DNA of 64,000 bases from Leptolyngbyaceae cyanobacterium (lineage in GTDB: Bacteria; Cyanobacteriota; Cyanobacteriia; Phormidesmidales; Phormidesmidaceae): the NCBI GenBank assembly GCA_965263355.1, contig CBDHHL010000056.1:640001-704000 (forward strand), in the 5' to 3' direction. The notes under the pieces are model-generated. The model worked only from the letters and a program-made list of their open reading frames with translations, had not been told where the DNA came from and did not search any database. This document shows positions 1-64,000 of the stretch, in pieces (positions within the stretch are counted from its first letter, which is position 1; each line of letters begins with the position of its first letter). The translations under genes were made by a program, and so were the position numbers.

Positions 1-115
1 ACCAAAGATTAGGGCACTGTAAGGATTCAAGTTAGCTCCTATCGTAAGACTCTAGGGGTGGGATATGCTCATCCCTAACGATATATTCGCTACAGACTAA
101 TCAAGGAAGTCGTAA

Positions 116-1086
116 ATGCAGACACTAAGGCAACGGGTAAAAACCATTGTTTTGCTGATAGTTGGCATTCTATTATCAGCGATTGGCCAGGCCCAGGCCA
201 CACCAATAGATATCCCTGGAACCAGCGTTTCCTTAGAACCACCGGCTGGATTTACGATATCTGATAACTTTGCTGGGTTAGAAAATACCGCAAGTGGCTC
301 AACCATTACCATTAATGAACTTCCATTCGAAGCCTACGAAGAAGTTGCTACGGTGTTTAGCACTACAGAAGCAGCAACTGAGGCATTAGTCAGACAGGGC
401 ATCATCATCGAAGCGCATACTTTGCTAGATATAGGTGAGAAACCCAGGTTCCTTTGCTAAAAGGCACTCAACAGGCAGCAGAGGGGGAAATCACCAAGTA
501 TTTAACCCTGTTTAAGGGAGAGACAACCGTATTGGTAACGTTTAATATTTTTAACCCAGCCCGCATCACACAAGAAGTTGTAGAAACAACAATCACATCG
601 ATCACCCTAGCCACTGCCCCAACCATAGAAGAGAAAATTGCCCAACTCTCTTTTATATTTCAACCAGCAGCTCCTTTTAACATTTCCAATGTGATCGGCG
701 GCTCAGGTGTTTTACTCACAACATTCGAAGGCACCGATCCATCTGGGATGGAGCCTATCGTAATTATTGCCAGGGGACAAAACATCATTTACGACCAAGA
801 TGCAGCCGACATATCAGAAGATTTATTACGCGGTACTAGAGGATTATCATTAGCCAGGATAGTGCAACAAGAGTTTGTCGAATTTGCCGGTGGTAATGGT
901 TATTTGATTGAAGCAGTTTGTCGAATATAGATTGAAGCAGGACTAACCATCATTCAATATACTTATGTACCGGCTAATGGGCACTACATTCGATTACTAG
1001 CAACTGGCGAAAGCAACAGGCTTACTGAGGTGTTGCCTACTATAAAAGAGATCGCAAATTCAGTTGTGGATAGACAGAGCCCATAG
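116..1086 (+). pseudogene. Secreted/periplasmic hypothetical protein, disrupted (frameshift near 440-455, in-frame TAG at 928-930)
   Basis: ORF 116-460 has a signal peptide (AQA/TP). It continues in another frame (454-930), and after the TAG the same frame stays open to 1086 (IEAGLTIIQYTYVPANGHYIRLLATGE...). Confidence 0.6.
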
Positions 1087-1333
1087 CCCTAGATGCTTGA
1101 AATTCTTGCTAATATAGCTTTAATGTATGAATATTGGAACTCAATGCCTCAAATGCTCCCTTAACAATTAAACATCTAGCCGTACTTTTTAAATCACTAA
1201 GGGTCACATCTGACTAATGAAATTAGCTAACTCCTTGCCATACACAGATCTAAAGCTTTTTTGTAGAAATAGCGAGCGGTTGTTCGCAGAATGTGGTTTA
1301 GCTGATGAACTAGGTTAGTTATTTTCTAAGCTC

Positions 1334-2974
1334 ATGGCAAGCTTAAATTATTACTACAGTGTGCTCGATTTAGTACCTGGCAGCACCCAAGAAGAGATTA
1401 AACGAGCCTATCGAAAACTGGCCCAACAGTGGCATCCAGATAAGTTTTCCACAGAACCGGAACAATTAAAAAAAGAAGCGAGAAAAAAGTTTGAGTTAAT
1501 CAAAGAAGCTTACGATAACCTGATTCAATTCTCTTCCGCAGATACATCTAGTTTTAGCCCCAAAATCTCAGTTCGTCCCCCCAGCGCTGAAGAACAGTAC
1601 AAAACAGGCATCGCTTATCTGCAGGCGGGTAAACGAAAACAGGCAATTGAGTGCTTTTCCCAGGCAATTCGTAAGCGATCTGGCTATCTCAAAGCCTATC
1701 AGGCCAGGGCGTTTACATTTGAGCAACTGGGTTTAAATTTGCAGGCTAAGGCGGACTTTGATAAGGTCGCTGAACTCAAGCGGTACGCTTCAGCTCAAAA
1801 CACTGAGGCCAGTTCCCTAACTGATGCTGAAATTGCCTTCCAGAAAGGCTTGGTCCAGTTCAAGTCGAGAAAATATGGGGCGGCAATCGAGAGCTTCACT
1901 ACAGTCATTGGGCTGAACCCTAAACATGTAAATGCCTATCGCTATCGCAGTCAGGCTTATTTTCGTCGTGGCTATGACAAGCAGGCTGATGCGGATTTCA
2001 AACGGATGCGTGACCTGGAGCAACAATCTAATGTCTCCAATTCCAGTAATGCTTATACCCATCGGTCAACTAAGGTGCCTACCTGGCGATGTGTTTACAC
2101 CCTGGCGCGCCATACGGATGTGGTATCTGGGCTTGCGATCGCACGCGACGGCAAAAAGCTAGCCACCAGCAGCTATGATAAAACACTACGGCTGTGGAGC
2201 ACTAAGACCGGCAGCTTATTAAAAACCTTTAATGACCACAGTCAAGCCATATATTGTGTTGCATTCAGCTGGGATAGCAAACTAATCGCCAGCGGTAGTG
2301 CCGATAAAACCATCAAAATCTGGGATGTCCGCACAGGGGAGTTGCTACGGTCGTTCGGTAATTTAATTGCAGGCCATTCCGATACCGTTACTGCCCTGGC
2401 ATTTAGCCCCAATCACCAATTTTTAGCCAGTGCCAGTCTAGACAAAACCGTTCGCCTCTGGTCAGTCAAAACCGGCAAAGAAATTTATGTCCTTAAGGAC
2501 TATCCAGGATCAATTTTAACCCTGGCCATGGGTTGGGATGGCAAGGCAATCGTATACGGAGGTAAAAGTAATACCCTCAGCATGCGTCATACTAAAACAG
2601 GCAAGCCGATTCGCTCTTTTCCCACCGATGATCAGCCTAACCGATCTATTGCGCTGAGTCGACAACGTTTTCTCTTAGCGGTAGCTAATGGAACAGAGAT
2701 TGCTATGTGGAATCGACAGTATCAAAAAAAGTTGTTTGAACTTAGAGGCCATACTGGAGCTGTCAGTTCTCTGGCCTTTAGCGCTGATAGTGACACTTTA
2801 ATCAGTGGCAGCTACGACAAAACAATCAAGCTATGGAATACAAACACTGGCAAAAATATTGATACGCTGGCGGACCACCAGGCAGCTGTCTGTTCCGTTG
2901 CCTGTAGTTTAGATGGCAAACTAATTGTCAGCAGTAGTGCCGATAAAACCACTAAAATTTGGCAACAGATATAA
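1334..2974 (+). CDS. DnaJ-domain / TPR / WD40-repeat protein
   Basis: N-terminal J domain with HPD motif (WHPDK), two TPR blocks, C-terminal GH...WD-type repeats (SGSADKTIKIWD). Confidence 0.9.
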   Translation: MASLNYYYSVLDLVPGSTQEEIKRAYRKLAQQWHPDKFSTEPEQLKKEARKKFELIKEAYDNLIQFSSADTSSFSPKISVRPPSAEEQYKTGIAYLQAGKRKQAIECFSQAIRKRSGYLKAYQARAFTFEQLGLNLQAKADFDKVAELKRYASAQNTEASSLTDAEIAFQKGLVQFKSRKYGAAIESFTTVIGLNPKHVNAYRYRSQAYFRRGYDKQADADFKRMRDLEQQSNVSNSSNAYTHRSTKVPTWRCVYTLARHTDVVSGLAIARDGKKLATSSYDKTLRLWSTKTGSLLKTFNDHSQAIYCVAFSWDSKLIASGSADKTIKIWDVRTGELLRSFGNLIAGHSDTVTALAFSPNHQFLASASLDKTVRLWSVKTGKEIYVLKDYPGSILTLAMGWDGKAIVYGGKSNTLSMRHTKTGKPIRSFPTDDQPNRSIALSRQRFLLAVANGTEIAMWNRQYQKKLFELRGHTGAVSSLAFSADSDTLISGSYDKTIKLWNTNTGKNIDTLADHQAAVCSVACSLDGKLIVSSSADKTTKIWQQI

Positions 2975-3241
2975 GCCAAGAGAGGGAGGTCTTAAGCACA
3001 TTATTAAATTGAAGTAACACACTTGACAGGCTTTGCAGATGACAAGAAATGATGACGATCTTGGAAAAGAAACTCACTGTAGTCAGCTAAATCATCTAAG
3101 CCTAGGCAATTCAGTGCTATTTCTGCACTCAACCAAAACAGAATTTTCAAAAGAAATTTAGGCCAATGAATTTGCATGATCCGTTGTCGCTTGTAAATAC
3201 TAACCTGCTTGCTAGAGAGTAAGCGCCTACTTGAGCAGACG

Positions 3242-3739
3242 TTAAGCCGTCAAGGGATTAATGCCCATCTTGCCAACGATAAGGCATAGGACTGCAATCT
3301 GTTGATTAAAGCCCAGTGTCATGAGTTTATTTAGGGCTGCAGTTGCTGGTGCAGATAACTGATAGTCTTGCGGCATCGGAATAACATCTCCGAAGCACAT
3401 CCATTCGGCTAACTGATACCAAAATGCCAACTTGTTGTTGCTAGTCAGACATCCGTAATCACGAGTCATCGCGTTATTAGTTCCCGCCACCAAATCTCTC
3501 ATAAACTGCAACTGCTCTTCATGGGATAGATTAGCCACCTGATAGATTAAACTTCCGGCTAATTTGATCCGATCTGTTGTGTGAGAAGTCGCAGGCGTCA
3601 TCAAATCTCCTATGTTTCTATACAGAAGCCACAGGAGACCCAACTGGTCATCAATGGGTAACCGTTGGATAGTACCCACTACATCAGGAACAGCAGCAAA
3701 AATATTAGAGTAAGCGGGCTTATCAGCAGCAGTGGCCAT
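3242..3739 (-). CDS. Helical carotenoid protein (orange carotenoid protein N-terminal-domain homolog)
   Basis: LPIDDQLGLLWLLY...MTPA, EEQLQFMRDL, KLAFWYQLAEWM and FNQQI motifs of the OCP-NTD family. 165 aa, no C-terminal domain. Confidence 0.88.
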   Translation of the reverse strand: MATAADKPAYSNIFAAVPDVVGTIQRLPIDDQLGLLWLLYRNIGDLMTPATSHTTDRIKLAGSLIYQVANLSHEEQLQFMRDLVAGTNNAMTRDYGCLTSNNKLAFWYQLAEWMCFGDVIPMPQDYQLSAPATAALNKLMTLGFNQQIAVLCLIVGKMGINPLTA

Positions 3740-3763
3740 GGGTCAAGTATTTAGAATCTGATG

Positions 3764-3785
3764 CGTTACATTAATTAATGTAACG
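3764..3785. promoter_or_regulatory. Perfect 22-bp palindrome CGTTACATTAATTAATGTAACG, HLR1-like half-sites
   Basis: Lies between the divergent HCP and HEAT genes. Contains GTTACATT, the RpaB HLR1-type octamer. Confidence 0.55.
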
Positions 3786-3998
3786 TAACTTAAGTTTACA
3801 TTACAACTTGATAACTCTAATCTTTGCCCCCCTAGCGATAAGGGTGAAAATTCGTATAGATAGGCAATAATACTTGCTTTCAATGATTCGGTTATCCGAC
3901 GTCTATGATTACGGCTCTCCACATGGGCTGAAATCTGAGCAATATTTACATTAGTTAATAAATTTACTCAGATTTGTATTTGGGCCTCTAAAACGATT

Positions 3999-4658
3999 AT
4001 GAACATCCGACAGATTGAATCATTTCTTGAGAGTCCTAACCCTCAAAACAGAATGAAGGCCATTACTGAACTTAGGCATCATGAGCCCTCTATGGTAGTC
4101 CCCCTACTTAAGCGCAGCATGTATGATAAAGAGCTTTTAGTGCGCTCCTTTGTTGCGATGGGATTAGGGGCTAAGCGAAATGATGAGGGCTTTGATGCAC
4201 TGCTCAGTATTATTGAGCATGATGATGATCCGAATGTGGTCGCTGAGGCTGCTAATTCCTTAGCTAATTTTGGGCCTCAGGCCATCCCTCATCTAACTGC
4301 GTTATTTGAACAAAATTCTCACTGGCTGATTCGACAGAGTATTTTTCCCGTACTGGACTATCCAGAAAGCTTTGAAGCTCTTGTAAAATTATGCCGTTTA
4401 GGCTACCAAGACAAAGATCCAATAGTCAAACTGGCTGCGATCGCTAACTTAGACAGACTAAAGGGAACTGCTCAAGCCTCTGAAGCCTTAGCCATACTAC
4501 TTCAAGCAGCAACTGACGGCAATGCATTCATCCGAGCTAAAGTCGCTCGACTACTAATGCATTTTGATACCCCCCAGGCCCAAGCAGCCCTAGCAGAACT
4601 ACGGCAGGATTCTGATTATCGTGTCGTTAAGGTTTTTCTCGAAGCACTCATACCGTAG
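3999..4658 (+). CDS. HEAT-repeat / PBS lyase family protein (NblB-like)
   Basis: Tandem HEAT/PBS-lyase repeats (LVRSFVAMGLG, DPNVVAEAANSL, HWLIRQS); 219 aa. Confidence 0.8.
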   Translation: MNIRQIESFLESPNPQNRMKAITELRHHEPSMVVPLLKRSMYDKELLVRSFVAMGLGAKRNDEGFDALLSIIEHDDDPNVVAEAANSLANFGPQAIPHLTALFEQNSHWLIRQSIFPVLDYPESFEALVKLCRLGYQDKDPIVKLAAIANLDRLKGTAQASEALAILLQAATDGNAFIRAKVARLLMHFDTPQAQAALAELRQDSDYRVVKVFLEALIP

Positions 4659-4738
4659 TTTTTGTTGTGCATTAATGGTGCCGGGCAAAGACCTATGTAC
4701 TCTGAGTATTTGTCAGTTAATTTACATTTTGCAATATT

Positions 4739-4759
4739 TGCGTTACATTAATTAACAAT
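4739..4759 (+). promoter_or_regulatory. HLR1-like direct repeat (GTTACATT-AA-TTAACAAT) upstream of psb34
   Basis: Matches (G/T)TTACA(T/A)(T/A)-N2 repeat with one mismatch. 17 bp are identical to 3762-3778. Confidence 0.55.
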
Positions 4760-4784
4760 AGAAGCAGATAAAGGGGAACTACCC

Positions 4785-4955
4785 ATGTACACCACTACTG
4801 AAGATGGCGGACGGCTTAACAATTATGCATCTGAGCCAAAGATGTATTTGGCGGAGCATCCTGAGCCTGAACAGCAGCGTCGTTACCTGTTCCAAGGTGG
4901 TCTAGCACTTTTATTTGTTGTCACTTTGTTGGTCACTGCTCTAGCTGTTAGCTAG
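4785..4955 (+). CDS. psb34: Photosystem II assembly factor Psb34 (Ssl1498 family), 56 aa; not in the ORF track
   Basis: Manual translation MYTTTEDGGRLNNYASEPKMYLAEHPEPEQQRRYLFQGGLALLFVVTLLVTALAVS. Has the LNNYA-EP-MY motif plus one TM helix; RBS AAGGGG. Confidence 0.88.
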   Translation: MYTTTEDGGRLNNYASEPKMYLAEHPEPEQQRRYLFQGGLALLFVVTLLVTALAVS

Positions 4956-5020
4956 TCCGCTTCATTCTCAAAGTTATTTGTTCATTTGCAACGCATCTCA
5001 AATTCAGGAGACTTAACTCT

Positions 5021-5254
5021 ATGATTGGTATTTTGCTAGCCGTCATCATTGTTGGTTGGGTTGGAGCCGCTATTCTCGGTACTCAGGCTTACTTTCTTGG
5101 TGAGCAGTCCAAGCCTATTCACGAGCGCAATTTAAATTCTGACGGTTTTGAGACTATTTCCAAAGTAGTCACTGGTCGTGAGACTGACTACAACACTCGT
5201 GTAGTTCCTTTCGGTGGCGATGCTTACACGAGTGCAGCCCTTAGCAATCAGTAG
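5021..5254 (+). CDS. psb35: Psb35-related small membrane protein
   Basis: VGWVGAAILGTQAYFLGEQSKPIHERN motif, N-terminal TM helix, RBS AGGAG. Confidence 0.7.
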   Translation: MIGILLAVIIVGWVGAAILGTQAYFLGEQSKPIHERNLNSDGFETISKVVTGRETDYNTRVVPFGGDAYTSAALSNQ

Positions 5255-5376
5255 GTAGAATTTCGGAAGATGAGCGCTAGTTGGCGGCAGTTTGAAGCAC
5301 CGTCACTAGCTATGCTCCCGGATAGTTTTGCATATTCTTTTGTTCAGTGTCAGGCAAGTTTTAGCTAATGCCTATT

Positions 5377-5403
5377 GGCCCTCGCATTTAGTGAGGGCCT
5401 TTT
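5377..5403 (+). terminator. Intrinsic terminator after psb34-psb35
   Basis: GGCCCTC-N9-GAGGGCC followed by TTTT. Confidence 0.6.
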
Positions 5404-5499
5404 GTAGTGACAGAGACACTTTTATAAGGTTTCTTGCTGTCCATTAGTTTAGGTTACGGGTGCGCTTACCGATTTAAAGTTCGGGAATGCATACCATCG

Positions 5500-5552
5500 A
5501 GCGATCAATGTAGCGCAATCTCCTCCAAGGAGGATACGCTACATTGATCGCT
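5500..5552. repeat. 16-bp inverted repeat with inner hairpin, between convergent genes (REP-like or terminator)
   Basis: AGCGATCAATGTAGCG ... CGCTACATTGATCGCT, with inner TCCTCCAAGGAGGA. Confidence 0.65.
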
Positions 5553-5619
5553 ACAATTTGCGTTTCAGAGAATTTGTGAGTATCTACTTTACAGCCGCAA
5601 AAAAACTAGGCAATCCTAT

Positions 5620-7698
5620 TCAACCAGGTTCGGCTAGATAGGACTGTAAGTGAGGATTCAAGGCTTGGCGGGCAGCCATGGCATGTTCGAAACGCTTACT
5701 TTGATTTTGCTGAATCAGTTTATCAAACCAGTCTCCTATAGAGTCTGGAACTGATGCAAACTGACGCCATGCTAAATCACCACTTACAGTTGGCAGGGTT
5801 AGCTGGTCTATAGATTGACCTGTCAAAGCTTGGAGTCCGATTAAACCAAGGGCATATATGTCACTACTCATGACCGGGCGACCAATACGCTGCTCTAGGG
5901 GCTGATAGTCGCGTTGCATCAGCAGTTGCTTACGGTATTCGGCAGACTGTTGGCTAACGCCAATCATGACGCGTTTACCTAGACCACTATCTATCAGCAT
6001 CATGGATGGACTTAGGGTTTCTCGACCACCAGTCTGAATAAAAGAGTCATCCCTCAATCCTGCATGGATCTGTTTGTGTCGATGAAATATCCCAACTTGT
6101 TCAAGTAAGCGGTCCATGAGCAACAGGACTGACTCCAACGGCCAAGGTGCCTGTAACTTGGCTTGTAAGAGTTGTTCCTGATTAAAGGCTTCTCCTAACC
6201 CGTGGATGATGTAGAACGTATTGTCTACTTGACCAAAGGTATATCCAGGAAATTGAGAGCGTAGAGGTTCGAATTTTTCTGTTTCCTTTTCCATAACCCG
6301 CTTTAAAAGCTCAGCGGTATCTTGGGAATAGGCTCTAAGTGTCTGCAACAGTACTAAGGAATCTGTTTGCTTATCTAGGGCAATTGAGATGGGCCCCAAT
6401 GGTTCTTGGCGAAGAAAGTACTGTACCTGATAGCGTTGTGCTGCAAATCTTGAGAAAGATCCTTTAGGCACCAATGAAATACTGGCAGTTCCTGATTGGT
6501 TACCAGGCTGTGAAGTCTCTATGGCCTTAATCGGTTGAATATCCTGGGCCCGTTTAGAGGATTGAGATAGTTGTCTGGATTCAAACTGTTCAGATGGCTG
6601 TTTGGTTGCTTTGACGATCGCAAGTTGAGTTTCAACCCTGGCAAGGGTAACAGCAAAATCTATGGGTTTAGTAATATAATCATTGGCCCCGAGTTCAAAG
6701 GCTTTGACCATATCGTCACTTTGGGCCTTTGCAGTCACCATCAACACTGGCATTTGGTTGCGGGAATAGGTTTGCCGAATACGTTTTAACGTTTCAATGC
6801 CGTCAATTCCCGGCATCATGATATCCAACAAAACTAGGGCCACGCCTTGGTTATTTTGAATGTAATCCAAAGCGGCCTCTCCGCTTTCTACCACCACTGC
6901 TTGATAGCCACGACGGTTAAGACGGCGACTCAGCATGTCGCGGTTGTCTTCGTTATCATCGACCACAAGAATGGGTAGCCCACTGAATGCATTTTGAGAT
7001 TTTTTAACTGCAGCAGGGGTTATCGGCATTTCATTATCGTCGAGTGTCATTGGGGTGATGGGGGTAACGGGAGGCATCGTCACATCTGCAGTAATTGGAG
7101 TTACTGGAGCGATTGGCGTGACTGAGGCTGTAGACGGAGTCGTCAGTGGAGTTGTGATGGGAGTAACGGGAGAAGTAGGTGGAGTGGGTGAAGTCGTCTT
7201 TGGTGGTGTAATCGGAGAGACTGAGGCAGCTGGTGCTGTAATTGGGGCCACTGGTGTGATGGGAATAACTGGCACAGTGGTCGTTTCAGAAACGGCTGGT
7301 GCTTTCGGCTTGTCTGACACTCTGTCTAGCTGTTCAGCGGATAGGAATGCCTTGATCTTGCTTAGTAATCTTTTGAGATCAATTGGCTTAGTGTCATAGT
7401 CGTCACAGCCTGCTGCCAAGGCTTGATCCCGATCACCCCGCATGGCATGGGCGGTCAAGGCAATAATGGGAACCTGCTGTGTATGGGGTTGGGCTTTTAA
7501 TCGCCGGGTTGCTTCCCAACCATCAATTACCGGCAGACTCATGTCCATGAGAATAAGGTCAAATGGCTGAGCGGATGCGATCGCAATCGCTTCAGCCCCA
7601 TCTACTGCAACAGCTAAATCATATCCACGACGACGAAGGCGTCGACTTAACATGTCTCGATTTAGCTCGTTATCTTCAACCAATAAGATTCTTGTCAT
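5620..7698 (-). CDS. Double receiver-domain protein with Pro/Thr-rich linker and C-terminal Ser/Thr pseudokinase domain
   Basis: Two REC domains (LILMD, LVLLD; TKP). Kinase-like C-terminus with degenerate motifs HAGLRDDSF, LIDSGLG, YQPLEQ, SDIYALG. Confidence 0.8.
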   Translation of the reverse strand: MTRILLVEDNELNRDMLSRRLRRRGYDLAVAVDGAEAIAIASAQPFDLILMDMSLPVIDGWEATRRLKAQPHTQQVPIIALTAHAMRGDRDQALAAGCDDYDTKPIDLKRLLSKIKAFLSAEQLDRVSDKPKAPAVSETTTVPVIPITPVAPITAPAASVSPITPPKTTSPTPPTSPVTPITTPLTTPSTASVTPIAPVTPITADVTMPPVTPITPMTLDDNEMPITPAAVKKSQNAFSGLPILVVDDNEDNRDMLSRRLNRRGYQAVVVESGEAALDYIQNNQGVALVLLDIMMPGIDGIETLKRIRQTYSRNQMPVLMVTAKAQSDDMVKAFELGANDYITKPIDFAVTLARVETQLAIVKATKQPSEQFESRQLSQSSKRAQDIQPIKAIETSQPGNQSGTASISLVPKGSFSRFAAQRYQVQYFLRQEPLGPISIALDKQTDSLVLLQTLRAYSQDTAELLKRVMEKETEKFEPLRSQFPGYTFGQVDNTFYIIHGLGEAFNQEQLLQAKLQAPWPLESVLLLMDRLLEQVGIFHRHKQIHAGLRDDSFIQTGGRETLSPSMMLIDSGLGKRVMIGVSQQSAEYRKQLLMQRDYQPLEQRIGRPVMSSDIYALGLIGLQALTGQSIDQLTLPTVSGDLAWRQFASVPDSIGDWFDKLIQQNQSKRFEHAMAARQALNPHLQSYLAEPG

Positions 7699-7737
7699 AA
7701 TCCCCTTAATTAACCTCAGCCTACAATCACTACCGGG

Positions 7738-10611
7738 TTAATCAGATGCACTAGACACCGTATCGGTGCTAGAGACTGAATCTGTGGTGCTAGGCATTGA
7801 GATTGCCTTAGTTGAAACCATCGCCTGCAATTCATCTAAAAGCTCTTGACGATTTAGATCGGCCTTTTGATACACCCGTGCTACACCTTCTAGCTGTTGC
7901 TGATCGCTGACTGTTAATGCCTTCGCTGTCACCACAATGACCGGTATATCCTGCCAATCAGAGTTTTGCCTCAGCACTTGAATAAACTCAAACCCATCCA
8001 TTTCAGGCATCATTAAATCCAGTACAATTAGGTTAGGCCGCTTATTATTCAGGTATTGCAATGCTTCCCGTCCATTGGATGCCAGTTCAACAGTCCAGTC
8101 TTGTCGCTGCAAGAAGCGTCCCATTATCTCTCTTGCATTCACATCATCTTCTACCACTAGAATGGTAGGAGAAACTTGGTTTGCAAGGTGAGTCTCTAAA
8201 ACACTTATCAAACGCTTACGATCAATTGGCTTCGTTAGATAGTCAGCCGCCCCTAAGCTATGTCCCGTAGGACGATCATCTACAATGGACAAGAGGATAA
8301 CTGGAATTTCAGCAACAACTGGCATTTCTTTGAGTTGCCTTAGTACTGACCAGCCATCCATTTGTGGCATCATCACATCCAGCGTAATAGCATCGGGCAA
8401 GATTTCACCTGCTAGGGCCAACCCCTGCTCACCACTAGCGGCACAAACCACCTCATAGCCAGCCTCATCGAGGGAGCGACGTAAAATTTCGCGAGCATCA
8501 TCGTCATCGTCAATCACCAAAACTGTCTGTCTTGACGACTTATGGATTGGAATACTCTTCGGTTCAGTGGGCTCACTGTCGGTAGCGGATAAGGGAGGGG
8601 CAAAAAAGGCTTTACCTCTTGGATTAGTCGCCCGTACTACTTGTGGAATCACTAGCGAAAATGTAGTGCCTTGTCCATGGGTACTTTCTACGGAGATATC
8701 ACCACCCATCATGTTGATAAACTGTTTAGTAATCGCTAGTCCCAAACCTGTGCCACCATATTTACGGGTAGTAGACGCATCGGCTTGGGTAAATGCATCA
8801 AAAATCTTCTCTATTTGATCATCTTTCATGCCAATGCCCGTATCGCTGACGATAAAACGGAACCAATCTCCGTCGTGTACGGAACTATCAATAGTAGGAA
8901 TTTGTTCAACTGTTAAGGTGATATTTCCATCTTCGGTAAATTTGCAAGCATTACTCAGCAGATTAAACAAGCTTTGCCGTAGCTTTGTTTGATCGGCGTG
9001 GAGTTTGCCAATATCATCAGGACAGAAAATGGACAGATGATTGTTATTTTTATGGGCAACAGGAACAATTGTGCCAGAGATTTCCTCTACCATTTCTCTA
9101 ATGGAGAAGTCCTCCAAAAACAGCTCCATGCGTCCCGCCTCAATCTTAGACAGATCGAGTACTGAATTAATTAATCCCAGCAAATGTTTACCTGCGCCTT
9201 GAATTTTTTGAAGGTCAGGGATAAAGTCATCTTCTCCGACATCAGTTGCTTCTTCTTCCAACATTTCGCTGTAACCAATAATTGCATTCAGCGGTGTGCG
9301 CAACTCATGACTCATGTTGGCTAAAAATTCACTTTTAGATCGATTTGCATCTTCTGCCTTGACCCTTGCTTCTTCAGCCTCTTCCATGGCTTTCATAAGT
9401 TTGGTCGTCCGATCTTGCACACGACTATCCAAATCGCGATTTAATTCCATTAACTGTTCTTCAGCCTGTTTACGTTCAGTGATATCCTGCAAAAATAAAG
9501 ATAATCCATCACGGCCAGGATATCCTCTTACCTGCAACCATCGCTGTGTGGGGGCATAGTAGGTTTCGAAACTGACGACCGTTTGCTCAGCCATAGCTCG
9601 ACGATATTGTTGCTCATAGCGAGCCCCTAAGGATTCAGGGAAAATTTTCCAGAAGTCTTGATCCAAGAGGCCCTGAATGCTACGTTTAAGTACTTCTGCC
9701 GCCTGTGCATTGACATAGGTCACCTTCCAACCTCGATCAACAGCAACAAAAGCATCGGTAATATTTTCCAGAACGCTGGTGGTACGTTGACTAGACTGAC
9801 GTAACCGGGCGATCAAACTATAGGCAATTATAATAATGATTACTAAAACAACCAATGAGGCTGCATATCTATATATGACAACCTTTGTAAACGCTTCTCG
9901 GCTCGACTGATCAAAGGTAGCTTCTAGCTCACGAATATTAGTCGTTAGGGGTAAATTGACGACTTGATCCAACAGTGCATCAGCGGACGGCTTATTGTCT
10001 AGGACTGTTTGAGTCAGCTGGACTACCTGGTCTACATCTTCTGAACTAGAAAACTCACCCGAATTGAGTTTAGACTTAACCGTATTTAATTCCTGTTCGA
10101 TTGTAGTCACCAATTGTTCATCGGTGGCCATGATGTAAATCAAAACATCGTCGATTAATCGTTCAAGGTCTGCATCACTAGTATTCTTGAGCTTATTGAC
10201 TAATCCAGGTAATTGGATTAAAGCTTTTTGTAGCTCTGCATTATTCGCCTGAAATTGTTTAACCAGTTTAGTTTTTTCTTCTAAAAGCTGAGCGTCTCGA
10301 TTGATCAGACTTTGCAACTTTGTCCGATCATCTTCTACTACAAAACTGGGTATTTTTTCTGCTAAATCTTGCTGAATAGCAAGCTCCTCAGCCAGGGCTT
10401 CTTCCAGTGGCTCATCATTTCTTAGGAGTGTGTAGCGTTCTTTCAGTAGTGCTAGCTCAACCTCTGTATCACTTTGTACTTGGTTGGCGATTAAATCTGC
10501 ATATTCTTGATATCGGTTAACATCAACAGACTTTCCTTTAATCCCTAAAAATAAGAGGAGGATAAAAGCTGCGGCTACACCTGCTCCTTTAGATAAAGAG
10601 TCTTGATTCAC
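7738..10611 (-). CDS. Hybrid sensor histidine kinase (TM - helical periplasmic sensor - TM - PAS - HisKA - HATPase - REC - REC)
   Basis: [19 protein letters not shown]-box, [22 protein letters not shown], two REC domains. GTG start with AGGAGG RBS. The sensor looks all-helical (possibly DAHL). Confidence 0.92.
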   Translation of the reverse strand: MNQDSLSKGAGVAAAFILLLFLGIKGKSVDVNRYQEYADLIANQVQSDTEVELALLKERYTLLRNDEPLEEALAEELAIQQDLAEKIPSFVVEDDRTKLQSLINRDAQLLEEKTKLVKQFQANNAELQKALIQLPGLVNKLKNTSDADLERLIDDVLIYIMATDEQLVTTIEQELNTVKSKLNSGEFSSSEDVDQVVQLTQTVLDNKPSADALLDQVVNLPLTTNIRELEATFDQSSREAFTKVVIYRYAASLVVLVIIIIIAYSLIARLRQSSQRTTSVLENITDAFVAVDRGWKVTYVNAQAAEVLKRSIQGLLDQDFWKIFPESLGARYEQQYRRAMAEQTVVSFETYYAPTQRWLQVRGYPGRDGLSLFLQDITERKQAEEQLMELNRDLDSRVQDRTTKLMKAMEEAEEARVKAEDANRSKSEFLANMSHELRTPLNAIIGYSEMLEEEATDVGEDDFIPDLQKIQGAGKHLLGLINSVLDLSKIEAGRMELFLEDFSIREMVEEISGTIVPVAHKNNNHLSIFCPDDIGKLHADQTKLRQSLFNLLSNACKFTEDGNITLTVEQIPTIDSSVHDGDWFRFIVSDTGIGMKDDQIEKIFDAFTQADASTTRKYGGTGLGLAITKQFINMMGGDISVESTHGQGTTFSLVIPQVVRATNPRGKAFFAPPLSATDSEPTEPKSIPIHKSSRQTVLVIDDDDDAREILRRSLDEAGYEVVCAASGEQGLALAGEILPDAITLDVMMPQMDGWSVLRQLKEMPVVAEIPVILLSIVDDRPTGHSLGAADYLTKPIDRKRLISVLETHLANQVSPTILVVEDDVNAREIMGRFLQRQDWTVELASNGREALQYLNNKRPNLIVLDLMMPEMDGFEFIQVLRQNSDWQDIPVIVVTAKALTVSDQQQLEGVARVYQKADLNRQELLDELQAMVSTKAISMPSTTDSVSSTDTVSSASD

Positions 10612-11175
10612 TAGAATAACCTCCTAAAAATTTTATCTATATAAGGAGAATGGTCGTCGGCTTGCATGACAACTGGTGGAAACACGTAGATATAAATGGA
10701 AAGTTTAACTATTTCTAAAACTCTACTGATGATCAGTAATGGTTGATTTTTAACTATAAAAAAAATATGAGTGCCATTATCAGGCAATTATCAAAGGCTG
10801 AACTGAAATAAAAATAACTTGGTAGTGCGAGCTCAATAATACTGCCAATCTATTTGGCTTTTAAGAAATAAAGGATTAATTTACTAGGTATTTACTTTAC
10901 AGAATATCAAGGTATTACTAATGAGATAATGCCACTCCCTTGACTGTCTGGTGAAATCAGGTAAGAGTAGCGACTTAAGTTTGTCAGCACCCAATTGCAA
11001 AAATAGCAAAACTTCTTTATAGAGATGCTTAGTAATAGCAATAGGTTCCGGAAAATGTATGTCTAAAGTCAAGAACATTATATCTATTTTTACCAACTAT
11101 GGTGTGAACATCACGCACGACAATTCATTATTTTGCCAGCCCTGGCTGTTAGCGTTGAAGGCTAGAAAGTACTGT

Positions 11176-13989
11176 TCATCCAGCTACTGGGGTTCTATTA
11201 GCCTCGGTAAAGGCAAGGGTGCGAACTTCATCCAGCAGCTCCTGACGATCAAAATCTGCTTTTTGATACACTCGCACAACACCCTTTAAACGCTGCTGAT
11301 CTTTGGCAGTAAGTGTTTTGGCGGTCACTATAATAATCGGAATATTTCTCCAGTCTGGCGTTTGACGTAAAATTTCGACAAATTCAAAGCCGTCCATTCC
11401 AGGCATCATCAGATCTAGAACAATCAACTGGGGAATAGAGTTTTTAATATAGTCCAGAGCTTGCTGACCATTGGCTGCCAGCACAACAGTCCAGTCATGT
11501 TGCTGTAAGAGCCGTCCCATGATTTCTCTAGCATTGACATCATCCTCAACCACCAGAATTTTAGGTTTGGTTGACACATGAAGTCGGGACTCTAAGGTAT
11601 CGAGTAGGCGAATGTGATCAATGGGTTTAAGCAGGTAGTCAGTAACCCATAACTGATGTGCAAGGCTAGGCTCTTCAGTCATCGATAGTAAAATAATAGG
11701 TATTTGGGAGACTGCTGGCATAGCCTTAAGTTCTTGCAGAACTGTCCCTCCATTTTGGTTAGATAACGCCATATCCAAAATGATTGCGTCGGGCAGTAGC
11801 TCATCAGCTAGCACCAATCCTTGCTGCCCATCAACAGCACATGCAACGTTGTAACCGGCATCTGACAAACAGTTGTGCAGGTTTTCACAAGCCTCTGTGT
11901 CATTGTCAATGACCAATATTGTTTGTTCTAACTTTCGACCCGGAATTTCATGAATTGTCGAAATAGGTTCTCTTTCAAGCAAGCGGACAGGAGGGGCAAA
12001 GAATGTTTGATTAGATGATCTGTCCACTTGGACTGTACGAGGCAGGGTAAGGGTAAACGTTGTTCCTTGACCGTAGGTACTGTCTACGGTTACGTCTCCT
12101 CCCATCATAGAAATAAATTGTTTGGTGATTGTTAGGCCTAAACCAGTGCCACCATACTTGCGGGTAGTTGAGGTATCTGCTTGGGTAAACGCCTGAAAAA
12201 CTTTCCCCATTTGATCAGGCGTCATACCAATACCGGTGTCCGTAACTGAAAATTTCACCCAGCTGTCTTTATGTACTTGATGATTGGACTGTTCAACCGT
12301 CAGTGTAATTTTTCCGTTTTCAGTAAACTTGCAGGCATTGCTGAGTAGATTGATCAAGCTTTGCCGGAGTTTAACTTGGTCTGCGTACAGGATGCCAATA
12401 TCGCCAGGACAAGCCAACGATAGTTGATTGCCATTTTTCTGGGCTAAGGGGTGAATAGTGCCGATAATCTCATCAAGTATGGTTTGAATGCAAATATCTT
12501 CTAGGAAAAGTTCCATGCGACCTGCCTCGATTTTGGATAAATCAAGGACTGAGTTAATAAGTCCTAAAAGGTGCTTCCCTGCACCTTGAATTTTTTGTAA
12601 GTCAGGAACAAACTCCTCTTCACCAATACTAGTGATGTCTTCTTCCAGCATTTCGCTGTAGCCAATGATGGCATTTAGTGGCGTACGTAGTTCATGACTC
12701 ATATTGGCCAGAAACTCACTTTTAGACCGGTTAGCATCTTCTGCTTTGACCCGTGCAGTTTCTGCTTCTTCCATGGCACTGGCTAGTTGAGCGGTGCGGT
12801 CTTTTACCCGGCTATCTAGATCGCGATTGAGTTCAATTAGCTGTTCTTCAGCTTGTTTGCGCTCCGTAAAGTCCTGTAAAAAGATTGATAAGCCATCGGT
12901 TCCAGGGTAGCCGCGTACCATTAACCAGCGTGCAGTCGGTTCGTAATAGGTTTCAAAGCTAACGACTTGTAGATTTGTGGCAACAGCTTGACGATAGTAT
13001 TCGGTAAAGCGTTTGCCAAGAGATGCGGGTAAAACCTGCCAAAAATCCTGTCCCAATAGCCTTGGAAGCTCGTATTTGAGAATATCAGCAGCCTGAGCGT
13101 TGACATAGGTAATTGACCATTTGCGATCAACTGCAATAAAGGCGTCAGTGATACTTTCCAGTACTCTAACGGTTTTCTGCCTGGATTGCTGTAGGCGATT
13201 GATCACCCAAAAGGCAACTGTGCACAGACTGACAAGGGTCAATATATAGATAAGGTTTCGATATAGAGCAGTTCTTGTACGTGTAGCTTGCTGGATGTCG
13301 TCAAACTGCTGTTCTAAGGCTCGAATATTATTAGTCAGTGGTAAATCAAATACTTGGGTAACCAGCTTATCCGCAATGGGTTTGTTATCTAAAACCAGTT
13401 GTGTTAGCTGAGTTATTTGACGTTGTGTTGATGAACTGGCCTCAAGTTTTTGGTTAAGACGATTGAGCTTTGTTTTTATACTGACCACCAGCTTGTCATC
13501 ACCGGTTACGGCATAAAGGGACAAGTCGTCTACCAAGGCTTCAACCTCAAGCTGAAGATTGCCACTTAGTCCATTGAGTAGATTAGCTTCTTGGGCTAAT
13601 GCCGCTCTCAATTCAGCATGGTGAATTTCAAGTTGTTCAATGAGTTGTCGCTTTTCAGCTAGAAGTTCAGCATTAAAGGCCAGTTGTTTTTGTAAACGGC
13701 TTTTATTTTTTTCCGATACTGAAATGGGAATTTGCTCGGTGAGTTTCACTTGCACTTTTTCGGCGTCAAGTAAAGCTACGTTCAAGGATTGACCGTTTTG
13801 TGAGATGGTGTAGCGGATATTTTGTAGCGCTAGTTGAGTTGCTGCTTCGTCAACAAGCTGATCGGAAATCAATGCACTGTAGCTACGATACTGATCAAAA
13901 TCAACAGCAATGTTTTTAAGACCTAAAATTGATAGGACTGAGAGTGTAGCGACAGCAGGTATACCCTTTAAAAAGTGCTTTCGTCTCAC
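11176..13989 (-). CDS. Hybrid sensor histidine kinase, tandem paralog of 7738-10611
   Basis: Same architecture, with near-identical HisKA segment and shared VLDNKP-AD / LPLT-NIR motifs. GTG start with AGGAG RBS. Confidence 0.92.
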
Positions 13990-14453
13990 CTCAGATTTCT
14001 CCTAAAAATTCAAATAAAATGTTCTGACTTATTTAATTGAGATCTGAATGCGCAATATCAACCATGATTAGGAACCTTCAGGGATATCGTCACCTGGCGA
14101 TTAAACCTGAGGCGGTAGGATGCTGGTTGTTGATTTTCCCAATGAATAATAGCTATGTTTTGCTAATTAATAGCGAGATTAGGGATTGAATAGTTTTTCT
14201 ACCAAAAACTTAGAAGTCAGAACACCCTTTAAAGAGAGCACATCCTTCTGGAACTTCAAATAGCTACCAAACTATTGTCTTTAGGGAGTTCAGCAACTTA
14301 GCCTAATTTTTGTCTGTAGTTATAGACAGCTTAACCCTGATGATGATACCTTGACACATTTTAGATCTTACAGACCTTAGGTCTGCAAATGTTGTTCCAG
14401 TGGATGTGCATTAATAACTGATGGAGCCTAATTTGAGAGAGCTGTGAAACTTG

Positions 14454-15317
14454 TTAGGCAACTGGGTCAAGGGAATGTTGTGCCCTAACGTTGCGACCAA
14501 TAGCCTGAGCAATGGGCGCTAAACTGTCTATGAGTTTGGCCATGGCCTCTAAGCTAATGGTTTGTCTGGCATCACTTACGGACTTATCTGGTTCTGGATG
14601 GCATTCAATGATTAATCCATCAGCTCCAGCTGCGATCGCAGCCCGAGCTAAGGCTGCAACCAGTTCTCGCTTACCGGTTGCATGGCTAGGATCAACCAGC
14701 ACGGGCAAGTGGATAATTTGCTTAAGGGCGACTACAGCACCGAGGTCTAACACATTGCGAGTATGAGTATCAAAGCTACGAATACCGCGTTCACACAGAA
14801 TAATATTGGGATTACCGTGGCTGGCAATATATTCTGCTGCCATAACAAACTCAGTTACCGTTGCCGCTAACCCTCGCTTGAGCAAAATGGGTTTATCCAC
14901 CTCACCCAAGGCCTTAAGTAAGTCAAAATTTTGCATATTGCGGCTGCCCACTTGTAGTACATCAGCATGGGGCATTAGCTTTTCGATCTGATGGATGGCC
15001 ATGACTTCAGTAACTACGGGTAAACCATAGCGCTGACGGATGGCGGCAAGAATATCCAAGCCAACGTCACCCAGCCCCTGAAATGCGTAGGGGGACGTAC
15101 GCGGTTTATAAATCCCCCCGCGTACGCCCTGTATAGCTAGGTTGGCGTTAGCAATGGCTTCCATTTGAGCCATGCTCTCGATAGAACAGGGGCCACCCAC
15201 GATAAACAGGTCTTGGCCACCGACGGTGATGGCAGGGGTGTGCTGGGTGGCGGGTGCGATCTCAATTTCACTGATGTGGTCAGTGTGCTGTTTAGCAATC
15301 AGTTTGGCGTCCTTCAT
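14454..15317 (-). CDS. aroF: 3-deoxy-7-phosphoheptulonate (DAHP) synthase, type I-beta, without N-terminal regulatory domain (287 aa)
   Basis: GGPCSIES, RGGIYKPRTSPYAFQGLG, LQVGSRNMQNF, LLKRG, LCERGIR, VDPSHATG motifs. True start taken as ATG 15317 (MKDAKL); the longer ORF in the track merely reads through the repeat array. Confidence 0.93.
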   Translation of the reverse strand: MKDAKLIAKQHTDHISEIEIAPATQHTPAITVGGQDLFIVGGPCSIESMAQMEAIANANLAIQGVRGGIYKPRTSPYAFQGLGDVGLDILAAIRQRYGLPVVTEVMAIHQIEKLMPHADVLQVGSRNMQNFDLLKALGEVDKPILLKRGLAATVTEFVMAAEYIASHGNPNIILCERGIRSFDTHTRNVLDLGAVVALKQIIHLPVLVDPSHATGKRELVAALARAAIAAGADGLIIECHPEPDKSVSDARQTISLEAMAKLIDSLAPIAQAIGRNVRAQHSLDPVA

Positions 15318-15339
15318 GGGTTTAGAAAGTAAGTAAAAA

Positions 15340-15660
15340 AAACAAAAAGCCCACAGCTTTTTGGGTAAACAAAAAGCCCACAGCTTTTTGGGTAAACAAA
15401 AAGCCCACAGCTTTTTGGGTAAACAAAAAGCCCACAGCTTTTTGGGTAAACAAAAAGCCCACAGCTTTTTGGGTAAACAAAAAGCAGCTTTTTGGGTAAA
15501 CAAAAAGCCCGCAGCTTTTTGGGTAAACAAAAAGCCCACAGCTTTTTGGGTAAACAAAAAGCCCACAGCTTTTTGGGTAAACAAAAAGCCCACAGCTTTT
15601 TGGGTAAACAAAAAGCCCGCAGCTTTTTGGGTAAACAAAAAGCCCGCAGCTTTTTTGGGC
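15340..15660. repeat. Tandem array of 12 x 27-bp units AAACAAAAAGCCC(A/G)CAGCTTTTTGGGT; unit 6 has a 4-nt deletion
   Basis: Units start at 15340, 15367, 15394, 15421, 15448, 15475 (23 bp), 15498, 15525, 15552, 15579, 15606, 15633. No spacers. Confidence 0.97.
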
Positions 15661-15702
15661 TCCGGGCAAGTCAGTACAGCAAAGCAAACGCTACCTACCC
15701 GG
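15633..15702 (-). promoter_or_regulatory. Attenuator 2: antiterminator stem plus terminator-like hairpin
   Basis: On the minus strand CCGGGTAGGT (end of leader 2) pairs with ACTTGCCCGG (10 bp, 2 G-U). It overlaps the start of GGAGCCC-N11-GGGCTTT followed by TTGTTT. Confidence 0.65.
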
Positions 15703-15753
15703 TGGTGGCGTAAAAAAGAAAAAAGTAAATTGCCAGCTGTAGCAGACGATCAT
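15691..15753 (-). CDS. Aromatic-rich leader peptide 2, MIVCYSWQFTFFFFTPPPGR (20 aa); not in the ORF track
   Basis: ATG ATC GTC TGC TAC AGC TGG CAA TTT ACT TTT TTC TTT TTT ACG CCA CCA CCG GGT AGG TAG. 7 of 20 codons are aromatic, including an FFFF run; upstream of aroF. Confidence 0.8.
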   Translation of the reverse strand: MIVCYSWQFTFFFFTPPPGR

Positions 15754-15811
15754 GGCGGTCAATGAAAACGGTCAAAAGAGGTAATCAAAACGAAACCGGG
15801 TACTCACTGAT

Positions 15812-15844
15812 AAAACAAAACCGCAGAGCTTACACCCTGCGGTT
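15812..15844 (-). terminator. Attenuator 1 intrinsic terminator
   Basis: Minus strand AACCGCAGGG-TGTAAG-CTCTGCGGTT followed by a T-rich tract. Confidence 0.8.
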
Positions 15845-15888
15845 CACCGGCTTCCCATGCTAGCGCTCGGGTTCATCGCCGGTGAACC
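15841..15888 (-). promoter_or_regulatory. Attenuator 1 antiterminator stem
   Basis: Perfect 11-bp GGTTCACCGGC / GCCGGTGAACC. The 5' arm lies in the last codons of leader 1; the 3' arm shares AACC with the terminator 5' arm. Confidence 0.75.
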
Positions 15889-15923
15889 TGACTAAACCAA
15901 AAGTAAAAAAATGAGTGCTGCAT
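15873..15923 (-). CDS. Aromatic-rich leader peptide 1, MQHSFFYFWFSQVHRR (16 aa); not in the ORF track
   Basis: ATG CAG CAC TCA TTT TTT TAC TTT TGG TTT AGT CAG GTT CAC CGG CGA TGA. Six consecutive aromatic codons FFYFWF. Confidence 0.85.
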   Translation of the reverse strand: MQHSFFYFWFSQVHRR

Positions 15924-15965
15924 GGGATGAAAATTTTTGCTAGCAATAGCTATCTCTACGTTCGT

Positions 15966-15994
15966 ACCTTAACGTGTCAAATTTAAACCGTCAA
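15966..15994 (-). promoter_or_regulatory. Putative sigma70 promoter of the leader1-leader2-aroF transcript
   Basis: Minus strand TTGACG-17 nt-TAAGGT, about 40 nt before leader 1. Confidence 0.6.
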
Positions 15995-16022
15995 CCTGTA
16001 GAAGCGTTGCGTACAATGCCCA

Positions 16023-16068
16023 AGATTTTTTGTAGAGGCGTTGCATGCAACGCCTCTACAAAAAATCT
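16023..16068. repeat. Perfect 46-bp palindrome with GTAG-type REP-like core; probable ridA terminator
   Basis: AGATTTTTTGTAGAGGCGTTGCA|TGCAACGCCTCTACAAAAAATCT overlapping the ridA stop. A degenerate copy lies at ~15997-16020. Confidence 0.8.
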
Positions 16069-16456
16069 ATTTCACTGCGATACATTCAATTTCGACCAGT
16101 ACATCCTTAGGTAGGCGGGCTACCTCAACACAGGCCCGAGCGGGAGCTGTAGCGTCATCAAAGTAGGTTGCATAGATACCATTCATAGTGGCAAAGTCGT
16201 TCATATCCTTTAAGAAAACAGATGTTTTAACCACATTAGCCATGGTGGCTCCCGCTGCTGCCAATACGGCACTTAGATTCTCTAAGCACTGTTTGGTTTG
16301 AGCGGCGACATCACCGTCACCTACCAGGGCTCCACTACTGGGATCCAGGGCTACCTGTCCGGAAGCAAATACCATCTCCCCTGAGGCAATGACGGCCTGA
16401 TTGTAAGGCCCAACGGGGGCAGGAGCCTGATCAGTTTGGACAATGCGACGAACCAT
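16067..16456 (-). CDS. ridA: RidA/YjgF/UK114 family enamine/imine deaminase
   Basis: APAPVGPYNQA, SGQV, VVKTSVFL, PARACVEVARLP, VEIECIA. Confidence 0.93.
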   Translation of the reverse strand: MVRRIVQTDQAPAPVGPYNQAVIASGEMVFASGQVALDPSSGALVGDGDVAAQTKQCLENLSAVLAAAGATMANVVKTSVFLKDMNDFATMNGIYATYFDDATAPARACVEVARLPKDVLVEIECIAVK

Positions 16457-16547
16457 AATGGACCATAGATACCAGCCTGAGTATTTTACCGGAAGGTTAA
16501 CGACCTAAAATACCAAAGACTTAACATGCCTACCACTGTGCTGAACC

Positions 16548-17039
16548 ATGGCTGACTTTAATCGTGTGACTGAGCTTTATCAAGCATTTCCTCAAAAGTT
16601 TCGTAGTATCATGCTGAGCACAGCCAGCGCTGATGGCATACCCCAAGCAAGCTATGCCCCCTTTTTAATTGATGCAGACAAAAAAATATATATATACATA
16701 AGTGGTCTATCAGCCCATACGGCTAATCTCAAGCAAACGGGACGAGTCAGTGTTCTCTTTATCGAAGATGAAGCTGAAACCAAGGAGATTTTTGCTCGCC
16801 GTCGTCTTACCTATGAGTGCACCGCAGCAATCCTGCCCCGTGATACAACCCAGTGGCAAACCTTAATTGATCGATTTGAACAACGCTTTGGCCAAGTGAT
16901 CGGCTTAATGAAGGGTCTGCCAGACTTCCAGATTTTTCAACTGCAGCCCCAGGCAGGACAATTTGTGATGGGATTTGGAGCAGCCTATCGGGTGGGTTCT
17001 CAGGATTTAAATAGTCTGGAGCCGAGACGTCGAAATTAA
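16548..17039 (+). CDS. HugZ/HutZ-like pyridoxamine 5'-phosphate oxidase family protein
   Basis: PQASYAPF, YISGLSAHTANL, FIEDE, FARRRLT, FVMGFGAAY. Confidence 0.85.
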   Translation: MADFNRVTELYQAFPQKFRSIMLSTASADGIPQASYAPFLIDADKKIYIYISGLSAHTANLKQTGRVSVLFIEDEAETKEIFARRRLTYECTAAILPRDTTQWQTLIDRFEQRFGQVIGLMKGLPDFQIFQLQPQAGQFVMGFGAAYRVGSQDLNSLEPRRRN

Positions 17040-17048
17040 GCCTTTGTT

Positions 17049-17669
17049 TTAGGCTTCTGAATTTGCCAACACGCCGTTTAGGAAAATATCGGCCAGGGTC
17101 TCGGCTAACTCCTTCATATCTTGGGGGGAGTTGGCTTCATCTGCTAGGGTTACTTGACTAAAGCCTGCAATGGTGAACATGCCTAGAAAAATGCGAGCAA
17201 CGACTCGAGGATTCATGGGACGATAAGTGCCTCGGTCCATAGCTGTTTGGAAAAATGCTTCAGCAACGTCAGTCATTTTGGCAATTACTTCAGCTTGTAC
17301 CCGCTCCCGTAGCTCTGGGTGAAACTGGGCTTCCATAAAACATACCCGCAGCATATCTGTATTGGCAGACAGATTTAGCATACGCTTGCGCATCATCTTG
17401 GCAATGGCTTTATAGTTAGCCATTTCACTCAGCTCAGTCAGTAGCTCAGTTAGTAGGTCTATCCAACCACGGGTGGCAACCTCGACCAAAATTGCCTTTT
17501 TATTTTCAAAATGCCGAAATAATGTACCTTCTGCCACACCAGCAGCTTGGGCTAAATCTCGGGTGGTTGTCCCCCCATAGCCATGTTGGGCAAATAATCG
17601 TTGAGCCGCTCCGAGAATTTTCTCTTGGGTATCATCTTGGGCCGACGTCAACGGTTTACCAAATTGCAT
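17049..17669 (-). CDS. TetR/AcrR family transcriptional regulator
   Basis: HTH GTTTRDLAQAAGVAEGTLFRHF. Confidence 0.92.
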   Translation of the reverse strand: MQFGKPLTSAQDDTQEKILGAAQRLFAQHGYGGTTTRDLAQAAGVAEGTLFRHFENKKAILVEVATRGWIDLLTELLTELSEMANYKAIAKMMRKRMLNLSANTDMLRVCFMEAQFHPELRERVQAEVIAKMTDVAEAFFQTAMDRGTYRPMNPRVVARIFLGMFTIAGFSQVTLADEANSPQDMKELAETLADIFLNGVLANSEA

Positions 17670-17824
17670 AGGGTAGCGCCCTAACGGGTATTAATAAAAA
17701 CTGACGCTGTTAATCCTTTTTCAAACCAACAACGATAATCAGGGCTATAGGAGTATGACTCTATGCCTTTGGGTTATTGTCTACTGTGATCAGCACAATC
17801 AACCCATTGGTTAACAGAAGCTTA

Positions 17825-17854
17825 CATTCACCCCTGTTGTATCAGGGGTGAATG
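17825..17854. terminator. Hairpin directly downstream of pfkA
   Basis: CATTCACCCCTG-TTGTAT-CAGGGGTGAATG, 12-bp perfect stem. Confidence 0.6.
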
Positions 17855-17861
17855 ACGTAGT

Positions 17862-19001
17862 TTATGCCTGCGCTAACAGGATTGAATTACAGTGAATGTG
17901 GGTATCTACTATGTGGCAACTGCTATCTCCCAGGCAGATGCCCATGCCCCGAGCCGTTTTGACCAGTGTATCCTGGGGACTAACGGCCTGATACTCGGCA
18001 ATCGCCTCAGCGATGGGAACATGGACCACCTGGCGATTTTGCCAGCTCACCATGTGGTCATACTTTTCGGTGGCAATCAGATCTACGGCCTCGACGCCAA
18101 ACGCAGTGGCTAAGACGCGATCTAAGGGCGACGGTGTCCCCCCCCGCTGAACATGACCCAAGACGGTAACCCGAGTTTCAGCGCCAATGGTTTCGGTAAT
18201 CTTTTCGGCTAAATATTCGCCAATCCCCCCTAGGCGACATTGACCCAGGCGATTGGTTTGGGTCACTTTTTCGCCTGCTTCGGTACAAACGGCTTCCGCC
18301 ACAATAATGGTGGCGAAGTTGCGTTTTAGGCCCTTGATAGTTTGGCAAATATTATTGATGGTGTAAGGGATTTCAGGAATGAGGACAATATCGGCTCCCC
18401 CAGCAATGCCTGCATTAAGGGCAATATGTCCGGCATCTCGCCCCATGACCTCTAAAATCATTACCCGAGAATGGCTCGCAGCTGTAAAATGCAGCCGATC
18501 TAGAGCTTCAGTTGCAATATTGACAGCGGTATCAAACCCGATGGATCGCTCTGTACAACCCAGGTCGTTATCAATGGTCTTGGGAATACCGACTAGGTTT
18601 AGTCCACCCTGCTGGGCCAGACGGCGGAGGATGGCCATGCTGCCATCACCACCAATGCCAATCAGGGCATCTAGGCCCAGTAAATGATAGCCATCGATAA
18701 TGTCCTGGGAGCGATCGCAGGTTGTTCCATCAGGCAGAGGAAAGTCAAATGGGTTGCCTTTATTGGTTGTACCGAGAACAGTCCCTCCGGCTAGTAATAA
18801 GTTATGGGTACTCGATAGGTCAAATTCTACATATTGAGGTGGACGGGCCATCAAACCCTGGGTAGCCCGAGAGATGCCTAAGACTTCCCAGCCATAGCTA
18901 TCGGCTCGATGGACTACGGCTCGTAGGGCAGCGTTAAGCCCTGCACAGTCACCGCCACTGGTTAGTAGGCCAATTCTTTTTTTGTCCCGATGCTGTCCCA
19001 T
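17862..19001 (-). CDS. pfkA: 6-phosphofructokinase (PfkA family)
   Basis: LTSGGDCAGLN, GGTVLGT, IGGDGS, PKTIDND, EVMGRDAG, LGHVQRGG. ATG at 19001 chosen as start. Confidence 0.93.
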   Translation of the reverse strand: MGQHRDKKRIGLLTSGGDCAGLNAALRAVVHRADSYGWEVLGISRATQGLMARPPQYVEFDLSSTHNLLLAGGTVLGTTNKGNPFDFPLPDGTTCDRSQDIIDGYHLLGLDALIGIGGDGSMAILRRLAQQGGLNLVGIPKTIDNDLGCTERSIGFDTAVNIATEALDRLHFTAASHSRVMILEVMGRDAGHIALNAGIAGGADIVLIPEIPYTINNICQTIKGLKRNFATIIVAEAVCTEAGEKVTQTNRLGQCRLGGIGEYLAEKITETIGAETRVTVLGHVQRGGTPSPLDRVLATAFGVEAVDLIATEKYDHMVSWQNRQVVHVPIAEAIAEYQAVSPQDTLVKTARGMGICLGDSSCHIVDTHIHCNSILLAQA

Positions 19002-19548
19002 AATGTTCACGCTGGCTATCAAAATCGTGTTCTCAAAAGTGTGATTTTTAGACTACAGGGTTTGGGCGATAGCTATGTATATCTGCTCGGTATTCTGAAA
19101 AATAATTGATAGGAAGAAATACTCCGCAATATTTTTGTGTACCCGAGTAACAGTTTCTGTTGCTACATCAAGGGGAAAACTGACTTGAAATGTTCTAAAT
19201 AACAAACATCAAGGTCTCTGGAATTAGTCTATTAGCCAATGTATTTACCGTGTAATTGCTGATGACAACTATGAACTTCATTGGCCGCTGATCTTGCTTT
19301 ACCAAAACTTGTAGTAGCAGCATCAATCAAGCTTAATAAAGCGAGAGTAACAATATTGTTTTAGTAAATGCCTACCCCTAAGCCAGACATTTATGTTTTG
19401 AGGAGATTATAGTCAGCGTAATGGCGAATCAATCTAGAACGTATCCTTGAGAGCAGATTGATTTGTCCGGATATTGGGTCATCTTCCGGTTAGGTTAACT
19501 AATCTTTGTTAAGTGCAATAGGTTAAGGTTTTTTTACTGCGGAATACA

Positions 19549-20331
19549 ATGGCAAAGGCCATTCTAAACACTATTTCAGGCGCATTAGCAACATCGGTGG
19601 CTGTTATCGGAACAGCTGCGCCGATGGCGAGTGCCCAGGGATTTACCGGTAGTTTTGTTCCCGACCAGTGGGAGCTATTTAATAGCAGTCCGGCATTTCC
19701 TAATATTGATAATTCATTAATTACTATCGGTGGCGAGCCATTAGCTCCCTTTAATGGCTCAGTAGATTTTTCAGATGCACCTGATTCACTAACGTTATTA
19801 GGTAGCAACCAGTCGGCTATTTTGACTGCTCCAGGCTTAGCTGAATTTGGGCTGAGCTGTGATAATCCCAGCCTCCCAGCTAATTTACTATTTTTATGCA
19901 GTTCTAGTTTTACAGCGGTGTTTGTCACCGTTCCTGAAGCGCTGGATATTTCGTTTAGTTGGAACTATAAAACAACTGATAGCTTGGGTGCGGCCTTTGA
20001 CCCTTTTGGGTTTGCCATCGGCAACTTCCCGCCCACTGACCCGCAGGCTGACGGTATTTTTACTGAGCTGATTGATCGTAATGGCCCCATTGAACAATCG
20101 GGTACCACCCTTGTAGAGCTTGAAGCTGATCAAGTATTTGGCTTTCAAATTGGGACAGCTGATAACCAAGGTGGGCGCTCTGAGGCCGTTATTCGTGATT
20201 TCAGGGCAATGATTATGGAGTCTGATGAGATCGACCCGATATCAGTGCCAGAACCTACGTCAAGTGTTGCGATCGCACTACTTTCTGGTCTAGGGCTAGG
20301 TCTACGCCAAAAATCTCGTGCAGGGAAATAG
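19549..20331 (+). CDS. PEP-CTERM sorting domain surface protein
   Basis: Signal peptide (ASA/Q). C-terminal VPEPTSS, TM helix and basic tail. Confidence 0.88.
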   Translation: MAKAILNTISGALATSVAVIGTAAPMASAQGFTGSFVPDQWELFNSSPAFPNIDNSLITIGGEPLAPFNGSVDFSDAPDSLTLLGSNQSAILTAPGLAEFGLSCDNPSLPANLLFLCSSSFTAVFVTVPEALDISFSWNYKTTDSLGAAFDPFGFAIGNFPPTDPQADGIFTELIDRNGPIEQSGTTLVELEADQVFGFQIGTADNQGGRSEAVIRDFRAMIMESDEIDPISVPEPTSSVAIALLSGLGLGLRQKSRAGK

Positions 20332-20374
20332 AACGCTTACAACTTGAAAACTAGCCAGTATTTGATCTCAACTC

Positions 20375-21616
20375 TTAAATTTCAACCTTTAGGCGTTGAG
20401 GATCTTGAACAATGGTTTTGTCAGTATCTGGGTCAAAAAGATGTATGTGTTCCACCTGTATGCCCAGGGTTAGATGATCCCCGGGGCGTGGGGGATTTGC
20501 TTCAGTTCCGTCAAGACGTACAAGCAGTGTCTTGTCATCCGGTGACGCAGCAGCGGGGGCGGTTAGGTCAACGGTGAGATAGGTTTCACTACCCAGGGCT
20601 TCAGCACGCTGTACGGTAACCGCTAAATGTTTGGGCGCGGGTACCGTCAGGCGTAAATGTTCGGGGCGGATGCCGAGGGTCAGCATCTGGTTGCCATAGG
20701 CGGCCAAAATGGGTTCCCAATGGCCGGGTAAGGTAACTCGAAATGCAGGATGAATCAGCGTCAGAGGTGGCTGGACTTTGACCGTGAGAAAATTCATCGG
20801 TGGGGAACCAATAAACGCTGCCACAAACCGATTTACTGGGGAGTGGTAGAGTTCTAACGGAGCGGCAATCTGTTGAATCACCCCCTGGTGCATGACCGCG
20901 ATGCGATCCCCCATGGTCATGGCTTCTACTTGATCGTGGGTAACATAGAGTGTCGTTGTGCCCAACTGGCGTTGTAGGGCCACAATCTGGGCACGGGTCT
21001 CGGTCCGCAGCTTCGCATCCAGGTTAGACAAGGGTTCGTCCATTAAAAACACCTGGGGGTTACGGGCCATGGCTCGACCCAAGGCCACACGCTGTTTTTG
21101 ACCGCCTGAGAGCTGTCGGGGCAGACGTTTTAGCAACGGCGTAATTTGCAAAATCTCAGCAATCGCTTTTACCCGTTTAGCAATCGCCTGTTCTCGTTCT
21201 GGCCAGTAGTGAAAACCAGGGGGCAGCAGCCGAGTTAGCCCAAATAATGCCTGTTGCCAACGGCTAATGGGGGGTAAGTCACCAACGGTGCGTCTCAGCC
21301 CAAAAGCCAGGTTGTCATAGACGCTCAGATGCGGATAAAGGGCATAGCTCTGAAACACCATGGCCACGTCACGCTGTTTAGGGGGGAGGGCATTGACCCG
21401 CTGATCGCCAATGGTAATGGTCCCGCCAGTAATACTTTCTAACCCTGCAATCAGACGCAGTAGGGTACTCTTACCACAACCGGACGGCCCCACAAGCACC
21501 ATAAATTCGCCGTCTTTGACATTCAGATGAATGCGCTTGAGCACCGTTGCTGGCTTAGCATCTGAGGATTGACGAGGAAATGTTTTATAAACGTTGTCGA
21601 TAACAACCTCAGCCAC
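20375..21616 (-). CDS. Sugar/osmolyte ABC transporter ATP-binding protein (MalK/GgtA-like)
   Basis: GPSGCGKS, LSGGQKQR, MDEPLSNLD, FIGSPPMN and a C-terminal TOBE-like region. Confidence 0.9.
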   Translation of the reverse strand: MAEVVIDNVYKTFPRQSSDAKPATVLKRIHLNVKDGEFMVLVGPSGCGKSTLLRLIAGLESITGGTITIGDQRVNALPPKQRDVAMVFQSYALYPHLSVYDNLAFGLRRTVGDLPPISRWQQALFGLTRLLPPGFHYWPEREQAIAKRVKAIAEILQITPLLKRLPRQLSGGQKQRVALGRAMARNPQVFLMDEPLSNLDAKLRTETRAQIVALQRQLGTTTLYVTHDQVEAMTMGDRIAVMHQGVIQQIAAPLELYHSPVNRFVAAFIGSPPMNFLTVKVQPPLTLIHPAFRVTLPGHWEPILAAYGNQMLTLGIRPEHLRLTVPAPKHLAVTVQRAEALGSETYLTVDLTAPAAASPDDKTLLVRLDGTEANPPRPGDHLTLGIQVEHIHLFDPDTDKTIVQDPQRLKVEI

Positions 21617-21625
21617 GTTTAGTTC

Positions 21626-24118
21626 CTAGTTTGGTTCAGATACCAGAATATCGGTAATGGTTTCACCACGGGCAGGCGTAAGAATGCGATCGCAGGGTTG
21701 ACTTCGTCCCTGTAATGCCACTCGGTCTATGGCCAGACAAGCTGCCCGATCTTGACTGGTCATGACCGTAAAGTCAGCTGATTCAGGTACCTCGACTAGT
21801 ATGACTAGGCGATCACCCGTTTGACTAAACTTAAATGACTGGGAACCGATGCCACCTCGGCTACTGCGATTGATGGCGGCCACCTGCATCCGTTTGGCAT
21901 AGCCCTTAGTCGACATTAGCAGCATTTTGCTATTTTTTTGAATCGGTTGGCATCCCACCACAGAGTCTCCCTTAACTAATCGAATCGCCTGGGTTCCTTG
22001 GGAATTACGACTTGTATCCGGCAATTGCTCATGGTCAATGGTAAAGCGCAACAATCGCCCACTGGAAGACGCTAGCATCAAGTCCTGGTCTAAATCAGCA
22101 ATGACCGCATAGGCCAAGTAATCCGCTGGTTTAAGTTTAATGGCGACTAAACCACGTCCAGTAATGGACTCAAATTCGGTCAGTGGCAGGCGCTTAATTT
22201 TTCCTTGGGCCGTTACCAAAATCACCTGTTGGCCCATGGCCTTATCCGTCATCAGAATAGGGGGCAAGATGGCATCTGGATCATTGCCGATGGCATCGGG
22301 CAGTAAATGTACCAAGGGCTGTCCCTTCGATTGCCGCTGAGCCAAAGGTAAATCGTTTACAGACAAGCTATAGGCTTTACCATCGCGGGAAAATAGCAAC
22401 AAATTGTGGGTGGTCCAAGCAAATTCTGTCTGAATGGTCAGGTCGTCTAACTCCGTTAGCTTTGAGGGCGGCGACTCTAGTTTTCCTTGCCGTCGTTGAT
22501 AGGTGCGGGGTGATAACCGTCGGGCGTATCCTTTGCGGGTAAACTCAACAACGGTTTCTTCTTCCTGGGCCTCTGCTGCAAGATTGGCTAGCATTTCTTT
22601 TTCTTCCGCCCGCTCGCTGGCCGTTTGCAATCGGGTACGGCGTTCATCCTTAAATGCTTTTTTGAGCTTTCTAAGATCTTTTTTCAGGGCCTTTAGGCGC
22701 TCCTTTCGATCCGATAGCAGGAGTTCTAAGGTTTCCTTTCGTGTTGACAGTTCTTCAAACTCGTTGAGTAAATTATCTTGCTCCAATCCCACTAATCGCC
22801 GTAGGGGCATGGCTAAAATTGCATCGGCTTGCCGGTCGCTTAAATCAAACTGTTCACTGATTTCCATCTTGGCCGTTGAACCATCTGGGGCGGCCCGCAA
22901 AATTTCAATTACCTCATCAATGCTGTCCAGGGCGGTCAGTAACCCTTCGACAATGTGTAGCCGCCGATCGGTTTTTTCCAGTTCGTTGGTATATTGCCGT
23001 ACCAACGTCTCTTCACGAAAATCTAGAAATGCCTGCAGCATATGCCTCAGAGGCATCTGAACCGGCTGTCCTCCATCGAGGGCTAACATAATGGCCCCAA
23101 AGTTAACCTGCAGCGGTGTCATTTTGTACAGAGCGGCCAAAATGCTTTGGGGGTGTACCTCGCGCTTGAGTTCTATAACAACCCGCATGCCATCGCGATC
23201 GCTTTCGTCACGAATATCGGCAATCCCGTCGAGCTTACCCTGGTTAACCAAATTTGCGACTTTTTCAATCCAGCCTGCTTTATTGACCTGGTAGGGCAGT
23301 TCCGTAACGATGATGGCATTACGACGCTGTCGCCCTTTACCTGGCTGAATTTCCTCAAAGCTAGCAATGCCGCGTACGGGAATACTGCCACGGCCTGTAA
23401 GATAGGCATCATGAATCCCTTTGGTGTCAGTAATTTCACCACCCGTTGGAAAATCTGGGCCGGGAATTAACTTAAACAAAGCCTCATCGGAAATGCTGGG
23501 CCGATCAATGATTGCGATTAGCCCCTCAACAACCTCTCCCAAATTGTGAGGAGGAATATTTGTGGCCATTCCCACTGCAATCCCGGAGCTGCCATTTAGC
23601 AAGAGATTAGGTAACTGGGATGGGAGGACTACGGGCTCTTGCTGAGAACTGTCGAAGTTATCAATAAAATCAACGGTTGCTTCACTAATCTCGCTCAATA
23701 GTGCTTCATGGCTTACGGAGGCTAAACGCGTTTCCGTATAACGCATAGCCGCCGGAGGATCATTGTCCACGGAGCCAAAATTACCATGGCCGTCTAACAG
23801 CGGATAACGACTGGAGAAATCCTGCACCATTCGCACTAAGGCATCATAGACCGCCTGATCACCATGGGGGTGATATTTACCCAGCACATCTCCAACGACG
23901 CGAGCACATTTTCGAAAGGGACGATCGGGGGTTAAACCCAATTCGTGCATGGCGTAGAGAATGCGCCGATGCACTGGTTTTAGGCCATCACGGACGTCGG
24001 GCAAGGCCCGCCCGACAATAACGCTCATGGCATATTCCAGATATGATCGTTGCACCTCTGTATGAAGAGAGGTGATGACAATTTGCTCATCTGAAAACGC
24101 ATTTAGCTGGTTTGCCAT
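21626..24118 (-). CDS. gyrA: DNA gyrase/topoisomerase IV subunit A (probably the second, ParC-like cyanobacterial paralog)
   Basis: [36 protein letters not shown]. No canonical GyrA-box. Confidence 0.88.
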
Positions 24119-24357
24119 GATTTCGTATCCTTGAAAGCTGCCCTAGAGACAGTAATTAGCCTTACCAATGCTGTACCTTATACACAAGCGTCATGGATCC
24201 GCAATAGTTCAGATCCAAATCGATCAAGAATTCAATAGACTTGCCGACGGCTGTGTACCTGATTCATTGTTTTTTGACAGGTTCTATATTGATTTGATGC
24301 ACTAAGGCCAATGGCCGACAACGGCTATAGTAACTTTGCTATGTTCACGAAACGCCT

Positions 24358-24753
24358 ATGAAAACAGTTTTAATTGTGGAAGACGACATGATCAATGCCC
24401 GCGTTTTCTCTAAAATTTTGACCAAGCGCGGTGGCTTAGCGGTCAAACACACAGAAAATGTGGATGAGGTCATGCAAATTGCTGAAAGCGGTGAGATAGA
24501 CGTGATTTTAATGGATGTTTCCCTGTCCCATAGTATTTATCAAGGGAAACCGGTAGACGGCATCCGTATTACCCAGATGCTGAAGGCCAATAGTACCACT
24601 GCTGCATTACCAATTATTTTGGTAACCGCCCATGCTATGGATGGCGATCGCGAAAACTTTTTGCAACAGAGTGGAGCCGATGGCTATATTTCAAAGCCTA
24701 TTGTTGACCATCAGAAGTTTGTAGATGATGTTAAAGCCATGATTGGCGATTAG
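24358..24753 (+). CDS. Single-domain response regulator (DivK-like)
   Basis: LIVEDD, VILMD, VTAHAMDGDRE, ISKP. Confidence 0.9.
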   Translation: MKTVLIVEDDMINARVFSKILTKRGGLAVKHTENVDEVMQIAESGEIDVILMDVSLSHSIYQGKPVDGIRITQMLKANSTTAALPIILVTAHAMDGDRENFLQQSGADGYISKPIVDHQKFVDDVKAMIGD

Positions 24754-24803
24754 CGACAGGTCATCTATGGGGAAATGTATTTCAACTTAAACTAGATCAA
24801 ATA

Positions 24804-24827
24804 TACTACCTAAATGGCTAGGTAGTA
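24804..24827. terminator. Hairpin between convergent genes
   Basis: TACTACCTA-N6-TAGGTAGTA. Confidence 0.45.
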
Positions 24828-24890
24828 CATTTTAAGAATCTAAATTTTCTAGTCTAAATTGCAAATCAACAAACGGAAGTCATTTCTGAT

Positions 24891-25760
24891 CTAAAGTCCG
24901 GAAATGACTTCCTGTAATCCAGGTGTACCAAACATGGCTTCAGTGGCTTTCAATAACCGATTGCCCCAGAGATTATCTGCTAAAAATTCTAAATCAGCAT
25001 AACGACTATCACGTTCTAAGGCGGCAGTAGCTGATTCTATAGCGGCTGGTCGGTTGATGTTAGCGGCATAATGGGCGGCTGCGATCGCTAATGTGGGTTC
25101 CGGTTCCTCATCAGACAAGTTCAACGAGCGTTCCCACTGCTCAATAGCTGGCTCTAACTGGCCCATTTCATAGAGAACAAGCCCAATATTATTAACGGCT
25201 GGCCAGAAAGACTCATTGAACTTGATAGCGGCTTCATACTGATCAATCGCCTTTTCATAGCGATTGAGTTTATAGTAAGCGTTACCCAAATCAAAATGAG
25301 CCCCAGCATTACCGGGTTCTAGACCCAGACCTTTTTCTAGGGCATTGGCCGCCTGTAAATACTTTGCCTCACTAAAATAAGCGGACCCCAGGGTGAACCA
25401 AATCGTGGCATCACTACTATTGATAGATTTTGCTGTTTCTAGGGCATTAACCGCTGCAGCACTATCGCCAACCTGCAAATGTAAGCTGCCCATCAACGCC
25501 AGAATTTGTGGATCCCGAGGAGCAAGTTGAGCGGCTAGCTGAATCCGGGCTAGAGCTTCATCATATTGTTGAAATTGAGCCAACTGGGCGGCTTCCTGCG
25601 CTAAGCTCAGCCCTGTTGCCGTTAATCGTTCTTCATCCAATGGCAGCGTATAGGGCAGCAATGCTTGGGCATTTACTGCACGTGCTGTCCAACCGCACCC
25701 CAACAAGGTCAGAAGGGTAGCAAGTGCAGGACGCGTAAGCTGAGATATAAGCTGATTCAT
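24891..25760 (-). CDS. Secreted TPR-repeat protein
   Basis: Signal peptide plus multiple TPRs (AHFDLGNAYYKLNRYEKAIDQY). Confidence 0.88.
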   Translation of the reverse strand: MNQLISQLTRPALATLLTLLGCGWTARAVNAQALLPYTLPLDEERLTATGLSLAQEAAQLAQFQQYDEALARIQLAAQLAPRDPQILALMGSLHLQVGDSAAAVNALETAKSINSSDATIWFTLGSAYFSEAKYLQAANALEKGLGLEPGNAGAHFDLGNAYYKLNRYEKAIDQYEAAIKFNESFWPAVNNIGLVLYEMGQLEPAIEQWERSLNLSDEEPEPTLAIAAAHYAANINRPAAIESATAALERDSRYADLEFLADNLWGNRLLKATEAMFGTPGLQEVISGL

Positions 25761-26106
25761 AGAAAGTGGACAGGGATAGGTAAGATTTGATAAATCGTGG
25801 GCAGATAAACCACCTCCAAGTTGAAACCTGTAGATTCTTAACCGGAGAAATGTCCGTTCTGGAAGTGGTCAAGGGTTAGATACCTTCAGAAAGATTAAGT
25901 AGCAACCGCTAGAACTATCTTGGCAGATGCCTTGGGTCTACTTCATTTGAGTTGACTAGTTATCAGTATAGATACATCATCTTAGTCCATGGTTCTTACT
26001 ACTTAGGAATTTAATCTCGATGTCTAATTTACATAGTCCGTCAGCCTTCAATTTTTGGAGAGCGGGTGGGTAGAGAGTAGAGAGTGCTGCTCTAAACAAA
26101 AATCCC

Positions 26107-26234
26107 CTAGCGGTCCGTCAAGCCTAAGATTTAGAATGAGGCGAGTAAAGAGTAAAGAGTCAAAGGAGATGAAGAGTCACTCTTTACTCTTCATCAATAC
26201 AGGATCCTAATTTTTAGCGTTGACACTGCACTAG
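26107..26234. mobile_element. MITE family A (128 bp, CTAG ends, imperfect TIRs)
   Basis: CTAGCGGTCCGTCAAGCCTAA ... TTAGCGTTGACACTGCACTAG. A second copy lies at 32826-33105. Confidence 0.75.
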
Positions 26235-26235
26235 C

Positions 26236-29200
26236 TTAAAATCGGGTCTCAAACTCTAGCAAAACTCGATTTCGATCATCAAAGTTGGTTGTGCTACGAA
26301 TTGTAAATTCGTCGGTCAGTCGATAGCGCAGGTTAAATTCTGTCGGCGTATTGTCAGTCAAAATTTTGACCAGAGAGAAGGTGACGTTATCGGTGATGTC
26401 AAAGCCAACTTCTGTGGCGATATCTAGAGTAGACCCGCTATTTTCATCGCTGGAAAAGCGGGAGGAACTGGTCACTGGGAATAGTCGGAATTCGCTAAGG
26501 TTAAGGGTTCTGCCGATGAAATCCTGCAGGCTATTGAGCAAGGCCCCGCCAAAGAAGTTAAGTACCCCCTGCCCCGACTGTAAGGCAGCCACATAGCTAC
26601 CACTGAGTAAGTTAACGATTTCCTGTCTAGACCGGGGGGGAGAGCTAGAAAATTCAATCACAGCATCGCTAATGTCTGAGAGAAATAAACTTTCTAGCAA
26701 GTTACTCGTGCTTCCTTTGTAGCTAGCACGGATACGAATAGTTTCCAAGCCTGTGGTGCTCTGAAACGGATCAATGGAATTATCTGCAACTTCTGATGAT
26801 GAGGCAAAGGTCGTTGCTTCCACGACGTTATTTTGCTGCGTTTCTGCCACCGAGGTGCGCAATTGAATATCGAGCAGGGGATCGGCGATCCCCCGTTCTG
26901 GGATAAAGCGGGCCGTATTATTGCGGCCCGCCAGACGGAATGTGGTGGTCAGTAGATTGATCTGCCCTGATCGTAGACGAATAGTCCCTGTCGGTTGGAT
27001 GGCTCCAAAGGGTCTGAGGGGGCCTGTAATATTTAAATCTCCCTGGGCTAGAACATTGAGTAGATTGCTCTGTTGAATCTGAATGTTATTTGCCAGAGTG
27101 ATTTTGAGGTTTTCAAATCGGGGTACAAAGGGAGAGATTTCTGGTACTGCTGGGGAGACTGCATTATTGTTGCCTTCCGGGAGGAATAGACGACCATTTT
27201 TTAGTTCTACGACGCCCCCTAGCTGCGGACCTAATAGCAAACTACCGCCGACGACTATCTTGCCTTCAACACCGCCTCTGTAAATACCCCGGAGGTCAAG
27301 ATCAATATCATTTAGCGTGACGGTGAGGGCTCCAGATGAATGAACAATGGACGATTCATCGGCTTCCCCAGGAATCGTCTCCGATGTTATTACAGTCCCA
27401 TCTTCTTCATTGGGTGTGCTGGGTGTAATAGGTGTGCCGATGTTACTACCATTAAAGGCATCAGCACCTAAGAGTGCGAGCCTAGGTCCGTCAATGATAA
27501 ATGGATAGGCCAGGGGAAAACTGCCTGCTGCTCGCAGTTGGCCATTGCTATAGGTGCCTTGTAGCTGCTTGACATTAATCTGGTCATTTTCAAAAACAAC
27601 GCTGCTGGAAAAATTGGTGAGGGGATCTGGCAGCAGGGGCGATCGCAACACGGCATCCTGCACCTCCATCGAACCACTGACCGTGGGGTTACTTAAACTA
27701 CCCCCAATTTCAAGGGATACCTGGCCTTTTCCTGATTCCCACAGCACCTGACTATTGAGAGCATTGAGTAGGGCCAAGCCTTCATCAGCCACATCCAGAC
27801 TCAAGGAAATACTGTCATTGGCAGGTTTCACCTTCATAAACTCAAAGGCATAGGGAATATCTCCCACCAGGGTTAGGGGCTGCGGATTGTTAACCTGGAG
27901 TAACTCGCCCTGTAGGATTAAACGGGCATTTTCGTATAGAAACAACCCTCCAGCCTTTGCAATCGGCTGATTGTTGATGCTGCCATCGGCCAGAATAATA
28001 TCGCCACGAACGGTAGGATTATCGAGACCGCCGCTAAAGTTGGCGATGCTATTTAACCGCCCCTGTAGTCCTATGGGCAGATTAAAGATATCCCGCACCG
28101 CTGCCACCGGTAGTTGTTCAGCCACCAGCTGCAGACTGGAACTATCCTGCTCAACCAAGGACAGGTTGCCTGCCAGGTTTACGAAAGCCAGCTGGGGATT
28201 GCCATCGGCATCTGGTGGTAATGCCGTCTCCAAACGCACGGGTTGAAGGGTGAGATTACCATTGGAGAGCTGTCCTTGGGCAATCACTCGGTCGGCCACA
28301 AAGTCCCGAGTCCAGGTCCAATCTTGACCATCGACATCAAACACAATTTCGGGCAGTTGCTGCGGTTGACCGCTCAGTCTGACCGTTGCATCAAATCTTC
28401 CTTGCAACTGATTGATGGGAGGAATAGGATTTTGCTCTTCAGCCAGGGCTACCTGATCTTGAATCTTCTGAATTTCTGCCAAACGGCGGAGCTGATCAAG
28501 GAGTGTAGCGTCAGCGTTGCCAGTAGATTGGGTCGCTAAAACCTCTGGAATGTCCGCTGGCGCTGGCTGGTTTGCCAGCCATGTGGGTGACTGGAATGTT
28601 TGGATTAAATCTTCCAGATCGATGATGGCCAGGGCTGTGAGAATATCCTTAACATCACCGTTTTCAACATCGACTTTAGCGTTGTAAGCCAGGGTTTCCA
28701 GCTGTAAATTACCGTTAAATTGATAGACGCTGTCTGCAACCTGTTCAGCGCCACAATAGCTGGGTAATGGTCTGCTATTGGTTTCTAGTTGCCCTGAGCA
28801 GGCATTAAATATCAGTTCACCCTGGTCCACAAAGACATAGCGATCGCGATAGGCTATTTGCCCCGTAAGTTGTTGCCCATTGAGATACCCCAAGCCTGGT
28901 TGATCGATAAAAACCCCACCTACCAGGGTCTGACGATTTAGATCCACGACCCATTCTCCTTGGGAAGAAAGGGTGCCCTTGAAACCACCACCTAAGCGCT
29001 CCACTGCTGGTAAGCCTAATGCTTGCAAGGGCAGATTTTGCAAGCTGGCCCTCAATAGATCACCATCGGTACGACCGGTGGCTTGGGCCCCTTGCCAGCT
29101 GACATCAAAGGCAAAATCACGCGGCTGAAAACTAATGGCAATACCATCTGCCAGCCCGTCAGGTGTTACAGGACCACTTTTCCCGTCCAAATCCACCATT

Positions 29201-31665
29201 AAGCCTGTTTGAGGTTGGTAGCTGACGGGGCCTAGAAGGACCGGATCAAACGCGATCTGATTGACCCCAAAGTCTTCTAGCAGAAGTGTGCCGTCAAATT
29301 TAGGATTGCTCAAGGTGCCTACCAAGCGTCCATTCGATAATGAGGCAAAGCCATTCAAGGGCACAGGACCTGGTAATACAGCTAGAGGATAGCGTTGGGC
29401 ATCTAGCTCAAGGGAGAAGCCACGAATGCCCTGGAACTGATTGCCATCAAACTGAGGAGAAATTACCCCTCGGGCCTGGAGCTGAGCACTATTAGCCTGC
29501 TCGATCAACAAGTCTTGCCCAGTCCAGGCAAACTGACTAGTCAGGGGTGCATCAAACCCAGCTAACTGGGGGGATAAACCGGCCAATCCGGCGGAGAAAT
29601 TTAGGTTGCCCCGGCCCCGCAGATCTACCAGGGTGCGAGCATTGATGTTTCCCTGCACGCTGACAGTGCCGCTAGTATTACCGCCTAGCTGGGAAGCAAA
29701 CTGGTTGAGGCCAATGGCAGTGAGGATAGCATCCGTTTGCCAATCGCCGTTGATCAGTTCTGCTTTCCCCTGGATCGTCCCCTCGGTTAGCTGCAGCCTG
29801 TAGTTTCCCATGGCTAACAGGGTTTCTAGGGTCATCCCTTGGAGCGGACCTGCCAGAGCCACATCGGCGTTAAGATTACCAGCTGGACCATTCTGGGCAA
29901 ATGCCCGTAAATCAATATTGTTAGCTCCAATATCGGCTTGCCAGCTATCGGTGCCAACCTTTCCTGTGCCAGTTAGGGTGCCTGCCCCTACCTGAACCAG
30001 TGCTTGGGGAATGGATAGTCCGCCGTCAGCAAAAACTGCTGTGGCCTTGGCTGGATAAAATTGTCCACCGTAGGCCAGGGTAGGCGCTTGCACATTAATC
30101 CGGGCTGCTAATGTGTCAGGGTTGCCAGTGATCGTTGCGCTGGCCCCTACCACACCTAACGTGACAGGTAACTGCTCCACGTCGTAGAGGGCTGTGAGCG
30201 CATCCCCCGATATATTGCTAACTTGAGCTTTGAAGTCCAACTCTGGTGGGCCATCTGGCAAGTTTGCCAGGTTTAGAACTCCATTACCAGTAAGCTGACC
30301 TCCCAGTTCCGGTGTAGCGCTGAGCTGGGTAACCGTGATTTGATGAAACAGTTCCTCAATGGTCTCTGCGGCTAACACCACATTAGTATTGAACTCATTG
30401 AGCACCACCCGATCAACGACAACAGGACCAATGGCTGCCACATCGGCAGACAATGTGGGTTGCAAGAGTGGTCCTGTAATGGCGATGTTGCTATCAAAAA
30501 CACCGCTAAGGGCAATGGGGGAATCAACCTCAGAACGCTCTAGAAGCTGTTCGAGGTCCACATCTGCCACCTGGGCCCTCAGATCATAGTCACCCTCCCA
30601 GTCAATGGTGCCGGTGGCAGTGGCGGTTAGATCTTCGTAGCTGCCCCTGGCTCGATCAATTGTGATAGCCGTGCCTTTAAATCTGGCAGTGGCATCAATA
30701 TTTTCAACAGTATTTCCCCAGGGGCCAGTGTTTGGTAATGAAGTTAGCTGGAGTTGACCATTGTCAACACTGCCTTGACCGTCCACAGTGATGGACTGCT
30801 CAGGCAGAAAGGTTACTGTCCACTGACCGCTAACGCGGCCAGCCGTTGCTGCAATTGGTAAATTTTGCTGCCCCATGGTTGGTAGCAGAAAGGCCATGGC
30901 TGTTTCAGCGGCGACGCCTTTTCCCTCAATGCCTAATCTGGTGACGTACTGAATCGGCTGTTGACTGTCGCCAGAAGCCACGGGATCTACAGCAACCGTG
31001 ACGTCTAAATTACCGCCTTGGGGAGGTGTGGCAATGGCATTCACCTCTACCCGTTGACTGTCTTGGTTATTGACCTTGACCGGAGCGATCGCTACGGTGC
31101 CATTTACCCCATTGACTACCAGGGGCATTGGTACCGTCCCCTCTGCTGGCAGTGGCACCAGGGTCACCTGGCTATTAACCACATCAATATCGTCCATCCG
31201 CACCTGAATAAATGGATCGTCGACGGGCTCAAATGTGGGCACATCAATACCTAGCCAGCCCTTATCCGGGTGCTGCTCTATATAGCCGTTGGCCCCAATT
31301 AACCGTAGATCAATCTCCAGCTCTCGCTGGAACAGGACTTGCAATGTACTAAATTTGACCTCTACGGCGTCTGCGGTGGCGTAGGAGGGATCGGTTGCCG
31401 TTGCGTTAAGTTTAGACGGCCCCACTCGCACACCATTAAGGGACAACCTTTCCAGCTCGCCCAGCTCTAACTCTCGCTCTAGTAGAGCAGACAGTTGTTT
31501 TTCCAGTAGCGGTGTCAGCCCTCTATTGATAAATATCCAAGCACCAAGGGCGACTGCTGAACCAATGAGCAGGGTACTTGCCCCTAGGGAAATGGCTACT
31601 AGTTTCCAAAAGCGACGACCTCCAGAAGGTCTATCTGAAGGTCTATCTGTATTTGGCGAAGTCAT
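26236..31665 (-). CDS. tamB: Translocation/assembly module TamB (DUF490 / Tic236-like)
   Basis: 1809 aa, N-terminal TM anchor, repetitive beta-strand body, DUF490-like C-terminus ending LEFETRF. Confidence 0.88.
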   Translation of the reverse strand: MTSPNTDRPSDRPSGGRRFWKLVAISLGASTLLIGSAVALGAWIFINRGLTPLLEKQLSALLERELELGELERLSLNGVRVGPSKLNATATDPSYATADAVEVKFSTLQVLFQRELEIDLRLIGANGYIEQHPDKGWLGIDVPTFEPVDDPFIQVRMDDIDVVNSQVTLVPLPAEGTVPMPLVVNGVNGTVAIAPVKVNNQDSQRVEVNAIATPPQGGNLDVTVAVDPVASGDSQQPIQYVTRLGIEGKGVAAETAMAFLLPTMGQQNLPIAATAGRVSGQWTVTFLPEQSITVDGQGSVDNGQLQLTSLPNTGPWGNTVENIDATARFKGTAITIDRARGSYEDLTATATGTIDWEGDYDLRAQVADVDLEQLLERSEVDSPIALSGVFDSNIAITGPLLQPTLSADVAAIGPVVVDRVVLNEFNTNVVLAAETIEELFHQITVTQLSATPELGGQLTGNGVLNLANLPDGPPELDFKAQVSNISGDALTALYDVEQLPVTLGVVGASATITGNPDTLAARINVQAPTLAYGGQFYPAKATAVFADGGLSIPQALVQVGAGTLTGTGKVGTDSWQADIGANNIDLRAFAQNGPAGNLNADVALAGPLQGMTLETLLAMGNYRLQLTEGTIQGKAELINGDWQTDAILTAIGLNQFASQLGGNTSGTVSVQGNINARTLVDLRGRGNLNFSAGLAGLSPQLAGFDAPLTSQFAWTGQDLLIEQANSAQLQARGVISPQFDGNQFQGIRGFSLELDAQRYPLAVLPGPVPLNGFASLSNGRLVGTLSNPKFDGTLLLEDFGVNQIAFDPVLLGPVSYQPQTGLMVDLDGKSGPVTPDGLADGIAISFQPRDFAFDVSWQGAQATGRTDGDLLRASLQNLPLQALGLPAVERLGGGFKGTLSSQGEWVVDLNRQTLVGGVFIDQPGLGYLNGQQLTGQIAYRDRYVFVDQGELIFNACSGQLETNSRPLPSYCGAEQVADSVYQFNGNLQLETLAYNAKVDVENGDVKDILTALAIIDLEDLIQTFQSPTWLANQPAPADIPEVLATQSTGNADATLLDQLRRLAEIQKIQDQVALAEEQNPIPPINQLQGRFDATVRLSGQPQQLPEIVFDVDGQDWTWTRDFVADRVIAQGQLSNGNLTLQPVRLETALPPDADGNPQLAFVNLAGNLSLVEQDSSSLQLVAEQLPVAAVRDIFNLPIGLQGRLNSIANFSGGLDNPTVRGDIILADGSINNQPIAKAGGLFLYENARLILQGELLQVNNPQPLTLVGDIPYAFEFMKVKPANDSISLSLDVADEGLALLNALNSQVLWESGKGQVSLEIGGSLSNPTVSGSMEVQDAVLRSPLLPDPLTNFSSSVVFENDQINVKQLQGTYSNGQLRAAGSFPLAYPFIIDGPRLALLGADAFNGSNIGTPITPSTPNEEDGTVITSETIPGEADESSIVHSSGALTVTLNDIDLDLRGIYRGGVEGKIVVGGSLLLGPQLGGVVELKNGRLFLPEGNNNAVSPAVPEISPFVPRFENLKITLANNIQIQQSNLLNVLAQGDLNITGPLRPFGAIQPTGTIRLRSGQINLLTTTFRLAGRNNTARFIPERGIADPLLDIQLRTSVAETQQNNVVEATTFASSSEVADNSIDPFQSTTGLETIRIRASYKGSTSNLLESLFLSDISDAVIEFSSSPPRSRQEIVNLLSGSYVAALQSGQGVLNFFGGALLNSLQDFIGRTLNLSEFRLFPVTSSSRFSSDENSGSTLDIATEVGFDITDNVTFSLVKILTDNTPTEFNLRYRLTDEFTIRSTTNFDDRNRVLLEFETRF

Positions 31666-31741
31666 GGGGGCATGGAACTATGTTCGCGACTACTCTAGCA
31701 AACTTCCATGGTGAGGAGAGGCAAGGCGTGTCCGACGTGAT

Positions 31742-32506
31742 TTAACCCAGTCGGTATCCAAAACCACGGACGGTTTTTAAATATTTTGGTTTGCTGGGAT
31801 CTTCTTCAAGCTTTTCGCGCAACCAGCGAATATGGACATCCACTGTCTTATTGTCGCCCATAAAGTCATACCCCCAAACACGATCAATAATCTGATCGCG
31901 AGACCATACTCGACGGGGACGCCCCATAAACAGCTCTAGAATTTTGAATTCCTTGGGTGATAGATTGAGCTCTACATCATTAAGGAATGCCCGACACTCG
32001 TTGGGATGCAGGGTAATGCCTTCAAACCTGAGGGCAGAACTGTCTTCGGACTTAGCTTTGGATTTGTAGCGGCGGAGTAAGGCCCGACAGCGAGCGATTA
32101 ACTCACGCATGCCAAAGGGTTTAGACAGATAATCATCAGCGCCTACTTCTAGGCCAACGACTCGATCCATTTCTGTCCCCTTAGCACTCAGGATCAAAAT
32201 AGGCACATCCAGCCCCCGGTGTCGTACCAACCGACATAGATCGAGACCATTCATCCCCGGTAGCATCAAGTCTAGAATCACCAGGCTAATATCTGGAATA
32301 GCATCTTTACTGCCATCCACTGACCCCAGTAATTTTTCCAATGCCGTTGGCCCATCGGCAGCGACAACTATTTCAAACCCTTCTTCAGCTAAGGCCAGTG
32401 CTACCGTCTCTCTGATTAGCTCTTCGTCTTCGACAACTAAAACCCTTCCCAAACCTACCCGCAGCGAGGACTGGATAGGAGCTAGTCCGCTAGAAACCAT
32501 AGCCAT
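31742..32506 (-). CDS. OmpR/PhoB-family response regulator (SphR-like)
   Basis: REC (LVILDLMLP) plus winged helix (LSPKEF, DNKTVDVHIRWLREKLE, TVRGFGY). The N-terminal extension resembles cyanobacterial SphR. Confidence 0.85.
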   Translation of the reverse strand: MAMVSSGLAPIQSSLRVGLGRVLVVEDEELIRETVALALAEEGFEIVVAADGPTALEKLLGSVDGSKDAIPDISLVILDLMLPGMNGLDLCRLVRHRGLDVPILILSAKGTEMDRVVGLEVGADDYLSKPFGMRELIARCRALLRRYKSKAKSEDSSALRFEGITLHPNECRAFLNDVELNLSPKEFKILELFMGRPRRVWSRDQIIDRVWGYDFMGDNKTVDVHIRWLREKLEEDPSKPKYLKTVRGFGYRLG

Positions 32507-32825
32507 ATGTATTATGTCGCCCTTATTACCTCTATGGTTGGATTCTATCAGGGATGTTGCAACCGATAACTCTGTTTAATCGGATCATTTGCCGTAAATT
32601 TAGCTACACAACTCAGCCAGCAGTACAAACTCCAAGCATTGCTACAGCAGGTTATTGGCCTCAATAATCAGACCAAAACGGTCATGGAAGGTTAACCAAG
32701 TTTTTATCTTCTTAAAATCTTTATAGTGTTCTCACCCATGTAAATACACAGTCGGCATAGCTAAATAATCAGCTAAATACCCCTTGACCAATTTGCCCCT
32801 ATTACTGGTCTGTCAGTCTGTCAAG

Positions 32826-33105
32826 TTAGTGGTCTGTCAAGCCTAAGGTTTCGGATAGGCAGGTAAAGATTAAAGAACTTCAAGGGGGTATCCACTCAAG
32901 CCGGGAAATTCTGATTAAGTAGGAATCTAGAATCCAGGAGCCAGAATTTAGAAGGGATATGGCTTCTGCCTCCTGACTTCTGACGTCTATCCTTAGGATA
33001 CTTCCCGCTTTAAGTTGTTACCCCTTCAAGGGATTAAGAGTCACTCTTTACTCTTCACTCTTTATCAGTAACCAACCCAAATTTTTAGCGTTGACGCTGC
33101 ACTAG
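32826..33105. mobile_element. MITE family A copy 2, interrupted by a nested element
   Basis: TTAGTGGTCTGTCAAGCCTAAG ... AAGAGTCACTCTTTACTCTTCA ... TTTTTAGCGTTGACGCTGCACTAG is colinear with 26107-26234 once 32885-33024 is removed. Confidence 0.75.
32885..33024. mobile_element. MITE family B (140 bp) with 6-bp target-site duplication TTCAAG
   Basis: TIRs GGGGTATCCACTCAAGCCGGGAA / TTCCCGCTTTAAGTTGTTACCCC; TTCAAG at 32879-32884 and 33025-33030; internal heptamer repeats. Confidence 0.75.
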
Positions 33106-34601
33106 GACCATTGGTGCGTTGCTCGACCATAGAGTTCGGTGAGTGTGGTTAGGTGATGACAAAGGGTATTGCTGAGCATGGCAGCATCAAATCGCCATTC
33201 CCAGTTGCCCTCTGCTAATCCGGGGGTATTCATGCGGGCTTCTGAACCTAGGCCCAGCAGGTCCTGTAGAGGAATGATGGCTAGGGTGGCGATGGACGAT
33301 AGCGCTAGCCGGATCATCCCCCAATGGACTGACTCTGGATTTAATGCGCCCACAAATGTTGCCAACCGGTGCTTTTCGTAATCATTGGCGGTGCCATACC
33401 AGCCCAGGGTGGTGTCGTTGTCGTGGGTACCTGTGTAGATGACGAAGTTGCGATCGCAATTAAACGGTAGGTAGGGATTACGATGATCGGAGCCAAAGGC
33501 AAACTGCAGGATCTTCATCCCTGGAAACCCAAACCGGTCTCGCAGAGCCTCAACTTCGGGGGTAATAATGCCAAGATCTTCCGCTAGAAATGGGAGTTTG
33601 CCCAACACCGCTTCAACCCGTTCAAACAGTGCTGCCCCTGGTGCTTGAACCCATTGTCCATGGATGGCCGTTTGTTCCCCTTCAGGCACGGCCCAGTAAG
33701 ATTCAAACCCTCGAAAATGGTCAATACGAATGTGGTCTACATAGGACAATGAAGTTTTAATCCGTTTGAGCCACCAGTCAAACTGAGTTTTTTCCAGCAC
33801 CTCCCAGTTGTAGGTAGGATTACCCCAAAGCTGACCCGTTTCACTGAAATAGTCCGGGGGTACCCCAGCCATTTCTGAGGGCATCAGCGTCGCCGGGTCG
33901 ATCATAAAGTTCTCAGGAAATGCCCATACATCCGCACTGTCATGGGCGACATAGATGGGCATATCCCCAACGATCTGGATATGCCGCTCATTGGCATAGG
34001 CCTTCAGGGCAAACCATTGCCGACAAAACTCAAACTGCAGAAACTTTTGCAAAAAGACAGCATCGGCTAACTTATCGCGCCAGGTCTCCAGGGCTGCTGG
34101 GTCCCGTTTGGCAAGCGCTTGATCCCATGAACTCCAACTCAAACCATGGTTGGCTTCCTTCAGGGCCATAAACAGACTGTAGTCATCTAGCCAAAATGCC
34201 TGGGCCTGACAAAACTCCTGAAACTCTTGCGACTGGTCAGGTTGAAATGCCTGGGCAGCCCGTTTTAGCAAGCCCAACTTATAGGGAATAACCCGCTCGT
34301 AGTCCACCCGCTCAGAGGGAAACTTCGGTACCTCTGTCAGGTCTGCCGTATCCAATAATCCCTGTTCTACCAAACCATCCAGACTGATCAGCATGGGATT
34401 GCCTGCCATCGCTGAATAGCACATATAGGGGGAATTACCATGCCCCGTTGGTCCTAAGGGTAAAATTTGCCAAAGCTGTTGTTTTGTTCTGACTAGAAAG
34501 TCAATAAATTCATAGGCCGTTTGCCCTAGATCTCCAATGCCATGGCGACTGGGTAGCGACGTCGGATGAAGTAATATACCACTAGCTCTAGTAAACGACA
34601 T
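33102..34601 (-). CDS. malQ: 4-alpha-glucanotransferase (amylomaltase, GH77)
   Basis: RASGILLHPTSLP, GVPPDYFSETGQLWGNP, RIDHFRG, AEDLG, YTGTHDN. Start taken at MSFTRASG. Confidence 0.95.
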   Translation of the reverse strand: MSFTRASGILLHPTSLPSRHGIGDLGQTAYEFIDFLVRTKQQLWQILPLGPTGHGNSPYMCYSAMAGNPMLISLDGLVEQGLLDTADLTEVPKFPSERVDYERVIPYKLGLLKRAAQAFQPDQSQEFQEFCQAQAFWLDDYSLFMALKEANHGLSWSSWDQALAKRDPAALETWRDKLADAVFLQKFLQFEFCRQWFALKAYANERHIQIVGDMPIYVAHDSADVWAFPENFMIDPATLMPSEMAGVPPDYFSETGQLWGNPTYNWEVLEKTQFDWWLKRIKTSLSYVDHIRIDHFRGFESYWAVPEGEQTAIHGQWVQAPGAALFERVEAVLGKLPFLAEDLGIITPEVEALRDRFGFPGMKILQFAFGSDHRNPYLPFNCDRNFVIYTGTHDNDTTLGWYGTANDYEKHRLATFVGALNPESVHWGMIRLALSSIATLAIIPLQDLLGLGSEARMNTPGLAEGNWEWRFDAAMLSNTLCHHLTTLTELYGRATHQWS

Positions 34602-34729
34602 GGTTAATAGATAGAAATAGCAATTAGATAAGGCTTTAACAACGTATTGGGCGTTAACCAAAGCCAATTGACTTTAGCATGGTTGCTCGATGCAATACCG
34701 TCCTATTACAGACACTCCGAGTTTTCCCT

Positions 34730-35152
34730 ATGGCCTATCGTAATCCTGCACCCACCGTTGACATTATTATCGAGCTAATTGATCGGCCCCATCGCCCAAT
34801 TATTTTAATTGAGCGTTTAAATCCGCCCTTAGGCTGGGCTATTCCCGGTGGTTTTGTGGACTACGGGGAGTCGGTGGAAACGGCTGCCATACGTGAGGCC
34901 AAAGAAGAGATTGGCCTGGAGATTAAATTGCTAGAGCAGTTTCATGTGTACTCTGACCCCAGTCGAGATCAGCGTAAGCACACGATTAGTATTGTATTTC
35001 TTGCTACAGCAGTCGGAGAACCGATAGCAGGGGACGATGCGATCAACTTCAAACTATTTGAACTCTGGGAATTACCTGATAATCTTTGTTTTGATCACAA
35101 CAAAATTTTACAAGATTACTGGCACTATCGACATTATGGTAAGCGACCATAA
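34730..35152 (+). CDS. NUDIX hydrolase
   Basis: [24 protein letters not shown]udix box. Confidence 0.92.
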
Positions 35153-35370
35153 CCTTTGCCTACCCGTCCTTTTACGCGTTTAACGTCGTTTCGAGAACGA
35201 AAAATTAGTTTTGCTCCATTAATTTCAATATTTTAGATAATCTTAAGTGGACAGTGTTCTTCCTTAAAATGTCTGTGCAAAGTAGTATCTTAATCTTTTG
35301 AAAAAAGATTGGATTTGGGGCTTGAAGCCACTCTTTGCCCTATTCTGCCGTGCGACTATGTGGATGTAAT

Positions 35371-36573
35371 ATGCGCTCCCGGACTGACATTTTGGCGATC
35401 TTTTCCACATTTATCCAGTTCACGGGGGACCGGTTTGCTGCATGGGTATCTGACCCGCGTCTGGCCAGGACCATGCAGCAGCTATTGCAAAGTAATCAAG
35501 CTGCTCGATCGGAAAATTTTTGGGCATTGCATTGGTTTCGCTTACGGCAGCAGCATCCCCAAGCCATTGGTCATTTGTGGGCCTATTTACAGGAACCTTG
35601 TTATTGGGCGGCAGAACGGATTACCCGTCGCTTTCCCATGGTGCAATGCTCCTTAGCTGATGGGTTTCAGATTGCGATCGCTAATGTAGACCGTATTCTC
35701 AAAGGCTACAACCCCGACTACGGCAGTAGTCTCAAAGCCTATGCGCGCACTGCCTTTGGTAACTATCTGCGGGATCAGCTACGCCAAAGCCATGCCATCA
35801 ACATCAGTAGTGACTGGGGTCTGCTACGAAGACTCAGTAAGACTCAATTAAAACAGGCATTGCTAACGGGCGGATTTGTCCGCACGGAGCCTTATATCTT
35901 GCTTTGGCAATGCTTTAAAGCCGTTTGTCCCCCTGAACCAAGCAAATTAGCTCGGGGATTATCTGCCCCGAGCGAAGCGCAACTAAACGCTATTATTGAG
36001 CATTACAATCAGGGTCACCCCAACCTAAAATCAGCCCCTGAGGTTGTCAACATAGGTACAGACATGGGGACAAATCAGCTGAGGGTGGAACTGGCCCAGT
36101 TAGCCACCATTGTCAGAGCTTATTTAACCCCTGCTGTAACCTCCCTCAATCATCCCCAGTATGATGACTCTGCTGAAGAGCAACAGGACACCCTGTCTGC
36201 AGGCGATACCCCGATGACGCAGCTACTCGCTAGCGAAGCCTACACCGAACAACAACAGATGCTACAACGCATTGGAGTCATCCTAAAAAATGAGCTGCTA
36301 AATCTAGATGCTGCCAACAAAACATTATTAGCGCTCTATTATGGACAAAACCTAACCCAGAGTGAAATCGCCAAGCAGCTTAATATTCAACAATATCAAG
36401 TGTCTCGCAAACTTAGGCAAATTCGTCAGCGACTATTGCTCTCGATTATTATCTGGGGTCAAGAGACATTGCATATCCCAACCGAAACTGCCGTACTTGG
36501 TAATGTTAGTGAAGTGATTCACGAGTGGTTACAGCGTCACTATTCGCTAGAACCATCAGAGGTATCTGAATGA
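35371..36573 (+). CDS. Cyanobacterial sigma-70 family sigma-factor-like protein
   Basis: HLWAYLQEPCYWAA, SDWGLLR and C-terminal region-4 HTH (LTQSEIAKQLNIQQYQVSRKL). Confidence 0.8.
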   Translation: MRSRTDILAIFSTFIQFTGDRFAAWVSDPRLARTMQQLLQSNQAARSENFWALHWFRLRQQHPQAIGHLWAYLQEPCYWAAERITRRFPMVQCSLADGFQIAIANVDRILKGYNPDYGSSLKAYARTAFGNYLRDQLRQSHAINISSDWGLLRRLSKTQLKQALLTGGFVRTEPYILLWQCFKAVCPPEPSKLARGLSAPSEAQLNAIIEHYNQGHPNLKSAPEVVNIGTDMGTNQLRVELAQLATIVRAYLTPAVTSLNHPQYDDSAEEQQDTLSAGDTPMTQLLASEAYTEQQQMLQRIGVILKNELLNLDAANKTLLALYYGQNLTQSEIAKQLNIQQYQVSRKLRQIRQRLLLSIIIWGQETLHIPTETAVLGNVSEVIHEWLQRHYSLEPSEVSE

Positions 36574-37703
36574 GCGTATTATTTGACAACCCCGTACAGC
36601 CTGTGTTGGCAATGCCAGCCGATTTGGGCCAGTGGGAACGCACTGCATCTATGTCAGACCCAGCTGTGCGCTGGCGGATTTATTTGCACCAATTAGGCCT
36701 AAAGGCCATCATGTCATGGTTTCAAGAAGAATTTGATCAGACCATTCGCCCATGGCCCTATGCTGCTCCGTTTGATTATTGGCACATTGTTGATGGATTA
36801 AGCCTAACGTTAGGTGAAAGCCGCATTGTAGTCATGCTCTCTGAGGTGATCGAGGCAGCAGAACTTATCGTTCCCCAAGAATGGATTGATCTGTCTGGTT
36901 TATCTGCAGACTATTACATTGCTGCTTACGCTGATGTGGATAAACAGCAGTTAGTACTGTGGGGTTATACCACCTACGGTGAGCTTAAGTCTCAAGGTGA
37001 TTACGATGCCTCTGAACGCACCTATTGCCTTAGGGATACAGACCTGACCCAGGATTTATCTGCTTTTTGGGTGGCCCAACAAATGAGTCAACTGTCATCT
37101 GGGCCAATGAACCAGTTAAGTCCACTATCAACTGTTCAAGCTGAAAGTTTGATACAAAATTTGGCCAAGTCTTCTAAACCACGACTGTTGCTGCCATTTA
37201 GTCAATGGGGTGCTCTTTTGAGTAGTGACCACTGGCGACAGCAGCTATATCAACAGCGACAAACTAATGCTCCTGTCAGCATAGAAGACTGGCTGGAACA
37301 AATTTTTGAACAAGGTTGGTGCACGTTAGAATCATTACTTCCTCAGACGCCAGCTTTGCAGTTTCGATCAGCTGTTAACAGTGCGGCTGTTCTTACCTGT
37401 GGCAAAAAGATTTTCCTAAATACTGCACCGGATGATCTGTTGCTGATGTTTAGTGTGGATATCGAGGCAAACAAACGCCGCAATATCCGGATTCAACTCT
37501 ATCCATCGAGTGACACTCTGCTGCCGAATAATGTGATGTTAGCCTTGGAAATGTCGGAAACTGGAGAATTACTCAAATCTGTAAAAGCTGGGGACCATGA
37601 TGACTATATTCAAATTCCGCCATTTCGTTGTTCGGCGGGTCAACGGTTAAGGGTGCATATTCAACTTGCCGATAGTATTTGTCAAGAGGATTTTATTAGT
37701 TAA
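36570..37703 (+). CDS. DUF1822 family protein (putative anti-sigma partner)
   Basis: VPQEWID, ADYYIA, LWGYTT, YDASERTY motifs. ATGA overlap with the sigma gene. Confidence 0.8.
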   Translation: MSVLFDNPVQPVLAMPADLGQWERTASMSDPAVRWRIYLHQLGLKAIMSWFQEEFDQTIRPWPYAAPFDYWHIVDGLSLTLGESRIVVMLSEVIEAAELIVPQEWIDLSGLSADYYIAAYADVDKQQLVLWGYTTYGELKSQGDYDASERTYCLRDTDLTQDLSAFWVAQQMSQLSSGPMNQLSPLSTVQAESLIQNLAKSSKPRLLLPFSQWGALLSSDHWRQQLYQQRQTNAPVSIEDWLEQIFEQGWCTLESLLPQTPALQFRSAVNSAAVLTCGKKIFLNTAPDDLLLMFSVDIEANKRRNIRIQLYPSSDTLLPNNVMLALEMSETGELLKSVKAGDHDDYIQIPPFRCSAGQRLRVHIQLADSICQEDFIS

Positions 37704-37812
37704 GCATTTGCATCATTTCACATAGCCTTACACAAGCATTAAATAGACTTTCCTGGCAGCCCACATCAGACTAGTAGGTCTACAGAATAGACATCAAATA
37801 TAGGTATATTCT

Positions 37813-38409
37813 ATGAAACCTATTTTTACTAGAGGTCGGCTAGTCACCTGGAAAGAAGATAAGGGCTTTGGCTTGATCAAAGCCAATCATGGCGGTAAGG
37901 ATGCTTTTCTGCATATTAGCGTTTTGCCAGAAAATAGCCGTCCCCCCAAGGTTGGAGATACTATTCTGTATCAGCGCATTACTACACCCAAAGGAAAAGT
38001 CCGCGCCACAAAAGCATCCATTATTGGGATAAAACCTCAAGCGCCAAAACCTCAAGCGTCAAACCTCAAGCGCTACAGATTTGGAAAAATTGGCCGAATT
38101 GAAGCCTTGGCTACTGGATTTGGTCTAGCTGCCATTACGTTGGTTATTTTGGCGTTTAGCAATCATCGTTCCCCTGATTTAATTAAAGCTATTTTCAAAT
38201 CGAGCTGCACCCTTAAGGGCAACATTTCTACTAATAGGGGTAACAAGATTTATTACCTACCAGATGCGGATGATTATGAAATTACTGTTATCAGTTCAGA
38301 ATTCTGTTGGCAAAACGTTGTCTACAGGTCATCAGATGATAGCTGTGCTTTTTCCATTAGAAAGTCTCGAATGGTGGCATCTTCGGTAAGGCCAATGGCA
38401 CGAACATAG
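37813..38409 (+). CDS. Cold-shock domain membrane protein, C-terminus apparently truncated
   Basis: GRLVTWKEDKGFGLI, FLHIS; one TM; KGNIS...KIYYLP domain breaks off and the ORF runs 88 bp into the convergent gene. Confidence 0.7.
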   Translation: MKPIFTRGRLVTWKEDKGFGLIKANHGGKDAFLHISVLPENSRPPKVGDTILYQRITTPKGKVRATKASIIGIKPQAPKPQASNLKRYRFGKIGRIEALATGFGLAAITLVILAFSNHRSPDLIKAIFKSSCTLKGNISTNRGNKIYYLPDADDYEITVISSEFCWQNVVYRSSDDSCAFSIRKSRMVASSVRPMART

Positions 38410-39554
38410 GCTTGTTGGGCGGCAGCATTGTCTCCTAACTCTGTTAGCAAATGCCCCCGCAGTGCCCAGTAGGGTTGGTAGGTCTGGATGGCCTTAGGAG
38501 AGAGGGTGTTGAGTAATTCTAAGCTTTGTTGCGCCCCTTGGGTTTGGGCAAGTGCCATGCTATACCCCACCAATGCCCCAATTGTCGGCGACATCTGAAT
38601 CAAGCCAGTATACAGCTGTGCTAGCGCGTCCCAATCTGTTTTCTGGGTCACTACCCGTTGAACATGAACCGACTGAATGGCCGCCTCTAGCTGAAATCGG
38701 CCTAGTTTTCCATAGGTCGACGCCAGATGCAGTTCTTTTTCTGCCTGATCGATCATGGATTGAGACCAGAGTGTGGTGTCTTGTTCTGACAGGGGCACAT
38801 AGTCTCCTGTGGGTGAGCGTCGAGCCCTGCGACGAGATGCACAATAGAGCATTAGTGCCAATAGTCCTCTGGCTTCTGGATTTTCCGGTAGTAGTTGGAC
38901 ACAGAGGCGAGCTAGCCAGATTGCCTCATCTGCCAGCCCCCTATGGCGTGGATCACCCCCGATTACCGTATCCCAGCCAGTAGTATAGGCGGCATAGATG
39001 GCGTCTAAAACAGCGGCTAATCGACTGGGTAGTTCTTGGGTATCTGGTACTTTAAAGGGAATGCCCGCATCGCGAATTTTGGCTTTAGCGCGTACTAATC
39101 GCTGGCCCATCGTAGTCGGTGCGACTAAAAAAGCCGACCCAATTTGAGCCGCATTTAAGCCCATGACCGTTTGCAGCATCAGCGGTGTCCGAATGGCTAC
39201 GTTAATGGCCGGATGAGCACAGATAAACAACAGTTTTAGGCGCTCATCGGGAAAAGAGATTTCATCAACAGAGTCCGGTATGTCTACGCCACTGAGGTTG
39301 AGGCTATTAAGTACTTTGGTGTAAGTCTGGGACCGTCGGGCAACATCGATTAATCGTCGTCGGGCAGTCACCAGTAGCCAGGCCTCTGGGTTATTGGGAA
39401 CGCCGTTTTCTGGCCAGGTATTGAGGGCTTTAAGGAAGGCATCGCCGAGGGCGTCTTCGGCAGCAGAAATGTCTTGCGATCGCACCGCCAAATAGGCCAC
39501 CAAGCGACCATAGGAATTTCGTGCTGCCAGTTCTGCCGCTCGACGTACATCCAT
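38322..39554 (-). CDS. ECF sigma factor with C-terminal extension (ECF42-like, DUF6596/TPR)
   Basis: AEDALGDAF, PEAWLLVTARRR, DERLKLLFICAHPA, QRLVRAK, PLSEQD, FQLEAAI. Confidence 0.9.
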   Translation of the reverse strand: MDVRRAAELAARNSYGRLVAYLAVRSQDISAAEDALGDAFLKALNTWPENGVPNNPEAWLLVTARRRLIDVARRSQTYTKVLNSLNLSGVDIPDSVDEISFPDERLKLLFICAHPAINVAIRTPLMLQTVMGLNAAQIGSAFLVAPTTMGQRLVRAKAKIRDAGIPFKVPDTQELPSRLAAVLDAIYAAYTTGWDTVIGGDPRHRGLADEAIWLARLCVQLLPENPEARGLLALMLYCASRRRARRSPTGDYVPLSEQDTTLWSQSMIDQAEKELHLASTYGKLGRFQLEAAIQSVHVQRVVTQKTDWDALAQLYTGLIQMSPTIGALVGYSMALAQTQGAQQSLELLNTLSPKAIQTYQPYWALRGHLLTELGDNAAAQQAYVRAIGLTEDATIRDFLMEKAQLSSDDL

Positions 39555-39558
39555 GGGT

Positions 39559-40185
39559 TTACCCTTGAGGTGGTTGAGGTGCAGTTTGTTGCCAGGCGGG
39601 CAACGCCTCAATCCGGTCATACCAGGCCCGAATGTGGTCGTACTTTTCTAGGGGAAACTGGGCAATGGCCGCATAGGTTAAATCACTAGCCACCGAAAAG
39701 TCAGCCAAAGTGAGGGTGTTATTCACCAGATAGTCCTTACCCGCCAGGTGAGCATCTAAAACAGTGGCTTCTTGATGGAATGTGGCGATCGATCGCTCTA
39801 ACACTTGTGGATCAGGGTCACCCAACCCCAATACCTTTTTAACAAACCGCTCAAACTGAATCGGCTGACACCCCCTCGACCAGTGGGCCAGCTGCCAACT
39901 TTGCCAGCGCATAATGTCAGCCCGCTGCTGGGCATCATCGGGCCATAGTGGTGTGGCAACCTGGCTGGCCAGATACTGCATAATGGCAGTGGACTCCCAC
40001 AGGGCAAAGTCTCCATCCTGCAGTAAAGGAATTCGTCCAGTGGGATTGAGGGCAAGAAATTCTGCAGTGCGTTGCTGACCTTGCTGGAGATCAACCAGCT
40101 CTAGCTCTACAGGCATCTGCAGATGAAGAGCAACCGCGTGAGCTTTGCGAGAATTGGGGGAAGGAGGAAAGTAATAAAGCTTCAT
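39559..40185 (-). CDS. Glutathione S-transferase family protein
   Basis: SPNSRK, LNPTGRIP, WESTAI, TLADF. Confidence 0.92.
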   Translation of the reverse strand: MKLYYFPPSPNSRKAHAVALHLQMPVELELVDLQQGQQRTAEFLALNPTGRIPLLQDGDFALWESTAIMQYLASQVATPLWPDDAQQRADIMRWQSWQLAHWSRGCQPIQFERFVKKVLGLGDPDPQVLERSIATFHQEATVLDAHLAGKDYLVNNTLTLADFSVASDLTYAAIAQFPLEKYDHIRAWYDRIEALPAWQQTAPQPPQG

Positions 40186-40194
40186 GGCAATTTC

Positions 40195-40536
40195 CTAGTT
40201 TTGATCTACAGACCAGATGGGACGCACTTCTACGCTGCAGAGACCGGCGGCGGGACAACGGGCCGCCCAGTCTAAGGCACTATCAAGATCAGGGACATCA
40301 ATTAGAAAGAAGCCCCCCAACTGTTCTTTTGTATCAGCATAGGGACCATCCTGCACCTGACGTTGCCCCTCTTTGAGACATACTGTGGAGGCGGTATGGC
40401 TAGGGTAGAGCGCTTCACCGCCAGTTATCACACCGGCTTCAGATAGTGCTTGGGAATAGGCATTGTAAGCAGGCATATGCCGCTCTCGATTGGCAAAGTC
40501 CTGTTCCGTTTCGTAAACCAAAATTGCATATTTCAT
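40195..40536 (-). CDS. YciI/DGPF family protein
   Basis: DGPYADTKEQLGGFFLI, VEVRP. Start at MKYAIL. Confidence 0.92.
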   Translation of the reverse strand: MKYAILVYETEQDFANRERHMPAYNAYSQALSEAGVITGGEALYPSHTASTVCLKEGQRQVQDGPYADTKEQLGGFFLIDVPDLDSALDWAARCPAAGLCSVEVRPIWSVDQN

Positions 40537-40608
40537 CGGATTAACGCGTGGTAAATCACGTGGTAAATCAACAGAGCTGCGGGACATTTTTCCCATGCTC
40601 TACTTCTA

Positions 40609-40636
40609 TAACGAACAAGCAACTGCAATTTCGACA
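40609..40636 (-). promoter_or_regulatory. Putative ECF42-type autoregulatory promoter
   Basis: Minus strand TGTCGA-17 nt-CGTTA upstream of the yciI-gst-ECF operon. Confidence 0.6.
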
Positions 40637-40868
40637 TTAGATGCAAAATTGGAAGCCAATCAAATATATTTTTGTATTGACCAACGCGATCGATGCTCTC
40701 GCTGATGCTCAAACCAATGGTAGGGTAGCATTTAGCCAATTGGGAGCACTTATTAATGGGGTAACATGTGCGTAATTGGGGTATTTACAGATGTTTCTTA
40801 CATTAAGGGCGCATTAAACCTGGAAAATTGTGAATAAAGGCCAGGTATAGCGAACGGGCCGCAAAAAC

Positions 40869-41717
40869 ATGAAGAACGTTAGACCAATCCTCAAGAACTT
40901 TGCAACTCACTTTGCAGCCATTTTATTAGGGTTCGGCAGTTTGGGCTGGCTGGCGCTTGTTGTTTCCCACTACGCCAAATCAGACTTTGTGGCGTCTGCG
41001 GACGAGTTTTTTGTTGCCGTTCAACAAGATAACCTGGAAACAGCTTATGGTTATCTCTCTGACGATTTTCAGGATATTGTTAGCAAGGCCGAACTGGATA
41101 ACTATTTGGATGAGATGTCAATTCCAGATGTTAACGGGACAAGTTGGGGAGTTCTCATCACATACAGGGGTGAGGGAGATGGAAAAAGCGGTCTTCGAGG
41201 AAAGATTACAACTGAGTCTGGTGATGTTGTTCCCGTTGAAGTGAGTTTTGTTAACGTTGGAGATGAATTGAAAATATTTGCCCTTAGAAAAGTATCTCCC
41301 CAAAGCATAGAGCTGATACTGCTTGGCAAGATTCTAATGTGGAGTGCTAGCATAGCAGCACTTATGACGGTCTTGCTGTTTAGTCTTACGGCACGTCATG
41401 TGGCCATTGCTGACAGGTTTTTGATGGCCGTCCAACAAAATGATCTGGATGTCGCCTATGGTTATCTTTCCAAAGAGTTTCAGGCAACCACTAACAAGGC
41501 TGAACTCACAGAGAGTCTTCATAAGCTCTTGCCCGCAAATTTTGAGGAGGTCATTTGGAAAACCCGTAATTTACAGGGTAATCAATGTAGTTTGCTAGGG
41601 ACTATTATAACTAAGTCTAAAAGCACTACAGATTTTTGGCTTGGCTTTATTAAAGAAAAGGGCGGTTGGAAAATAACGGTTATTGAGGTGCCTCTTGCAA
41701 AACAACCAGGTGGTTAA
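40869..41717 (+). CDS. Membrane protein with internally duplicated NTF2-like (DUF4864-like) domain
   Basis: Two copies of AD-F--AVQQ--L--AYGYLS--FQ----KAEL, each preceded by a TM helix. Confidence 0.65.
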   Translation: MKNVRPILKNFATHFAAILLGFGSLGWLALVVSHYAKSDFVASADEFFVAVQQDNLETAYGYLSDDFQDIVSKAELDNYLDEMSIPDVNGTSWGVLITYRGEGDGKSGLRGKITTESGDVVPVEVSFVNVGDELKIFALRKVSPQSIELILLGKILMWSASIAALMTVLLFSLTARHVAIADRFLMAVQQNDLDVAYGYLSKEFQATTNKAELTESLHKLLPANFEEVIWKTRNLQGNQCSLLGTIITKSKSTTDFWLGFIKEKGGWKITVIEVPLAKQPGG

Positions 41718-41741
41718 TCACTAAGGAATTTTCGATATCTG

Positions 41742-42176
41742 ATGAAAATTATCGCGTTACTTTTACTAGCCATCTCTACCCTTGGTTTAGATAGGGTTGG
41801 ACAGGGATATGCTGCGGTTTCGTCTGCTCAAGCTGTGGCTGTGTCCGTCGAGCCTAGCTTGGTAGCCCAAGCGAGTACCCTGGTAACTCAAGATTACATC
41901 GTGACAATTTCTCAAAACTGTGTGGAGGGCGATGTAGATTGCGATAATGTCACCTACTATGGCGTCAATACAAATACTGGGGCGTCTTTAGACTTGCAGG
42001 GGAGAACGGTCCATGCACCCTGTACTGATGGCATCACACCCTGTCGATTTATGGGCTATGAGTTTTTTAATGGGGCCTATCGTTACTTTGTGGCTCAAAA
42101 CGGCACACTACAGATTTTCCAGAATGGTCAACGTATCCTGGAACAATCAGGATACTGGGATACGACCAGACGCTAA
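41742..42176 (+). CDS. Secreted hypothetical protein with two Cys pairs
   Basis: Signal peptide; CVEGDVDCDNV and CTDGITPCRFMGY motifs. Confidence 0.7.
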   Translation: MKIIALLLLAISTLGLDRVGQGYAAVSSAQAVAVSVEPSLVAQASTLVTQDYIVTISQNCVEGDVDCDNVTYYGVNTNTGASLDLQGRTVHAPCTDGITPCRFMGYEFFNGAYRYFVAQNGTLQIFQNGQRILEQSGYWDTTRR

Positions 42177-42260
42177 TAAGCTGAATACCCAAATTCACAG
42201 CCCATTCTCAGGCGGACGCTTTAAGATGTCGAATATCTTAATAAGAGAAGGGGAACAGCA

Positions 42261-43187
42261 ATGGCAAGGCCAATTAGTAGAACCTTGAGTTTGTTACTCC
42301 TGCTGATTGGATGTCAGGATGTGTCGTCTGGCTATGCATCTGAGATTACCCAAGCAACCTGTGAGGCGGTGCCAGGGTTTGCCTATGTAGAGGGTGGGGA
42401 GTTTATTGCGGGGAGCGATCGCACCGAGCGCGACTATGCCTATCGCATCAGTGCAGAGGGCTTTGCCAACGCCCCGGAGGATATAGCTGCAGCAGAAGCA
42501 GGCTACCGCAGACGCCAGTGGTTTGAGCGTGAGCCAGATAGACAAACGGAGCACTTGCCTGCCTTCTGCATGGGGCAAAAGCTGATTACCAATGCAGACT
42601 ACCAAGCATTTGTGCAGGCAACGGGGCATCGGTCACCAGGGATCTCGGCGACGGCGTATCAGGAGCAGGGCTTTTTGGTGCATCCCTACAGTGATGTGGA
42701 ACCGTATCTGTGGAAGGCGGATCAGTACCCGGCGGGACAGGCAAACCATCCAGTGGTGCTGGTGTCTTACGATGATGCCGTAGCCTACGCAAATTGGAAA
42801 TCGGAACACGATGGAGTAAGCTATCGGCTACCAACGGCATTGGAATGGGAAAAGGCTGCACGAGGAATCGATGGGCGCTATTTTCCTTGGGGTAGTGAGT
42901 GGCAAGATGATGGCACTAACTGGGCGAAAAATGGCCCCTATGGGACCAGCGAGGTGGGAGCTTATCCCCTGAGTCAGGGGCCTTATGGCGTTGAGGATAT
43001 GGCAGGAAATGTGTTTGAGTACACGGCTACTTTGACCAGGGGAGGGGCCAAAGTTCTACTCAAGGGCTGCAGCTGGGATGATTTCCCTGGGTTTTGTCGG
43101 GCTGCCTATCAGCATGATCGACCGTTAGAGTCGCGACACATTCTATTTGGGTTTCGCCTGGTTTTAGAAGGCAATATCGACCGTTAG
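42261..43187 (+). CDS. Formylglycine-generating enzyme (SUMF1/EgtB/PvdO) family lipoprotein
   Basis: Lipobox LIGC; HPVVLVSYDDA, RLPTALEWEKAARG, DMAGNVFEY, GFRL. Confidence 0.88.
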   Translation: MARPISRTLSLLLLLIGCQDVSSGYASEITQATCEAVPGFAYVEGGEFIAGSDRTERDYAYRISAEGFANAPEDIAAAEAGYRRRQWFEREPDRQTEHLPAFCMGQKLITNADYQAFVQATGHRSPGISATAYQEQGFLVHPYSDVEPYLWKADQYPAGQANHPVVLVSYDDAVAYANWKSEHDGVSYRLPTALEWEKAARGIDGRYFPWGSEWQDDGTNWAKNGPYGTSEVGAYPLSQGPYGVEDMAGNVFEYTATLTRGGAKVLLKGCSWDDFPGFCRAAYQHDRPLESRHILFGFRLVLEGNIDR

Positions 43188-44795
43188 AACCTGGACGAGT
43201 CTGTGAAAACTGCTTGAGATGAAGTGGGGATGTTGGCAAGGACCTTTAATCAGATGGCGAGTCAGTTACGGACATCCTTCGAAACCCTGGAACAGCGAGT
43301 CGCAAAACGAACGGCAGAATTAGCGCAAGCTAAAGAACAGGCCGATGCTGCTAATCAGGCAAAAAGCGAATTTTTGGCGAACATGAGCCATGAGTTGCGG
43401 ACGCCGTTGAATGGCATTATGGGCTACGCTCAAATCCTAGAGCGGACAAAAACCCTAGACCCCAAGCAGCGGAGTGGAGTTAACGTTATCCATCAATGTG
43501 GTTCCCATTTGCTCACATTAATTAACGATATTTTAGATCTTTCTAAAATTGAGGCCCATAAGCTAGAACTGGTATCAGCTGCGGTCCATCTACCGTCTTT
43601 GCTACAAAGCGTGGTGGAAATGTGCGAAATGCGGGTACAGCAAAAGGGTATCGAGTTTGTTTATCAACCTAATTCCCGTTTACCAGACGGGATTGAAATC
43701 GATGAAAAGCGGCTGCGTCAGGTTTTGATTAATCTCTTGAGCAATGCGATTAAATTTACCGACAGTGGTACTGTTACCCTACAGGTGGATAGCCTAGAGC
43801 TATCTGAGACCCATGCCACACTGTTTTTTCAAGTGAGCGATACTGGAGTAGGCATTGCTGAGGATGACCGTGTCAGGTTATTTGAAGCCTTTGAACAAGT
43901 TGGAGACCATAAAAAACAAGCTGAAGGAACTGGACTGGGACTGGCGATTAGCCAACGCATTGTGCAACTCATGGGCAGTAACATCCAGGTTAAAAGTCAC
44001 CTGGGCGAAGGCAGTGAGTTCTTCTTTACTATTGAGGTTCCTCAGGTTACAGATTGGGTTAAGCAACAAGAGATATCAGAAAGCGATCGCATCATCGGTT
44101 ATAAAGTCGTTGGTGCAGACTCTCCAAAAAACACTCGTTACACTATTTTGGTTATCGATGATCGTTGGGAAAACCGAGCCGTGTTAGCCAATCTCCTGGA
44201 ACCTTTGAATTTCAATATAATTGAGGCTATCAATGGCCAGGAAGGGCTGGAACAGCTCAAGTTAATGCAACCTGAACTGGTGATTACCGATTTAGCCATG
44301 CCAGTCATGGATGGATTTGAGTTTTTGCAGCATGTCCGCAGTAGCGAAATTCTGCAGCAAACTAAGGTTATCGTTTTCTCTGCATCGGTGACTCCAGTGG
44401 ATCAGCAGATGGCTTTAGATATGGGTGGGAATGATTTTTTGGCTAAACCTGTGGATGCTAGGAAACTGATGCAATTGTTAGCTACCTATTTGCATCTGGA
44501 GTGGCTCTATGAACCTGATGATAATGATCGGGCATTGCCAAATCCGGCGTTTTCAGACTTTAAGTCTACTGAATTGATTTTACCCCCCCAGGAAACGTTA
44601 GAACGTCTGTTGAGACCTGCCCAGATTGGTGATCTAAAACTGTTGTGTGAGAGGCTTGATCAATTAGTAAGCACAGAGAAAACCTATCTTTCTTTTGCCG
44701 AACCCATTCGACAATTAGCTAAGGATTTCAAAGCAGAAGAAATTGAAGAACTACTTGAGCAGTATATAGCCAAGGAAATTGCTGATGCAAGATAA
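43188..44795 (+). CDS. N-terminally truncated hybrid histidine kinase (half HAMP - HisKA - HATPase - REC); possible pseudogene
   Basis: Begins mid-HAMP ([23 protein letters not shown]) with an in-frame TGA at 43215. [14 protein letters not shown] and GTGLGL are intact; no sensor or TM region. Confidence 0.75.
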
Positions 44796-46020
44796 AGCCA
44801 CGATTTTAGTTGTTGATGATATCCCTAACAATTTAGAAGTTGTTAGGGATACCCTTACATTTCAGGGGTATACAGCAACTACAGCAATCAGTGGTGAGCG
44901 GGCGTTGAAACGCTTGCAAAAACACGTTCCTGACCTCATTCTGTTAGACGTACAAATGCCGGGAATTGATGGGTTTGAAACCTGTCGCCAAATAAAAAAG
45001 AATCCAGACTGGACGCATATTCCCATTATTTTTTTAACAGCGCTGACCGATACAGACAGTATTGTTAAAGGATTTTCTTTGGGGGCAGTTGATTACATTA
45101 GTAAACCCTTTCAAGAAGCAGAATTACTAGCAAGGGTACGTACCCACTTACAATTACATTCCTTAAATAAAAACTTAGAACGGACTTTAAGTGAATTAAA
45201 AAGGACTCAGGCTCAACTGATTCAATCTGAAAAAATGTCCTCTTTGGGGCAAATAGTGGCTGGCGTTGCCCATGAAATCAACAATCCTATTAGTTTTATA
45301 ATAGGCAATCTTGAACCTCTAGGGGTGTATTTTGAAGACTTGAAGAATTTGTTACAACTTTACCAAAAGGAATATCCCCATCCTAATCCATCGATTCAAT
45401 CGAAACAGGAAGAAATTGATCTGGACTTTTTAGTGCAAGACGTGACAAAAATCCTGCGGTCTATGGGTGTGGGTAGCGATCGCATCCAGCAAATTGTTCT
45501 AAATTTGCAAACCTTTTCTCGTCTAGATGAGTCTTCATGCAAGACCGTTGACATTCACATTGGCCTTGACAGTACGTTGTCAATTGTGAAACCCCGCTTG
45601 AGTGCTACAGGCAAGTTTCCTCAGATCAGCATTATTCGGAACTATGGCAACTTGCCCGCCATTATGTGCTATCCCAGCCAGCTCAATCAAGTATTTTTGA
45701 ATGTTATCAACAACGCCATTGATGCGATTCGAGACTGTGAAGACTGTTGTAAAATGCCTGAAATTCGAATTCATACAGAAGTAATAGATGATAAGCAGGT
45801 TCGAATTTCAATTGCTAATACAGGCAAGACAATTCCTGAAGAAGAACAAAAACGAATTTTTGAGCCATTTTTTACCACTAAACCCGTTGGTAATGGTGTA
45901 GGTTTAGGACTTTTTGTCAGCTATTCGATAATTCAAAAGCATGGTGGAACAATACAAGTGTCTTCCCAACCCGGAAACGAAACTACTTTTGATATCAGCC
46001 TACCTGTAAACCTCCCCTGA
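44785..46020 (+). CDS. Response regulator - histidine kinase hybrid (REC-HisKA-HATPase)
   Basis: [31 protein letters not shown]. Confidence 0.9.
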
Positions 46021-46054
46021 GCAGAGCTAAAGGAGAGGCTGGCTAGGGTTAAGA

Positions 46055-47062
46055 TTATACGATTTTATGACCTCTATTTTTTCTATACTGCTGCTTTGGA
46101 CTACGCGGTTTATCAGGATATTTCATTTCTAATAGTCCTGCCTCCAGGGCTGGCACCAAATAGTTCTTACGAAATGTTGGCCGATGGGATAACCCTAAGC
46201 GCTCCATCAGTGTTTGCGTTGTGAAATAGTCATCATCCATCACTGCCAACAACCGCTTAACTTGGTCGGTAGCTTGGTCGGTAGCTTGGTCGGTAGCTTG
46301 GGAAATTTCTGAATCTACCTGGGTTAGAGCATTGCTAATAATCTCTAGCATAAACTCGATAAAGACAGTACTATTAGCAGCTTGATCAGCTTGTTCTAGG
46401 GTTTGGTAATAGCGCGCTTGCTCATCTTTAATCAAACTCTCAATGGGTAACAGAAAAAAGACTGGATTCCACTGCCCTAAGATTAATGTTTGCCACAGTC
46501 GTCCCATGCGACCATTGCCATCCATAAATGGGTGGATAAACTCTAGCTCATAGTGGAATACAGAACTTTTAATCAGGGCATGGTCGTCTGACTGGTCTAA
46601 CCATTCGAGTAGATCTGCCATTAACAATGGCACCCTTTTCGCAGGTGGGGCCACATGGACCACTTTGCTTTCTTTGTGGATGCCCACACCCGCTCGTCGA
46701 AACTTGCCCGCATCTGTCAGAATATCGCCCATTAAATATTGGTGGGCGGTTAGAAAATCCTCTATTGAGGCAGGTTTCCACTCAGCTAATGCTTCGTAGG
46801 CTCGAATTGCGCCCTGTACTTCGCTAATTTCCCTGGGCTGCCCCAATACTCGCTGACCTTCCAGAATGGCAGTTACCTGTTCTAGAGATAGGGTATTGCC
46901 TTCAATGGCCAAGGTACCCTGGATAGTCCGAATCCGGTTTTGCTTGCGTAATTGAGGCGATGTGCTTAGCCCATGGCTATTCAGTCGCCCCACCTGCTCG
47001 GCAATGACGCTAATCTGGTTGATAACGTTTGCAGTGATATCAAAGGGTGGCTGATAGGGCAT
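46055..47062 (-). CDS. Fic family protein with C-terminal HTH-like domain
   Basis: Canonical HPFMDGNGRMGR motif; TLAIEGN inhibitory-helix-like motif. Confidence 0.92.
   Translation of the reverse strand: MPYQPPFDITANVINQISVIAEQVGRLNSHGLSTSPQLRKQNRIRTIQGTLAIEGNTLSLEQVTAILEGQRVLGQPREISEVQGAIRAYEALAEWKPASIEDFLTAHQYLMGDILTDAGKFRRAGVGIHKESKVVHVAPPAKRVPLLMADLLEWLDQSDDHALIKSSVFHYELEFIHPFMDGNGRMGRLWQTLILGQWNPVFFLLPIESLIKDEQARYYQTLEQADQAANSTVFIEFMLEIISNALTQVDSEISQATDQATDQATDQVKRLLAVMDDDYFTTQTLMERLGLSHRPTFRKNYLVPALEAGLLEMKYPDKPRSPKQQYRKNRGHKIV
46261..46301. repeat. 12-bp tandem repeat (CTTGGTCGGTAG x3.4) encoding the (QATD)n linker
   Basis: Read directly from the sequence. Confidence 0.9.
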
Positions 47063-47086
47063 CCACGGGTAGAACAGTATCTATTA

Positions 47087-47286
47087 CTTTGGAAAGTCTA
47101 CAAGAGTATGTGTTAGTTGATTCTGAAACGAAGACAGTTGAGATTTTTCGGCGTGATCAACAGGGCAGATGGGTGTTTATTCCCTATGACGAAAATGATG
47201 AAATCACCCTAATGAGTTTGGAGATTACTCTTGTAATCGATGATATCTATGAAGATGTTGTTCTAACAAAACAAGCGAATAGATAA
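47087..47286 (+). pseudogene. C-terminal remnant of a Uma2 (DUF820) family endonuclease
   Basis: TLESLQEYVLVDSE...VEIFRR...IYEDV, with no N-terminal two thirds. Confidence 0.75.
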
Positions 47287-47314
47287 AAGTTGGGTTAGTT
47301 TGACTTACGATAGC

Positions 47315-47333
47315 AGTATAACCAAAGTATAAC
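47315..47333 (+). promoter_or_regulatory. AGTATAAC direct repeat, likely antitoxin operator
   Basis: Copies at 47315-47322 and 47326-47333, upstream of the RHH antitoxin gene. Confidence 0.45.
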
Positions 47334-47364
47334 TAGAGGTGGTAATACTGTATGAACGCTGATT

Positions 47365-47598
47365 ATGAAAACGGCAGTATCTCTACCAGATCAAGTATTT
47401 GAGGCGGCAGAAGCCCTGGCAAAACGTTTGGGTATTTCTCGTAGTGAACTCTATGCAAATGCGCTCAAAGCCTATCTGCAAAAGTTTAATCGGGACCATA
47501 TTCTCCAGCAGTTAAATCAGGTTTATGCAGAAGAGGATTCTTCTGTGGATCCGATTTTATCTACATTACAATCCATGTCTTTGCCCCATGAGGACTGA
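47365..47598 (+). CDS. Ribbon-helix-helix antitoxin (ChpI/MazE6-like), orphan
   Basis: MKTAVSLPDQVFEAAEALAKRLGISRSELY...LNQVY. Confidence 0.8.
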   Translation: MKTAVSLPDQVFEAAEALAKRLGISRSELYANALKAYLQKFNRDHILQQLNQVYAEEDSSVDPILSTLQSMSLPHED

Positions 47599-47603
47599 TG
47601 GTA

Positions 47604-47899
47604 TATGTTTGAAGCTCAGGCTTTACTGGATTATTGGTGCCCGAATTTCCTTAAATTCTATTGTGTATGCCTTTCGTCAAGGGCTATTCCCTGAAAACAT
47701 TGCTCAATCTTACCCATTACTAGGTCTAGAGAAAGTCTACGGTGCAATCACTTTCTACTTGGCCAATCGTTCTGATATTGATGCCTATCTCCTCGCCGAA
47801 GAGCAGGCATTTGACGCTATGCCACACCCCTTAGAGACAGATGCCCCTTCTTTGCATCAAAAGCTGCTTTCAGCTAATCAATCATCACAGCAGGCATAA
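47604..47899 (+). pseudogene. DUF433 family antitoxin remnant (5' end damaged)
   Basis: YWIIGARISLNSIV...PENIAQSYPLLGLEKVYGAITFYL; no clean start. Confidence 0.7.
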
Positions 47900-47980
47900 T
47901 GGCTAACGTTCAATTTCAAGCGGATGCCACTTAAACCAGGCAATTGTGACAGGCGTAATCCGTTGACAGTCTGACATCAG
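47899..47980 (+). pseudogene. DUF5615 PIN-like toxin remnant
   Basis: TAATG coupling to the DUF433 stop; MANVQFQADA, frameshift, LNQAIVTGVIR, then stop. Confidence 0.6.
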
Positions 47981-48060
47981 TCTGAAAAATATCCACCAAA
48001 TTTAGCTGACTGCCCTGTGGCCGCCCTGTAGTTTTGGGTAAACCATTAGATAACAAATCA

Positions 48061-48558
48061 ATGCCGAAACAAAATGCTTGGCTAACTACTAAAATGCCGT
48101 TTGGGGTTGCAGTGATGTTGGTATTTATGACCATTTTGGGATGTAATCAGCCCTCTGTGCCCACTGCTGCCAATGAAACCTTACTTAATTCAGATTTAAC
48201 AAGCTTGCTTGAGGAAGAAGTCGGTCAACAACTAGACTGGGCAAACCCTCAGCAACATGAAAAGACGGTTGCTGTTTGTCCTGAAAACTTAGCAAAGGTA
48301 AACGTTGTCATTGACTCGGCCCAGGATAATAAAACCTCTGCCCTATACCTAACTCAGGTAACGATGACAGTGGCCCAAAATGGAGGTTTCCAGATTGAGT
48401 CAGGCGATAGAGGCGAACTCACAAATCTAGGTGATGAGAGTAGCGTTGTAATGGTAGTCCCCTATCTCATTAATTGTTCAAAAGTGAGTCGTTTTAATGA
48501 GCTGTTTGGCCAAAGTATGATTGAAGTTTACGCAGACGGTCGAGTGCAAGTACGTTAA
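48061..48558 (+). CDS. Putative lipoprotein
   Basis: Hydrophobic stretch ending in ILGC lipobox. Confidence 0.6.
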   Translation: MPKQNAWLTTKMPFGVAVMLVFMTILGCNQPSVPTAANETLLNSDLTSLLEEEVGQQLDWANPQQHEKTVAVCPENLAKVNVVIDSAQDNKTSALYLTQVTMTVAQNGGFQIESGDRGELTNLGDESSVVMVVPYLINCSKVSRFNELFGQSMIEVYADGRVQVR

Positions 48559-48728
48559 GCAAATGCCATAGACCGGTTTTTATATTGACACAAAAAGTGT
48601 CGTCTCTATTACATCAAGCATTCGTTTAGCCGTAGTAAACAGAGTGAGGAGCTGAGAAGCTTTAAGTTTTAAACTATAGTTAATAATATGACGGAGTCAT
48701 GTAGTAAATCTCTCACAAATTATGCCAG

Positions 48729-49997
48729 ATGGCCATCAACGACAACTCCGAACCGACTGAATACGAGCGTCTGCTAGAGCGTCTGCTGGATCAAATCAAA
48801 CGGCTGCCTGAGCCCATCCGCAAGCAAGTCGAAGCCGAGCTAACGGAATTGATGCGACTGGTGCGAGATCGCAGACCGCCCCGTCTTATGCTAGTAGGCA
48901 GACGGGGCGCGGGCAAATCCACCCTCGTCAATGCCATCTTCGGTGCCCCTGTGCGTCAGGTGGGGGCAGTCCAGGCCCAGACGGGCCAAGCCGTTTGGCT
49001 CGACTATCAGCGTGAAGGAAAGTCGCTTGAAATCCTGGATACCCGTGGCGTACAAGAAGGCAGTAAGCCCACAGAAGACGATGCTGCCGCCACAGCCCTG
49101 GATAGTTTGAAAGCTGCGATCGCAGATAAATGCCCCGATATTATCCTATTTTTAATTAAAGCAAAGGAAACTGACTCCGCCATTGACAGTGATATTGCTG
49201 CCCTGGAAGAGCTGCATAAGTTTATTGAGCAAAAATATAGCCGTCAATTGCCAATTGTTGGAGTATTGACCCAGTGTGACGAACTTGATCCGCCAGATAT
49301 TCGCCAACTTCCCACTGATGATGACGAGAAAAACAACAATATCTCCGCTGCCCAATCAGTGTTGGCAAAGCATCTGAAGACTGGTGACATCGGCCAGCAC
49401 CTGGTTGAGATCGTACCAACGGCAGCCTATGTGAGATATCGCGCGGACGGCACTCGGGACGAAACCCGAGACTATCGTTGGAATATTGAATATCTTGTCA
49501 ATCTCCTGCTAGACGAACTCCCAAAGGAAGCAAAGCTTGATTTTGCCAGGCTTGCCGAGGTTAAACGCTTTCAGCGCAAGGTGGCCTTGCAAGTTGTGGA
49601 TACCTGCGCATTAGGCTGTGGTGCCATTGGCATCGAGCCGATTCCCTTTGCCGACCTACCATTTATCACCTCAGTCCAGGCTGTGATGATTTTAGCGATC
49701 GCATATATCTCCGGTCGTCCCCTCTCAATTGAAACAGCTAAGCAGTTTATCATTGCCCTTGGACTTAACATTGGCACTGCGTTTGCCCTGCGTGAAGGTG
49801 TCCGTGCCGTGCTCAAATTGGTACCTGGTTGGGGCAACTATATTTCAGGCGGCGTTGCCGCTTCGGCCACAAAGATTATCGGTAATGCTGCAGTGGCCTA
49901 CTTTATTGACAACAAATCAATCGAAGAAATTAAGCAAACACTCAAGCACCAAGAGACAATACTCCCGCAAGCAGACGAGCAACCTCAAGAAGATTAA
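48729..49997 (+). CDS. Era-like/YfjP-like GTPase with C-terminal DUF697 (YcjF-like) helical domain
   Basis: G1 GRRGAGKS, G3 DTRG, G4-like TQCD; PIPFADL and LKLVPGWG motifs. Confidence 0.85.
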   Translation: MAINDNSEPTEYERLLERLLDQIKRLPEPIRKQVEAELTELMRLVRDRRPPRLMLVGRRGAGKSTLVNAIFGAPVRQVGAVQAQTGQAVWLDYQREGKSLEILDTRGVQEGSKPTEDDAAATALDSLKAAIADKCPDIILFLIKAKETDSAIDSDIAALEELHKFIEQKYSRQLPIVGVLTQCDELDPPDIRQLPTDDDEKNNNISAAQSVLAKHLKTGDIGQHLVEIVPTAAYVRYRADGTRDETRDYRWNIEYLVNLLLDELPKEAKLDFARLAEVKRFQRKVALQVVDTCALGCGAIGIEPIPFADLPFITSVQAVMILAIAYISGRPLSIETAKQFIIALGLNIGTAFALREGVRAVLKLVPGWGNYISGGVAASATKIIGNAAVAYFIDNKSIEEIKQTLKHQETILPQADEQPQED

Positions 49998-50213
49998 CAC
50001 AATGCTTAATCGACTTAGGCATTGTCAAGAAACAACTTCACGATTCGAGTTTTATGCACTAAATCTTTCTCAGAAATTGCTCCAGAATATCTATAATCGC
50101 CCTCGTCGTACCCCTAACTTAATGTTATTGGGAATAACCCCGATTTTACTGCGTCTGTCATACCCGTATTGTTGCCAGACGAGTTTTTAGCAATGCCTTA
50201 AAGTAAGCCGATA

Positions 50214-50530
50214 ATGACAGTTGTAGAAGATTTCAACTTTGAGACTGCGGTTAAGGATTTTCTACACGAAGCTCTAAGAAAACGCGGTCACATCAATGTT
50301 CTAATTACTGGGCATACCGGAGTAGGTAAGAGTACCCTTATCAATTTGGTCTTTCAGGGAAATTTTGCAACTACTGGTCAGGGTCGTCAAAAAAACACAA
50401 TCTCATACGATTGTTGCTGGGGCAGCGGCTAGTGCAGCAGGAATTGTTGCTGTACCAATTGCCCGAAATAACGGTGAGCCATCCACATCTGAAGACGTAG
50501 CAGAGGCATTCAAAACCAAGTATCTACCCT
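50214..50530 (+). pseudogene. Internally deleted GTPase/DUF697 paralog
   Basis: GHTGVGKSTLIN...TGQGR, then a jump to SHTIVAGAAASAAGIVAVPI, then to the C-terminal EDVAEAFK, in a different frame. Confidence 0.7.
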
Positions 50531-50655
50531 CAGTTGCAATCACTTATCAGTTTTGGAAAAACCTTGTGATGAGCATCAGGATAAGCGCTCATGACTACTG
50601 TTGGTATGCCGAAATCTTGTTGTGAGAGATCCCAGCATACCGACCATCGAGATCC

Positions 50656-51282
50656 CTAGGCAATCACCTTCTGGAAACTGGGGCGTTGGTTGATGGAGTC
50701 CCACCAACTCTTTAGTTTTGGTGTTTGAGCCGTCACTGAATCCATCTCAGGGGTATTAGAAAGATAGAACATAACAGGCATCAAATAGAAATCTGCTAGG
50801 GTGATCGTGTTACCCAGCAGAAACGGATCACAACTGGTGATGGATTCGATTGCCCCCAAGGCTGTTTGAACCTCAGGAACAGCACTCTGAATAGCTGTCT
50901 CATCCGGTTGACCTCCTTGGTTAGGAACGATCAAACGCTGAATAGTGATCACACTGATGGAGGGGCTATACAGGTAGCTATCGATGATCGACATAATCTG
51001 ACGCATCTGTGCCTGACCCATGAGATCTTTAGGGGCAAAGGCATGATCAGCCACTGTGGCATTTAAGTATTCAGCGATCGCACTCGTTTCATAGAGGATC
51101 TGGTCATCCACTTTTAGAGTAGGAACCTTACCAAAAGGATTGATCGTAAGGTATTCAGACGTTCTGGCTGTGAAGATGTCCACCGCTTGAAGCTCATAGG
51201 CGGTGTTAGTCTCTTCTAGGATCATGCGAACAGTGCGGACATAGGTGCTGAGCGCCGGACCATAAACAGTAAGTTGAGCCAT
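50656..51282 (-). CDS. Glutathione S-transferase family protein
   Basis: STYVRTVR, INPFGKVP, YETSAI, TLADF. Confidence 0.92.
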   Translation of the reverse strand: MAQLTVYGPALSTYVRTVRMILEETNTAYELQAVDIFTARTSEYLTINPFGKVPTLKVDDQILYETSAIAEYLNATVADHAFAPKDLMGQAQMRQIMSIIDSYLYSPSISVITIQRLIVPNQGGQPDETAIQSAVPEVQTALGAIESITSCDPFLLGNTITLADFYLMPVMFYLSNTPEMDSVTAQTPKLKSWWDSINQRPSFQKVIA

Positions 51283-51530
51283 GGATAAGGACTTCCGATG
51301 TGATAGTTCAGACTAAGCCTACCTGGAGTGTGGACCCGAACTCAATAAGTGTCTATTCATTTCTCCGGCAGGAAGCCTATCCGAGTCTATTTTTCTGCCC
51401 GTATTCGCGTTGCATTTCTGCAGATAAAGACTCCATCGCACAATATCAAATTCCCTGATGTCTCTAGGGCAAAATATCATCGAATTGTTGTGCCCTAGAG
51501 AACGGTGTATCGACTATCACATCAGGTCCA

Positions 51531-51576
51531 TTTAATAGATTGAAAACCTCGCCTTAACCTGGCTTTGGACTATTGT
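51531..51576 (+). promoter_or_regulatory. Putative Pho box (SphR site) and -10 element
   Basis: Octamers at 11-bp period: TTTAATAG-att-GAAAACCT-cgc-CTTAACCT-ggc-TTTGGACT, then TATTGT. Upstream of a phosphoesterase gene. Confidence 0.65.
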
Positions 51577-51698
51577 TGCCATGGGGGATTTTTAAAATCC
51601 AGACACAAAATGGAGATTGTTATTTTCTTTCTAAAAGGATTGAAAACAACAATCTCTATGACAGTAATACATAGTCAGAGGTATAGGACATCACATCC

Positions 51699-54600
51699 AT
51701 GAGCACTGATATTCGGTTTGCCAGTTTTAACACCTTTCTTAATCGCCCCAGCGAAGGTGAACTAATTACCAATCTATCCACTCCCGATGATACCCAGGCC
51801 CAGGCGGTAGCAGAAATTTTACAGCGTGTGCGCCCAGATGTTGTATTGATCAACGAGTTTGACTTTGATGCAGCTAACGAAGGTATTGAGCTTTTCCAAG
51901 ATAATTATCTTTCCACCGCGCAAGCGGCAGGGTTAGACCCCATTGACTATCCCTATGTTTACAATGCACCCTCCAATACCGGTGTAGCTGCTGGATTTGA
52001 TTTTGACAATAACGGTGAAGTTGTCACCGAACCGGGATCTGTTGGCTATGGTAACGATTCCTTTGGCTTTGGCTTTTTCCCTGGTCAGTTTGCCCAGGTG
52101 TTATTGTCCCAATATCCGATTGTTGAAGAAGATATTCGCACTTTCCAAAACTTTCTCTGGCGAGATATGCCGGGGGCATTGTTACCTGCTGATCCAGAGG
52201 ATGTAGATGGTAATGGCGACACTGAAAATTGGTACACAGAGGAAGAGCTAGAGGTTTTTCGTCTGTCTTCGAAGAGTCATTGGGATATTCCCATCGATGT
52301 GGATGGTGAAGTCATCCATGTATTGGCTAGCCACCCAACGCCTCCTGTATTTGATGGTCCAGAAGATCGCAACGGTACTCGCAACCACGATGAGATTCGC
52401 TTTTGGTCTGACTATGTAACACCGGGGGCCGGTACCTATATTTATGACGATGCGGAGTATGTCGCAGCCGGTAATACTACCCCTGACAATCCCAGTGGTG
52501 GTCTAGCTGCAGGTGAACTCTTTGTGGTCATGGGTGACCAAAATGCTGATCCCTTTGACGGTGACAGTATCCCCGGTGCTATTCAGCAGTTGTTGAACAA
52601 TCCTCTCATTAACATTTCTGTTTCTCCTGGTAGTGTGGGTGGTGAAGATGGGGCCATTCGTCAGGCAGGTGCTAACGTTGGCCAGCTAGGGGATCCTGCG
52701 TTTGATACTGGAGATTTTAACGATGCAGCTCCGGGGAATCTACGGGCTGATTACGTCCTGCCCAGTCGCGATCTTGACATTACTGAAGCGGCCTCTTTTT
52801 GGCCTTCTGAAGGCGATGACCTGTTTGACTTAGTCGGTGTAGGGTTCCCAGTGGTGAGTTCCGACCACCGGTTAGTCTACGCCGATGTCAGTATTCCTGA
52901 AGAACCTTTCAACACTCGTAAAACCGTGGCTGGGGTGGAATTTCTTGGTCAGGCAGTGTTTGAAACTGGCTTTGAATTTGCAGGTACAGAAGTGGGGGGG
53001 CTTTCCGGTATTACCTATGATCCCCTGCGGGATGTTTACTATGCGCTGTCTGATGATCGTGGCAACCGCAGTGGCCCAATTCCTGAAGCTGGTTCTCTAA
53101 GTGAATATATTGGCTTTAGCGATGGCAGTTACTTTATTGAAGTGCCCGACGATGAAATCAATGATTTCTTTGCCTGGGATGAGGCCTATCCAGATCTTGT
53201 TTCCGCACATCGGGGCGGTTTTATCACTGGCTTCCCTGAGAATGCCATTGAGACCTTTGAGCATACCCTCACATTCGCCCCTGCCCTGTTAGAAGTTGAT
53301 GTGCGTCGTACGGCTGACGGTGAATGGATCTTGATGCACGATGACACCCTTGATCGCACGACTACCGGTACTGGCTTAGTGTCTGAAACCACCCTGGCTG
53401 AGATTCAGGAACTTCAGCTGGTAGATAATGAGGGTAATGTGACTGAGTTCAAAGTTCCCACATTGCAGGAAGCCTTGGAATGGGCTGACGGTAAAACTAT
53501 TCTGGAACTGGACCTTAAGTCTGATGACTTCTTTGAAGAAGTGGTACAGATTATCACTGACCTGGATGCTGAGGACCAAACTCGCTTTATTACCCAAAAC
53601 CTGGAGCAGGCGACAGGTATTTATAATCTGAATCCCGATATTCACCTGGGTTTGTTTATTACCTCCAGCAATCAGGCTGATGTCTTTGCCGGGATTGAGA
53701 CGGCTCCTTTTGACTTTGACAATGTTAGTGCCTTTACCGGGGTGCGGCCTGAAACGGAAGAGTTTTATGAGTCCCTGCACAATGAGGGTATTGTCGCTAT
53801 TCAAGGCCTGTTTGGTGATCAAGATTTCTTTGGTGCCAGTACCTTTATTAACGATCTCACTGAGGAGCAACGGACTGAACTGTTTGAGACGGTCTATGAG
53901 CGGGGAGGCGATGCGATCGCATCCGATTTCTACCAACCCATTAGTGAACTGCTCGACTATTCCCAGTCTCCCCTACCCCGCTACTACACCGTTACCATTG
54001 ATATCAACGACGGTAGCCTGGAAGATGGCGATGTTACCTTTACCGATGTCACCGCTCTTCTGGATGCTGAAGGTAATCCCTTCCCAGCCGGTGAACTCGA
54101 TCCCGAAGGCATCACCCTAAACAGTCTAGGCACCCTGTTTATCTCCTCCGAGGGCGACGCCAGAAATCTAGTCGATCCCTTTGTCAATGAATTTTCTCTG
54201 ACCGGACAGCAAATTCGTGAACTGCCCGTACCGGAGAAATTCTTGCCTACAGAGGATGAGAGCACGGGCATTCGCAACAATCAGGCTTTTGAAAGTTTAA
54301 CCATCACCCCTGACCAGCGCACCCTGTATACCGCCACTGAGAATGCCCTCAACCAGGATGGTCCCCGCTCTAGTCTGACTGAGGAAAGTCCCATTCGGAT
54401 TCTGAGCTACGACCTCACCACTGGTGAGCCAGCAGAAGAGTTTCTCTATATCAGTGATACGATTCCAGTTCCCCCAGTGCCAGAAGATAGCTTTGCCGAT
54501 AATGGTTTGGTGGAGCTACTGGCCCTCGATAATGCTGGCACCTTACTAGCCCTGGAGCGTTCTTTTGCAGTCGGTGTGGGTAACAACCTGCGGCTATACG

Positions 54601-56615
54601 AAGTAGACCTGCAAGGCACTAGCGATATCAGTAATATTGACAGTGTTGCCGACAATGATCTGATTCGTACTGCCGACAAGCGTCTACTCCTGGACTTTGG
54701 TGACCTGGGGATTCGTCTGGACAACAGTGAAGCTCTGGTATTTGGTCCTGAGCTAGCAGATGGTCGCCAATCTCTGTTTGTGGTGAGCGACAACAACTTT
54801 AATGCAGGGGCTCAAATCACTCAATTTCTTGCTTTTGCCCTTGATATTGAGTCTGCCCCTCAACCCACCCTATCTGGCTTTGCCTCTTTAGATGCCGATA
54901 CCCTGGCCCCCGGCCCTGACTCCGGTGTCAATGGCCCCATCAGTGACGAGCGTCCCGGTCCCTTTCCCGGTCAACCCGTTGGCGGTTGGAGTGGCGTTCA
55001 GTTTGCCGATGAAGACAGTCTCTGGTTTATTGTTGATAGCCTGTTTGGTGGCAACACAGATACGCTGCTTCGGGTCTACAAAGTAGATCCTGACTTTGCT
55101 GGGTTTGAAAATGGCGATGGCAGTGTGCTCTTAGAAGAAGAGTTTATTACCCTATCTGACCCCAACAACCTGGTACCGTTTGAAATCCAAAATGCAGATG
55201 ATCCCGCCCGACCTCTAACGGGTGCAGACTTTGATACAGAAGCCCTGGTGATTGATGCCAATGGGGATATTTGGGTAGGTGATGAATATGGTCCTTACCT
55301 GTTGCACTTTGACCGTAACGGTGTGCTCCTGGAAGCACCCATTGCCACCCCCAATATTCTCATTGACGGTACGGTGCCAGATGCCCCCAATGATGTGGTG
55401 CGGGCTCCCCAGCATCCTGATGTGGAGGCCGGGCTGGCTGAGTTTAACCTGCGGGGTTCCCGTGGATTTGAGGGCATTGGTTATAGTCCTGATGGCACCA
55501 TTCTTTATCCCATCCTAGAAGCACCTGTGGATGGCGATCCAGAGAATGCCCTGCGGATCTATCAGTACAATATTGCCACAGGTACCTATGCCGATGAGCT
55601 AGTCGGATTCTACCCACTGGATAATCCGGGTGATACTCCCACCTTCCAGTTGGGTGATCTAACCCCGATCAACGAGAGCGAATTCCTGGCCATTGAGCGG
55701 GATGACTTCCAGGGAGATGATGCGTTCTTCAAGAAAGTCTTTAAGATCGATATCTCCCAGGTGGATGAAAATGGCTTTGTTCAAAAAGAAGAAGTCATTG
55801 ACTTGTTGGATATTGCTGATCCCCAGGATCTCAATGGCGATGGCAGTCTGGTCTTTGATTTACCCATTACCAGCATCGAAGATATTTTGATCTTTGATGA
55901 GAGTACTGTGTTGGTGTCAGTGGATAACAACTATCCCTTTGGTAGCTTTGCCACGGGCCGTCCTCCGGCCTTGGATAACAATGAAATTATTCTGGTCAAT
56001 CTGCCTGAGCCGTTGAACCTTGACCCACGCCTGGGTATCGCTGGTTTGACACCGTCTGTTACCGTCGGTGAAGCTGGTGATGATACCTTAGTCGGCGATG
56101 TTGCTGACAATATTATTGCTGGTGGTCTAGGAGATGACATTATTGCTGGTGGTGATGGTGATGATATCCTGCGTGGCGATTTGAATAGCCGTGCGCCTCA
56201 AGGCAATGTGGGTGGTGATGACCTGATCTTTGGTGGGGCTGGCAACGATCGCATTGGTGGTAAAGGCGGCAATGACGAGCTATTTGGTGATGCTGGTGAT
56301 GACCTACTTTGGGGTGATGCTGGTGATGATCTGCTGCGGGGTGATCTCGGTAACGATACCCTAACAGGAGATAATTTCTCCGGTGGTTCTGGCAGTGATA
56401 CCTTTATTCTGGCCATAGGAGAAGGAACTGATATCATTACTGACTTTGAAGTGGGTAATGACCTGATCGGTCTTGCCGATGGGTTGACCTTTGACCAGTT
56501 GACCATTGGTCAGAGTGACGATGCGGCTGTGATCAGCGTTGGTGATGAAGACTTGGCATTGCTTAACAGCGTTGCTGCTTCGGCAATGACAGAGACTGCC
56601 TTTACTGTGGTCTAA
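51699..56615 (+). CDS. Giant secreted multi-domain phosphoesterase: EEP domain + phytase-like domain with nested GDPD + second phytase-like domain + RTX Ca-binding repeats
   Basis: EEP motifs (SFN, LINEFD, GDQNAD, RADYVLPS, SDHRLV); phytase-like GGLSGI, LSDDR, DPEGI, AFESL, VSDNNF; GDPD SAHRGG, PEN, EVDV, MHD-TLDRTT; GGxGxD repeats at the C-terminus. Confidence 0.9.
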   Translation: MSTDIRFASFNTFLNRPSEGELITNLSTPDDTQAQAVAEILQRVRPDVVLINEFDFDAANEGIELFQDNYLSTAQAAGLDPIDYPYVYNAPSNTGVAAGFDFDNNGEVVTEPGSVGYGNDSFGFGFFPGQFAQVLLSQYPIVEEDIRTFQNFLWRDMPGALLPADPEDVDGNGDTENWYTEEELEVFRLSSKSHWDIPIDVDGEVIHVLASHPTPPVFDGPEDRNGTRNHDEIRFWSDYVTPGAGTYIYDDAEYVAAGNTTPDNPSGGLAAGELFVVMGDQNADPFDGDSIPGAIQQLLNNPLINISVSPGSVGGEDGAIRQAGANVGQLGDPAFDTGDFNDAAPGNLRADYVLPSRDLDITEAASFWPSEGDDLFDLVGVGFPVVSSDHRLVYADVSIPEEPFNTRKTVAGVEFLGQAVFETGFEFAGTEVGGLSGITYDPLRDVYYALSDDRGNRSGPIPEAGSLSEYIGFSDGSYFIEVPDDEINDFFAWDEAYPDLVSAHRGGFITGFPENAIETFEHTLTFAPALLEVDVRRTADGEWILMHDDTLDRTTTGTGLVSETTLAEIQELQLVDNEGNVTEFKVPTLQEALEWADGKTILELDLKSDDFFEEVVQIITDLDAEDQTRFITQNLEQATGIYNLNPDIHLGLFITSSNQADVFAGIETAPFDFDNVSAFTGVRPETEEFYESLHNEGIVAIQGLFGDQDFFGASTFINDLTEEQRTELFETVYERGGDAIASDFYQPISELLDYSQSPLPRYYTVTIDINDGSLEDGDVTFTDVTALLDAEGNPFPAGELDPEGITLNSLGTLFISSEGDARNLVDPFVNEFSLTGQQIRELPVPEKFLPTEDESTGIRNNQAFESLTITPDQRTLYTATENALNQDGPRSSLTEESPIRILSYDLTTGEPAEEFLYISDTIPVPPVPEDSFADNGLVELLALDNAGTLLALERSFAVGVGNNLRLYEVDLQGTSDISNIDSVADNDLIRTADKRLLLDFGDLGIRLDNSEALVFGPELADGRQSLFVVSDNNFNAGAQITQFLAFALDIESAPQPTLSGFASLDADTLAPGPDSGVNGPISDERPGPFPGQPVGGWSGVQFADEDSLWFIVDSLFGGNTDTLLRVYKVDPDFAGFENGDGSVLLEEEFITLSDPNNLVPFEIQNADDPARPLTGADFDTEALVIDANGDIWVGDEYGPYLLHFDRNGVLLEAPIATPNILIDGTVPDAPNDVVRAPQHPDVEAGLAEFNLRGSRGFEGIGYSPDGTILYPILEAPVDGDPENALRIYQYNIATGTYADELVGFYPLDNPGDTPTFQLGDLTPINESEFLAIERDDFQGDDAFFKKVFKIDISQVDENGFVQKEEVIDLLDIADPQDLNGDGSLVFDLPITSIEDILIFDESTVLVSVDNNYPFGSFATGRPPALDNNEIILVNLPEPLNLDPRLGIAGLTPSVTVGEAGDDTLVGDVADNIIAGGLGDDIIAGGDGDDILRGDLNSRAPQGNVGGDDLIFGGAGNDRIGGKGGNDELFGDAGDDLLWGDAGDDLLRGDLGNDTLTGDNFSGGSGSDTFILAIGEGTDIITDFEVGNDLIGLADGLTFDQLTIGQSDDAAVISVGDEDLALLNSVAASAMTETAFTVV

Positions 56616-56642
56616 TCGTGGCTAAAAAGCGGGCTCAATTGT

Positions 56643-56738
56643 GGGGTATCAACTTTAGCTAGGGCATCTAGACCAGATCAAAATTCGGAGTTCGGAGTTC
56701 GGAATTCGGAAGTCAGAAAGGGTTTGTGCTGATGCCCC
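56643..56738. mobile_element. Degenerate MITE family B copy carrying heptamer repeats (TTCGGAG/A x4)
   Basis: Ends GGGGTATCAAC / TGATGCCCC; flanks AATTGT / AATTAT (6-bp TSD, one mismatch). Confidence 0.55.
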
Positions 56739-56764
56739 AATTATGGGTCTGTCTTTAATTATTG

Positions 56765-56806
56765 AAAAGTGAGCAACGAAGTTAGTTTTCGTTGCTCACT
56801 TTTTTT
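56765..56806. terminator. Bidirectional intrinsic terminator
   Basis: AAAAGTGAGCAACGAA-N7-TTCGTTGCTCACTTTTTTT between convergent genes. Confidence 0.85.
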
Positions 56807-56993
56807 GAGCGAAAATTTTAATTGCCGTTTCTCCCATACATTGTTGCTGCAAGAATATCTGTATCCTTAAACATTAAGTCATTCAAAGTTTCCATAAGAA
56901 CTTTCATTCTTAAAGATTCCTTAGCGTTCCCTTATAAACGCCTCAATAGATTCCTATGGTGACGTGGAGAAGTCAGTTATCCAGATTTCTCTA

Positions 56994-57707
56994 CTAATTT
57001 TGTGTGTCAGGTTGCACCAAGGCAGATCGACTGTTAAAGGAGATCACAATTCGGTCTTGTTGTCCCTGGTACGGTAATCCACTGTGCATCAGATAGGAGG
57101 GAAAAAGCAGCACCATGCCATCCTTTAGTGGAGGATGAACATAGGGCGTATTCAGATATTGATTACCAAAATCCATATAGCTGTTGCCCTTCCATAGGGG
57201 CGAGTAAAATCGGTTGCTTCCATTGGGAGCAGCGGTTCCGTGCTGTTTGCCAGAATCACCAATTTGGAGATAGTAGATGCCACACCAGGAACATCCGGAA
57301 TGGTAGTGGGCATCGTGAAAACCACCATTATTAGTGATATGGAACCAACAGTCGGTAATCTCGACCTGAATCTGTTGTGGATGGATTGAATGGTTGTCAC
57401 CGTTGATCGGGTTGTCCACACCATTCACATGGGCTACGGCCATTTGCACACTTTCCTGCAGAAAGACTTTGAGTTTTTGGAGACCCGTATGATCGTAGGC
57501 CAACAGATCAAAATTGCTCTCGTACAGTCCATAGGCTGACTTGGCTCCGGGGGCCACACCGCTAGCAATATTGTTTGTCTGTTGAGTTTTCAAACCATAC
57601 AAAAAGTCTCGAATTCCAGATGCTTCTTGGGGATGCTCTGGCCACAGGCGGGCGTAAAAGTAAGTAGCCCAAAACGTTTGAACCATTAAGTCGGTTGCTT
57701 TAACCAT
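56994..57707 (-). CDS. Putative 2OG-Fe(II) oxygenase (TIGR02466-like)
   Basis: WFHIT, HDAHYH, WCGIYY, LFPSYLMHS, RIVISFN; RBS AAAGG. Confidence 0.82.
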   Translation of the reverse strand: MVKATDLMVQTFWATYFYARLWPEHPQEASGIRDFLYGLKTQQTNNIASGVAPGAKSAYGLYESNFDLLAYDHTGLQKLKVFLQESVQMAVAHVNGVDNPINGDNHSIHPQQIQVEITDCWFHITNNGGFHDAHYHSGCSWCGIYYLQIGDSGKQHGTAAPNGSNRFYSPLWKGNSYMDFGNQYLNTPYVHPPLKDGMVLLFPSYLMHSGLPYQGQQDRIVISFNSRSALVQPDTQN

Positions 57708-57736
57708 ACAGACCTTTATTAGTTACCAACGGTATT

Positions 57737-60700
57737 ATGGATACAATTTCTCCGATTATCGTTAGTTTAGTGCCCAGCGATGACGCGCAGAATGTGGGCA
57801 CTCGTGCGAATTTAGTCATCACCTTTGATGAACCGGTACGTCCTGGCAGTGGCAATATTACGATTCGACGCAGTGCCGATGATAGCGTCGTTGAAGCCAT
57901 TGATGTTACGTCGGCCCAGGTTACGGCTGAGGGCAACTCGATTGTCGTTGATCCCTCAGCTGATCTGGATGTGGGTGTGGAGTACTACGTTCAGATTAGC
58001 GAGGGTGCGATTACTGACACCGCCAGTACCCAAGTTTTATTTACTGAAGACTTTGAAAGTCTACCGCTGCAGCCCTTTGTGAGCGACACGGAAATTGGGG
58101 GCGATGGTACCGACTGGACCGATGTGCCGCCGGAGGGCTGGACACGGGATAATACCACGACACCTGAAGGTGGACCGGTAGAATTCTTTGGTTGGACATT
58201 TTTGGATAAGGAGTCCTGGGCAACAACGGCAGGCGATCAGGATCGGAACCTGTACACTAACGGTACTGGCACAGTAATGGTGGCGGACCCTGATGAGTAT
58301 GACGATGGGGCCATCAGCATCAGCCCCAATAGCTTTAATGCCTTTATCACCACCCCAGACATTGACCTGACCAATATTGCAGCGGATACGTTAACCGTAA
58401 CGTTTGACTCCAGTTGGCGACCGGAAGACCTGCAGCGGGCGGGGCTGAGTGTTTCCTATGACGGGGGGGAGGCGGTCCCCATTTTTGAATGGACCTCTGA
58501 CCCGGCAGACCCGGTGTTTGATGTCAACAATCTCACTAGCAGCCCTACGTTTAAGCCGGATGGGCTACCCAGCGTCAATGAAACCCTGGAAATTACCCTG
58601 AACAATCCAGCGGATGCGAGCACAGCAAGTCTCACGTTTGGTGTGTTTGAATCAGGTAATGACTGGTGGTGGGCTGTCGATAATATTGTGGTGGCCGGAG
58701 ATGCAGTAGATGGTGTAGACAATGCCTTTGCTGGCATTGATGACAGTAGCACGTGGAATTTTACTGCGATCGCAAGTCTCCCTCCCGAAGTCGCCAATCC
58801 CCTGGGACAGGTTGCTGCCACAGTGGGTGAAACCCAGGTGGTGGATCTATTTGACCTGTTTGAAGATGCCGACAATGCCGACACTGAGCTAACCTATCAG
58901 GTGGTGAACAACAGCAATCCTGATGCCGTCACCGTCTCAGAAATCAGTGCTACCGATGGCCAGTTGAGCCTGACGGTAAATGAAGTGGGGCTAACGGATA
59001 TCACCGTAGAAGCAACAGACCCCAACGGTAGTTCTGTTACCTCCACGTTCCAGGTAAAAGGACAGACCACCGATGCCTTTGTCTTTGCAGTGTTGGGCGA
59101 TACCCAGGACTACAGTACCTTTGCACCGGAAGTGTTTGAAGCTCAAACCCAATGGCTGGTGGATAACCGGGATGCGCTGGGGCTGGAGTTTGTGGTTCAC
59201 GTCGGGGACGTGGTCAACGCCAACAATGAGTTTGAATGGATGCGGGCCGACGGGGCGTTGAGCATTCTCGATGGTGAGGTGCCCTACGCGATTTTGCCAG
59301 GGAACCACGATATGGGGGCTGGTGGTTCGGCCAACGTGCGTGATACGGATCTGCTGAACCAGTTTTTCCCGGTCAGTCGATTTGAAGATACGGCCACCTT
59401 TGGCGGTGTCTATGACCAGGAGCCCGATCGCTACGACAACAACTACCACACCTTCACCGCCCCCGATGGCACCGCCTGGATGGTGTTGTCCCTGGAGTTT
59501 GGTCCCCGTGATGATGTATTACGCTGGGCCAATGAGGTGGTAGCAGCCCATCCTGATCATCGGGTGATTATTTCTACCCACGATTACTTGAACTTTGACC
59601 AGCTCCGTCACAACTCCTTTGATGTATTGGGTGAAGGCGACCCCCGCACCAGCTACGGTATTGGTGATTCTGTCGAAGGGGCCAATGATGGCGATGACAT
59701 TTGGAACAAGTTTGTCCGCAAGCATCCCAATATTTCCTTTGTCTTCGGTGGTCATATTTGCGGCGACGGTGGCGGCGACCTGATTAGCTATGGCGACTAT
59801 GGCAATCCGGTGCATCAAATTTTGGTGAACTATCAGCGCTGTGTTTCCTCAGTAACTCGCAATGGGGTGAACGACACGGGCTACATTCGCCTGTTTACGG
59901 TGAATCCCAGTGACGGCTCGGTGGTGATGGAGAGCTACTCCCCTGTACTCGATACCTTTAATACCGAACTGGAAGGTACCCAACTGCGGGGCCAACAGTT
60001 TGTCTTTGAGAATATCGATCTGGGGACTCCCAACACTGTGTCCCGCGCAGATGCAGGGGACTATCAGGTGGTGACAGCAGCCGGTGAGACAGCAGCCGTG
60101 ACCCTGGATGGCAGTGGCACTAGCGACTCCAGCGGTGATGGATTGCAGTATCAGTGGACGAATGCTGAGGGGAACCTGTTGGCCACAGAGGCGACACCGA
60201 CGGTAGACTTGCCCGTGGGGATAAATGACCTGACCCTGACGATCACCGATACCAACGGGATTACCAATAGCGATACAGTTACCGTCGCCGTGCAAAATGA
60301 CGACACCCTGCTGTACGAAGACTTTAATGATGGCAACTTCGATGGCTGGACAGCACTGGATCAGGGCAATCTCCTGGGTAACTGGTACGTGACCACCGAC
60401 GGTCAACTCTATGAAAGCAGCAATAGCTTTAGCTCTACGGATGAGACTGAGCGCTCTGATCGTCGTGGCCCCATTCTCATTTGGGATGATGCAGCGGCCC
60501 AGGGGTGGACAGACTATGTGGTGGATGCCACCCTGCGATCCACGGATAACGATGGCATTGGCATTGTCTTCCGTTACCAGGATGAGAACAACTACTACAA
60601 GTTAGATCTCGATACCCAGACCAATATCCGTGCCCTTTATAAGGTGCAAGGTGGTGTGGAAACCACCCTGGCCATAGAGGAAAAGGGCTACCCCTTCAAT

Positions 60701-63700
60701 GTGGAGATGGACCTGCAGGTGGCTGTAGTCGGTAAGGAGATTGTTGCCACGCTAAACGGTGAGAGTATTTTTGACGCGCCGATTGTGGATAACAATCCTC
60801 TGATCCAGGGCACGATTGGGCTTTACTCCTACGGCCAGGACCAGTCCATTTTCGACAATATCATGGTCAATTTGCCAACGTTGACGGCCCAGGCGGGACG
60901 GGACCAGACGGTCAGCGATCGCACCGACAGCGGCACCGGCACTACCACCCTACAGGGGGCTGCATCCTTTGCTAACTCAGACGCGGCCATTGCCAGCTAT
61001 GAGTGGATTCTAGACGATACGGTGATCGCCACCGGCATCAATCCCACGGTCACGTTGCCTGTCGGTGAGAATAGGCTCACGCTGCAGGTGACTGACAGTA
61101 ACGGGACGGTTAGTACCGACGAGGTTGTGGTCACAGTTAAGTCTAACGACAGTGTGCTGCTCTTTGATGACTTTAACGATCAGACCTTTGATGGCTGGGC
61201 CATTATCGACCAAGGGACAGAGAATGGCCCGTCAAACTGGAATGCTGTCAGCGGTTCCCTGGGGCAGTTCTCGGATATTGCCAGTCCCCAAACTACAGGC
61301 ACCAATCCCAACGGCGATGTATGGCGGGGTCTTCGTAAAGGTACCCTGGCCATCTATGACCCTGCTGCTGTCAATACTCAACCCATCAACTTTGCTGAAG
61401 ACCGTGATGGCAACGGCACGCTTGAAACCATTGTGAAGCAACTGGACTTCGAGACCAGCGCAGGCGACTTATCCGGGTTGATTTCCTATAATCAGGAATT
61501 GTTAACTGGGTTAGGGACTGAGTCTCTCAATCCTGCCAACAGTCTGGAACTGGACATCGACTTCTTTGGCACGTTGCTCACAGAGGAGGACGACTTCGGG
61601 TTTGACTTCTTCCCGCAGCTGATCTTTGAGAATGGGGTGGCCACCGGCCTGGAATATCAGATTCTTAACGATGACCTGGCTTTCAGCGTATCCAGCGTAT
61701 CCGGCGACCTGACTGTTGACTTTGAACAGGGTCCCTCTGGTGCACCCACCTTAACGGGAACGGGAACTGGGGTAATTGTCCCCTTTAGCGACGGCACTGG
61801 TGGCAACACCGTTGACCCCGCTGTTGACCCTTACACACTAAACAACTATGCCCTGGAAGCCACACTAAATTCCGCTGACGATGACGGCATCGGGCTGTTG
61901 TTCTATTACCAGGATGAGAACAACTACTACAAGCTAGAACTAGATGCGGATGACGGCTTTAGCAAGTTGGTCAAACTGGTGGATGGCATCGAGACCACCC
62001 TGGCACGGGTACCCAACAGCTATGCCTCCGACACCGATCTGCAGGTGCGGGTGGAAATTAGTGATGTGATCGACGTGGATGCTGACGGTGTAGTACAAAT
62101 CCAGGCCTTTGTGGATGGGGAAGACCTGTTTGGTGGTCCCATCACCGATAGTGACCTGGCCAATGGTACGGTGGGTCTCTACTCTTGGGGCAGTGCAGGT
62201 GTTCGCTTCGATAATGTTGAAGTGACCTCCCTGGCCGATGACACCGTCCTCACCCCGGCTGATCTGTTTATCACTAGTCTCTCTCCTGAAGACGACGCGA
62301 CTAATGTGGCAGTAGACGCCGATCTAGTGGGGCGCTTCAATCGGGATGTGCAGACGGGCAGTGGCAATATTGTTATCCGACAAGCGTCCGATGATAGCGT
62401 CGTTGAGACCATTGATGTCAATTCCGATCAGGTGACGGTGCTGGAGAATACGGTGACGGTGGATGCGATCGCAGACCTTGCCCCCGGTACCGACTACTAC
62501 GTCCAAATCGAAGCCGGTGCCTTAGAAGACCCCACGGGCATCACTACCCTTTTCTTTGAGGACTTCGAAGATTTGGCTACCGACCTGGGTCCCTTTGTCA
62601 GTCCCAGTGAGAGTGGCGGTGACGGCACCGACTTCACCAATACCCTGCCCGACGGCTGGAGTCAGACCAACACAACACCTGCAGGTGGCCCCATTGAGTT
62701 CTTTGGCTGGACCTTCCTGGATGCCAGTGCCTGGGTAGAAACCGCAGGCGACCAGAATCGTAGTCAGTTTACCAATGGCTCCGGTGTAGTCGCCGTGGCC
62801 GACCCCGATGAATACGACGATGGCGATACCGACATCGACCCCGATCAGTTCCAGGCTGCCATTACGACTCCTGAAATTGACCTGACGGGCGTTAATGCAG
62901 GCAGTGCTATCCTCACCTTTGACTCCAGTTGGCGACCTGAGGATCTGCAAAAGGCGCGAGTAACTGTCTCCTTCGATGGCGGTGAGGCGACGGAACTCCT
63001 GCTCTGGACCTCCGACCCGGCGGATGCCAACTTTAAGCCCGATGCCACCAACGAAACCCTCGCCCTCGCCCTTGATAATCCTGAGGGAGCCACCAATGCT
63101 GTGGTCACCTTCGAGGTATTTGAGGCCGGTAACGACTGGTGGTGGGCCGTGGACAATATCGAAGTCAAGGGCAGCACTGGGGAAGGACAACCCTTTGCAG
63201 GCATTAGTGACGACAGCACCTGGAACTTCAGCACCCGTCCTCTGGATACCCAAGCACCCCGCGTCATTAGCTTTACCCCGGCTGACAATGGTGTGGATGT
63301 GGCCGTGGATAGCAATCTGGCGATTCAGTTTGATGAGCCAATTCAAGCAGGTGTGGGTACGGTTGCGATCGCCACGGTTGCCGACGACACCATCGTTGAA
63401 ACCATCGATATCACCTCCGACCAAATCACCATCAGCGGCGATACCGTCATCATTGATCCAGCTAATGACCTGGCCAACGGCACCGACTACTATGTCCAGG
63501 TCGATGCAGGGGCCATTCAAGACACCGCCAATAATCCCGCTGCCGGTATCAGCAACTCCAGCAACTGGAACTTTGCCACGGTTGAGTCTGCCGACCCCGA
63601 TCTGATCAACGTCTTCTTTGAAGACTTTGAGAGCTTGAGCACCGATCTCGGTCCCTTCGTCAGTACTAGTGAAAGCGGTGGTGACGGCACGGACTTCACC

Positions 63701-64000
63701 AATACTCTGCCCGACGGCTGGAGTCAGGTGAACAATACCCCGGCTGGCGGCCCCCCTGAGTTCTTCGGTTGGACTTTCCTGGATGCCAACTCCTGGACAA
63801 CCACAGCAGGGGACCAAAACCGCAGTGAGTTCACCCGCGCCAGTGGCGTTGTCGCCGTCGCTGACCCCGACGAATACGACGACGGAGCGATTAGCATCGA
63901 CCCGGATCAGTTCCAGGCCGCCCTTACCACCCCTGAAATTAACCTTTCTGGAGCCGCTGCGGGGACGGCCCGAGTCAGCTTTGACTCCAGTTGGCGACCT
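57737..64000 (+). CDS. Giant (>2088 aa, 3'-partial) acidic surface protein: Ig-like (Big_5-type) repeats, calcineurin-like metallophosphoesterase, PKD-like and ConA-like modules; not in the ORF track
   Basis: Frame starts MDTISPIIVSLVPSDDAQNV after a TAA at 57701, and was spot-checked in frame at 59042, 60542, 61862 and 63962. Metallophos motifs LGDTQDY, HVGDVV, PGNHD, STHDY, GGHI at ~59070-59770; repeated modules. Confidence 0.9.
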   Translation, partial: MDTISPIIVSLVPSDDAQNVGTRANLVITFDEPVRPGSGNITIRRSADDSVVEAIDVTSAQVTAEGNSIVVDPSADLDVGVEYYVQISEGAITDTASTQVLFTEDFESLPLQPFVSDTEIGGDGTDWTDVPPEGWTRDNTTTPEGGPVEFFGWTFLDKESWATTAGDQDRNLYTNGTGTVMVADPDEYDDGAISISPNSFNAFITTPDIDLTNIAADTLTVTFDSSWRPEDLQRAGLSVSYDGGEAVPIFEWTSDPADPVFDVNNLTSSPTFKPDGLPSVNETLEITLNNPADASTASLTFGVFESGNDWWWAVDNIVVAGDAVDGVDNAFAGIDDSSTWNFTAIASLPPEVANPLGQVAATVGETQVVDLFDLFEDADNADTELTYQVVNNSNPDAVTVSEISATDGQLSLTVNEVGLTDITVEATDPNGSSVTSTFQVKGQTTDAFVFAVLGDTQDYSTFAPEVFEAQTQWLVDNRDALGLEFVVHVGDVVNANNEFEWMRADGALSILDGEVPYAILPGNHDMGAGGSANVRDTDLLNQFFPVSRFEDTATFGGVYDQEPDRYDNNYHTFTAPDGTAWMVLSLEFGPRDDVLRWANEVVAAHPDHRVIISTHDYLNFDQLRHNSFDVLGEGDPRTSYGIGDSVEGANDGDDIWNKFVRKHPNISFVFGGHICGDGGGDLISYGDYGNPVHQILVNYQRCVSSVTRNGVNDTGYIRLFTVNPSDGSVVMESYSPVLDTFNTELEGTQLRGQQFVFENIDLGTPNTVSRADAGDYQVVTAAGETAAVTLDGSGTSDSSGDGLQYQWTNAEGNLLATEATPTVDLPVGINDLTLTITDTNGITNSDTVTVAVQNDDTLLYEDFNDGNFDGWTALDQGNLLGNWYVTTDGQLYESSNSFSSTDETERSDRRGPILIWDDAAAQGWTDYVVDATLRSTDNDGIGIVFRYQDENNYYKLDLDTQTNIRALYKVQGGVETTLAIEEKGYPFNVEMDLQVAVVGKEIVATLNGESIFDAPIVDNNPLIQGTIGLYSYGQDQSIFDNIMVNLPTLTAQAGRDQTVSDRTDSGTGTTTLQGAASFANSDAAIASYEWILDDTVIATGINPTVTLPVGENRLTLQVTDSNGTVSTDEVVVTVKSNDSVLLFDDFNDQTFDGWAIIDQGTENGPSNWNAVSGSLGQFSDIASPQTTGTNPNGDVWRGLRKGTLAIYDPAAVNTQPINFAEDRDGNGTLETIVKQLDFETSAGDLSGLISYNQELLTGLGTESLNPANSLELDIDFFGTLLTEEDDFGFDFFPQLIFENGVATGLEYQILNDDLAFSVSSVSGDLTVDFEQGPSGAPTLTGTGTGVIVPFSDGTGGNTVDPAVDPYTLNNYALEATLNSADDDGIGLLFYYQDENNYYKLELDADDGFSKLVKLVDGIETTLARVPNSYASDTDLQVRVEISDVIDVDADGVVQIQAFVDGEDLFGGPITDSDLANGTVGLYSWGSAGVRFDNVEVTSLADDTVLTPADLFITSLSPEDDATNVAVDADLVGRFNRDVQTGSGNIVIRQASDDSVVETIDVNSDQVTVLENTVTVDAIADLAPGTDYYVQIEAGALEDPTGITTLFFEDFEDLATDLGPFVSPSESGGDGTDFTNTLPDGWSQTNTTPAGGPIEFFGWTFLDASAWVETAGDQNRSQFTNGSGVVAVADPDEYDDGDTDIDPDQFQAAITTPEIDLTGVNAGSAILTFDSSWRPEDLQKARVTVSFDGGEATELLLWTSDPADANFKPDATNETLALALDNPEGATNAVVTFEVFEAGNDWWWAVDNIEVKGSTGEGQPFAGISDDSTWNFSTRPLDTQAPRVISFTPADNGVDVAVDSNLAIQFDEPIQAGVGTVAIATVADDTIVETIDITSDQITISGDTVIIDPANDLANGTDYYVQVDAGAIQDTANNPAAGISNSSNWNFATVESADPDLINVFFEDFESLSTDLGPFVSTSESGGDGTDFTNTLPDGWSQVNNTPAGGPPEFFGWTFLDANSWTTTAGDQNRSEFTRASGVVAVADPDEYDDGAISIDPDQFQAALTTPEINLSGAAAGTARVSFDSSWRP

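Follow-up and report, generated by a model that had tools for sequence, protein, structure and literature searches.

The window analysed here, a 64-kb stretch (64,000 nucleotides) from a Leptolyngbyaceae cyanobacterium, encodes on its minus strand a type I-beta DAHP synthase, aroF, and the region upstream of this gene holds a sigma-70-type promoter, two short open reading frames crowded with aromatic codons, two pairs of overlapping hairpins and a 27-nt tandem array (Table 1). Promoter, leaders, stems and terminators all lie on the minus strand where the first-pass annotation had put them. Its further statement that aroF comes next is right as to the gene downstream, but passed over the array, and the end coordinate that it gave, 15633, is where the first repeat copy stops. 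The second promoter hexamer falls below the threshold of a simple promoter scan and is hence unlisted there.

Table 1. Features of the aroF locus; positions are those of the window, and hairpin functions are predicted.
Feature	Position	Strand	Details
Sigma-70-type promoter	15966..15994	minus	TTGACG 15994-15989, 17-nt spacer, TAAGGT 15971-15966
Leader 1 ORF	15873..15923	minus	MQHSFFYFWFSQVHRR; 16 codons + TGA
Antiterminator 1	15841..15888	minus	5' arm 15888-15878, 3' arm 15851-15841, small hairpin enclosed
Terminator 1	15811..15845	minus	stem 15845-15818, 12 pairs, then UUUUGUUUU
Leader 2 ORF	15691..15753	minus	MIVCYSWQFTFFFFTPPPGR; 20 codons + TAG
Antiterminator 2	15662..15702	minus	5' arm 15702-15693, 3' arm 15671-15662
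Terminator 2	15633..15667	minus	stem 15667-15642, then UUUUUGUUU
Tandem array	15340..15659	minus	27-nt unit ACCCAAAAAGCTG(C/T)GGGCTTTTTGTTT; 11.9 copies including one 23-nt unit
aroF, type I-beta DAHP synthase	14454..15317	minus	287 aa, catalytic core only; ATG at 15317

AroF scores 238 bits against PF00793, 332.6 bits against TIGR01361 (cut-off 267.75) and 367.3 bits against NF006421 (cut-off 335), the last aligned to profile positions 85-337 of 338 only. PF18152, the N-terminal ferredoxin-like regulatory domain, has no match in the window's AroF and is present in both long cyanobacterial forms tested (L118 and L120). The leader arrangement upstream is genuine and far from chance: when all ATG-started frames of 10-30 codons in the window, 751 over its two strands, are compared, leaders 1 and 2 alone reach at least five Phe, Tyr or Trp per eight residues, each of them scoring six, with a runner-up score of four shared by eight frames. 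A comparison with Rfam (cmscan, E up to 10, positions 14000-17000) placed no family, Phe_leader and Trp_leader included, within 15690-15960; matches in the leader region were at chance level and confined to the repeat array.

Conservation of the leaders and hairpins

Both leaders, in the same order, occur at 79 of 80 cyanobacterial aroF loci, the set being the closest 80 of 506 relatives, and the loci that bear them range from Leptolyngbyaceae to Nostoc and a Gloeobacterales MAG; Leptolyngbya sp. PCC 7375 (locus L007) is among the carriers. At the one exception (L034) the sequence covers just 102 nt upstream. Homologues of leader 1 share the consensus ..SYFYFWF..VH.. and those of leader 2 ..SWFYGFYFWPR..SG, with an ATG start in 80/80 and 79/80 frames, respectively. 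Aromatic residues make up 6 of 16 positions in the window's leader 1 (mean across the 80 loci 6.1 of 17.7) and 7 of 20 in its leader 2 (7.7 of 20.6), and the joint presence of Phe, Tyr and Trp that had been remarked on in both peptides is kept at 77 of the 80 loci for each leader. The last aromatic residue stands six residues before the stop at 71/80 loci, again for each leader. Tyr codons of leader 1 are divided between TAC (75 times) and TAT (70 times) across the 80 loci, and its alignment contains in-frame TTT indels, including a whole extra Phe codon in five sequences. The leader frames evolve like coding sequence and are predicted to be translated.

The four stems are conserved alongside the leaders: for every one of them, the number of paired cells and the covariation score beat 500/500 shuffles and every slid control. 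As the first-pass annotation had it, the 5' arms of both antiterminators lie in the last leader codons. Antiterminator 1 is a perfect 11-bp stem (-31.0 kcal/mol, z -5.2) whose 5' arm spans codons 12-16 of leader 1 and stops 3 nt short of TGA; 96.2% of cells are paired across the 80 sequences, with double changes at 7/11 pairs, a result equalled by 0/500 shuffles, and RNAalifold recovers the stem unprompted. Terminator 1 (-19.1 kcal/mol), which has segment 15845-15841 in common with it, is 95.5% paired with double changes at 7/12 pairs. Antiterminator 2 is a 10-bp stem including two G-U pairs (-18.3 kcal/mol), its 5' arm formed by the last three codons of leader 2 and the first base of TAG. Its conserved 8-bp core corresponds to alignment columns 30-37 with 74-81 and covaries at 30/81 (UA 39, CG 27) and 31/80 (UA 50, CG 9), and its inner four pairs are confined to the window's clade. 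Terminator 2 (-16.0 kcal/mol), predicted by RNAalifold, overlaps it at 15667-15662 and is 93.5% paired with double changes at 4/9 pairs. T-runs, read as U-runs in the transcript, are kept after both terminators (alignments A1 and A2). It counts against the attenuator reading that the 80 loci are the nearest among the 506 relatives and that most stem-core pairs are invariant across them. The check that had been suggested for the leader hypothesis, a survey of orthologs for aromatic frames and stem covariation, has thereby found both.

The conserved leader tails could alternatively be TnaC-like nascent-peptide sensors that arrest the ribosome on a free amino acid, with scarcity of charged tRNA irrelevant. 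Peptide sensing would agree with the conservation of the C-terminal residues (VH.. in leader 1; PR..SG or PPPGR in leader 2), with the near-universal presence of Trp (79/80 in leader 1, 80/80 in leader 2) and with the PPPG in which leader 2 ends in the window's clade, consecutive prolines being described as known ribosome stall sites in PMC5299641. The same tails, however, coincide with the antiterminator 5' arms, covary with their partner arms and are nucleotide-invariant down to third codon positions (GGTTCAC in leader 1; CCGGG in leader 2). Invariance at the nucleotide level together with covariation points to a constraint on the RNA rather than on the peptide, and runs of 4-12 aromatic codons typify sensors of tRNA charging; peptide sensing is, on balance, very improbable.

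Association with a short DAHP synthase

An RNA model of module 1 (R1) found matches in 21 of 151 sampled genomes of the phylum, one per genome. Twenty of these adjoin a short DAHP synthase gene whose product lacks the ferredoxin-like domain, and the 20 genomes concerned are those with a short ortholog 64-85% identical; in the remaining genome (G053), leader 1 is fused to a truncated aroF pseudogene remnant. Aromatic leaders were found at 0/9 long-form loci. The model for module 2 (R2) gave one strong match in four of five genomes and one weak partial match (E 0.0094). Both scans scored 24-150 first-look candidates per genome, such that weak sites could escape, and within this scope R1 revealed no further regulon members beyond the one match per genome (21/21 genomes). 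The suggestion that attenuation compensates for a missing allosteric domain is borne out by association, the motif accompanying the short enzyme without PF18152 and no other. As for other DAHP synthases, PF01474 was found in 0/4 related genomes, and each of these four carries a second PF00793 gene; that of G001 (L127), the sole one scanned, scores as AroFGH type I-alpha.

The two modules are not recent duplicates of each other, as had been claimed from their differing sequences: each shows conservation of its own across the phylum, and within the window (E up to 1) R1 detects module 1 only and R2 module 2 only. They may still descend from an ancient duplication. Natural variants with a single module exist in both forms, with module 1 alone in G041 and module 2 alone in G092.

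The placement of the motif also bears on whether the terminated transcripts serve mainly as stand-alone small RNAs or small-peptide mRNAs, with aroF expressed from a promoter of its own. A strong terminator closes each module and an orphan leader 1 persists beside the decayed aroF of G053, both of which would suit such a role. Against it, R1 occurs once per genome in 21/21 genomes and always at a short aroF or its remnant, and antiterminators overlapping the terminators serve no purpose in a plain small-RNA gene. The distribution of promoters argues in the same direction: the pattern TTGAC[AG]-N16-18-TAnnnT is found in the 130 nt preceding leader 1 at 63/80 loci (shuffles 8/1600), and occurs at 0/80 loci between the modules and at 0/80 directly before aroF, this being one strict pattern that a weak start site before aroF could escape. 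A stand-alone function accordingly seems highly unlikely.

Proposed mechanism

Attenuation remains the reading that we favour. The sequence features by which an attenuator is recognised are present at the locus, namely a short ORF rich in end-product codons, mutually exclusive hairpins that share a segment, an intrinsic terminator and a leader stop so positioned that a ribosome terminating there would cover the antiterminator 5' arm, with the aromatic codons lying further upstream. Conserved leaders, fixed spacing, four covarying stems, U-runs and a promoter pattern found only upstream of leader 1 uphold the attenuator interpretation of the first-pass annotation, and we consider it very probable, from these sequence features, that a single promoter is followed by two successive ribosome-mediated transcription attenuators and then by the gene for a domain-less type I-beta DAHP synthase.

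Each module would comprise three RNA segments: A, within the last leader codons, B and C. Segment B could pair either with A, as the antiterminator, or with C, and the B-C hairpin with its U-run would act as an intrinsic terminator. With Phe-, Tyr- and Trp-tRNAs charged, the ribosome would reach the leader stop and cover A, allowing B-C to form and RNA polymerase to terminate. Were any of the three tRNAs scarce, the ribosome would stall in the aromatic run, at least six codons before the stop, leaving A free to capture B and transcription free to proceed. Reaching aroF would require passage of both modules, and because a transcript must pass both, output should track the product of two read-through probabilities. 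We infer stalling, premature termination, a response to starvation and multiplicative behaviour alike from this arrangement. Since no ferredoxin-like allosteric domain is present in the enzyme, we propose that the supply of this isozyme is set by the charging of aromatic tRNAs rather than by feedback inhibition.

Two further observations count against attenuation of this kind. Firstly, no obvious Shine-Dalgarno sequence was seen in either leader. Secondly, in each module the antiterminator is more stable than the terminator, and no upstream segment able to block the antiterminator was found in either; an untranslated leader would consequently be expected to read through, unlike that of E. coli trp. 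The earlier claim that nothing but a stalled ribosome leaves the 5' arm free is too strong, since an untranslated leader would also free the arm.

Comparison with known systems and implications

Leader-peptide attenuation is a textbook mechanism, and the attenuators of E. coli follow a four-segment model. Unlike trpL, pheL and pheM, the locus described here has three segments per module, with no anti-antiterminator segment seen, and it combines two tandem modules that are predicted to sense three amino acids at once. What it has in common with these three E. coli leaders, summarised in PMC11802643 as short ORF attenuators rich in cognate codons, is the succession of a cognate-codon ORF and mutually exclusive antiterminator and terminator hairpins with a U-run. 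The closest parallel at a DAHP synthase gene is aroR-aroF of Corynebacterium glutamicum (Neshat et al. 2014, summarised in PMC11802643), where a Phe-Tyr-Phe leader lies upstream of the gene and, according to the same summary, stalled ribosomes lead to increased transcription when Phe is limiting while Tyr is without effect. An aromatic-run leader before a DAHP synthase gene is shared by the two systems, compared by description rather than by sequence; as summarised, aroR is a single actinobacterial leader with no Trp reported, whereas two different F/Y/W leaders are arranged in series here. The uORFC-13-1 motif, a bioinformatic candidate upstream of aroF in Acholeplasma (PMC8632094), is similar by its description there, to which the likeness is limited, in that a candidate Phe-codon uORF lies beside an intrinsic terminator before aroF, and it is a single Tenericutes element.

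A pair of ORFs in one leader is also known from Salmonella. The mgtCBR operon is concerned with virulence and Mg2+, and its two leader ORFs answer different signals, unlike those described here, in both of which Phe, Tyr and Trp, the final products of the pathway under control, are found. Its leader is described in PMC3641672 as 'tandem attenuators' with two short ORFs, and the present locus resembles that description in having one leader RNA with a pair of short ORFs, translation of which is expected to govern whether transcription proceeds into the coding region. A literature search whose coverage lay outside subscription journals yielded no account of attenuation at a DAHP synthase gene of cyanobacteria, in agreement with the initial remark that no description of this arrangement in cyanobacteria was known.

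A deeply conserved attenuator at this gene would control entry into the shikimate pathway, and its operation would imply that cyanobacterial ribosomes and RNA polymerase are coupled closely enough for such sensing. With single-module variants of either kind found in nature, the locus offers a natural test case for what is gained from two serial sensors. It also suggests that two kinds of DAHP synthase share the work, one under allosteric control and the other, domain-less, under attenuation; such a division is relevant to engineering cyanobacteria for aromatic compounds.

The tandem array

The array that separates terminator 2 from aroF is the sole large array in the window; its count of 11.9 copies refers to 15340-15655. 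The unit goes back to terminator 2, of which it repeats the loop, 3' arm and U-run. It places the aroF ATG 373 nt past the leader 2 stop, compared with 74-87 nt in the 16 closest relatives. The repeats are genuine and vary in copy number: contigs of the repeat unit are covered approximately 5-7 times as deeply as the flanks (runs X1 and X2), and run X4 contains one form skipping 300 nt and another with at least 2.6 units. Most likely, it is a slippage expansion that left the first complete terminator 2 and its antiterminator intact. A scan of metagenome contigs for the unit junction gave 0 matches.

With its 320 structured nucleotides between terminator 2 and the start codon (the region folds at -149.7 kcal/mol for 401 nt, z -5.1), the array could affect translation or decay, and would lend some colour to the idea that regulation acts chiefly on translation or mRNA stability, with the 5' UTR remodelled by leader translation and premature termination playing a minor part. 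Conserved U-runs nevertheless trail the conserved hairpins, and in the 16 closest relatives these hairpins stay clear of the aroF ribosome-binding region, such that we give this idea very little credence beside transcription attenuation.

Two other roles for the array were considered and rejected. Its units are unlikely to be strong terminators, the unit hairpin reaching -8.4 kcal/mol (z -1.0), with the possible exception of the last unit before a U8 run (15363-15343), which resembles an unregulated weak terminator and as such counts against the attenuator reading. Neither does the array appear to be an N-terminal extension of AroF, as the composition of the unit leaves its three forward frames open and all relatives align from residue 1. 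A bolder reading of the whole locus, which we consider unlikely, would have the tandem pair act as an ultrasensitive multiplicative switch, the first classical attenuation in cyanobacteria, keeping a feedback-insensitive 'emergency' DAHP synthase near silent until the charging of aromatic tRNAs drops, with the array tuning aroF output heritably through slippage, in a manner akin to phase variation. Spacer repeats at the same site recur in other lineages.

Two leader modules in series upstream of aroF

Upstream of aroF, on the minus strand, lie two modules in series, each comprising a leader ORF, an antiterminator and a terminator. When the sequence was re-read, the promoter, leaders, stems and terminators described on this strand by the first-pass annotation were all present at its coordinates, which also place both antiterminator 5' arms, as it had claimed, in the last leader codons. 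Among 751 ATG frames of 10-30 codons on both strands of the window, just the two leaders contain at least five aromatics in any eight residues (aromatic score 6 for both; runner-up 4). Predicted folding energies are -31.0 kcal/mol for the antiterminator and -19.1 for the terminator of module 1, and -18.3 and -16.0, respectively, for module 2.

Features of the aroF leader region, with stem statistics from alignments of 80 sequences
Feature	Position	Strand	Basis or remark	Cells paired	Pairs changed on both sides
RidA-family gene	16456-16067	minus	PF01042; ends in strong hairpin terminator		
Promoter-like TTGACG-17-TAAGGT	15994-15966	minus	read from sequence; 3' of RidA-family gene		
Leader 1, MQHSFFYFWFSQVHRR	15923-15873	minus	read from sequence		
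Antiterminator 1, 11-bp perfect stem	15888-15878 with 15851-15841	minus	5' arm is last leader 1 codons	96.2%	7/11
Terminator 1	15845-15818, then UUUUGUUUU	minus	terminator scan; overlaps antiterminator 1 3' arm	95.5%	7/12
Leader 2, MIVCYSWQFTFFFFTPPPGR	15753-15691	minus	read from sequence		
Antiterminator 2, 10-bp stem	15702-15693 with 15671-15662	minus	5' arm is last three leader 2 codons and first stop base	74.1% (14 columns tested)	
Terminator 2	15667-15642, then UUUUUGUUU	minus	overlaps antiterminator 2 3' arm	93.5%	4/9
Tandem array, 27-nt unit ACCCAAAAAGCTG(C/T)GGGCTTTTTGTTT	15340-15659 region (11.9 copies at 15340-15655)	minus	repeat scan		

As the RidA-family gene has its own terminator, it is probably not co-transcribed with the aroF leader. 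A RidA/L-PSP gene also lies directly upstream of the leader in L004-L006, L008, L009, L013 and L015, so this neighbourhood is conserved among several close relatives. After the gene, a near-perfect 20-bp palindromic hairpin with A- and T-run flanks (16019-16072) resembles a bidirectional terminator that would insulate the promoter of the aroF leader; a chance-level miRNA match was all that Rfam returned there. In 63 of 80 sequences the 130 nt upstream of leader 1 contain the pattern TTGAC[AG]-N16-18-TAnnnT, against 8 of 1600 shuffles; in this strict form, which does not reach weaker starts, it occurs in 0/80 between the modules and 0/80 between leader 2 and aroF.

Conservation and covariation

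A protein scan with one genome per species yielded 506 relatives, and the best 80 of the 506 were kept, ranging from Leptothoe and Leptolyngbya sp. PCC 7375 (80-87% identity) to Nostoc, Oculatella, Elainellales and a Gloeobacterales MAG (65-70%). The check proposed in the first-pass annotation, a search for F/Y/W-rich ORFs upstream of orthologs, recovered both leaders, in the same order, in 79 of these 80 loci; the 80th (L034) has just 102 nt upstream. Across 80 sequences (the window plus 79 loci), with consensus ..SYFYFWF..VH.. for leader 1 and ..SWFYGFYFWPR..SG for leader 2, an ATG start is found in 80/80 and 79/80, respectively (L051 has GTG or TTG). Phe, Tyr and Trp, noted earlier in both peptides of the window, occur together in 77/80 sequences for each leader; the last aromatic stands six residues before the stop in 71/80 for each, Tyr codons of leader 1 are divided between TAC (75) and TAT (70), and five of the 80 sequences carry an extra in-frame TTT. 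Selection acting on a translated reading frame produces patterns of this kind.

Within the window's clade (window 15694-15708 and L001-L016), leader 2 ends in TPPPGR (15/17) or ASPPGR (2/17), and elsewhere in PR..SG. This polyproline run overlies and just precedes the 5' arm of antiterminator 2, so that termination would be favoured by any proline- or EF-P-dependent pausing at this point.

The stem covariation that the earlier reading had suggested examining was assessed against 500 shuffles and slid positions: all four stems exceeded 500/500 shuffles and every slid control in both paired cells and covariation score, although the shuffles ignore relatedness and stem cores are nearly invariant, and the weight is therefore placed on the variable pairs and slid controls. 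Antiterminator 2 has a well-preserved 8-bp core (columns 30-37 with 74-81) and covaries at 30/81 (UA 39, CG 27) and 31/80 (UA 50, CG 9); its four inner pairs are limited to the window's clade. Given no structure, RNAalifold recovered terminator 2 and, in module 1, the antiterminator together with the top of the terminator.

Distribution and association with a domain-less enzyme

Covariance models of module 1 (R1) and module 2 (R2) were built, and 151 genomes were drawn evenly from the phylum. R1 matched at least 21 of the 151, once each (24 candidates scored per genome). A protein search of the same genomes was bimodal: 21 held an ortholog 64-85% identical (E <= 5.6e-114), and the next-best matches were 45-54% identical, in open frames of ~335-450 aa. 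Of the 21 genomes matched by R1, 20 hold the ortholog, and both leaders are present at 18 of the 21 orthologs. Genome G092 has an ortholog with module 2 only and G041 has module 1 only; in G005, leader 2 lacks a nearby ATG and terminator 2 looks degraded. In G053, an intact leader 1 and antiterminator are fused to a truncated aroF remnant. This orphan module 1 (L124; G053:C49:71000-75000, minus), with leader MFSSRSYFYFWFRVVHWE, joins an internal fragment of short-form aroF; it is a decayed locus, and G053 keeps two long-form DAHP synthase genes.

In the window, aroF starts at 15317; its 287-aa product is a type I-beta DAHP synthase with only the catalytic core (PF00793, NF006421, TIGR01361). 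The earlier suggestion that this enzyme lacks an N-terminal allosteric domain agrees with a domain search that found no PF18152 in the product, and with an alignment covering only positions 85-337 of 338 in NF006421. PF18152 was present in both long forms tested (n=2), and none of nine long-form loci has a frame with at least five aromatics in eight residues within 700 nt upstream. In G001-G003 of the window's clade and in G041, no PF01474 was found and each has a second PF00793 gene, of which the one scanned (L127, G001) scores as AroFGH type I-alpha (TIGR00034, 508 bits). The attenuators thus mark the paralog without the allosteric domain, which usually shares its genome with an allosterically equipped DAHP synthase.

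Proposed mechanism and known systems

Anatomy, conservation and covariation are observed; stalling, termination and a starvation response are what we infer, and the preferred model is classical ribosome-mediated attenuation in a three-segment form, twice in series. A ribosome at the leader stop would cover the 5' arm, leaving the shared segment to pair downstream as the terminator; one stalled on the aromatic run would leave the 5' arm free, the more stable antiterminator would form, and transcription would go on. Read-through probabilities of two modules in series should multiply, and the natural single-module variants show that each can stand alone. No anti-antiterminator segment was noticed in an unsystematic look; read-through would therefore be expected when a leader is not translated.

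Among the closest systems described are two covered by PMC11802643: the E. coli trpL, pheL and pheM attenuators and the C. glutamicum aroR-aroF attenuator, which has a single leader with Phe-Tyr-Phe, in contrast to the two here. Others are the Acholeplasma candidate uORFC-13-1 before aroF (PMC8632094) and Salmonella mgtCBR, comparable in that a single leader carries two ORFs (PMC3641672). No Rfam family matches the leaders, and a full-text literature search, with subscription journals outside it, found no cyanobacterial report of such attenuation; a passage of PMC4833913 states that reliable data on cyanobacterial attenuation are lacking, and attenuation goes unmentioned in the relevant passages of PMC1173090 and PMC7997468. 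The finding would extend a known mechanism to another phylum and add the tandem arrangement, the triple amino-acid specificity and the link to a domain-less isozyme.

A tandem-repeat hot spot before aroF

The first-pass annotation had aroF follow module 2 and overlooked the intervening array of 27-nt units, the only large one in a whole-window repeat scan. This array puts 373 nt between the leader 2 stop and the aroF ATG, against 74-87 nt in the 16 closest relatives. Its unit corresponds to the terminator 2 loop, 3' arm and U-run, and one of the 11.9 copies is 23 nt long. The switch logic is preserved, as the first copy retains the complete terminator 2 and the antiterminator partner. Folding of one unit by itself is weak (-8.4 kcal/mol, z -1.0); the last unit, which has a U8 run after it, came out as terminator-like in the terminator scan. 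The unit is open in each of its three forward frames, which gives spurious long ORFs at 14454-15638 and 15322-15687.

The array is real, and its copy number varies. Short contigs of the repeat unit reach ~5-7x flank depth in sequencing runs X1 and X2, which are possible sources of the assembly and so not independent of it. A seagrass metagenome (X4; 95-99% alike) holds two forms: in one contig 15336 is joined to 15637 across 12 other letters, an arrangement that matches the relatives' single-copy form, and other contigs have at least 2.6 units.

The spacer between leader 2 and aroF exceeds 180 nt in 13 sequences (the window and 12 loci), and among the matches listed tandem repeats occur in the window, L025, L037, L058, L064, L073 and L080 (called by TRF; L073 and L080 by eye). 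In the other lineages' loci, where the stretch separating terminator 2 from the aroF start codon is a recurrent tandem-repeat hot spot, repeats extend the spacer to 219-432 nt: L025 carries a 47-nt unit in 2.6 copies, and the remaining five, of Nostoc type, have arrays of heptamers, among them GCCCAAT/CCCCAAT and G-rich ones.
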